From Candidatus Helarchaeota ASGARD archaeon Hel_GB_B (GTDB lineage: Archaea; Asgardarchaeota; Lokiarchaeia; Helarchaeales; HEL-GB-B): a stretch of DNA of 32,000 bases. Shown piece after piece: positions 1 to 32,000 of the stretch. Numbering within the stretch: the stretch's first letter is position 1; each line of letters begins with the position of its first letter. The translations under genes were made by a program, and so were the position numbers. Below the pieces are notes generated by a model. It was given only the letters and a program-made list of their open reading frames with translations. It did not search any database and was not told the DNA's origin. The stretch covers positions 16,638-48,637 of the forward strand of contig SUPR01000014.1 in assembly GCA_005191425.1 (NCBI GenBank), in the 5' to 3' direction.

Positions 1-1674
1 TTCAATATAGAAGAGTTGGAAAGAATTGCCGAAAATCACCTACAAACGAAAAATTACTTGAACTGCGCGCAAACGCTTTCTTTAATTGCTGATTTTTTTA
101 TAAACAAGAATGATGAAGAAAAATACAATTTTTATTATCAAAAAATTTTGAATTGTTTTAAAATATCCGCTGAACAGGAAGATATCGACTTTATGGAAGC
201 AGCTGAAAGATGGTGTGGAGCAGCGTGTTTGGCAAAAGACATTGATTTAAATGAGTATAAAAAGTGCGTAAATAAAATGGTCGAATCTTTGGAGTCTGCA
301 GCATTAAATGCATTAAAAAAAGAAAATTATAATGATGCTGGTGAATATTATCAACAAGCTGGCAAATATATCAAAGATGAATTAGACGATAAAAAATTTC
401 AGAACTTTTTTAAAAAAGCTATTGAATGCTATTCAAAAATAATTAATGTAAGAATAAGTCCAGATCAAAAGGAAGAATTAGCAAAATTTTATATTAAAAT
501 TGCTCGACTTTATGAAGAATTGGACGACCAGGCAAATGCTTTAAATCTATATAATGAAGCTATCCAAGCAATTGAATCAAATAAAATAGTCTCTTCCTAT
601 GAACTTTTGGCAAAAATCTATAATTATAAAGCAAAATGTTTACAAAAATATCCTGTCGAAAAAGTCGACCCTGAGGATTTAATATTAAAATCAATAAATT
701 ATCTCAGTCTAGAAGCTGATAGAAATTTGGAATTAAAAAATTACTTGAAAGCTGCTGAAAATCTTTGTCTGGCAAATAATTTATACGAAAAAATACAAAA
801 GAAGGAATTAAATATTAAAAATTTAATCATAAAAGAAGCAAATTGTTATAAATATGTCGCTGATATGTTAAAATCGAACGGCGATATATTACAAGCTGCG
901 AAATTTGAGAGAGATGCTGCTTTTTGTTATTATAAATTAAATGACCATAATAAAGCAATAAAATTACTATTAATAACAGCTGAACAAATGGAAAATGAAA
1001 AACAATATTTAATATCAGCTGAAAATTATCGTGATGCCAGTTTAGTATATGATCAATTAAAGGATTATATTAATTGTGGTGAATGTGCATTTAAAGGTGG
1101 GAATCTCGCGAAAATTGGTGGCGACGAATATAGTGCACTTGAAAATTTCAAGATTGCATTCAATTGTTTCAGTAAAATAGGGGAAAAAGACTTAATTCAT
1201 AAATGTAAAAAAGAATTAACTAACTGTTTATCCAAAATTGCAGAAGGAGAAATTGAAGTAAAAAATTATCACTTAGGGGGAACTTATTTGTTTGAAGCTG
1301 CTAAGTATGAAGACAATGAAGACCTTTATAGGTCATATCTTGGGCGGTCGTTGGATTCCTATTTGAAAGCTATTGATATAGCTATTGATGATTCAAACTA
1401 TTTTATTGCAGCTTATTCTTTATGTTGTGCAGGACTCGTGATGGTCCTATTAAATCGAACAAATGACATAATCAATATACTAAAGGAATATCCTGAATTA
1501 AATAATGAACGATATACCTTATTTCTTAACGACTTTGTAAATTCTATATTAACTAAAGATATATCTAATCAAAAATTAAAAAATATCAAAGAAAAATACT
1601 ATAAGCTTATTTCAAATTCTAATGAAATTCAAAACCTTGTTTCTTTAATAGAACAGCGCGTTGGGGAAAATTAA
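1..1674 (+). CDS. TPR/alpha-SNAP-like helical repeat protein (5' truncated by window edge)
   Basis: Frame is open from base 1 (ttc aat ata gaa gag ttg), so the true start is upstream. Repeated A(A/G)ExYxxAAxC(Y/F)-type helical hairpins. C-terminus (AAYSLCCAGLVMVLL...EYPELNNERYTLFL...KYYKL) resembles the alpha-SNAP C-terminal bundle. Confidence 0.7.
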   Translation, partial: FNIEELERIAENHLQTKNYLNCAQTLSLIADFFINKNDEEKYNFYYQKILNCFKISAEQEDIDFMEAAERWCGAACLAKDIDLNEYKKCVNKMVESLESAALNALKKENYNDAGEYYQQAGKYIKDELDDKKFQNFFKKAIECYSKIINVRISPDQKEELAKFYIKIARLYEELDDQANALNLYNEAIQAIESNKIVSSYELLAKIYNYKAKCLQKYPVEKVDPEDLILKSINYLSLEADRNLELKNYLKAAENLCLANNLYEKIQKKELNIKNLIIKEANCYKYVADMLKSNGDILQAAKFERDAAFCYYKLNDHNKAIKLLLITAEQMENEKQYLISAENYRDASLVYDQLKDYINCGECAFKGGNLAKIGGDEYSALENFKIAFNCFSKIGEKDLIHKCKKELTNCLSKIAEGEIEVKNYHLGGTYLFEAAKYEDNEDLYRSYLGRSLDSYLKAIDIAIDDSNYFIAAYSLCCAGLVMVLLNRTNDIINILKEYPELNNERYTLFLNDFVNSILTKDISNQKLKNIKEKYYKLISNSNEIQNLVSLIEQRVGEN

Positions 1675-1831
1675 ACCACAAATTTTTGGGGGGAAATTTT
1701 AGTTAACTATTTTAATTAAAATTATTTAAAATAAATTATATTTGAATAATAATAATTATTTAATAAATTTCAAAAATCATTATTTGAAGTATTATTTTTT
1801 ATTTGGTTAAAAAACAGCTTTAATTAAAAAG

Positions 1832-1969
1832 GTGAGTAAAATATCGGAAATATCTGACAAAAAGAAATTTAAGATTGTAAAAAAAGATTTATTAGTCGGA
1901 CTTAAATATGCAAGGACTCTTGACGAGATAATTGCATTATTAAAAAGAAAAATTAGAGAATTGACATAA
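1832..1969 (+). CDS. Small helical protein (about 42-45 aa), paralog of the N-terminal domain of the next gene; not in ORF track
   Basis: Translates MSKISEISDKKKFKIVKKDLLVGLKYARTLDEIIALLKRKIRELT*. Aligns without gaps to LSDRKKWALVRKQLYVAIKKARSLDEIISILKDWYAELT of 1985..2338. Start is GTG 1832, or ATA 1841 five nt after AGGTGA. Confidence 0.75.
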   Translation: MSKISEISDKKKFKIVKKDLLVGLKYARTLDEIIALLKRKIRELT

Positions 1970-1984
1970 TGGAAGTTTTAAAAT

Positions 1985-2338
1985 ATGTTATCTGATAGAA
2001 AAAAATGGGCATTGGTAAGAAAACAATTGTATGTTGCAATTAAAAAAGCTCGGTCATTAGATGAAATTATTTCCATATTAAAAGACTGGTATGCAGAATT
2101 AACAGATTCGGATAGTGAAGACTCAATTCCCCATATAAATGTACAAATTAACCCTTCAGTTGAAAAGGCATCAGTACCTTCAGAAACTACTTCTGAAATG
2201 TTCGAGGCTCCTGAAGAATTTAAAAGGGAAAATTTAGAAGAGAAAGTTGAATTAATAACATGTCCCCATTGTGGAGAAAAAATTGAATATACTCAAGGGA
2301 CTGTCTTTTGTCCAAATTGTGGTATGCCCATAGATTAA
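1985..2338 (+). CDS. Small protein: N-terminal helical hairpin, acidic linker, C-terminal zinc ribbon
   Basis: CPHCG-x10-CPNCG zinc ribbon at C-terminus; D/E/S/P-rich linker. Confidence 0.8.
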   Translation: MLSDRKKWALVRKQLYVAIKKARSLDEIISILKDWYAELTDSDSEDSIPHINVQINPSVEKASVPSETTSEMFEAPEEFKRENLEEKVELITCPHCGEKIEYTQGTVFCPNCGMPID

Positions 2339-3048
2339 TACATATATTCTGGTAGAGTATTCAAAATTCTTTGAATTCGCTGGGCTAAATCATTATTACC
2401 TGTTTGTTTGCATATTTCTAAACCTTTTTTTAATGTATCTTCAGCTTTATTGTAATTTTCAATTGTTATTAAAGCTGAACCTAAATAATACAAGATAGTA
2501 GCTCGTTCAGATATAATTTCTGGGTCATTTGAATTTTTAGTCATTTGAAATGCTTTTTCCAATGTTTCTATTACTTCATTGGGGTCTCCGAATTTACTTG
2601 TGGCTATTGGAAGGTAAAAATTTCTGATATCTTCTATGGAATATATTTTTTCAGGTAATTTATCTTTTGTAATCTTTTCAGTTTCAGATTTAAAAGCTTC
2701 TATAGAGTCTATTTTTGCAAGTTCAATTAATTTGTCAATGAAATCTCGCGGGTCCTTTTTTATTTCCTTTAATTTTTTATCAAGTTCATTTAAATTATTG
2801 ACAAGAAAAGAGTTGGATGCTTTATTTGCAATAAGAAGTCCCTTTTTAATAAATTTCTCAGCTGCAGAAAAGTTATTTATATAAATATTTATAAGCGCAG
2901 AATAATAAAAAATAAGTGTCCTGAATGTAGTATTATTCATTAAATCTTTTACATCAATTACCTTTTTAATTCTAAGCAGAGCATCATCAAAATGTTGACT
3001 TGTTATATCCGTTTTTATCGTATCAAAAAATTTATATATTTTCTCTAT
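2335..3048 (-). CDS. TPR-containing protein
   Basis: TPR-like units (ILYYLGSALITIENYNKAEDTLKKGLEIC; FYYSALINIYINNFSAAEKFIKKGLLIA). The track starts at ATG 2940, but the frame stays open to 3138 and continues as TPR-like helix (HFDDALLRIKKVIDV). A plausible ATA start lies at 3048, 8 nt after GGGG. Confidence 0.7.
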   Translation of the reverse strand: MEKIYKFFDTIKTDITSQHFDDALLRIKKVIDVKDLMNNTTFRTLIFYYSALINIYINNFSAAEKFIKKGLLIANKASNSFLVNNLNELDKKLKEIKKDPRDFIDKLIELAKIDSIEAFKSETEKITKDKLPEKIYSIEDIRNFYLPIATSKFGDPNEVIETLEKAFQMTKNSNDPEIISERATILYYLGSALITIENYNKAEDTLKKGLEICKQTGNNDLAQRIQRILNTLPEYMY

Positions 3049-3207
3049 TTTTAACGCCCCATTTATACTTTTAATAAATATAGACGATAATAATATACAA
3101 TTGGAGAACTCAATTATATAATTTTTTATTTTTTCATTTCATAAATTCTGAAGAAAAATTTGAAAATTGATTTTTATTAAGTGATAATATTTTGAATTGT
3201 TTAATTA

Positions 3208-4848
3208 TTATTTAAATTGTATAACCATACCGGGCAATTCTTCGGTGAGTTTTCCTTCGTCCATCACAACTTTTCCATTTACAATGACCTTATGGATACC
3301 TTTTGGAAATGATATAGGGTTCTGGTGTGTTGCTGTATCAATAACTGTATCTGGGTCAAAAATAACAATATCTGCTTTAAAATCTTCTTTTATTATTCCT
3401 CTATCATCAATAGAAAATTTTTTAGCAGGGAAACCTGTCATTTTGTAAATTGCTTCTTCAAGAGAAATAATTTGTGATTGGCGGGCGCACCTACCTAAAA
3501 TCCGAGGATAAGTACCTAATACTCTGGGGTGAGGTTTTCCCACATTTGGACATAAATTATCCGTTGAAAACATTAAATATGGTGATTTCATGAGTTTAAT
3601 TACATCTTTTTTTTTCATTAAGAACATTGAGATTAATATAGCACCTTCTTCCTCTCTTAATAAATTTAAAGTTGCATTATATATATCAACGCCTGGGTAT
3701 AACGTGTTAATGACATTTTCTAATGTTTTTCCTTCAAATTCGTGTTTATACTTCATGGACGTAATTATCACTTTTTTCTGTAATTTGTCCATTATCAGTT
3801 TCATCCAGACCATTTTTGGGATAAACCGTAGAAACCATGGAATACCGACCATTTTCCACAATGTATTTTTAAACTCATTAATTATTCGTTTTCTATTTAC
3901 GGGTGATGTAAGATTTTGTCTAAAAGCTTTATCGCCGCCATCAAATACCCAAGGTTGTAGTAATCCACTCAATACGCTATTTGCAGCTGTATATGGGTAC
4001 ATATCTCCGTTTACATCTACACCGAACTCTCGTGCATTTTTAATCATTTTATTTATTTTTTTTATGATATATTTTGTAAATATACTACCTGCAACTTTAA
4101 CATGTGAAATTTCGACAGAAGCACCTGTACTTTTCCCAATTTCAAGAGCTTCATTTATAGCTTTTATAATACCTCTACCTTCATCTCTAATATGAGTGGA
4201 ATAGATTCCACCATATTCACCGACCACTTTAGTTAATTCAATTAATTCATTTGTTGTTGTTATGGAGCCTGGTGGGTAGATCAAACCTGTGGAGATACCA
4301 AAAGCTCCATCTTCCATTCCTTCTCGGACTATCTGTTTCATCTGTTTTAGTTCATCATCGTTAGGCTCTTGGTTGTCCATTCCCATTACATATACTCTAA
4401 CATTACCTTGAGGAATTAAAAACCCAATATTCAGTGTGCAACCATTTTTATTAATGTAATTCATAAAATCACTAATTCTATTAAAGAATTCAATATTTAA
4501 TGACCCTAAAATAAACGAAATATAATTTTGGTAGTAATTTCTCACTGTTTCATTCATTGGTGCGAGTCCAATTCCACAATTACCAACAATTTCTGTAGTA
4601 ATTCCTTGCATAATACTATATTTAGCGTATTTGTCTAACAAATATGAAAAATCAAAATGAGAGTGGACATCTATGAACCCCGGGCAAACAACTTTTTTAC
4701 TTGCGTTAATCACCAAATCAGCAGTTTCTGAAGTATTACCGGTTTGAATATTAGTAATTATTCCTTTATCTATTAGTATATTCCCAGAGAACCTGTTATT
4801 CCCTGTTCCGTCTATGATTATTCCATTTTTTATTAGAATATCGGTCAT
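3208..4848 (-). CDS. N-acyl-D-amino-acid deacylase (D-aminoacylase) family amidohydrolase
   Basis: PGFIDVHSH metal motif, GNCG, STHIRDE, SHVK, FSTD, HPRVLGTYPRILG, KADIVIFDP; RBS-like AGGTTGA before ATG. Confidence 0.9.
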   Translation of the reverse strand: MTDILIKNGIIIDGTGNNRFSGNILIDKGIITNIQTGNTSETADLVINASKKVVCPGFIDVHSHFDFSYLLDKYAKYSIMQGITTEIVGNCGIGLAPMNETVRNYYQNYISFILGSLNIEFFNRISDFMNYINKNGCTLNIGFLIPQGNVRVYVMGMDNQEPNDDELKQMKQIVREGMEDGAFGISTGLIYPPGSITTTNELIELTKVVGEYGGIYSTHIRDEGRGIIKAINEALEIGKSTGASVEISHVKVAGSIFTKYIIKKINKMIKNAREFGVDVNGDMYPYTAANSVLSGLLQPWVFDGGDKAFRQNLTSPVNRKRIINEFKNTLWKMVGIPWFLRFIPKMVWMKLIMDKLQKKVIITSMKYKHEFEGKTLENVINTLYPGVDIYNATLNLLREEEGAILISMFLMKKKDVIKLMKSPYLMFSTDNLCPNVGKPHPRVLGTYPRILGRCARQSQIISLEEAIYKMTGFPAKKFSIDDRGIIKEDFKADIVIFDPDTVIDTATHQNPISFPKGIHKVIVNGKVVMDEGKLTEELPGMVIQFK

Positions 4849-4980
4849 ATTTTCAACCTATATTCGATAAATATTAAGTGAAATCATATTCATCAATATA
4901 ATATAAAAAAATTTAGTATCAAATAAAAATTAAAAAGTAAAAAAAATTGAATAAAATTAGACATGAATTTTTTTGTTTTT

Positions 4981-6732
4981 TTAGCTGGATTTTTTTTGTT
5001 TTTTTAATTCTTTTTGTAATAAAGCTCTCCTCATGACTTTTCCAACTGGTGTTTTTGGTATCATTCCTACAAATTCTACAATTCTTGGCCATTTATAACC
5101 AGCCATTTTTTCTTTAGCCCAATCGATGATTTCTTGTTCAGTAATTTTACCTTGATATTCAGGTTTCAATTTAATAAAGGCTTTAATTTTTTCTCCGACA
5201 ATTTCATCTGGGTCTGGGACGCCAATAACTGCACATTCAAGAACTGCTGGATGCTCATAAAGTGATTCTTCAACTTCCGCCGGTAATATTCGGTATCCTT
5301 TATATTTTATTTGTTCTTTTGTCCTGCCTACTATATAAAAAAAGCCTTTTTCGTCCATATAAGCTATATCTCCAGTTCTTAGCCAGATATTTCCGTTCTC
5401 GTCTTCAACAAGTGTATCTTTTGTAGCTTCAGGATTTTTCCAATAACCTTTCATAACTTGAGGGCCTCTTATTAATAATTCACCGCGTTCTCCGACTTTC
5501 AATTCAGTAATATAATCTGGGGGTTGGACTATTTTTGCGTCAGTGTCAATTATTGGAAAACTAATACTCTCTGGATTAATATCTTCCCAGCAGGCAGCTA
5601 CTGTGCACATGCAAGTGACTTCTGTGAGGCCATATGCATTTACTACTTTTAATCCTGTTTTGTCATGCCAAATTTTTGCTACTTTTGGCGGGAGGGCAGC
5701 AGCTCCGGATGCGCTAAATTCCAAGGACGAAAGGTCGCTTTTTTTAAAGTTTGGATGGTTAATTAAAAAATTGTACATTGTGGGAATACCCGAAAATGTC
5801 GCAAGTTTATATCTATCTATCATTTTAAGGACTTCCCCAGCATCAAAACTAGAATAAATTATCAAGCTAATCACTCCTAACACGCATGAATTAAGGACAA
5901 AAAAACCCATTCCATGACATAGTGGATTACAAGTTAATGACCTCACTTTTCCCAATTCTGCGAGAGTCTCTTCAACTGAGCCTCTCCATGAACCAGCAAC
6001 ACCTGTATATAAAAATTGAAACGAATTTGATAGAATATTTGAGTGCGTTAACATAACGCCTTTTGGGAGACCTGTCGTCCCACCTGTAAATAATAGTGCA
6101 CCCAAATCCTCCTTAATATTAATATTGACCTTTGGAAATAATGGGCGATACTTTTCAAGCAGTTTTTTAATAGTTATTTCATCAGGTTTGTCTGATGATA
6201 TTTTAATTATATTTTCAACATTTGCTTCTTTACATGCGCGTTTTACTGTTCCAAATAATCTCTCATCCGTAATGAAAACTTTTATTATTCCCGATGAATT
6301 AACAATATGAGCAACTTCCTTTTTTTTCAATAACGGATTTACAGGAATTAGGATACCCCCTGATTGACTTGAGGCATAAACTGCAAAAATATATTCTGGA
6401 CAATTTGGAGTCATAATTGCTATTCCATCGCCTTTTTTAATTCCAAATTCGTTCATAAATACATTTGTTAATACATCTACATAATAGGAAGTTTCATAAA
6501 ATGTATATTTATCATTAGTCTGGGGAAAATGCATCATTATGTTATTGGGGAAATCTAACGCGGATTTTTTTAATAAACAATGAAAACCTTCAAGTTCTGG
6601 ATATTTTAAAGTTTTTGGGATATAATCTGGTCTATTTTTAAGCCAAGGTCTACCCGGTCTGACCCATGGACTTTCATGGTCAAAATCTGCTACTTCCAGG
6701 CGATCATAATCACATCTTTCTTCATTAGACAA
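4981..6732 (-). CDS. Long-chain-fatty-acid--CoA ligase (AMP-forming, FadD-like)
   Basis: LFTGGTTGLPKGVMLTH P-loop, AYGLTE, LRTGDIAYMD, GRTKEQIK, PKTPVGKVMRR. Confidence 0.93.
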   Translation of the reverse strand: MSNEERCDYDRLEVADFDHESPWVRPGRPWLKNRPDYIPKTLKYPELEGFHCLLKKSALDFPNNIMMHFPQTNDKYTFYETSYYVDVLTNVFMNEFGIKKGDGIAIMTPNCPEYIFAVYASSQSGGILIPVNPLLKKKEVAHIVNSSGIIKVFITDERLFGTVKRACKEANVENIIKISSDKPDEITIKKLLEKYRPLFPKVNINIKEDLGALLFTGGTTGLPKGVMLTHSNILSNSFQFLYTGVAGSWRGSVEETLAELGKVRSLTCNPLCHGMGFFVLNSCVLGVISLIIYSSFDAGEVLKMIDRYKLATFSGIPTMYNFLINHPNFKKSDLSSLEFSASGAAALPPKVAKIWHDKTGLKVVNAYGLTEVTCMCTVAACWEDINPESISFPIIDTDAKIVQPPDYITELKVGERGELLIRGPQVMKGYWKNPEATKDTLVEDENGNIWLRTGDIAYMDEKGFFYIVGRTKEQIKYKGYRILPAEVEESLYEHPAVLECAVIGVPDPDEIVGEKIKAFIKLKPEYQGKITEQEIIDWAKEKMAGYKWPRIVEFVGMIPKTPVGKVMRRALLQKELKKQKKSS

Positions 6733-6918
6733 ACGAATTCACCCTTACAAAATAAAAATTAATTTGATTAGTATTATTGAATTTTTATTAAAAATTTAAT
6801 TAATTAATATTATTAATAATAAATATTAAATAGATTGATAAATTTAACATTTGAAGATTTATTATTATTACTAATAATTAATTAAAGAAATCATTAATCA
6901 ACAAGGCGTTTTTATAAA

Positions 6919-7938
6919 ATGAATCAAGAAATTGACCATAATTCTGAATCAATAAAGTCTATATACCACCAAATACAGGGATTTTTTAAGAATCCATTTG
7001 ATTATAAATTAAGCCTTAAATCATTATCCTGGTATTTAATAGCTTTAGTAAGTTGTTATTTAATTTCAAGTTTATTTCATGGTAGTATAAATATTCCAGT
7101 TAATATAAGTGAACTACCAAATGGTGCTGGACAATTTTTTCCGTTTCCCTTACCTGATATAATCGAACTTATTTTTATGGGTCCAATATTCACTCTAATC
7201 TATTTTATTATAATGAAAATAATGATAAAAAAAATTAAGATTGAAAAAAAGCGAGATTCTTATATTTCAGAATTTTTGGAGCTTATAAGTATTTTATTAG
7301 TGGGAATATTGGTAGCTGGACATTTTATCCATGTAACTTATAACTATGCAAGTCATCTTTATGATTTACAATTTGGTGGATATGATACTTCTAATTTATT
7401 TTTATTTTTATATTGGTCTGACGAATGGTTAGGACATCATCTTATTCATTTTGCATTTTTTTTCCAGATAATTTTATTTTTAATAGTTGAATATAAGCTT
7501 AACGATCATAAAATTATGAGTTGGGACGAAATCGCTCTTTCTGTTTCATTAGGGATTGGTCTATTTATTTTATTGGGATGGGCTACTTATGAAGGGCAAT
7601 GTACTTTTCCATTAATGCTACTTTGCTTCATTTTATTAATTGTAGAAATAATTATTATTTTAATAAAAAGGTTAAACCCACTAAGATTTCCTCTTATTTT
7701 CATTACAATGATCTCAAATATAATTGTAGTCGGATTCTATTTTTTCTGGATATTTAGTTATGGAATTAAACCATATTATCCTTTTATATATCAGCCGTCC
7801 GAGTTGAGCAATTACTTTGACCCGGTAAATCATTTATTAGAAATTTTTATTATAATTGCAATAATTTATTTATCTCTTTTTACAATAAAATTTATCAAAA
7901 ATTATAAAAAGAAGGACTTAAAAAATGAACCCAAATGA
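6919..7938 (+). CDS. Multi-pass membrane protein with CLN6-like motifs
   Basis: About 7-8 hydrophobic segments. Motifs GHFIH-x7-H, LYWSDEWLGHH, TYEGQ and YPFIYQP match recalled human CLN6 motifs GASIH..NH, LYYYDEYLGH, VTEGQ and YPGVIYVP in order. Confidence 0.65.
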   Translation: MNQEIDHNSESIKSIYHQIQGFFKNPFDYKLSLKSLSWYLIALVSCYLISSLFHGSINIPVNISELPNGAGQFFPFPLPDIIELIFMGPIFTLIYFIIMKIMIKKIKIEKKRDSYISEFLELISILLVGILVAGHFIHVTYNYASHLYDLQFGGYDTSNLFLFLYWSDEWLGHHLIHFAFFFQIILFLIVEYKLNDHKIMSWDEIALSVSLGIGLFILLGWATYEGQCTFPLMLLCFILLIVEIIIILIKRLNPLRFPLIFITMISNIIVVGFYFFWIFSYGIKPYYPFIYQPSELSNYFDPVNHLLEIFIIIAIIYLSLFTIKFIKNYKKKDLKNEPK

Positions 7939-8425
7939 AATTTTAGAATTAATGAAAAATAGGCGGTCAATTAGAGAATATACGGATACACCGATATCTA
8001 ATGAAGATATTAATATGATATTAGAAGCAGCTCGATGGTGTCAAAGTGGGAGTAATAAGCAGCCATGGCGATTTATTGTGATTAAAAATAAAAATATAAT
8101 AGAAAAACTTGCAAAATTAGCTAAATATGGCCACTTTGTTAAACGAGCTCCTGTTGTAATTGCCGTTGTATCTAATAAAAAAGTATCACCAAAATGGTAT
8201 ATTCATGACTCTTCAATGGCAGCTCATCAAATTTGTCTAATGGTATCTGCTCTGGGATTGGGCACTTGTTGGATAGGGAGTTTAGACCGTGATAAAGGTG
8301 CAGAATTATTAGGTCTCTCAAAAGATGAATTTCTCACAACAATTCTACCTATTGGACACCCCCAGAAAATTCCTAAACCAACACCTCGAAAACCATTAGA
8401 AAAAATCGTTTCTTATTTAGATTAG
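7925..8425 (+). CDS. Nitroreductase family protein
   Basis: RRSIREY, ILEAARWCQSGSNKQPWRFIVI, LGLGTCWIG, LPIGHP; overlaps upstream stop by 14 bp (likely co-transcribed). Confidence 0.92.
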   Translation: MNPNEILELMKNRRSIREYTDTPISNEDINMILEAARWCQSGSNKQPWRFIVIKNKNIIEKLAKLAKYGHFVKRAPVVIAVVSNKKVSPKWYIHDSSMAAHQICLMVSALGLGTCWIGSLDRDKGAELLGLSKDEFLTTILPIGHPQKIPKPTPRKPLEKIVSYLD

Positions 8426-8601
8426 TGGTGCAAGTTAATTAAAAAACTGTAATTTAACCTAAAATTCAACTTCATTTTTTCTTGTCCAACCGTTAAAAAG
8501 TTTTTAAAAAAATTCATGTTCAATATTAAAAAGCATAAATTCTAGATATATCTTTTATTTTACATTACTTTTTATAAACAAAATTAAAGAAAATAACAAA
8601 A

Positions 8602-10399
8602 ATGGAAAACGAAAATCTGAATAAAGACCAAAAGGTCAAACAAAAATCAAAAAGGACTGATGTTTTTAAAAAATCTGGCAGTTCAAGAGTAATCGCTTCT
8701 GCAAGTTGGACTATATTAATAGCTGTTATCGGTGCAATCATGTTATTTATTTATCAAGTAATTGCCGGAAATTATTATGGAGAAAGTGGTGGGCTTTCAT
8801 ATTTTAGTGTGACAGCTGCGATCCTTGCCATTTCAACTGCTATAAGTGTTGGGACTGGACAAGCTTTTATTAAAATTGGAAAAGAGCGATACACAATTGA
8901 TGGAATAGAAAAAGGTAATATTAAAATAATTCAAATGTCTAAAATCAATATGTTATTTGGGTTGATTATTACTGGAGTCGTCCTAATAATTTCGGTATTT
9001 AATTTTACTGATCCAGTATTTTTCATAATATTAATTGGAGCTTCAAGTGGCATCTTAATCACTTATATTAAAGATATTTTAGGAAATATGCTGGGAACTC
9101 TTAATCGGTTTGATATGTTAGCCATAGTTGGAGGTATTTATGGAGTTATTGTCTGTATTTTTGGTTTCTTGATTATTTCTTTGAATTTACCGCCTCAATT
9201 TCTAGCTTTTATTCCTACTATTATGATAATTATAATGTTAGCCCTGTCAATTTTTTTCTACAATAAAATTAAGACTGTTAGTTTTAAGGATTTATTTTTT
9301 AGCTTGAAAAAATTTCCGATTGAAAAACGGTTTGCAAAACATTATATTATTTATGGAATTGAATGCACAATCAGTAATTTGGTAGTATTTGGTATTTTTT
9401 CTCATATTGTGTTAATAATGACTTTTATATGCTATAATTATTGGGGTACTTTTTTAGGGATCACAACTAGTGTCCTAAATATGACTCAAATTCTTACATT
9501 AATTGATTCTTTTGTTTTTATCGAAGTTGCTTTGATTTTTTTTTTCAGGTCCATTAAATGTTGAAGTCAGTGAAGCTTACGCAAAAAAAGATTATATAAC
9601 AATGGAAAAATCAATAAATGCAGTTGGAAGGATTGGTATAATTATTGCACTTCCTATATCTTTAGCCATGACTTTTATGGCACCTCAATTAATCAAAATG
9701 TTTGCTTTAGGGTCGGTATCAAAAGGTTCTCCTCCAATATTAGACCCTTCCTTATTCTTTCAAGCATGGCTTACACTCTCTATAACTTCATTTGGTCAAG
9801 CTTTCTATGGATTAGCATGTATATTTGGAGCTGCTCTAATTGGGGCAGGAAAAGCTAAAAAGGCAGCAATGGGCTTCGGTATATCCGCAGTCCTTCTTTT
9901 TTTAAGTACTCCTGCATTAATTTTTCTGGTCGGTATTATTGATGATTATTTCCCTATTTTTGGCGTTTCTACATATTCATTAATTGGAACTGGATTTGCA
10001 TTTTTATTAAGTGGAATATTTGTATTACCTTATTTAGCTCGGGCTACGAAAACTGTTCTTAAAATTAAATATGATCTACGAGTTAAAAGATTAATCCCAT
10101 GTTTAATTATCCTTGCAATATATCTTATTTTAATACCAATTGATTCTGGAGCTTCATTTTTACTAAATTATTTTCCCACTCTTGGATTTGATCTTTTAAA
10201 GTTAATTCTCTTAACAATATTTCTTCTTATAGGGACTCTTATTAGTGGCGTTTCACTATGCTTTTTTGGAGTGATCGGAAAAGGTGATGGTAATATTTTA
10301 AGAGATACATTTGCTTCATTTAAAATGGGGATATTAGCTAAAATCATAATTAAAATCGGAAAATTTATCTACTACTTAAATCCAATGAACCCTAAATGA
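8602..10399 (+). pseudogene. MATE/MurJ/polysaccharide-flippase (MOP superfamily) membrane protein split by a +1 frameshift into 8602..9564 and 9602..10399
   Basis: Both ORFs are highly hydrophobic. Removing one T from the T10 run at 9536-9545 joins them through LIFFSGPLNVEVSEAYAKKDYITMEKSINAVGRIGIIIALP, a typical MOP mid-protein motif, giving about 598 aa. Confidence 0.7.
9536..9545 (+). repeat. T10 homopolymer at the frameshift site
   Basis: ga-tttttttttt-cagg; the downstream frame is closed by TGA at 9533-9535, so the shift must lie at or just after this run. Confidence 0.85.
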
Positions 10400-10651
10400 A
10401 TTAAACAATGAGATAATTATAAATAAGATGTATTTGACCTTTTAGTATACTTAAAAAGGTGTATTTACTTCTTTTTAATTTAAAAAATTCAATCATTTCT
10501 ATTCATAAGTGCTTTTAATTTCTTGTTCAATCATATTCATAATATGCAATTAAATATGATTAATAAAGCTATACTAATAATTTAAAAAGAAATAGTAATA
10601 AAAAATTGGGTATATTATTAATTTAATTAAATGGTATTTGTGTGAATTTAA

Positions 10652-11485
10652 ATGTGTGATTATTGTCTAAAATATGGCGATGGACATAAATGGTATTTAA
10701 ATCCCAAAAACTTTTCGGAGGAAACATTACATTCTGCTCGAGTTCAACAAGCCAGGATCATAGAATTTTTGGGTGGTAATTATAAAATGGAATTTGAAAT
10801 TGGTGCAGCAACAATTATTGATTCGCTTATTCCAGATTTACATGACCACCACAATCTTGAGATTGTAAGTACAAAAGTAGAAACAATGCATGGTGGACAG
10901 GTTGTACCACTTGAAGATGCACTTAAAATTATCGATTTATGTAATGGTAAAACAATTATTGTCCCATGTTATTGCAGACGCCATTTTGGTGGACTAGAAG
11001 ATGTTATGACCTGTATGTTTTTACACCCAATTCCTGAAATGGTCCCAAAAAACCGTCCCTATGAAAAATATATAATTTTAGATAAAGAAGAAGCTAAAAA
11101 GAAATTACGCGAATTTGATAAGATTGGTTATGTTCATACAGTTTTCTGGGCACCAGTCCCGGTTCCAATAGTGATTTGTAATTGTGAATATCCATATTGT
11201 ATCGGTTTAAAGTCTAGATTGAATTATAATGTAGTAAACGCCACTCGTAAATCTGAATATATTTGTGTTGCTGATGATTCTAAGTGTGATGCATGTGGTG
11301 GAGAGCCAAAATGTATCAGTAGGTGTCAATTTGGTGCAATTAAGAAAAAAATATCTGAAAATAACAAAGTAGTGGTCAATCCCTCTCAATGTTTTGGATG
11401 CGGCGTATGCAGAGTTGCTTGCAGACAAGGTGCCCTTAAATTAATAGATCGCTCCGAATTTCCCGCATTTAAAGATGATTATTAA
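10652..11485 (+). CDS. 4Fe-4S dicluster domain-containing protein
   Basis: C-terminal CDACGGEPKCISRCQF and CFGCGVCRVACRQ cluster motifs; extra Cys motifs PCYCR, CNCEYPYC and N-terminal MCDYC. Confidence 0.85.
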   Translation: MCDYCLKYGDGHKWYLNPKNFSEETLHSARVQQARIIEFLGGNYKMEFEIGAATIIDSLIPDLHDHHNLEIVSTKVETMHGGQVVPLEDALKIIDLCNGKTIIVPCYCRRHFGGLEDVMTCMFLHPIPEMVPKNRPYEKYIILDKEEAKKKLREFDKIGYVHTVFWAPVPVPIVICNCEYPYCIGLKSRLNYNVVNATRKSEYICVADDSKCDACGGEPKCISRCQFGAIKKKISENNKVVVNPSQCFGCGVCRVACRQGALKLIDRSEFPAFKDDY

Positions 11486-11493
11486 GGAGGCGA

Positions 11494-11745
11494 ATTGCTA
11501 TTATCCACAAAAAATATAAATTAAAAGTAAATAGAAAACTTTGCATTGACCCCCTTGAATGTGGAATAAAATGCGTTAAAGCATGTCCTTTTAAGTTATT
11601 AGCATATATCCAAACTAAAACTCCACCACCTGGAGCTCCTCCAGAGCGATATAAGATTGTTTTCGCCTTTAATATTTTATGTTATAATTGCGGGAAATGC
11701 CAGGAAGCATGCCCAGTTAATGCTATTTCCATTAAATTAATATAA
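11494..11745 (+). CDS. Small 2x[4Fe-4S] ferredoxin-like protein; not in ORF track
   Basis: KYKLKVNRKLCIDPLECGIKCVKACPFKLL...LCYNCGKCQEACPVNAISIKLI*, with CX5CX3CX3CP and CX2CX2CX3CP motifs. Strong AAGGAGG RBS at 11484-11490. No in-frame ATG/GTG/TTG, so the start is uncertain (ATT 11494/11500). Confidence 0.8.
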   Translation: MAIIHKKYKLKVNRKLCIDPLECGIKCVKACPFKLLAYIQTKTPPPGAPPERYKIVFAFNILCYNCGKCQEACPVNAISIKLI

Positions 11746-12175
11746 TTAACGTATTTCTTTAATTATGAAAAAAGTTATAATCTTATTGTTTAATCAATGT
11801 TTATATTCTCCTTTTTTAACACCCCTCATTTGACAATTTATTTTTTCAATTAAAAAAATATTTTAAAGGAAATCTTTATCTGTTTTCTAATTAAAAATAA
11901 AATTTTATTAAATGAGTAAAGAACAAAAAATATACTTAAATAATATGAGTATTTTATAAGGAGAAATATTATTATAATTTTAAAACAAAAATTCCATTTA
12001 ATTTTTATTTAAATCAATAATGAAAAAAATAAAGACTTTTTTACCTATACTTTATTAAAAAATCATTAGATTAATCTTTAAACATATAAATATTTAAATT
12101 ACGAATAAAATAAAATTAATTAAATATATTTTATTAATAGTTTCATATTAAAGAAAATAACTCTTTTTATAAATT

Positions 12176-12181
12176 AGGTGA
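12176..12181 (+). promoter_or_regulatory. Shine-Dalgarno site AGGTGA
   Basis: 6 nt upstream of ATG 12188; the same motif recurs at 25919-25924 (-) and as GGGGTGA at 19975-19981 (-). Confidence 0.65.
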
Positions 12182-12187
12182 TTAAAA

Positions 12188-13903
12188 ATGGTTTATTATA
12201 AAGTCGAAGGAGACAGATTATGGTATAAATATTGGCCAGAAGATATTCCCAAGAATATAGACATACCTGATGATATAAGTATTGATGATATGCTTAAGGG
12301 TACAGTTTCAAAATATCCAGATTATCCTGCGATGGTATTTAAAGGAAAAACGTGGAATTACAAACAATTAGATGAAGCAGTAGATGCATTTGCAAAAGGT
12401 TTACAAGATTTAGGACTACAAAAAGGGGATAGAGTTTGTATTAATATGCCAAATCTTCCTCAATATATGATTGCATTTTTTGGAGTTATGAGAGCTGGTG
12501 GTGTAGTAAGTCCTATTGTACCACTCCAAAAGGCCGCTGAAATTCGTCACCAGATCAATGACTCAGGAGCAAAAATGTTGATTATACTTGATGTATTTTA
12601 TGAAGAAGAAGTTCAAAAAATAATTGATGAATTACCACTTGAAAAAGTAATTTTAACTGGTATTGGGGAGGCGTTAAAACCTTTTGTCCGAATAATCGGA
12701 AACCTCTTAGGAAAAGTTCCGAAAATGAAAAAATGGCCAACTGGTGATAAGTTTGTCAAATTTAAAGATTTACTTAAATCGCAAGGTAAGCCAAAAGAGG
12801 TAAAATTTGATACTAAAAATGATTTAGCAGTTTTAATGTATACAGGAGGTACAACTGGACTACCTAAAGGAGCTATGTTGAGTCATTTTAATCTTGTAGC
12901 TAATTGTTACCAATGTGAAGCTTGGATCCCTGGTACTGAACCTGGAAAAGAAGCGACAGTTGGTGCACTCCCATTTTCTCATATATTTGGTCTTACTACT
13001 ATGATGCTAGTTGCTATTAAACTTGGTGCTAAATGTATTCTTATTCCTGATCCAAAAGATATACCTGACCTTATTTCTAATATTGTCAATAATAAGGGAA
13101 CTTTATTTAGTGGTGTAAATACTCTATTTAATAAGATTAATAATGATCCCAAAGCTAAAAAATTTGATTTATCATGTTTAAATTCAGCTCTCAGTGGTGC
13201 AGGGCCATTAGCATTAGATGTCCAAGAAAAATTTGAAAAATTAACTGGTGCGAGAATTGTGGAAGGATACGGATTAACTGAAACATCACCAGTAGTTTCT
13301 GCAAATCCACTTAGTCAAAAAGGTAAAAGAAAGATTGGGACTGTTGGATTTCCATTTCCCAATACTGATGTCAAGATTGTTGACCCGAGTACAAAAGAAG
13401 AAATACCCCAACCAGGTAAGGAAGAAGATGTTTCTACCCACGGAGAAATTGCAGTTAAAGGCCCACAAGTATTTTTAGGGTATTATAATAGGCCCGATGC
13501 TACTAAAAAAGATCTTCGTGATGGATGGGTATATACGGGTGATATTGGGTATTTTGATGAAGACGGATATTTGCATATAATGGACAGGTTAAAAGACTTG
13601 ATTAAATACAAAGGGCACTCGGTATATCCACGAGAAGTCGAAGATTTGATGTATCAATATGAACCGATTAATGAAGTCGGTGTAATCGGAGTTAAACTAG
13701 AAAGTGGTGAAGAAACCATTAAAGCATTTGTCTCATTAAAAGATGAATATAAAGGTAAAATTTCAGTTGAGGACATTCAAAATTGGTGTAAAGAAAACAT
13801 CGCCGGTTATAAATGGCCCAGAATTATAGAAATTATCGATGAAGTTCCTACAACTAACGTCGGAAAAGTACTTCGTCGAAAATTAAGAGAACGCATAGAA
13901 TAA
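12188..13903 (+). CDS. Long-chain-fatty-acid--CoA ligase (AMP-forming, FadD-like)
   Basis: MYTGGTTGLPKGAMLSH, EGYGLTETSP, YTGDIGYFD, DRLKDLIK, PTTNVGKVLRR. Confidence 0.95.
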   Translation: MVYYKVEGDRLWYKYWPEDIPKNIDIPDDISIDDMLKGTVSKYPDYPAMVFKGKTWNYKQLDEAVDAFAKGLQDLGLQKGDRVCINMPNLPQYMIAFFGVMRAGGVVSPIVPLQKAAEIRHQINDSGAKMLIILDVFYEEEVQKIIDELPLEKVILTGIGEALKPFVRIIGNLLGKVPKMKKWPTGDKFVKFKDLLKSQGKPKEVKFDTKNDLAVLMYTGGTTGLPKGAMLSHFNLVANCYQCEAWIPGTEPGKEATVGALPFSHIFGLTTMMLVAIKLGAKCILIPDPKDIPDLISNIVNNKGTLFSGVNTLFNKINNDPKAKKFDLSCLNSALSGAGPLALDVQEKFEKLTGARIVEGYGLTETSPVVSANPLSQKGKRKIGTVGFPFPNTDVKIVDPSTKEEIPQPGKEEDVSTHGEIAVKGPQVFLGYYNRPDATKKDLRDGWVYTGDIGYFDEDGYLHIMDRLKDLIKYKGHSVYPREVEDLMYQYEPINEVGVIGVKLESGEETIKAFVSLKDEYKGKISVEDIQNWCKENIAGYKWPRIIEIIDEVPTTNVGKVLRRKLRERIE

Positions 13904-14031
13904 AATACTTATTTTATTCAATTTTTAAATCATTTTTTATATATTTTTTCTGATTAAACATGAATTTAATTTTTTAGAACAAAAAATATGAAAATAATTA
14001 AAAATAAAAATAGTTTGATTTTATATTTCTT

Positions 14032-15225
14032 TTAGATAATTGCAAATTTCCTTAGTATTTCTTTAAATTCTTCGTCAGTTAATGCTGATTTTCTTATTCC
14101 GCTTCCAAATAAATGTTTTTGCAAATAATTTGTAAGGTTCTTTATACGACTATCTTTTTCATTAATTTCAGGCATAAATTCTTTAATTTTATAAATAATT
14201 ACTTTTTTACCTGAATATGGGCCAACAAGTAATCTCCGGACATTTCCAACGCTTTCAGGGGGAAATGGTTCATATGTCTCTGGGTGCTGTATTATACCTG
14301 CCGTATGAATTCCTGATTGATGAGTAAAAGCATTCATCCCTACTATTGCCTTATTAGATGGAATTCTTACTTCAGTGGCTTTGGATATTTTTTTACAGAC
14401 TTCCGTTAAATATTTAACATTATATTTATCTACTCCATGGTGGAATTTTAAGTTCATTATTACTTTTTCTGTTTCTGCATTTCCTGAACGCTCTCCCATT
14501 CCTAACATAGTAGTTGATGCCCACTTACAACCATGAGATAAAGCAATTAAAGTATTTGAAACTGCATTTCCCAAGTCATCATGTCCATGATATTCAAAAT
14601 TGATTTTAAAATGAGTACATAAATATTCGATTTTATCTGGAATACTTTTATTAATTGAAATTGTCTCACTAGTATGATGTGGACTACCTACCCCTACTGT
14701 ATCACATATCCTATATGTATCTATCTTTAAATCTTCCAATAATTGAATAATCTTTAGCTCAAAATCCCAATCTGCTCTTGTACAGTCTTCTCCATGATAA
14801 AAAACTCTAAGGCCATGGTCTATTGCATATTGAACTATCTCTTCTATCCTTTTATATGCAGTTTCACGGTCTATATTTAATTTATATTTAAGATGAATAT
14901 CTGAAATGGGGTGTGAAATACCTACTTCTTTTATATTAGGAAGATGCAATGCGTCGTCTATATCACTTTTGTTAGCTCGAACCCAAATAGCAACTCTTGT
15001 TTTATCCGGAATTTCTGACTCCAATATTAACCTTGCAGATTGTCGATCAATGTCATACCAGGTACCAAACATTTCAATACGTTCTATATTAATTTTTGAT
15101 AATAATCTTGCAATTTCTAGCCTCTCTTCAGGGTTAGGTGCCCTAATGCCTGGCATCTGTACTCCATCGCGCAGCGTAGTATCGTCTATACACCTTGTCA
15201 TCATCTCTTTTTGAGATAAAGTCAC
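14032..15225 (-). CDS. Homocitrate synthase / isopropylmalate synthase family (DRE-TIM metallolyase), no C-terminal regulatory domain
   Basis: DTTLRDGVQ, YHGHDDLGNA (HxH), GERSGNA, VGMNAFTHQSGIH; 397 aa; GTG start after AAGGTG. Confidence 0.85.
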   Translation of the reverse strand: MTLSQKEMMTRCIDDTTLRDGVQMPGIRAPNPEERLEIARLLSKINIERIEMFGTWYDIDRQSARLILESEIPDKTRVAIWVRANKSDIDDALHLPNIKEVGISHPISDIHLKYKLNIDRETAYKRIEEIVQYAIDHGLRVFYHGEDCTRADWDFELKIIQLLEDLKIDTYRICDTVGVGSPHHTSETISINKSIPDKIEYLCTHFKINFEYHGHDDLGNAVSNTLIALSHGCKWASTTMLGMGERSGNAETEKVIMNLKFHHGVDKYNVKYLTEVCKKISKATEVRIPSNKAIVGMNAFTHQSGIHTAGIIQHPETYEPFPPESVGNVRRLLVGPYSGKKVIIYKIKEFMPEINEKDSRIKNLTNYLQKHLFGSGIRKSALTDEEFKEILRKFAII

Positions 15226-15832
15226 ATTAACACCTTTTAAAAAATTAAATTATTTTTTTAACAAAATTATGTAAATTTTTTTAGTTTTAAAAGAAAAATT
15301 AATTATTAATATGTTAAAATTATTTCTTATTTTTAAAATATTTCGACAATATGTGATTTTTTACAAAAAAATAGAATTATGACTTGAGTTTCCCGACAAA
15401 AACGTATGAATATTTTAGATCTTTATCTAATAACTTAAAATTTGAGAAAATCTTTAAGTATGAATGCAATTCAAGAAATATTCTATTTTTTAAATTTAGT
15501 ATATCAGAAAATTCATTAAAAATATAATATAAAAGATTAATTAATTTTGCGAATAGAACTCAATGATAAATAAATAAATAAATAATACGTTTAATTAGCG
15601 AAATCACATTTTCCTTAAAAAATGTTGTGTAAAATAGTTTAATAATGTTATAAAATTATATTCACAAGAATTTTGCTATTTAAGATCATAATAAGAATTC
15701 TTATGCTTATTAAATTTTTTTATATGATACAACAGCCAACGTCAAAGACCAAATTTTAATATTACTTCTTGGAAGTAGAAAAAAATTATATCCATCATCA
15801 TATTTTCTAAAGTTCTAAATTACAGTGTAGCT

Positions 15833-16072
15833 CTATTTATAATCCTTAAGGACTATAAACGTGTTGGTATTTGTAATACCCTCAATCATATCAATTTTAT
15901 TTATCATAATTTCATTAAGTTCTTCCATTTCATTTACATGAATTTCTACCATAATATCAAATATTCCTGTTAGGCTGGAAATTTGCTTTATTTGTTTGAT
16001 TGACTTTAGTTGATCAATAATTTGTTTCCATTTACCTGATTCAGCTTTTATTACCATTAAACCCTTTATAAT
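15833..16072 (-). CDS. Stand-alone Lrp/AsnC ligand-binding (RAM) domain protein, no HTH
   Basis: GLMVIKAESG...LTGIFDIMVEI...IDMIEGITNTNTFIVL pattern. The track starts at ATG 16057, but beta-strand 1 begins upstream; ATT 16072 lies 6 nt after GGAAGTGA. Confidence 0.8.
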   Translation of the reverse strand: MIKGLMVIKAESGKWKQIIDQLKSIKQIKQISSLTGIFDIMVEIHVNEMEELNEIMINKIDMIEGITNTNTFIVLKDYK

Positions 16073-16078
16073 AATGTA

Positions 16079-17521
16079 TCACTTCCTTTTTAATTCAAAT
16101 TCTATATGGTGATTTACTTCAATAACACATTCTAATTGTTTTAATTTATCTATAAAGTTTTTCAATGTATAAAATGTTGGAAAATAGGTTTTAATAACAA
16201 TATCATATTCACCTGCAATTACCATGATTTCACAGATATGTGGGTTATATTTTAATCTAGATAAAAATCTTTCTAACTTTTTAGGTTTAATTTTCATAAA
16301 TATAATTGATTTAATACAATGTTTTTCATGATAATATCTCAATAGCATCACGATAATCATTAAAATCATTGCAATTGTTAGTAAAAATAAGTCATAATTA
16401 ATTTCGTCCCCTATAAATAGTCCAATAAAAATGGAAGCCATGGGCTCAAATACACTCAGAATTGAGATCCATTGATCCCATCTAAGGGACCTAGAAGGCC
16501 AATTATTTTGACTTTGAAAATAAACTAGATATGGAATAATAGTACAATTAACTCCAATAGCCCAAGTCCAATAATTCTGAAAAATATATGGAATATACTG
16601 GAGTTCTTCAATAAATTTATTAATATCATTTGTCAAATAAATATTTTTAATTGGAAACAATGGATAAATGACAACGAATAAAATTAGTATGATTAAACTG
16701 AATAAAAAGAAAAATGAAACTTTAATTAATGATTTTACAAGCTGAAAATTTGTGCTTTTATCTTTAAAACTTAGAATTCGCTCTTTTTCATATTCCGTAA
16801 AATCATCTATTCCTGAAAAAATAATAAACAAAAACCAAAATATGATTGTTAAAATCAATGAAATGACCCCGAAAATCGTGGACTCTGCAGAAAATATTAA
16901 TGGTGCGCTTATTATTGTAAGAATTCCTGCAATAAATAAAGTAATTAAATAAGATATTTTAATTGAATTTAGATTTTCATATTTTCTTAGCATATTATAT
17001 ATCGCAATAATAATTGTAACCCCTACGGTGTTGATTATAGCAGAAAATATTACTCCAAGAAAATTATAACTTAAAAAATAAAATAATATACTGAAGAAAT
17101 AACTAAATCCTAGAAGAAAATAATAAATTATATAATAGAAATGCATTTTTTTACTTTTATAATTTAAATTTGTTGAATGATTTGGGAGGGCACTTTTAAT
17201 ATTTCTTTTAAAATCATTATAATTGAATTGGAACCACTCAAATAGACTATTTCTCTTCTGAACTTTATTAAATAAAATAAAAGAAAATATGAGAATAAAC
17301 CCAAAAATTGAGGCTATTAATACTCGAATAAATGTGATCATTAAAACTGATTCTAAATTTAGTTCAAGATAATAATAAGGCCATGGGACTATTCCCCATA
17401 ATATCGTTGTCATTAAAATGGCTATATGATTTACCCTTTTTAATAGCGAAATAATTGAAATTATAAATATTATGATAAAAAATACATTAAATAAGAGGAC
17501 TGAAATTGTTTCTTCAAGCAT
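16079..17521 (-). CDS. DMT/EamA-like multi-pass transporter fused to a C-terminal Lrp/AsnC RAM domain
   Basis: About 10 TM segments with EamA-like end ISILSVFEPMASIFIGLFIGDEI. The last ~80 aa (SIIFMKIKPKK...VIAGEYDIVIKTYF...IKKL) is a RAM domain. Confidence 0.7.
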   Translation of the reverse strand: MLEETISVLLFNVFFIIIFIISIISLLKRVNHIAILMTTILWGIVPWPYYYLELNLESVLMITFIRVLIASIFGFILIFSFILFNKVQKRNSLFEWFQFNYNDFKRNIKSALPNHSTNLNYKSKKMHFYYIIYYFLLGFSYFFSILFYFLSYNFLGVIFSAIINTVGVTIIIAIYNMLRKYENLNSIKISYLITLFIAGILTIISAPLIFSAESTIFGVISLILTIIFWFLFIIFSGIDDFTEYEKERILSFKDKSTNFQLVKSLIKVSFFFLFSLIILILFVVIYPLFPIKNIYLTNDINKFIEELQYIPYIFQNYWTWAIGVNCTIIPYLVYFQSQNNWPSRSLRWDQWISILSVFEPMASIFIGLFIGDEINYDLFLLTIAMILMIIVMLLRYYHEKHCIKSIIFMKIKPKKLERFLSRLKYNPHICEIMVIAGEYDIVIKTYFPTFYTLKNFIDKLKQLECVIEVNHHIEFELKRK

Positions 17522-18029
17522 ATTTTATCAAAATCCCTGAATTAAATCTTTTAATAAGGAATATAACTAATTAAATAAAAAATATATGGAGAATTTTGAT
17601 CGTACTAAATGAAATATACCATAAAAGATATCTAATTATCAATTAATTATAAATCTGATCAATTCGATTTAAAAAAAATATCTTGCACTAACATTTAACC
17701 ATTTTTAAAATAATTATTAGTTGTAAGGAATAACCCTCAAAGAAAAATGATGTAAATGACAAAAAATAAAAATGAAATTGAAAATAAGGATGAATGTAAT
17801 TCTCCAATAGGATGAATATTGATAGACCTAGCAAAAAAAGCTTATAAAGGTCTAAAATCGCTGATAAAAAAGAAATAAAAATATGGATCAGAAATACTTA
17901 TATCAATAAAATTGAGGGTATAAGTAATTGATTTGAATGCACCAATCAATTCTAATCTAACAATATTTTTTAGCGTATAATTATTGAAGAACAATTATGT
18001 TAAATAAAGATTAATGGTTTTGATTACAA

Positions 18030-18893
18030 ATGAAGATGAATATTGACTGTGTCATCTGTTTTCAGAGGCAAGCATTAAGAGCACTTGGTGAGACCGCCGA
18101 TACAAAACTCAAAGAGCGTGTATTAAGAAGTGTTATGTCGTTACTTTTAAATGAAGACTGGACGAAAACGCCCCCCAAACTTGCTGCTAAAGTCTATAAA
18201 TTAGTAAATTCAATATCTGGACTTAAAGACCCCTATAAAGAATTAAAAAGAACTTCCAATGAGTTAGTACTTCAGATGTATAATAGATTAAAAAAAGAAT
18301 GCTTGGAATCATCTGATCCAATATTATATGCATTAAAATTGGCAGTTGCAGGAAATATTATGGATATTGGAGCTGCTGATTCATTTGATATAGAGAAAAC
18401 TATTGAAAAAGTTATGACTGCAGAATTTGCATTTGATTCATCACAAAAATTGAAAAATAATCTTAAAATGGCTAAATCCATTCTATATTTTGCGGACAAC
18501 AGTGGTGAAGTAGTATTTGATAAATTGTTAATTGAATTGATATTAAGCAAATTTCCAAACATAAAAAAAATCACATTTGTGGTAAAAGCTGGACCAATCA
18601 TTAACGATGCTACAATGGAAGATATCGACCAGATAAGTTTGAGATCATTTTCTCAAGTGGTTTTTAAGACTATTGGCAATGAACTTTATCCTAGCTCACC
18701 ATCTAGAGATTCTGAAGAAGTAAAGCAGTGGATTTATGGACATGATATTATAATTAGCAAAGGGCAGGGAAATTACGAGGAACTCAATATCTATAAGGAC
18801 TTAAATAAAGTTTATTACCTTTTGATGGCAAAATGCCCAGTAATTGCACGCGATCTAGGAATTAAAACCCAAAGTTTCGTAATATATTCGTAA
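18030..18893 (+). CDS. DUF89 / ARMT1-like damage-control phosphatase
   Basis: CxxC..RQA, DPYKELKRTSNE, LAVAGNIMD, ADNSGEVVFD, PIINDATMED, ISKGQGNYE, LLMAKCPVIA. Confidence 0.9.
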   Translation: MKMNIDCVICFQRQALRALGETADTKLKERVLRSVMSLLLNEDWTKTPPKLAAKVYKLVNSISGLKDPYKELKRTSNELVLQMYNRLKKECLESSDPILYALKLAVAGNIMDIGAADSFDIEKTIEKVMTAEFAFDSSQKLKNNLKMAKSILYFADNSGEVVFDKLLIELILSKFPNIKKITFVVKAGPIINDATMEDIDQISLRSFSQVVFKTIGNELYPSSPSRDSEEVKQWIYGHDIIISKGQGNYEELNIYKDLNKVYYLLMAKCPVIARDLGIKTQSFVIYS

Positions 18894-18995
18894 TATATAA
18901 TTATAATTATTTTTTCAATTGAAATTTAAAGCGAATAATTTTAAATCAATGTGAAATGTAGTATATAATAAAAACAAAAATAATGAGTTGATGCT

Positions 18996-19796
18996 ATGAG
19001 CGATAAAAACCAAATTATCCATTTAGAAATTAAAAGAAAAATAGGGATAATTACTTTTGACAATGGAGAACTAAATGTATTTAATAGAGATTTAATTATA
19101 GCATTTAGAGATTTATTAAAAGAGATAAAAAGCGACCCCCAGAAACAAAGAAAAATTAGGGTAATTCTAATTAAATCAGCAAGCCAAAAAGCATTTAGTG
19201 CAGGGTTCGACCTAAAAGCAACAGAAGCAGCCAGTGAAGATGTTATAAAATTATTTTTAGTTGAAGGTAAAAAATTTATTTATGACTTAACAACAATACC
19301 GACCCCTACAATTGCTTTAGTAAATGGCTATGCAATAGGAATCGGTTTCTTAATATCTTTGGCATGCGATTTCAGATATTGCACAGAAGATGCCCAATTT
19401 CAATTACCTGAAATTATATATGAAGGTATGTTTCCAACTCATGGTGCATGTACTAATCTACCAAAAATAGTAAACAAGATTTCTGATGCTAAATATCTCT
19501 TAATGACCGGAGACCGAATCAATGCTCAAACAGCTGAAAAAATGGGCATCATCGACAAAATATTTACTACTAAGGAAGAGATGATAGACGCAGGAATTAA
19601 ATTAGCTAAGACAATGAGCACAAAAAATCCACTTATTATGCAACTTATTAAAGCTGCATTAAATACATGTAAAGATTTAAATATTAAAGAGGGAATGGCT
19701 ATAGAAACTGAAGCATTTGAAATAATAAAAAATATTCATGAAGATAAAAATGTTCTTAAGAATAAATTTATAAAAAAATACCTCCTAAAAGAATAA
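18996..19796 (+). CDS. Enoyl-CoA hydratase/isomerase family protein
   Basis: AFSAGFDLK oxyanion motif, IALVNGYAIGIG, ACDFR, FQLPEI, LMTGDRINAQTAEKMGII. Confidence 0.9.
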   Translation: MSDKNQIIHLEIKRKIGIITFDNGELNVFNRDLIIAFRDLLKEIKSDPQKQRKIRVILIKSASQKAFSAGFDLKATEAASEDVIKLFLVEGKKFIYDLTTIPTPTIALVNGYAIGIGFLISLACDFRYCTEDAQFQLPEIIYEGMFPTHGACTNLPKIVNKISDAKYLLMTGDRINAQTAEKMGIIDKIFTTKEEMIDAGIKLAKTMSTKNPLIMQLIKAALNTCKDLNIKEGMAIETEAFEIIKNIHEDKNVLKNKFIKKYLLKE

Positions 19797-19797
19797 A

Positions 19798-19968
19798 TTA
19801 TGGCTCATATAGTTTGTACTTGTCTTTTATCTCAGCAAATTGAACAACTTGTACCATATGACCCCTGTGTTTAGAATCAAAAGCTTTCTCTAATTTTTGA
19901 CCTTCATAAGATGCATCTAAATTAATATAAACTTTACAATTATGACATGCCTTTACTAATGGGTTCAT
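19798..19968 (-). CDS. 56-aa putative C2H2-type zinc-binding protein; not in ORF track
   Basis: MNPLVKACHNCKVYINLDASYEGQKLEKAFDSKHRGHMVQVVQFAEIKDKYKLYEP*; CxxC...HxxH; GGGGTGA RBS 6 nt upstream; stop abuts the stop of the convergent hydratase gene. Confidence 0.82.
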   Translation of the reverse strand: MNPLVKACHNCKVYINLDASYEGQKLEKAFDSKHRGHMVQVVQFAEIKDKYKLYEP

Positions 19969-20370
19969 AAATAATCACCCCTTTTCCTGACTTGATTTAA
20001 TTTTAATATTAATGTTATTTTATTGAAATATTTATTCTCTAAATATTATAAAATCAACATAAATTATTATATATTTATGTCATTTTAGTTTTTAAAAAAT
20101 ATGTTTTTATAGAAATTCTCAACTGTTGGTTAAATAAACTATCGAGCGAATTTATAAATATGTTAAAGAAGAATTCTCTATATTAATTTTGTTCAAAAAA
20201 TAAATTTAAAAGTAATTGTTTAAATATATTAAATATACATTGTTTATTCAGAAAATGGTTTAATAAAAGATTATAATACCGAAATTTAACCAAAAAATTA
20301 TAAAATAATATTAAAAAAAATAAAAATGCAATTGGTTTTAAAAATTTTAACTAATTAATAGGGTATTTTA

Positions 20371-20703
20371 ATGGAGATTGCTTATTATTCAGAAAAAAAT
20401 AAAATTAAAAGAATTGGCTTAATATATCTTGGAGCTGAATTTGTTTATATTTATGATGCTAATCAAAAAATGATATCTTTATTAACAGGGAATGAACTTC
20501 TTAAAAAATATAAAGAATATATTGACAGTGGGTTTGAAGGTTGTATAGAATGTGAACTTACTCAAAATATAACAAAAGGTATATCAAAAAATCTTGATGA
20601 AATAATTGAGTTTGAGATTAAAATACCTGAAGCAAATGAAATAGTTAAAAAAATTAATGAAAAAATAGGCAAAAAAACTGGCGAAAAATTTCCTTATTTT
20701 TAA
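20371..20703 (+). CDS. Hypothetical protein (110 aa)
   Basis: Open frame with AGGG RBS-like site, normal composition, convergent with the next gene; no recognised motif. Confidence 0.65.
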   Translation: MEIAYYSEKNKIKRIGLIYLGAEFVYIYDANQKMISLLTGNELLKKYKEYIDSGFEGCIECELTQNITKGISKNLDEIIEFEIKIPEANEIVKKINEKIGKKTGEKFPYF

Positions 20704-20709
20704 TGACAT

Positions 20710-21747
20710 TTATAATTTGTATAAATATTCTGAGATTCCATTTCCTTTAGATTTTTCCAGCGAAAATTGATGAATTTGTTCTGAAATGACGGTCTTAACT
20801 TTAGACGGGACTGGAACTGGTAAATCAATAGATGTTCTGCGCTCAGATTCTATATGATAGTGGATACCTTTTTCATCGGTAATTTTAAAAATGGATTTTT
20901 GGGGTCTAGTATTTTTCTGACCAAATTTATCTTCAAATTCTACAAATTCAGTTTCTATTTCAGCTTCGGTCACTCTATTATTTCCATATTCATCTGAAAT
21001 AAATCCTGATACCAGTATTTTATCTCCTATACATACTTTTGCCACGTTTATTGTTTTATCATCAAATTGAACTGCAATCCAATTCCATTTATCGACAACC
21101 TTCCACTCTCTTACACCCCATGAATGATCTCGATGCCCAAAACAGTTAATTTTCCTTATTTCCCCGGTCTTTTTAAATTTTAAAGTTCCAGAAACAACAC
21201 CCGCTTGCTCATAATGCTGCTGAGAGGCTTTCCCGATAAGGTCTAAATATTCTTTAAGGTATTCTACAATGTCAAGTCCTTCTAAATAACTAAATGGTTT
21301 AAATCTATTTTTCCATGTTATTTCCAAATCAAAAAGTTTATCTTCAAATTTCAATTTCCATTCAGTATGTGGGGCGACCAATTCATATTTAACTTTTTTA
21401 TCCAAATCCCATTTATTTTTCGGCATTTCTTCTATTTTTAACCTATTCACATACACTCTTGGTTTGTTATCAATAAATAAAACAGATAATACATTTGAAC
21501 CTTTTTCATATGGATTATAAGAAATCCTTGAAACCCAGTCAACCCCAGATTTCTCATCAATAAAATTAAAATACCAAGATTCACTCCAGTTTGGTAAATA
21601 TTCGGGATAAATATGACTATATTCGTCTTCATTTTTCAATATTAATGAATCATCCTGCCCTATATATTCTAAAAATTTCAAATAGTTTGCGTCCAATTGT
21701 ATTTTATTTTCTTCCAAAAATTTCCGTATTCGGTCTATATTTGACAT
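20710..21747 (-). CDS. Conserved hypothetical protein, probable tocopherol-cyclase/AttH-like double beta-barrel
   Basis: Trp-rich beta-strand motifs WSESWYFNF, HYEQAGVVSG, GHRDHSWGVREW, WNWIAVQF; fold call is recalled similarity only. Confidence 0.55.
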   Translation of the reverse strand: MSNIDRIRKFLEENKIQLDANYLKFLEYIGQDDSLILKNEDEYSHIYPEYLPNWSESWYFNFIDEKSGVDWVSRISYNPYEKGSNVLSVLFIDNKPRVYVNRLKIEEMPKNKWDLDKKVKYELVAPHTEWKLKFEDKLFDLEITWKNRFKPFSYLEGLDIVEYLKEYLDLIGKASQQHYEQAGVVSGTLKFKKTGEIRKINCFGHRDHSWGVREWKVVDKWNWIAVQFDDKTINVAKVCIGDKILVSGFISDEYGNNRVTEAEIETEFVEFEDKFGQKNTRPQKSIFKITDEKGIHYHIESERRTSIDLPVPVPSKVKTVISEQIHQFSLEKSKGNGISEYLYKL

Positions 21748-22197
21748 TTACTAAACCTCTTTTCAAATGATTAATAATTTCTAAAGTTTATTAATCTGTA
21801 TTCAATATAAATTCATAAATAAATATTTTAGGTAATGGGAATTGAAGAAGATAAAACAATATCTTATAGTTCAATTTTATTGGACTATTTATTTCAAGAA
21901 CAAAGAGTAAAAAATAAAATTAATTTTAAATATAATTTTGGATTCCAAATTGTAATTTTAATTGTTAAGTTAAATGAAGAGAGAAATGAATATTTAACTT
22001 AAAATTCTCGTTTTTTAGTTTGTAATTTATTTCAGATTAATCACCATCAATTTTAAGTCTTAAATTTAACTTCAAATTTTTAGTTGAAATTATAACATCG
22101 AATTTAGAATGTAATAAAAAAATGATGGGGAACTTTAAAATTATTAACTCAGTATAGTTGATAGTCAATGAAAATGTTGAAAAGTGAAGTGTAAACG

Positions 22198-23676
22198 GTG
22201 GAAGACAAAATAAACGAAAAAGATCTGAAAAAAATTAATCAAATAGACTATTTTTTCAACCCCAAAAATCTTGCCATAATAGGCGGTGGTAAAGTAAACC
22301 CATTTACGGTATCTAATATAATATTAAGTAATATTTTAGCTGAAGGTTATATTGGAAAAGTTTACATAGTCGATATTAAGCCACAAGCAGATAAAATAAA
22401 AGGTTTAAGAGTATACTCGTCCATTTTTGATGTACAAGAAGAAATCGACCTTGCTTTAATCATTGTGCCTGCTTCTGCAGTTGAAAAAGTTGTCGAACAA
22501 TGTATTGAAGCTAATGTGAAGGCGATTATAATAATTTCAGCTGGATTTGGTGAATCTCTTCTTTATGACGAAACAGGAATTAAATTACAAAAGAGGATCA
22601 ATAAACTAATTCGTTCGACCGATACTAGAATTGTAGGTCCTAACTGCAACGGTGTTTATAGCCAGACTTGTAGGTTAAATGCCACACTGGGCCCAAGAAT
22701 TATACTACCTCCTGGAAATGTTTCCATAGTAACTCGAGGTGGAACAGCAGGAGTAATGTTGACTATAGAAGCTGGAAAAAGAAATATTGGGTTAAATAAA
22801 TATATTGGGATTGGAGATGAATCTGACCTCAATCTTCAAGATTTTATTTATTATTATGAACATGATACACACACAAAAATTATTGGTACATATACTGAGG
22901 GAATAAAAAATGTAAATTCATTCTATAAAATACTTAAAAATGTAAAAAAACCTGTCGTCTTTTATAAATCTGGAAATACTTATTCAGGAATGAGAGCAGC
23001 TCTTTCTCATGTCGGTGCAATTGCAGGTCAATTTACAAAAATGATTTTCGATAATGTATTAGAGCAATTAAGAATAGTTAAAGCAGAAAGTATTGATGAA
23101 CTTTTAAATTTTGTTAGTGCAGTTTCAATTTCACCATTACCTAAAGGTAAAAAAGTAGGCATTTGGACTCCTGGAGGTTCAATGGGGGTAATAATGACTG
23201 ACAATTTGGAAAAAGTAGGACTAGAAGTCCCCCAACTATCAAAAAATTTAATAGAAAAATTAGACAAATTACTTAAGGTTAAATATTGGAGTCATAATAA
23301 TCCTGTTGATGTAACTGACTCTTACAGCCCGCAATCAGTGGACAAATCAATTGATATTTTGCTATCAAGTGATAATATTGATGGTGTAGTCGTATTAATT
23401 GGGCTACTATTTTCAAAAGACGAAAGTTATGTCGATTTTAGCTTTATTAATGAATTAGACGATGTTTTTCAAATGTTTATAGAGCAACTAGCTAAAAGAT
23501 TTGGGCAGCTCATAAAAAAATATAACAAACCAATCTTTATTCTAGCTGATAACAGAGGAAAAATTGCTTCTATGTTTAAAAAACGAGGTGTTATTATTTT
23601 ACCGACTTTTGAATCTATTGCAAAGACTTATAAAATGTTATATGATCAATATAGATATGAAAAAAATTTAAAATAA
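22198..23676 (+). CDS. acdA: ADP-forming acyl-CoA synthetase, alpha subunit
   Basis: CoA-binding fold (FFNPKNLAIIGG, IIISAGFGE, RIVGPNCNG), YTEG, phospho-His segment ALSHVGAIAG, NNPVDV; no ATP-grasp beta domain. Confidence 0.85.
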   Translation: MEDKINEKDLKKINQIDYFFNPKNLAIIGGGKVNPFTVSNIILSNILAEGYIGKVYIVDIKPQADKIKGLRVYSSIFDVQEEIDLALIIVPASAVEKVVEQCIEANVKAIIIISAGFGESLLYDETGIKLQKRINKLIRSTDTRIVGPNCNGVYSQTCRLNATLGPRIILPPGNVSIVTRGGTAGVMLTIEAGKRNIGLNKYIGIGDESDLNLQDFIYYYEHDTHTKIIGTYTEGIKNVNSFYKILKNVKKPVVFYKSGNTYSGMRAALSHVGAIAGQFTKMIFDNVLEQLRIVKAESIDELLNFVSAVSISPLPKGKKVGIWTPGGSMGVIMTDNLEKVGLEVPQLSKNLIEKLDKLLKVKYWSHNNPVDVTDSYSPQSVDKSIDILLSSDNIDGVVVLIGLLFSKDESYVDFSFINELDDVFQMFIEQLAKRFGQLIKKYNKPIFILADNRGKIASMFKKRGVIILPTFESIAKTYKMLYDQYRYEKNLK

Positions 23677-23813
23677 CCCAATTTCCTAAAATTCCACCCC
23701 TTTACTCAATTATAACCATTTTTATTTTTCATTTTCAATTTTAAGTAGAAAATAAATAAATAATAAAATTAAAAAATCATTAAAATTATCTTTATTTTAT
23801 TTGGTGTTATAAA

Positions 23814-24170
23814 ATGAAAAAAATAGCTGAAGGATTATCTTGTTCTTCAAAAATTGAAGCTGTAGGCGAGTTAAAATTCGTTGAGTCTGTTGATGACGTT
23901 ATAAAATTGTTCGATAATGCAAATGGAAAAATTTGTATTGTAGAAGATAGTGGTACAACAACTTTAGGACCAATTCTTTCTGATTTATCCGGAGTACTTT
24001 GTACTACGGGTTCTGAAGGGAGTCATTTGGCGATAGTTTCTCGTGAGTTTGAAATTCCTTGTATTATGGCGTTAAACATAAAAAAAGAAGATATCTTGGC
24101 ATTAAACGGGAAAAAAGTCAAAATCGTTACTGAAGATAATAATAAAGGCGTTTTATATTTAGTCGAATAA
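23814..24170 (+). CDS. Stand-alone PEP-utilising enzyme mobile (phospho-histidine swivel) domain
   Basis: CTTGSEGSHLAIVSREFEIPCI matches the TxxGGxxSHxAIxxRExxIP signature; 118 aa. Confidence 0.85.
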   Translation: MKKIAEGLSCSSKIEAVGELKFVESVDDVIKLFDNANGKICIVEDSGTTTLGPILSDLSGVLCTTGSEGSHLAIVSREFEIPCIMALNIKKEDILALNGKKVKIVTEDNNKGVLYLVE

Positions 24171-24351
24171 TTTACTTAATTATTGTTAATAGTGAAAATT
24201 AGAATAATAAATTTAATCCTAATCTTTTTATTTTTAATATTTATCAATTAAAGTTGAAAAATAATCGGCATTTAAATTTTTTAATAAAATCAATAATTAT
24301 AATCTTTTATTCTTTATAAATAAATGATACAATATCAAATTAAATTAATAA

Positions 24352-25248
24352 TTATCTATACTTCTTAAGAAATTCTCGAATATTTGGTATTGATGATGGA
24401 GTAACGCTGATACTATCTATATTTAAGGTAATTAATTTTTCTAGAAAATCTGTATACCTTGAAGCTGCTTCACCACAAATAGAACATGTTTTTCCTGCAG
24501 AATGAGCCCCTTCAACTATCATTTTAATTGCTTTTAATACCGCTGGGTTTCTTTCATCAAAATAGCCCATATTTGACAATTCGGAATTGTCTCTATCTAC
24601 AGCTAGGACGAATTGACAGAGGTCGTTTGAACCAATACTATATCCATCGAATTCTAATTTATTAAATTCATCTATTAATAGTGCCATTGCAGGAGTTTCA
24701 GCCATCAGCCAGATTTTAAATGTTTCACTTCTTTCCAGTCCTTCTTCTTTCATAATATCTAAACATTTCTGTGCCTCCTGTACTGTTCTGATAAAAGGGA
24801 TCATAACCCAAATATTGTCATACTTTTTTCTAAGTTTTAATATTGATTGACATTCAAGCCGGAATATTTTATTAAATTTGTCTGAGATAAACCTAGACGC
24901 ACCCCGGAGTCCCATCATTGGGTTATTTTCTGGCAATTCATATTCAGAACCTCCAAGTAAATCATGGTATTCATTTGTTTTAAAATCAGAAAACCTAACT
25001 ACCATCGGTCTTGGATAAATTTCACGAGCTACCATTCCAATACCCTCCAATAATTTTTCATAATATACTTCACTTTTTCCAGTATCTATAAGCCAAGCAG
25101 GATGTTGTCCAACAAATGTAGCTAACATAAATTCAACGCGAAATAATCCAATACCATCGAATTCCAAATCTTTATATTTAAAAATCGTCTTAGGAAATCC
25201 TATATTAATATATATTTTTGGTAATTTATACTTCATTTTTGACTTCAT
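24352..25248 (-). CDS. Stand-alone PEP/pyruvate-binding TIM-barrel domain of PEP synthase type
   Basis: DGIGLFRVEF, VVRFSDFKTNEY, ENNPMMGLRGASR, MAETPA, SIGSNDL, catalytic Cys in SICGE; lacks ATP-grasp and His domains. Confidence 0.88.
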   Translation of the reverse strand: MKSKMKYKLPKIYINIGFPKTIFKYKDLEFDGIGLFRVEFMLATFVGQHPAWLIDTGKSEVYYEKLLEGIGMVAREIYPRPMVVRFSDFKTNEYHDLLGGSEYELPENNPMMGLRGASRFISDKFNKIFRLECQSILKLRKKYDNIWVMIPFIRTVQEAQKCLDIMKEEGLERSETFKIWLMAETPAMALLIDEFNKLEFDGYSIGSNDLCQFVLAVDRDNSELSNMGYFDERNPAVLKAIKMIVEGAHSAGKTCSICGEAASRYTDFLEKLITLNIDSISVTPSSIPNIREFLKKYR

Positions 25249-25496
25249 ATAATTTTTAAAACATTATTTTCTAAAAAAAAGTTTTGATTTTAGGGAAAAT
25301 TTAGAATATTTACTATTATTTAGTTAATATCCAAGACCTTTAAAATAATAATTGAATTAATTAATAATTAAATGAAAAATTGGAATATTAAGTGAGTGAA
25401 AAACAAATTTTCAAGGATATTAATCTGTTTAATCATAATTGAAATTATTAATTTTAGACTCAAAAAATTTAAAATAAAAAAAGGAGAAAAATTAAG

Positions 25497-25913
25497 TCAT
25501 TTCCAGGCTTTTGGCTGGCCTATACACTTTAAGTCGAACACTGCTAATAATATTCCAATTCCAAAAAGGATTATATAAGCAATAATCAAATAGGGGACAT
25601 TATTAATGTTTAAAAATGAATACATCAATGGAGCAATGCAGAGAAAAAATATTGAAATTATTGAAACAAGTATATAGATCCAACTCATGTTTTTAGTCCA
25701 TCTACCATAGCTATGGTCACTTCTATTGATATATCTGAAATTAAGGATAACTAGCCCAAAATTCTTGAAAAATACAATAAGGAAAAAAATTGTTGCTATA
25801 TATTCAATAATTAAAATTCCCATAAATGGCAATATATTCAGAACCAGTGCTGCACTATTAAACAAAATCACAATATATGAATAATATGTCATAAAATATT
25901 TTATTTCTACCAT
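25497..25913 (-). CDS. Small membrane protein (about 4 TM), hypothetical
   Basis: Hydrophobic segments; AGGTGA RBS 5 nt before ATG; 9 bp downstream of the hydrolase stop. Confidence 0.7.
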   Translation of the reverse strand: MVEIKYFMTYYSYIVILFNSAALVLNILPFMGILIIEYIATIFFLIVFFKNFGLVILNFRYINRSDHSYGRWTKNMSWIYILVSIISIFFLCIAPLMYSFLNINNVPYLIIAYIILFGIGILLAVFDLKCIGQPKAWK

Positions 25914-25922
25914 TTATATCAC

Positions 25923-27284
25923 CTATGCATACCTCGTAGCTGCTAAAAATCTTTCAATATAATAAAGAGAAATTTGACCACCAGGACTATTGAATATATA
26001 ATCAAAAGCATGACCAACAAATGGAAATTCAATTAAAATAGCTGGATTTGTAGCATTAGCGTCATATGCATCTTTTAATTCCCGAGACTGCTCGACAGGT
26101 ACTAATTCATCGTTTTCTCCATGTAAAAGTAAAATCGGTGGTGCATTCGAATCTACCATAGTAACGGGTGATATCAAATTATTAAAACTTGTATTTGACA
26201 AATCTCCTCCAAACATTTCTTTCATCAATTCAATTGGATTACCTATTAGTCCTAATAAAGGGTCATTAATCATATACATTAAATCCGCGAAATTAGAAAC
26301 CCCATAAAACGGAATTAGACCTTTGATTGTAATATTCTCGGTTGGAAAAATAGACCTGTATGTATTATTCCAACCAATGAAACATTCAGTTAAATGACCA
26401 CCTGCAGAATTTCCTGTTATATAAACACAAGATAAATTAACCTTGTATTGCGAGGCATTACTCACTAAGAAATGCGTGAAATTTCCTAATACTTGGTGAA
26501 TTTGTTCTAGTACCGAATAACTCTTATTTGTAAGCTGTCTGCCTAATAGACCTTGTACCCATCCCAATGTGTCGTCTAATTTTGTATTTCCTATTGTCAT
26601 GTTCGGAAAATGTGCCAGTCCATATTGTATATCAAAAACTACATAACCTTGATGTGCTAAATATTTTGACGCTTGAGGTCTGTTTTCAGGAAATCCCTTA
26701 TTTCCAATAATCCAGCCTCCACCATGAATATTTATAATTGTTGGGAATGGTCCTGTACCATGTTTTGGACAATAATAATCAAATTTAAATACATCATTAT
26801 AAATCGGAACTTTAAGATATGGTATGTCGTAAGTAACATTGCAATCAAATGATTCATAATTGTTATAAAGCTTCCAGAAATCAAAAGGTGTCTTCATAAA
26901 TTTAGATTTTAATTCTTGGGGAATTTTGTCCATGTAGTTTGCACCAAACACTTGAGCAAATTGGGCATTTCCATCTATAATTGGTTTTTGAGTCCCTGCA
27001 ATTAACGGTAATGAATTTAATGAAACTACAACTAACCCAAAACAAATTGGGACCAGCCATAATTTACGCTTTTTTCCATGAAGACGAGTCATTATTAAGA
27101 TAATTATTGGATAGAATAAAATTGAATAGCAAGCTAGTGCCGGAAATAAGCAATTGACAAGAGTACTAAATATTGTAAACAGTTTTCCAAAAACTATTAA
27201 AAGTCCAGTGTATAGACCCCAGAGTAAAATTAAGTATCCCAGTATCAATAAAAAATATTTTAAAATTTTTTTTATGAGACTCAT
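25923..27284 (-). CDS. Membrane-anchored alpha/beta hydrolase (HSL-like esterase/lipase)
   Basis: HGGGW oxyanion hole, GNSAG nucleophile, HGENDELVP (Asp), GHAFD (His); three N-terminal TM helices. Confidence 0.88.
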   Translation of the reverse strand: MSLIKKILKYFLLILGYLILLWGLYTGLLIVFGKLFTIFSTLVNCLFPALACYSILFYPIIILIMTRLHGKKRKLWLVPICFGLVVVSLNSLPLIAGTQKPIIDGNAQFAQVFGANYMDKIPQELKSKFMKTPFDFWKLYNNYESFDCNVTYDIPYLKVPIYNDVFKFDYYCPKHGTGPFPTIINIHGGGWIIGNKGFPENRPQASKYLAHQGYVVFDIQYGLAHFPNMTIGNTKLDDTLGWVQGLLGRQLTNKSYSVLEQIHQVLGNFTHFLVSNASQYKVNLSCVYITGNSAGGHLTECFIGWNNTYRSIFPTENITIKGLIPFYGVSNFADLMYMINDPLLGLIGNPIELMKEMFGGDLSNTSFNNLISPVTMVDSNAPPILLLHGENDELVPVEQSRELKDAYDANATNPAILIEFPFVGHAFDYIFNSPGGQISLYYIERFLAATRYA

Positions 27285-27746
27285 TATTTTATCATTGTAA
27301 ATTTTGAATTATAATATAATTTATTTATAACTTATAATATTTTGATATTAACATTATATTTTGATGGTGGTTTAAATTTAATTTTCATTTAAACCTATAT
27401 TTTTATTATTATTAAGTGAATCCATATCATATATAAAAATTCCTTATAAATAAGCATTTAAAAAGAGAAAAATAAGTAAATTTTCCGCTTGAAATCCAGA
27501 AAAATAATCCAAAAGCAATTATTGTAATCTATTAAGTATTATTAATGAAATTACAATAGAAATTATAATATTTTTATCAAAAGACTTTATAAATTTTTAT
27601 ATTAAAATTGTGAATTTAATGTTTTTCTTAATGAACCTCTAAAATCTTTTTAATATCTCTTGTATATTCCCAATTTAAGAACTATAAATATTGATTTCTT
27701 ATTAATTTAAGCATTGTCAAAAATATTGTCCTAAAAAAAAATTTAA

Positions 27747-29438
27747 TTAGGATATTAAATTTAAAGCATCTTTTAAAATGTCTTCGTGGTCAAAAGCTAA
27801 GTCAGTGTTTTCAATTTCTTTTAAAGGTAATATTTCTACGCGAGTAGATTCATCACTACATTTAAGATTAGAGAAATCACCTTTTACAATACATAAAAAT
27901 GCAGTTGTGGCTACAGCACCTCTTGGATCACGTCCAATTCTATCATATAAGCCAACTTTCCGCTTAATTATAACATCTAGCCCTGTTTCTTCTTTAACTT
28001 CTCGTATTACTGCTTGTCTTGGAGTTTCTCCTTTCTCTATAAAACCTCCAGGAAATGCATAATATCCAGCATATGGCGGATATTTACGTTTAACTAAAAC
28101 TATATGCTCCTTATCTTTGTCTAATATAATTGCATCAACTGTCCTTCTAAATTTCTTACTGATTTCTACTACTCTAATCTTCATATAATATAAAGACACA
28201 TACATTAATACTGTTGCTAAACAAATTGAGATAATGATTTGCAGCCAAAAAATAAACTGATTTCCTGAATATAGGGCATTCATACCACTATCTAGAGCCA
28301 ATGCAATATCTGAGAGAATACCTATACCAATTAAAAGATTTAATACCTTCATTCCACGTTGCGTCTTTTTTTGGTTCTCTTCATTTTTTTGTTGATATAC
28401 TACATACATAGATTCTTGAATTATAGAAAATTTATTATCGATTCTATTTAAAAGTTGATTTAAATTAAATTCATCAATCAAGTGTTTTAGCACTTTGGTA
28501 AAATGCTGTCTTCTATTATAATTCAATTCATTATAAAATGAGCTCATTTGTGTCTGAATTATCCCTCTTAATAGTGTTAGGTCTTTAATTTTCTTCTCGA
28601 TTATGTTTAAGTCCATAAAACTTTTTAAAATGAAAAGGGCATCTAATGAATTATTAAATGCCATTAAAGCAAATACAATTGCCCTAATTTTAGCCGTTGG
28701 TATTAAAACATTTGAAATTATATATGAATCAAAAAATTGTTCAAAATTTTCGGGTGCCATATATATAAACCCAGAATTTCTTCTTATAAAATGGAGTTCT
28801 GATAGTCTATTAGATAGATTTTGTTTAACTCTGTTTTTATATAATTCATCAGAATAATCTGACCAATGTCCTGAATATATTTCGATCCATTTTCCAAGAT
28901 ATTTTCTGTATTTTTCAATATTTTCATTAGACCATTTAAGGTCTGGTGGACTCATTTTATTTGAAGTTAAAAAAATATAAATTGGACTTTCAACATCGAA
29001 AAATAAATATTTTTTACGGACTTTTGATGCATATTTCTTTAATTCGTTTAAAACGATAATTGGAATTTGTTGAATTAAAATTGGTTCTATTAAATTTTTT
29101 TTATCTGGGTCATTTTTGTAATATTCTACTTCAAATTCTAAATAACCTAATGTATTATACTTAATCCCAATATTTTCATTTTTAAATGGGAATGATTCTA
29201 TTAATGTTTCCCATTTACCCTTTATCGAAAAATTTTTTCCCATCTCTTTAATTTGTTTAATTTTTTCCTTATCCAAAAATGCCTTCTTTAAATCGTTATC
29301 AGTTATATTATTTAATTTATTTATAATAATATTCTCTATTTGATTGATGCTTTCTTCTGCATTAATATAATCTTTATTCCAGATAACTGAGATAAACCAA
29401 TATTCTTTATTATAAATAAATTTAACACCGTCTTGCAT
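27747..29438 (-). CDS. CorA-like 2-TM membrane protein fused to a C-terminal Nudix (ADP-ribose pyrophosphatase-like) hydrolase
   Basis: Long helical stalk, then TM1 MKVL...SGMN and TM2 ending YYMKIR. Perfect Nudix box GFIEKGETPRQAVIREVKEETGL (27978-28046) plus RDPRG and LAFDH. Confidence 0.8.
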   Translation of the reverse strand: MQDGVKFIYNKEYWFISVIWNKDYINAEESINQIENIIINKLNNITDNDLKKAFLDKEKIKQIKEMGKNFSIKGKWETLIESFPFKNENIGIKYNTLGYLEFEVEYYKNDPDKKNLIEPILIQQIPIIVLNELKKYASKVRKKYLFFDVESPIYIFLTSNKMSPPDLKWSNENIEKYRKYLGKWIEIYSGHWSDYSDELYKNRVKQNLSNRLSELHFIRRNSGFIYMAPENFEQFFDSYIISNVLIPTAKIRAIVFALMAFNNSLDALFILKSFMDLNIIEKKIKDLTLLRGIIQTQMSSFYNELNYNRRQHFTKVLKHLIDEFNLNQLLNRIDNKFSIIQESMYVVYQQKNEENQKKTQRGMKVLNLLIGIGILSDIALALDSGMNALYSGNQFIFWLQIIISICLATVLMYVSLYYMKIRVVEISKKFRRTVDAIILDKDKEHIVLVKRKYPPYAGYYAFPGGFIEKGETPRQAVIREVKEETGLDVIIKRKVGLYDRIGRDPRGAVATTAFLCIVKGDFSNLKCSDESTRVEILPLKEIENTDLAFDHEDILKDALNLIS

Positions 29439-29563
29439 AATTATTCTATAATTTTATTTAATTTATAAATTTTGATTAAATCAAATTGAAAAACAGCAAG
29501 AAATATTTAAACCATATTTTTATTTTTAAGAAATTAAGTCATTAATTATAATCCAGTCAATGA

Positions 29564-30175
29564 TTACTCTTCAATTAATATTACTCGGGCGGGGGCACCT
29601 TCGGCTTTAATTTTTAGTGGTAGTCCAATAAATGTATAGTTTTTTGGTCGTATTTTTTTTAAAGATAAATTTTCAAATATTAATACTTCATTTTCCAGTA
29701 GTATCTTATGGACTTCTTTTGGCCCAATACTTAAATAATCAATACCAACAGATTTAATGCCCTTTTTTACCAGATATTCGGCTCCATTTTTTGATAAAAA
29801 TACAAAATCGTTCTTAAATTCATTATTGTTTAATATTGAATTTTTTGTTTTAATTAAGATAATTTCATTTTTTTCAATAACAAATTTTTTTAAATATTTT
29901 TCCGTTATACTTTCTCCAAATGGAATTTCCATTAAATCAAGAACCTGACACTCGCCATAACATTTCTCTAATGGAACATTCTCAGCTCCTGGACTTTTAT
30001 CTTCAATATGTAATAAAGTATCAATATGAGTGCATGTGTGAGTGCTCATACAAAATTCTGAAATATTCCATCCATCAGAAGCGATATTCTTTATTTTATT
30101 TATCTTTACGCTAGGGTCGCCTGGATATACTAATATATTTTCGTCAATCAATTTTGATATATCATGAATTTTCAT
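29564..30175 (-). CDS. Kynurenine formamidase-like cyclase family protein
   Basis: YPGDP, HTCTHIDTLLH (variant of HxGTHxDxPxH), GIDYLS, FENL, PLKI..AEGAPARVI. ATG 30175 is preferred over TTG 30184, which overlaps the RBS. Confidence 0.85.
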   Translation of the reverse strand: MKIHDISKLIDENILVYPGDPSVKINKIKNIASDGWNISEFCMSTHTCTHIDTLLHIEDKSPGAENVPLEKCYGECQVLDLMEIPFGESITEKYLKKFVIEKNEIILIKTKNSILNNNEFKNDFVFLSKNGAEYLVKKGIKSVGIDYLSIGPKEVHKILLENEVLIFENLSLKKIRPKNYTFIGLPLKIKAEGAPARVILIEE

Positions 30176-30370
30176 TATTTTCAACCCTTATGATATTTTG
30201 TTCATATTTTAGATGTAATAATTTTTAATTAAATTCTTAGGAATTCAAAATATCTTTCATTTTTCATATAATAAGAAAAATATTTAGATTTTTAATTTTT
30301 CAATAATGTTTTCCAATAATTAAAAAAGAAAATCTAATTTGATATTTATTAAAATAAAATTTTCTACTCT

Positions 30371-31945
30371 TTATTTACCTAAAAATTGAAACACTACTAC
30401 AGAATGCGCCGGGAATTTATATTTAAATAGATCATTATTACATACAAAATTAAGTTTTTGTACTTTTATTGTATTTGGATTTTCTCGAGAATTAATAGCA
30501 AAAGGGGTGTCATGCGTGAGAATATATCCGATAACATTTTCAGGTGTAAAATTAAGAGAATCAGAAAATTTTATACAGGTATCTATATTTTCATTTAAAT
30601 GTTTGTTTACGCAGAAGAGAGTTAATTTTGATTTATCTCTTGATATCATAGCTGCAACATCTAATACTGGCTTCATAATTGGTGGAATATTTGCAAATTG
30701 TTCTGAAATAATATTTTTACATTTTACAGAAACAGATAACAGCGAACTATCTTTTAACCACACATCACTGTACATTTTGAAAACAAGGTAATTTGGATTT
30801 ACAATTATCTTGTCATCATATGTCAGAATCATCCCTAATACATTGACCATTTGAGCAAAGTTTGCCATTCCAATTGTTTCTGCTTGTTTTATAAATGTAT
30901 TAATCATGCAGGCTGTCCATAATCCATCCCTAAGGTTATAATGTGGTGTATCTGCTCGGTATACTTGTCTCCACCGATACCAAATGTTCCATTCGTCAAA
31001 TGCAATTTTGACTTGTTCAAGTCCATTTTTTCCTAGTGTCGAAATAATATCTTGTCTGGTCTTTAAAATTAATTCTTCAGCCAAATAAGGAGAATTTAAC
31101 ATACTATAATATACATTTTCATTTTTAGGTAATGCTCTCCATCCTAATAAATATGAAATAATGTTAATTGTAGGTAGATAGAGGTGAAGAGTTAAATAAT
31201 CAACATAACCTTTAGCAACTCTTAAAAATGATCTATTCCAATCGGATTTCCATCCAACTCCCAATAATTTAATATTTGAATCAATTTTCCGCATTTCTTT
31301 GGCGAATTCAAGGTATTTTTTTCCATATATATCACCTGTTTTACAATGCCCTTTTTCCCACCACCCAAAAATCTCGTTTCCAATGCCCCAAAATTTAACA
31401 TTATATGGTTCAGGGTGTCCATTTTTTGCTCTTAATTTTCCATATTTCGTATTCAAACTACCATTTGTATATTCAACCCATTCGGCAGCTTCTTTAGGCG
31501 TCCCAGTCCCAAAATTTATATTAATATATTTTTCAGCCCCCAGTTTTTCGCATAATGTTAAAAATTCATCAGTTCCGAAATGGTTCTTCTCTTTAGGTCC
31601 TATATTAAAACCTTTGATTAGTCCAAAAACACTTTTAAATCCTCCCCAAGCTTTATTTTTCCTAATTGGGCGAGAGCTCCGGGGACCAATACCATCTTTC
31701 CAATGATATGTATCTGAGAAACATCCCCCCGGATATCTTATAATTGGTGGTCTTAGACTACTTATCCTTTCAAATAATTCTGTCCGAACCCTATCTAAGG
31801 GCGGTTGCATTAATGTCTGTTCGGTTTTTTTATAAGTCCAGACTCCGTTATTGATACACATTCCTAAATGCTCAATAAAATGACCAAGGATTAAATTTGA
31901 TACATTAATCAATCGAGGAAGTTTATCAATAAAAATCTCAGCCAT
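30371..31945 (-). CDS. abfA: GH51 alpha-L-arabinofuranosidase family glycoside hydrolase
   Basis: GHFIEH, RYPGGCFSD, FGTDEF, WGIGNE (acid/base Glu), FDEWN (nucleophile Glu), ANFAQMVNV; no signal peptide. Confidence 0.9.
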   Translation of the reverse strand: MAEIFIDKLPRLINVSNLILGHFIEHLGMCINNGVWTYKKTEQTLMQPPLDRVRTELFERISSLRPPIIRYPGGCFSDTYHWKDGIGPRSSRPIRKNKAWGGFKSVFGLIKGFNIGPKEKNHFGTDEFLTLCEKLGAEKYININFGTGTPKEAAEWVEYTNGSLNTKYGKLRAKNGHPEPYNVKFWGIGNEIFGWWEKGHCKTGDIYGKKYLEFAKEMRKIDSNIKLLGVGWKSDWNRSFLRVAKGYVDYLTLHLYLPTINIISYLLGWRALPKNENVYYSMLNSPYLAEELILKTRQDIISTLGKNGLEQVKIAFDEWNIWYRWRQVYRADTPHYNLRDGLWTACMINTFIKQAETIGMANFAQMVNVLGMILTYDDKIIVNPNYLVFKMYSDVWLKDSSLLSVSVKCKNIISEQFANIPPIMKPVLDVAAMISRDKSKLTLFCVNKHLNENIDTCIKFSDSLNFTPENVIGYILTHDTPFAINSRENPNTIKVQKLNFVCNNDLFKYKFPAHSVVVFQFLGK

Positions 31946-32000
31946 TTATAATCATTTCCTCTATTTTGAGTCCTTTCTATGTTTTCTATAATATTTCAAT

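Follow-up and report, generated by a model that had tools for sequence, protein, structure and literature searches.

Within a 32,000-nucleotide stretch of contig SUPR01000014.1 (assembly GCA_005191425.1, forward-strand positions 16,638 to 48,637; hereafter the window) from Candidatus Helarchaeota ASGARD archaeon Hel_GB_B lies a gene for a membrane protein, P0001, whose motifs recall CLN6, the Batten-disease enzyme. The locus raises the question of whether P0001 is a genuine relative of CLN6, what chemistry such a protein might carry out in an archaeon and whether it is, as an earlier note on this DNA proposed, an unrecognised eukaryotic signature protein.

The AF2 model of P0001 (pLDDT 86, pTM 0.81) consists of seven core transmembrane (TM) helices followed by an eighth, C-terminal one, which is restricted to a subgroup of 336-342 residues comprising P0001 and P0003-P0006 (Table 1). 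Twenty-three Asgard homologs align with P0001 at 40-55% identity.

Table 1 Features at the P0001 locus, with positions in the window; the membrane sides given are predicted
Feature	Position	Strand	Remarks
AMP-binding (acyl-CoA ligase type) gene, divergent	4981..6732	-	Pfam PF00501, 245.5 bits
AT-rich divergent intergenic region	6733..6918		Between the AMP-ligase gene and the P0001 gene
CLN6-superfamily (very probable) membrane protein gene, P0001	6919..7938	+	ORF from ATG to TGA, 339 aa
N-I-S-E-L, residues 62-66	7102..7116	+	Extracytoplasmic beta-hairpin after TM1
D80-x-x-E83...M-G-P89, TM2 start	7156..7185	+	By-eye match to human G-D83-Y-F-H86...T-P94
G134-H135-F-I-H138-x-x-x-N142, outer end of TM3	7318..7344	+	H138 = human H127, N142 = human D131
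Y165-W-S-D168-E169-W-L-G-H173-H174-L-I-H177, outer start of TM4	7411..7449	+	
W221-A-T-Y-E225-G-Q227, outer TM5/TM6 turn	7579..7599	+	E225 = human E227
Y-Y-P-F-I-Y-Q-P-S-E-L, residues 286-296	7774..7806	+	Extracytoplasmic loop after TM7; matches human K-Y-P-G-V-I-Y-V-P-E-P
Extra eighth TM helix, residues 302-335	7822..7923	+	Followed by a Lys-rich cytoplasmic tail
Nitroreductase-family gene	7925..8425	+	Pfam PF00881, 113.7 bits; start overlaps the end of the P0001 gene by 14 nt

The gene is flanked, as had been described from the sequence, by a divergent acyl-CoA ligase gene and an overlapping nitroreductase gene; because of the 14-nt overlap, the latter is probably co-transcribed with the P0001 gene, and the AT-rich region on the other side presumably holds both putative promoters. 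An AMP-binding gene is also located upstream of P0004, P0005 and P0006, and the nitroreductase arrangement is repeated beside P0004 and P0005. Outside the 336-342-residue subgroup these neighbours are not conserved, and inside it they form part of a long synteny block, so that the context clues to function hoped for in the earlier note amount to little information.

Direct comparison of P0001 with the CLN6 family model PF15156 gave no match at E ≤ 1 in a Pfam scan (gathering score 27 bits), a search of the whole genome with the same profile gave none at E ≤ 10, and an NCBIfam scan of P0001 was likewise without a match. Having no match above the gathering score, P0001 does not count as a member of PF15156 in the present form of that model; its subfamily is invisible to the current Pfam and NCBIfam models, and the protein is therefore annotated only as hypothetical. 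The proposed homology stands instead through intermediates. A phmmer search of P0001 against 1.8 billion representatives reached P0049 (E 8.7e-10, residues 78-298), which scores 30.2 bits on PF15156, above the 27-bit cut-off, and whose relatives P0095, P0094, P0098 and P0100 score 47.3, 43.8, 41.9 and 40.2 bits, respectively. By hhalign, the P0001 family aligns with PF15156-positive or near-positive prokaryotic sequences over 245 columns (99.6% probability, E 2e-24). The Atlas's own model of P0001 finds its closest counterparts in the ESM Atlas, by structure and by features, among bacterial clusters; the first-ranked of these carries PF15156 on 12% of its members and superposes with TM 0.62/0.83 over 237 residues. 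A quick Atlas search started from the AF2 model of P0001 returned rows at TM ~0.3 only; in our view, the quick search overlooked the CLN6-like clusters. Among solved structures, a profile search of the PDB by sequence yielded only a spurious match (E 0.16), Foldseek found no match by fold at E ≤ 0.001, and VIA-align, run over 48,161 chains, retrieved nothing but helical bundles of a generic kind (best Z 9.2).

For the comparison of motifs, the human protein was read from the codon-optimised ORF printed in Zhu et al., translated by eye, in which MGASIHLVGDSVNH spans residues 122-135, SGY 140-142, LLYYYDEYLGH 168-178, YLVTEGQ 223-229 and KYPGVIYVPEP 289-299; the human motifs on which the earlier note had built its proposal of homology turn out to be correct. 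On the archaeal side, GHFIH (G134-H138, 7318-7332) and EGQ (E225-Q227, 7591-7599) lie where they had been placed, GGY (residues 153-155) and YYPFIYQPSE are both present, and so is FLYWSDEWLGHH (residues 163-174, 7405-7440), although the start reported for it, 7408, is one codon off. The two proteins share I-H...D/N, Y-x-D-E-x-L-G-H, E-G-Q and Y-P...P-E in identical order and with compatible spacing, the H-to-E distance being 52 residues in P0001 versus 49 in human CLN6 and the E-to-YP distance 62 versus 63, whereas P0001 has 30 residues between H138 and D168, compared with 46 in the corresponding human loop. Chance similarity among hydrophobic membrane proteins, with P0001 unrelated to CLN6, would account for the lack of a direct Pfam match and of any PDB match by sequence or fold; it is, however, hard to reconcile with a transitive HMM chain that has strong E-values at every step, with five motifs in the same order and with matching spacing, and with the structural match in the Atlas. 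On these comparisons of sequence it appears very unlikely, to the point of being scarcely credible, and P0001 is very probably a true, if very distant, homolog within the CLN6 superfamily.

A similar picture emerges from the predicted architecture. Lys and Arg residues number 14 in the loops of P0001 assigned to the cytoplasm and 1 in the loops placed outside, a charge bias from which every motif is predicted to lie on the outer membrane face, matching the lumen-facing cavity of CLN6. Human CLN6 is also described as a homodimer, and the homodimer prediction for P0001 scored 0.83, compared with 0.00 for the best control, with contact agreement of at least 95% and partner pLDDT of at least 88 in the dimer runs; a score of 0.83 was reached by 20 of 30 solved homo-pairs and by 1 of 23 solved single chains, counts that hold only roughly because an alignment of our own making was used as input. 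The model thus supports binding, and P0001 is a predicted homodimer. A seven-helix core, a cytoplasmic N-terminus and a conserved polar pocket facing the lumen or the exterior would accordingly be common to the human and archaeal proteins, which differ in that P0001 has a shorter TM3-TM4 loop, three extra conserved histidines and the eighth TM helix, as well as His and Trp in place of human Y182 and Y223, respectively.

A biochemical function was first assigned to CLN6 in October 2026, when two preprints (bioRxiv 10.64898/2026.10.07.757350 and 10.64898/2026.10.07.757477; 9 Oct 2026) described the human protein as a Ca2+-dependent glycerophosphoglycerol epimerase with His178 as nucleophile. According to this work, CLN6 is an ER enzyme of S,S-BMP synthesis that acts upstream of CLN8 (a TLC acyltransferase) and CLN5, converting R,S- to S,S-glycerophosphoglycerol by a histidine-mediated 1,3-phosphoryl migration that inverts glycerol stereochemistry, a mechanism supported by the two preprints together with QM/MM modelling. 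D131, D173, E174, H178 and E227 were required for activity in an alanine scan, D131A gave no rescue, and both the H127Y patient variant and D173/E174/H178 triple mutants were inactive; D173, E174 and H178 act as metal ligands and phospho-His nucleophile (same two preprints).

Six of the ten essential human residues could be mapped onto a counterpart in P0001 (H138, N142, D168, E169, H173 and E225). Across 84 prokaryotic homologs, the D-E-x-x-G-H residues D168, E169 and H173, which correspond to human D173, E174 and H178, are present in all 84, H138 in 79, E225 in 70 and Q227 in 68, while position 142, an Asn in P0001, is Asn or Asp in 82 (Asn 55, Asp 27). W221 occupies the position of human Y223, which is Tyr in 31 of the 84, and H177 that of human Y182. 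The region of human D59 and R62 is alignable by eye only and has E65 and E83 as candidates in P0001; both are invariant in the P0001 subfamily, and E65, a Glu in 48 of the 61 rows having a residue at this column, may by that by-eye mapping stand in for D59. Y287, P288 and Q292 are invariant in the alignment of P0001's own family. The extra conserved histidines of the P0001 subfamily, H135, H174 and H177, generate the patterns G-H-x-I-H and H-H-x-x-H and are confined to it, with H174 found in 21 of 84 homologs and H177 in 34 of 84. The supposition that these proteins hold a metal-dependent, lipid-related catalytic site of intramembrane His, Asp and Glu residues is borne out for human CLN6 by the two preprints; for P0001, conservation of the core residues makes it a candidate for such a site.

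By analogy with the human enzyme, P0001 would be a homodimeric polytopic membrane enzyme with a cytoplasmic N-terminus, the conserved polar motifs of which would line an extracytoplasmic pocket topologically equivalent to the ER lumen. A divalent metal held by D168, E169, E225 and N142 would position the phosphate of a glycerophosphodiester for attack by H173 on phosphorus; the phosphoryl group of the resulting phospho-histidine would then pass to a second hydroxyl of the glycerol from which it came, a 1,3-migration that would invert its configuration and turn an sn-3 linkage into an sn-1 linkage. Its substrate could be glycerophosphoglycerol in free form, a different glycerophosphodiester or the head group of a lipid. 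We give a little less than an even chance to histidine-mediated phosphoryl transfer on a glycerophosphodiester, whereas glycerophosphoglycerol itself appears a doubtful substrate; taken together, the reading of P0001 as a CLN6 homolog with CLN6-like phosphoryl-transfer chemistry stands at about even. Against it count the lack of a direct PF15156 match, the four essential human residues left unmatched (Y182 and Y223, which are replaced, and D59 and R62, which were alignable by eye only) and the Asn at the position of D131, the state of most prokaryotic homologs. Two GDPD glycerophosphodiesterase genes in the same genome indicate that glycerophosphodiesters are part of the host metabolism. Profile searches of this genome, which is 93.7% complete, found neither the CLN8-type family PF03798 nor CLN5 (PF15014), the latter being a weak test in that the control matched in no control genome; with no CLN8-type or CLN5 partner found, the context of the mammalian BMP pathway is missing, and the archaeal host differs in this respect from that of human CLN6.

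Because of its three extra histidines, the metal bound by P0001, and perhaps its reaction, may differ from those of human CLN6. Histidine-rich sites usually bind transition metals, and the five conserved histidines of P0001 suggest that its site binds a transition metal instead of Ca2+. P0001 could accordingly be a CLN6-superfamily homolog with a different chemistry, namely an integral-membrane hydrolase that depends on Zn, Mn or Fe and acts on the outer side of the membrane (a phosphodiesterase, a lipid phosphatase or an amidase, for instance), with a site like that of the His-rich CREST-type seven-TM hydrolases. The addition of H135, H174 and H177 in its subfamily would fit such an enzyme, as would the replacement of human Y182 and Y223 and the failure to find the BMP pathway partners in the genome, but it is precisely the residues of the CLN6 phosphoryl-transfer site that the family as a whole has in common, and the added histidines belong to one subfamily; we consider a hydrolase unlikely, though a serious contender. 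CREST members (alkaline ceramidases, PAQR/AdipoR; PMC3146951) resemble P0001 in being polytopic and in having conserved His and Asp residues and an H-x-x-x-H pattern, but the resemblance is one of style only: no sequence relation was detected, and neither Foldseek nor VIA-align matched P0001 to the solved AdipoR or alkaline ceramidase structures.

A non-enzymatic role for P0001, as a scaffold, cargo receptor or transporter, also has a precedent in that CLN6 itself was long assumed to have one. Before 2026, descriptions of CLN6 placed it, together with CLN8, in a complex for export from the ER. Such a role does not agree with the presence, in Asgard archaea and bacteria alike, of invariant Asp, Glu and His residues within membrane helices or at their ends, nor with the loss of catalysis upon mutating those residues in purified human CLN6, and is highly improbable. 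Phosphoryl transfer of the CLN6 kind hence stays our preferred reading of the site, at the even odds stated above.

As for the origin of the family, two further prokaryotic types bear on the comparison with eukaryotes. P0095 and P0100, which come from a genome close to Promethearchaeum and are 304-317 aa at full length, belong to the same family as P0001 and share with it a C-terminal K-P-Y-Y-P-F-x-Y-Q-P-S-E-L and an I-S-E after TM1; unlike P0001, they have S-N-S-S-H-V-I-V-N-R-I-N, Y-D-E-Y-V/L-G-H-L and a long CLN6-like loop, form a separate clade and reach 40-47 bits on PF15156, where the P0001 type has no score. By this measure, other prokaryotic proteins come closer to eukaryotic CLN6 than the P0001 subfamily does. 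A short type of about 245 aa (E-G-H-G-I-H...Y-F-Y-D-E-I-L-G-H...I-E-G-Q...Q-P-S-E-L) shares the core motifs and predicted fold of P0001 (Atlas TM 0.56-0.62 by query and 0.75-0.86 by target) but is shorter, lacks the hairpin I-S-E and the Y-Y-P-F segment and is found in both domains, its hosts being Hodarchaeota, Baldrarchaeum, Promethearchaeota, Actinomycetota, Deltaproteobacteria and the Atlas clusters of Chloroflexota and Actinomycetota.

Individual bacterial homologs derive from an Actinomycetota MAG (L019/P0106) and a Deltaproteobacteria MAG (P0092), and the CLN6-like clusters of the Atlas (53-362 members) are 85-100% Bacteria, mostly Chloroflexota and Actinomycetota. Sampling of homologs began from an Asgard query and is biased accordingly. 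The family is patchy in the Asgard sample (42 of 301 genomes and 23 of 70 genera; 12 of 90 high-quality genomes) and occurs in 2 of 301 genomes of the Actinomycetota sample, one of them being the genome on which that sample was centred. In a tree built from prokaryotic sequences only, the family is deeply diversified in Asgard archaea, with several paralog clades, and bacterial rows share the short clade with several Asgard rows (Hodarchaeota, Baldrarchaeum). Since P0001 has relatives also in bacteria, its family is no Asgard-plus-eukaryote signature. Moreover, yeast and flies are reported to lack CLN6, and a BLAST survey of 2008 found it in vertebrates only, so that by the literature consulted eukaryotic CLN6 is not pan-eukaryotic; these points, together with the patchiness in Asgard archaea and the greater likeness of another subfamily to CLN6, speak against the signature protein that the earlier note had envisaged.

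Vertical inheritance of eukaryotic CLN6 from an Asgard ancestor at eukaryogenesis, which would make it a true signature protein, nevertheless draws on several observations: the family is far commoner in the Asgard than in the Actinomycetota sample and deeply diverse there, and the highest prokaryotic PF15156 scores come from an archaeal genome whose A-type ATPase B subunit shares 91% identity with its counterpart in Promethearchaeum syntrophicum. Against it weigh the homologs in Actinomycetota, Deltaproteobacteria and the Chloroflexota/Actinomycetota Atlas clusters, the joint short clade, the scattered occurrence even among high-quality Asgard genomes, the reported absence of CLN6 from yeast and flies, its restriction to vertebrates in the 2008 survey and the Asgard-biased sampling, and we regard such a descent as improbable.

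A literature search turned up no paper that connects CLN6 with archaea or bacteria, and prokaryotic relatives are mentioned in neither preprint (bioRxiv 10.64898/2026.10.07.757350 and 10.64898/2026.10.07.757477). Eukaryotic CLN6 makes the sn-1,sn-1' configuration of BMP, and its relatives raise the question of what role an enzyme inverting glycerol configuration would have in organisms that build their own lipids on glycerol phosphate of the opposite stereochemistry. One speculative answer, to which we give little credence, is that outward-facing Asgard CLN6-like proteins move a phosphodiester between the primary hydroxyls of glycerol, bridging the sn-3 and sn-1 types, and that eukaryotic CLN6 descends from them. 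If so, glycerophosphodiesters or lipid head groups of the sn-3-linked (bacterial and eukaryotic) and sn-1-linked (archaeal) kinds would be interconverted, and these proteins would constitute a direct enzymatic bridge across the 'lipid divide'. The compact archaeal and bacterial homologs that carry the catalytic core would, in addition, offer easily expressed proteins for studying the structure and mechanism of the Batten-disease enzyme.

The open reading frame of the CLN6-like membrane protein P0001 and the motifs in which the earlier note had seen a likeness to human CLN6 are all found on translating the window; the motif placed at 7408-7440 is present as described, its true start lying one codon further upstream. 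Likewise, the five human motifs that the note gives all occur in the codon-optimised CLN6 ORF printed by Zhu et al. (one of two bioRxiv preprints on human CLN6, 10.64898/2026.10.07.757350 and 10.64898/2026.10.07.757477), which was translated by eye and whose residue numbers match the literature at D59, R62, H127, D131, D173, E174, H178, Y182, Y223 and E227. The two neighbours that it had named, a divergent AMP-binding ligase and an overlapping nitroreductase, are also seen in the window, and the observation as such is confirmed.

Positions of P0001, its motifs and the two adjacent genes in the window
Feature	Positions	Strand	Source
AMP-binding ligase, divergent	4981-6732	-	Pfam
P0001 ORF, 339 aa	6919-7938	+	Translation of window
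GHFIH motif	7318-7332	+	P0001 sequence
FLYWSDEWLGHH motif	7405-7440	+	P0001 sequence
EGQ motif	7591-7599	+	P0001 sequence
YYPFIYQPSEL motif	7774-7806	+	P0001 sequence
Nitroreductase, start codon 14 nt inside P0001 ORF end	7925-8425	+	Pfam and sequence

The homology of P0001 to CLN6 is real but remote. P0001 matches no Pfam family at E ≤ 1 and no NCBIfam model, and the Pfam CLN6 model (PF15156, gathering score 27 bits) has no match at E ≤ 10 in the whole genome of the window, so that a direct match to this family is absent. The 23 close homologs, all from Asgard MAGs (Lokiarchaeota, Helarchaeota and Promethearchaeota), carry no Pfam annotation, and the P0001-family alignment (A1) contains 25 invariant columns, among them H138, D168, E169, G172, H173, H174, H177, E225, G226 and Q227. 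The relationship proposed in the note is supported through intermediates. An exhaustive phmmer search with P0001 against 1.8 billion representatives gave 57 matches, and 6 of the 53 proteins aligned from these match PF15156; P0049, found at E = 8.7e-10, exceeds the PF15156 cut-off with 30.2 bits, and its relatives P0095, P0094, P0098 and P0100 reach 47.3, 43.8, 41.9 and 40.2 bits, respectively. Comparison by hhalign of A1 with an alignment of P0049/P0095-type and other prokaryotic proteins positive or near-positive on PF15156 (A5) yields a probability of 99.6% (E = 2e-24, 245 columns). Evidence independent of these intermediates comes from the ESM Atlas's own model of P0001, whose best structural matches are bacterial clusters; the top cluster (362 members, PF15156 on 12%) superposes over 237 residues with TM-scores of 0.62 (query) and 0.83 (target). 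P0001 is, therefore, a genuine yet distant homolog of the CLN6 superfamily that existing family models miss.

An AF2 model of P0001 built on A1 (pLDDT 86, pTM 0.81) consists of eight long helices, with a β-hairpin following the first. Because the loops placed on the cytoplasmic side contain 14 lysines and arginines in total and the remaining loops 1, the N-terminus is predicted to be cytoplasmic and all conserved motifs to lie at the outer face, the topological equivalent of the ER lumen. Whereas other family members, like human CLN6, terminate after the Y-P...P-S-E-L loop, the P0001 subgroup of 336-342 residues, to which the eighth helix (302-335) is restricted, continues with this element. 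Complex prediction also suggests a homodimer with an interface made by TM3, TM4 and the hairpin (score 0.83, best control 0.00; contact agreement at least 95%, pLDDT at least 88); among proteins of solved structure, 20 of 30 homo-pairs and 1 of 23 single chains scored this high, counts that are approximate given the custom alignment. PDB searches with P0001 retrieved no related structure, so that the score is unlikely to echo a known complex.

Both preprints (9 October 2026), neither of which mentions archaeal or bacterial homologs, describe human CLN6 as a Ca2+-dependent epimerase of R,S- to S,S-glycerophosphoglycerol (GPG), the reaction that gives bis(monoacylglycero)phosphate its unusual stereochemistry. 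Zhu et al. report an EC50 for Ca2+ of ~0.9 mM and undetectable epimerase activity of the purified patient variant H127Y; GPG stereochemistry is not restored by R62H or H127Y re-expressed in knockout cells, nor by D173/E174/H178 triple mutants or the Y182A/Y223A mutant. The other preprint finds no rescue by D59A, D131A, D173A, E174A, H178A or E227A, and proposes that His178 attacks the phosphorus to give a phospho-histidine, from which the phosphate returns to the glycerol that had carried it, now at its second primary hydroxyl.

Mapped by motif register, with conservation counted over 84 prokaryotic homologs, human D173, E174 and H178 correspond to P0001 D168, E169 and H173, each conserved in 84/84; H127 corresponds to H138 (79/84), E227 to E225 (70/84) and D131 to N142 (N in 55, D in 27). 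Y182 is replaced by H177, the tyrosine not being retained, and Y223 by W221 (Tyr in 31/84). D59 and R62 have no mapped counterpart in P0001, in a region aligned by eye only, where invariant E65 (post-TM1 hairpin) and E83 (start of TM2) are candidates. Given the conservation of this catalytic core, the most likely mechanism of P0001 is a metal-dependent transfer of a phosphoryl group through a histidine, on the outer side of the membrane; the extra conserved histidines of its subfamily (H135, H174 and H177) may reflect a chemistry different from that of CLN6.

The further suggestion that P0001 is a eukaryotic signature protein is not supported, as bacterial homologs, distribution and tree, taken together, argue against it. 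In an even sampling of the window's phylum, the family profile is matched in 42 of 301 Asgard genomes (23/70 genera; 12/90 high-quality genomes) and PF15156 in four, one of them above the cut-off. Named species-representative genomes with a match belong to Promethearchaeota, Baldrarchaeum, Hodarchaeota and one Actinomycetota bacterium; an Actinomycetota sample gave 2/301, including the genome on which it was centred, P0092 derives from a Deltaproteobacteria MAG, and ESM Atlas clusters hold many bacterial members from metagenomes. The P0100-type proteins, the most CLN6-like by Pfam score, are also Asgard, judging from their archaeal contig, which encodes L37e, LSM and an A-type ATPase operon; the B subunit of this ATPase shares 91% identity with its counterpart in Promethearchaeum syntrophicum. 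CLN6 itself is reported to be missing from yeast and flies, and a 2008 BLAST search found it in vertebrates only. In a phylogeny of 84 prokaryotic rows inferred by a quick ML run, for which sampling began from an Asgard query, P0001 falls within a well-supported 33-row Asgard clade, and the bacterial rows lie inside a short (~245 aa) clade with Hodarchaeota and Baldrarchaeum. Another Asgard MAG (L014, identical to G293:C107) carries two CLN6-like genes in tandem, at 3817-4677 and 4681-5520; they fall into separate subclades within the 33-row clade, so that their duplication is old.

The genome of the window (G000) holds three family members: the P0001 gene, an intact 273-aa paralog and a broken copy. 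The paralog, on another contig (C160:12175-12963, minus strand; L021), retains the D, E, H, H-H-x-x-H and E-G-Q residues and sits far from P0001 in the tree, beside P0069 and P0070. The third copy (C160:53811-54658, plus strand; L022/L023) spans two frames with internal stops (one TAG, one TAA), and represents a pseudogene or else a gene with a frameshift.

The 14-nt overlap suggests that the P0001 gene is co-transcribed with the nitroreductase. Divergent ligase and overlapping nitroreductase also flank P0004 and P0005, and the ligase P0006, within a conserved order of amidohydrolase, AMP-ligase, CLN6-like gene, nitroreductase, ferredoxin-like gene (277 aa), second AMP-ligase and HMGL-like/homocitrate-synthase-like gene; this block (window 3208-15225; L028, L029, L041) is common to Lokiarchaeota and Helarchaeota MAGs. 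P0003, the closest homolog, and the wider family have different neighbours, and we read the block as shared ancestry rather than a functional operon. Between nitroreductase and ferredoxin-like gene, where L029 and L041 carry a metallo-β-lactamase-fold gene, the window has two multi-pass membrane ORFs of 320 and 265 aa (8602-9564 and 9602-10399, plus strand) in different frames, 37 nt apart and with no Pfam family, which could represent a single gene that has been split, or else inserted DNA. The genome also contains two GDPD genes and, at 93.7% completeness, no match to PF01210 (NAD-dependent G3P dehydrogenase N-terminal domain) and no CLN8-type (PF03798) or CLN5 (PF15014) member, PF15014 matching no control genome either. 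Elsewhere, a conserved 299-aa gene lies directly 5' of a short CLN6-like gene in a Hodarchaeota MAG (L017, 159-1058) and a Promethearchaeota MAG (L018, 4961-5860), possibly as a conserved pair. Two genes downstream of the CLN6-like gene of P0090 is a gene for a VTT-domain (DedA/VMP1/TMEM41-type) membrane protein (L007, 12884-13750; L008, 6933-7799), a family also lipid-related and also shared with eukaryotes. The stretch itself is found in hydrothermal-vent and marine-sediment metagenomes.

Follow-up and report, generated by a model that had tools for sequence, protein, structure and literature searches.

The window, a 32-kb stretch of DNA from Candidatus Helarchaeota archaeon Hel_GB_B, carries on its reverse strand a gene that joins a soluble N-terminal module, two transmembrane (TM) helices and a C-terminal Nudix domain in one protein (Table 1). 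In alignment, the ATG start of this 563-residue reading frame lines up with the N-termini of the homologues. An earlier note made from the sequence had listed the reading frame, the two TM helices, a GMN triplet, the Nudix box and the RDPRG and LAFDH motifs; all are found where it had placed them. Public annotation of the protein is limited to 'NUDIX hydrolase' or '8-oxo-dGTP diphosphatase'.

Table 1. Features of the CorA-fold-Nudix gene; positions are those of the window and residues (aa) those of the protein.
Feature	Residues	Position	Strand	Basis
Whole gene (563 aa plus stop codon at 27747-27749; ATG start)	1-563	27747-29438	-	ORF
N-terminal module, predicted cytoplasmic	1-362	28353-29438	-	AF2 models and fold matches
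Most conserved block (W..YSGxWxDYS..LY..R...NLSNRLSELHFIRRNSGFIYM)	184-227	28758-28889	-	Conservation among 88 homologues
TM1, starts MKVLNLL	363-384	28287-28352	-	Hydropathy
Short outside loop, holds GMN triplet	385-394	28257-28286	-	Hydropathy, alignment
GMN triplet	385-387	28278-28286	-	Sequence
TM2, YY at end, then basic linker (MKIR..KKFRR)	395-418	28185-28256	-	Hydropathy and flanking charges
Nudix domain, NadM/NrtR (ADP-ribose) type	430-556	27771-28151	-	Pfam PF00293, NCBIfam, PDB matches
Nudix box	465-487	27978-28046	-	E471, R479, E480, E483, E484 intact
RDPRG motif	503-507	27918-27932	-	Common to 2yyh, 3i9x, 2fml
LAFDH motif	547-551	27786-27800	-	Common to 2yyh, 3i9x, 2fml

The AF2 model of the N-terminal module consists of an alpha/beta domain (residues ~1-227) followed by long helices (229-274, 277-307 and 311-323); a stalk from residue 326 then continues into TM1. 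pLDDT is 81 for the full protein and 76.7 for residues 1-428. Basic residues flank both TM helices on their N- and C-terminal sides and are absent from the ten-residue loop between them. This pattern fits cytoplasmic N- and C-termini; by topology, both soluble parts of the protein would lie in the cytoplasm. The neighbours of the gene are a PF04199 cyclase, a BD-FAE esterase and an arabinofuranosidase, which show no consistent link; an Abhydrolase_3/BD-FAE gene also lies downstream of a distant family member (L049). Rfam finds no match in the window.

The Nudix domain is matched by Pfam NUDIX (PF00293) with an E-value of 4.9e-22, and its GX5EX7REUXEEXGU box is unbroken. The top NCBIfam matches are NadM-Nudix (5.8e-14) and the ADP-ribose (ADPR)-responsive repressor NtrR (2.2e-11). 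In the PDB, the best matches by sequence and fold are structures of the NadM-Nudix ADPRase/NrtR group (2fml, 3gz8 (NrtR with ADPR), 2qjt/2qjo) and 2yyh from Aquifex; Foldseek against Nudix structures gives TM-scores by target of up to 0.84. The five box residues are kept in 57-58 of 58 genes of the largest clade (clade A), 15-16 of the 17 genes of a sister clade (clade B) and 10-12 of 13 basal genes. The intact ADP-ribose-type Nudix domain proposed in the earlier note is supported by sequence, fold and box conservation, and from its similarities and predicted fold the domain is of the NadM/NrtR type. In the NrtR family, an intact Nudix signature correlates with ADPR pyrophosphatase activity (PMC2330246). 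The box supports a catalytically intact domain here; it would suit a simple hydrolase and a sensor equally well.

A search with the N-terminal part gives 388 matches. PF00293 is present in 119 of the best 120, the single exception being a 390-residue partial sequence (P0109). The fusion homologues are about 560 residues long and have the same N-terminal module and Nudix domain. Eighty genomic loci of the family come from Asgard metagenome-assembled genomes; the family is Asgard-restricted and was previously unnamed. Relatives of the N-terminal module that lack the Nudix domain (~400-440 residues) also exist, as would be expected if mis-assembly or the loss of a stop codon had fused separate membrane-protein and Nudix hydrolase genes. 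However, these are distant members from other Asgard lineages, and the fusion and its short linker recur in hundreds of independent contigs that derive from many different samples and lineages. Since more than 380 homologues have identical architecture, the fusion is not an assembly artefact; that explanation is already refuted by the comparative data, and the search of Asgard genomes shows a genuine fusion conserved across Asgard lineages. A eukaryotic origin was considered for the Nudix-less relatives and rejected: their contigs are gene-dense archaeal DNA annotated as Heimdallarchaeota, with an Arf/Rag GTPase and a trp operon as neighbours.

Conservation was assessed over 88 homologues (clade A, n=58; clade B, n=17; basal, n=13), and is stronger in the N-terminal module than in the Nudix part. 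All 88 have Y188, W192, D194, N207 and E214; clade A is also invariant at R203, S209, N210, R211, H216, R220 and N221, and clade B and the basal genes are nearly so. The block that contains these residues is also retained in the Nudix-less relatives, and model confidence (pLDDT) is low over residues 184-214. This polar and aromatic cluster is a candidate ligand or gating site. TM1 has a conserved Asn367, Gly373 (84/88) and an acidic residue at 377 (Asp in this protein, D/E in 84/88), and the TM1-TM2 loop varies in both sequence and length. The strong conservation of the N-terminal module, its many invariant polar residues and its persistence without a Nudix domain indicate that it has a function of its own.

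The earlier note had described the membrane part as CorA-like. At the level of sequence, this finds no support. A Pfam scan of the whole protein at E<=1 returns NUDIX only; residues 1-428 match no family, CorA (PF01544) included, and the models PF27233, PF27230 and DUF155 likewise give no sequence match to the protein. When narrow (A2) and broad (A3) family profiles are compared by hhalign with six Asgard CorA sequences, P is 0.08 and 0.064, the alignments being collinear yet non-significant. In CorA, the TM1-TM2 loop forms the ion filter (GMN/MPEL), and canonical Asgard CorA proteins carry YGMNF..MPE. In this family, GMN is not conserved among either 36 or 88 aligned homologues, and neither is an MPEL-type loop; in the 88, the three GMN columns hold A/S/T/G, L/F/S/I and S/N/G/T. 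The triplet is private to this protein and its occurrence is explained by chance; consequently, the argument for CorA from MKVL...GMN fails.

At the level of predicted structure, the claim stands in part. In the PDB, Foldseek finds nothing for the N-terminal model below an E-value of 1e-3, and a CorA fold surfaced only with VIA-align, the ESM Atlas and AFDB. VIA-align against 48,161 chains matches the soluble domain of Campylobacter jejuni CorA (8zah_A; Z 8.7, rmsd 2.5, 112 residues aligned), a match that stood among many helical ones and is not decisive alone. An ESM Atlas cluster in which 60% of members have PF01544 aligns over 323 residues (TM-score 0.60/0.65, rmsd 4.6). In a second comparison with PDB structures, 11 of the 13 top rows are Thermotoga maritima CorA chains with Z of 7-8.5 and rmsd of 6.5-8 A, a range where helical proteins may match by arrangement alone; they include 8tmj_D (Z 8.5, rmsd 6.5, 227 aligned) and 4i0u_D (Z 8.0, rmsd 7.7, 228 aligned). 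One of the other two rows is the CorA-family protein CmaX, and the best-scoring unrelated structure reaches Z 6.3 over 70 residues. AFDB matches include a 'CorA-like Mg2+ transporter', DUF155 proteins, MJ0711 and MJ1566, and a 'CorA-like protein' cluster is among the protein-language-model neighbours, at 0.92. A four-copy complex prediction of residues 229-428 scores 0.09 (mark 0.42), which counts neither for nor against an oligomer. Taken at their moderate scores, the models support a CorA-like predicted fold along the whole of the N-terminal module with its two TM helices.

The likeness to CorA/ZntB/Mrs2 (PF01544) is one of predicted architecture: an alpha/beta domain in the cytoplasm is followed by a long stalk helix that continues as TM1; a short outer loop then connects to TM2, which has basic residues on its C-terminal side, and both termini lie inside. 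In contrast to those proteins, this one lacks a conserved GMN and MPEL, has a variable loop and carries an additional C-terminal enzyme domain. The best AFDB matches across the whole N-terminal module are MJ0711 and MJ1566 (PF27233, PF27230) and the DUF155 proteins (RMND1, Mrx10, RRG); MJ0711 matches with an E-value of 1.7e-8 and a TM-score of 0.47/0.60. These proteins are uncharacterised and have no Nudix fusion.

A CorA-like fold could suggest a true CorA-type transporter of divalent cations (Mg2+/Co2+/Zn2+), tuned by the Nudix domain and replacing the canonical CorA that the genome lacks. PF01544 finds no match in the host genome (93.7% complete) but does so in 23 of the 31 genomes searched (this one and 30 relatives); in addition, the closest homologue (L023) adjoins two MgtE genes. 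However, the filter motifs are not conserved, sequence similarity to CorA is absent, the host genome has MgtE, and many genomes hold a canonical CorA as well as this protein. The MgtE adjacency is confined to L023 and is seen at none of 89 other loci. A Mg2+ transport role has no support, and we regard this explanation as very unlikely. As far as the predicted models go, the protein is a CorA-fold protein and not a CorA Mg2+ channel; even on a conservative reading, this corrects a tempting mis-annotation.

A TIR HMM built in this analysis was run on 80 family loci (1.22 Mb). It finds TIR ORFs at 12 of them, with 17 ORFs in total against a genomic background of about 1.4 per Mb; loci from related genomes are counted singly in these figures and are not independent, so that the per-locus enrichment is overstated. 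A TIR ORF lies within 1 kb of 13 family genes, and 12 of these belong to the 17-gene sister clade (support 100). This linkage is new in the present analysis. Three of the five sister-clade genes without a TIR neighbour are on contigs shorter than 6 kb. The usual order in this clade is a small 4-TM protein, a WD40-TIR protein of ~1190-1230 residues and the CorA-fold-Nudix protein, encoded in the same orientation with 51-173 bp between genes. L048, the deepest-branching copy, has two TIR genes and a SIR2-TPR gene at its flanks. One genome (G022) has only three TIR matches in 3.9 Mb, one of which abuts the family gene; in another (G171), two of the three TIR matches flank it. The position of NAD-cleaving TIR genes beside sister-clade copies suggests an effector of NAD-derived signalling or defence that has yet to be described.

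The gene in the window does not share this arrangement. There is no TIR gene in the 32 kb analysed, nor is there one beside its nearest relatives (L023, L078, L079 and L059) or among the neighbours of the 58 genes of the largest clade. Members of that clade lie in a housekeeping-looking block beside NadA; this adjacency is seen at ten loci of closely related genomes that share one larger syntenic block, and may reflect kinship only. The host genome does encode a WD40-TIR protein elsewhere, homologous along its length to the TIR partner at locus L127 (E 3e-85). The nucleotide-gated effector suggested in the earlier note gains independent support from the TIR neighbours of the sister clade, but not from the surroundings of the window's own copy.

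A plainer explanation is that the protein is a membrane-tethered housekeeping Nudix hydrolase. The CorA-fold module would then be an anchor, scaffold or regulatory domain with no pore, comparable to the uncharacterised DUF155/RMND1, MJ0711 and MJ1566 proteins, and the Nudix domain would clear ADP-ribose or another nucleoside-diphosphate-X at the membrane. Beside a TIR gene, its task would simply be to destroy the TIR product, as a negative regulator or antidote, in the way that TIR signalling in plants is dampened by NUDT hydrolases. All clades keep the catalytic box intact; most loci, the window included, have no TIR gene and have ordinary-looking metabolic neighbourhoods; and the closest Swiss-Prot fold matches are uncharacterised and DUF155 proteins, none of them a proven channel. 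Against this, the N-terminal module is the better conserved part and persists without the Nudix domain in other Asgard archaea, and a conserved glycine and acidic residue within TM1 are unexpected in a mere anchor. We consider a housekeeping role a serious alternative, though a rather unlikely one.

The reading that we prefer, at a probability of about one half, is that the protein is a membrane effector under nucleotide control and that its Nudix domain hydrolyses an ADP-ribose signal of TIR/NAD origin. We infer pore formation, oligomeric state, ligand identity and direction of regulation as follows. The protein would assemble into an oligomeric membrane pore or channel under the control of an ADP-ribose-containing nucleotide. 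This ligand would bind in the cytoplasmic part, either to the Nudix domain or to the invariant polar pocket at residues 184-227, and binding would alter a TM1-lined pore bearing Gly373 and the acidic residue 377. Hydrolysis of the ligand by the Nudix domain would then limit or reset the response. Because the sister clade has an operon-like module with the WD40-TIR and 4-TM proteins, the ligand is probably generated from NAD+ by the TIR protein. The window's copy may share the role of the sister clade; its partners would be TIR proteins encoded at other sites, or it would sense the ADP-ribose that general NAD+ turnover releases.

A bolder version can be offered only tentatively. Here the family would be a new class of ligand-gated archaeal channel-enzymes, with a CorA-fold pore opened by a NAD+-derived nucleotide from WD40-TIR sensors and closed by its own Nudix domain. 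Together with the 4-TM partner, these would form an undescribed Asgard immune or stress-signalling system, and the window's copy would be the same effector acting in trans, a prokaryotic functional analogue of TRPM2.

If the preferred reading holds, NAD+/TIR signalling has a new type of effector: a CorA-fold membrane protein that carries its own Nudix enzyme for degrading the signal. This design would be the same as that of CRISPR CorA-NrN, independently arrived at, and such a system would be placed in Asgard archaea. These are the closest prokaryotic relatives of eukaryotes, where TIR signalling and channels gated by ADP-ribose (TRPM2) are important in immunity. The analysis also defines a family with a strikingly invariant cytoplasmic motif that is directly testable.

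The architecture was not found described in literature on CorA with Nudix, Asgard TIR with Nudix or Thoeris with Nudix; several known systems resemble parts of it. The NadM-Nudix/NrtR/2yyh group shares the RDPRG and (L/V)FDH motifs, and in NrtR, ADP-ribose sensing by the Nudix domain governs the output domain fused to it. The output module is a membrane module here, in place of the adenylyltransferase or winged-helix DNA-binding domain of NadM-Nudix/NrtR, and the catalytic box is intact, unlike in most NrtR proteins. TRPM2 with its NUDT9-homology domain combines a channel with a C-terminal cytoplasmic ADP-ribose-type Nudix domain, as proposed here, and in invertebrate TRPM2 this domain is still catalytic. 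However, TRPM2 is a 6-TM tetramer and the present protein is a 2-TM CorA-like one with a different Nudix subfamily; the likeness is one of analogy only.

In Thoeris, a ThsB TIR protein is paired with a signal-activated effector; type II effectors have TM helices and a Macro domain, and 2-TM SLATT effectors also exist. The sister clade and L048 are similar in that a TIR gene adjoins a membrane protein with an ADP-ribose-recognising domain, and L048 also has a SIR2-domain gene. In contrast, a CorA-like effector fold with a Nudix domain predicted to be catalytically intact matches no described Thoeris type, the TIR partner is a ~1200-residue WD40-repeat protein, and the small 4-TM protein is a conserved third component. 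A defence role of the family is putative, and PADLOC gives only a generic Nudix match (PDC-S07).

A parallel in design is type III CRISPR CorA with its NrN/DEDD phosphodiesterase, where a CorA-fold effector is under the control of a nucleotide (SAM-AMP) made by a neighbouring enzyme, and where corA genes adjoin, or are fused with, genes for signal-degrading phosphodiesterases (PMC10600005). The Asgard family differs in having no CRISPR context and no CorA sequence similarity even in the TM region, and the window's copy has no generator nearby. Its generator would be a TIR protein with a NAD+-derived product rather than Cas10, and its degrader a Nudix domain rather than a DHH/DEDD enzyme or lyase. 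In this comparison, the TIR protein of the sister clade would be the generator, the CorA-fold 2-TM module the effector and the fused Nudix domain the degrader.

The open reading frame encodes every feature listed in the earlier note: a soluble part, two transmembrane segments, a GMN triplet, a Nudix box, and the RDPRG and LAFDH motifs (see table). Basic residues precede TM1 and follow TM2, and there are none in the 10-residue loop between them; both the N-terminal and the Nudix part should therefore be cytoplasmic.

Features of the window protein and of the TIR-linked module in related genomes
Feature	Position	Strand	Remarks
CorA-fold-Nudix ORF	27747-29438	minus	uninterrupted, 563 aa, ATG start
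Soluble N-terminal part	~360 residues	minus	
Most conserved family block	28758-28889 (aa 184-227)	minus	
TM1	aa 363-384	minus	hydrophobic segment, MKVLNLL...
GMN triplet	28278-28286 (aa 385-387)	minus	
TM2	aa 395-418	minus	hydrophobic segment, ...YY, then MKIR
Nudix box	aa 465-487	minus	unbroken
RDPRG motif	aa 503-507	minus	
LAFDH motif	aa 547-551	minus	
Three-gene module (4-TM, WD40-TIR, clade-B CorA-fold-Nudix)	L107:5507-11728		conserved in related Asgard genomes
Three-gene module	L137:18-6242		
Three-gene module	L109:11839-17931	minus	

The fusion of a CorA-like part to a Nudix domain is genuine. In a word-seeded search, residues 1-425 alone matched 388 proteins; among the best 120, all but one are 557-596 aa long and contain PF00293, the sole exception being P0109, a 390-aa partial sequence without it. 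Their source genomes are Loki-, Hel-, Thor-, Hermod- and other Asgard MAGs. Mis-assembly and loss of a stop codon are both excluded as the origin of the fusion, and an artefact joining two genes has a negligible probability. A scan of species-representative genomes added 80 family loci, nearly all labelled Promethearchaeota (Asgard). When 1.84 billion representatives were searched exhaustively by HMM, only 105 clusters matched, among them Nudix-less forms of ~400-440 aa that lie on Asgard-type contigs wherever the context is readable. The N-terminal module occurs in 36 of 201 sampled genomes of the phylum, mainly in the window's own class.

The likeness to CorA lies in fold and not in sequence. 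The main sequence argument of the earlier note, the GMN triplet, does not hold across the family: it is private to the window protein. In the aligned columns homologues have A/S/T/G, L/F/S/I and S/N/G/T, and the length of the TM1-TM2 loop is variable. The N-terminal module matches no Pfam family at E<=1, and with the family profile PDB sequences match in the Nudix part only. Comparison with canonical Asgard CorA proteins by hhalign is non-significant (P 0.08 and 0.064), and Foldseek of the N-terminal model against PDB found nothing. AlphaFold models (pLDDT 81 for the full protein, 76.7 for aa 1-428) predict an alpha/beta domain and three long helices, then a stalk helix that passes into TM1 and, after a very short loop, TM2. 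When VIA-align was used for a second look at PDB, T. maritima CorA chains took 11 of the 13 top rows (8tmj_D, Z 8.5, rmsd 6.5, 227 aligned, model residues 10-419; 4i0u_D, Z 8.0) and the CorA-family protein CmaX another; the best unrelated match had Z 6.3 over 70 residues. An ESM Atlas cluster, 60% of whose members have PF01544, also matched (TM 0.60/0.65, 323 residues), as did AlphaFold-DB entries named 'CorA-like Mg2+ transporter', DUF155, MJ0711 (E 1.7e-8) and MJ1566; a 'CorA-like protein' cluster is among the language-model neighbours. The scores are moderate and come from predicted models; we conclude that the window protein probably has CorA architecture but does not belong to the CorA Mg2+ channel family.

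A role as a real divalent-cation transporter is improbable. A PF01544 CorA match is present in 23 of 31 genomes searched (the window's own and 30 relatives); neither genome of the window's genus has one (the window's own is 93.7% complete), and the window's genome encodes MgtE (C96:16314-17312). At L023, a Helarchaeota contig carrying the window protein's nearest relative (59% identity), two half-size MgtE genes side by side (191 and 197 aa; L023:4370-5535) are divergent from the family gene; no other locus examined has such a pair.

The Nudix domain is intact and of the ADP-ribose type, as first read. It has a Pfam NUDIX match at E 4.9e-22, and in NCBIfam it scores best against NadM-type NMN adenylyltransferase/Nudix together with the ADPR-responsive repressor NtrR. 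By sequence and by fold, its closest PDB counterparts are Aquifex 2yyh, Listeria 3i9x, Enterococcus 2fml, 3gz8 (Shewanella NrtR with bound ADP-ribose) and 2qjt/2qjo (NadM-Nudix ADP-ribose pyrophosphatases); RDPRG and (L/V)FDH are common to the window protein, 2yyh, 3i9x and 2fml. Catalytic residues E471, R479, E480, E483 and E484 show almost no variation in any clade among 88 full-length homologues. In the NrtR family, ADPR pyrophosphatase activity correlates with an intact Nudix signature, and a degenerate signature with a role in sensing alone (PMC2330246). Because of these relatives, the conserved residues and this correlation, the domain is most likely an active hydrolase of a compound containing ADP-ribose.

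Two further sites are conserved. In the strongest block, aa 184-227 (W..YSGxWxDYS..LY..R...NLSNRLSELHFIRRNSGFIYM), a dozen polar and aromatic residues are invariant, and the block persists in Nudix-less relatives too. It is also, unusually, the stretch in which AlphaFold is least confident (pLDDT 36-55). Together, these properties suggest a candidate ligand or interface site; since the most conserved stretch is modelled least confidently, it may be ordered only with ligand or in an oligomer. Gly373 and an acidic residue at 377, both in TM1, are each conserved in 84 of 88 sequences. A ring of acidic side chains inside the membrane would be in keeping with passage of cations. The main rival to the effector reading given below, less likely though serious, is a hydrolase or negative regulator that is anchored in the membrane and forms no pore; an intact Nudix box would fit a plain hydrolase as well as a sensor.

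TIR genes were first met at two loci; therefore a TIR HMM was built from 20 Asgard TIR_2 matches and run on 80 loci (1.22 Mb). It found 17 TIR ORFs in 12 loci, against a genomic background of ~1.4 per Mb. Thirteen family genes have a TIR ORF within 1 kb, and 12 of these fall in a single clade of 17 in the tree of 88 proteins (clade B; support 100, long stem). Five members of clade B lack a TIR neighbour, and three of these are on contigs <6 kb. The usual order is a small 4-TM protein, a WD40-TIR protein and the CorA-fold-Nudix protein, all co-directional, with 51-173 bp between the last two genes. The WD40-repeat protein (~1190-1230 aa) has a C-terminal TIR domain. The 4-TM protein (139-151 aa, about 146; motif FKEAEWAMGQALV) has no Pfam family and no homologue in the window. 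TIR genes at other loci are convergent or divergent and have LVIVD-TIR, shorter WD40-TIR or zinc-ribbon-TIR architectures. The deepest-branching family copy has as its neighbours two TIR genes and a SIR2-TPR gene. At L048:8880-10209 and L050:1-1048 (GCA_016933055.1), both family copies of this genome are within a few kb of SIR2_2-TPR genes, and one follows a VapBC pair.

In ten closely related Loki-type genomes, the family gene has NadA on one side and a hexapeptide transferase on the other, but within a larger syntenic block. At L109:9989-17333 and L090:5470-9656, both paralogues stand tail to tail in this slot and WD40-TIR precedes the clade-B copy only; this TIR-linked copy seems to have entered the ancestral locus by insertion or tandem duplication. 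At L106 the TIR module fills the slot and the other paralogue is absent; in its sister genome (L124) a clade-B gene is present but TIR is not.

There is no TIR match in the window, and by the 80-locus search and tree no TIR neighbour in the largest clade (58 genes) or the window's small group, which stands apart from the TIR-linked clade. The neighbours of the window gene (PF04199 cyclase, BD-FAE esterase, arabinofuranosidase) give no clue to function. The BD-FAE/Abhydrolase_3 esterase, which has N-terminal TM segments, lies directly downstream (25923-27284, minus strand); a fragment of the same family (L049:6882-7286) is downstream of the distant member P0134, which may be coincidence. Elsewhere in the window's genome there is a WD40-TIR gene (C130:1-1528), cut by the contig edge, which is homologous over its length to the clade-B partner at L127 (36% identity over 499 aa, E 3e-85).

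The best-supported model is a membrane effector under nucleotide control, with a fused Nudix domain that would hydrolyse an NAD+-derived signal. It is proposed because of the CorA-fold module with conserved polar TM1, the intact ADP-ribose-type Nudix domain, the sister clade's linkage to a TIR NADase and the CRISPR CorA parallel. The window copy would be tied to TIR only through its homology with the sister clade; it might work in trans, or respond to the ADP-ribose that ordinary NAD+ turnover yields. Public names for family proteins are 'NUDIX hydrolase' or '8-oxo-dGTP diphosphatase', and neither a CorA-Nudix fusion nor a TIR module with an effector of this kind is described in the literature covered by full-text searches. 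As a type, a nucleotide-controlled CorA-fold effector with a fused signal-degrading enzyme is already known: the combination of CorA-fold module, Nudix domain and TIR linkage mirrors the CorA effectors of type III CRISPR systems.
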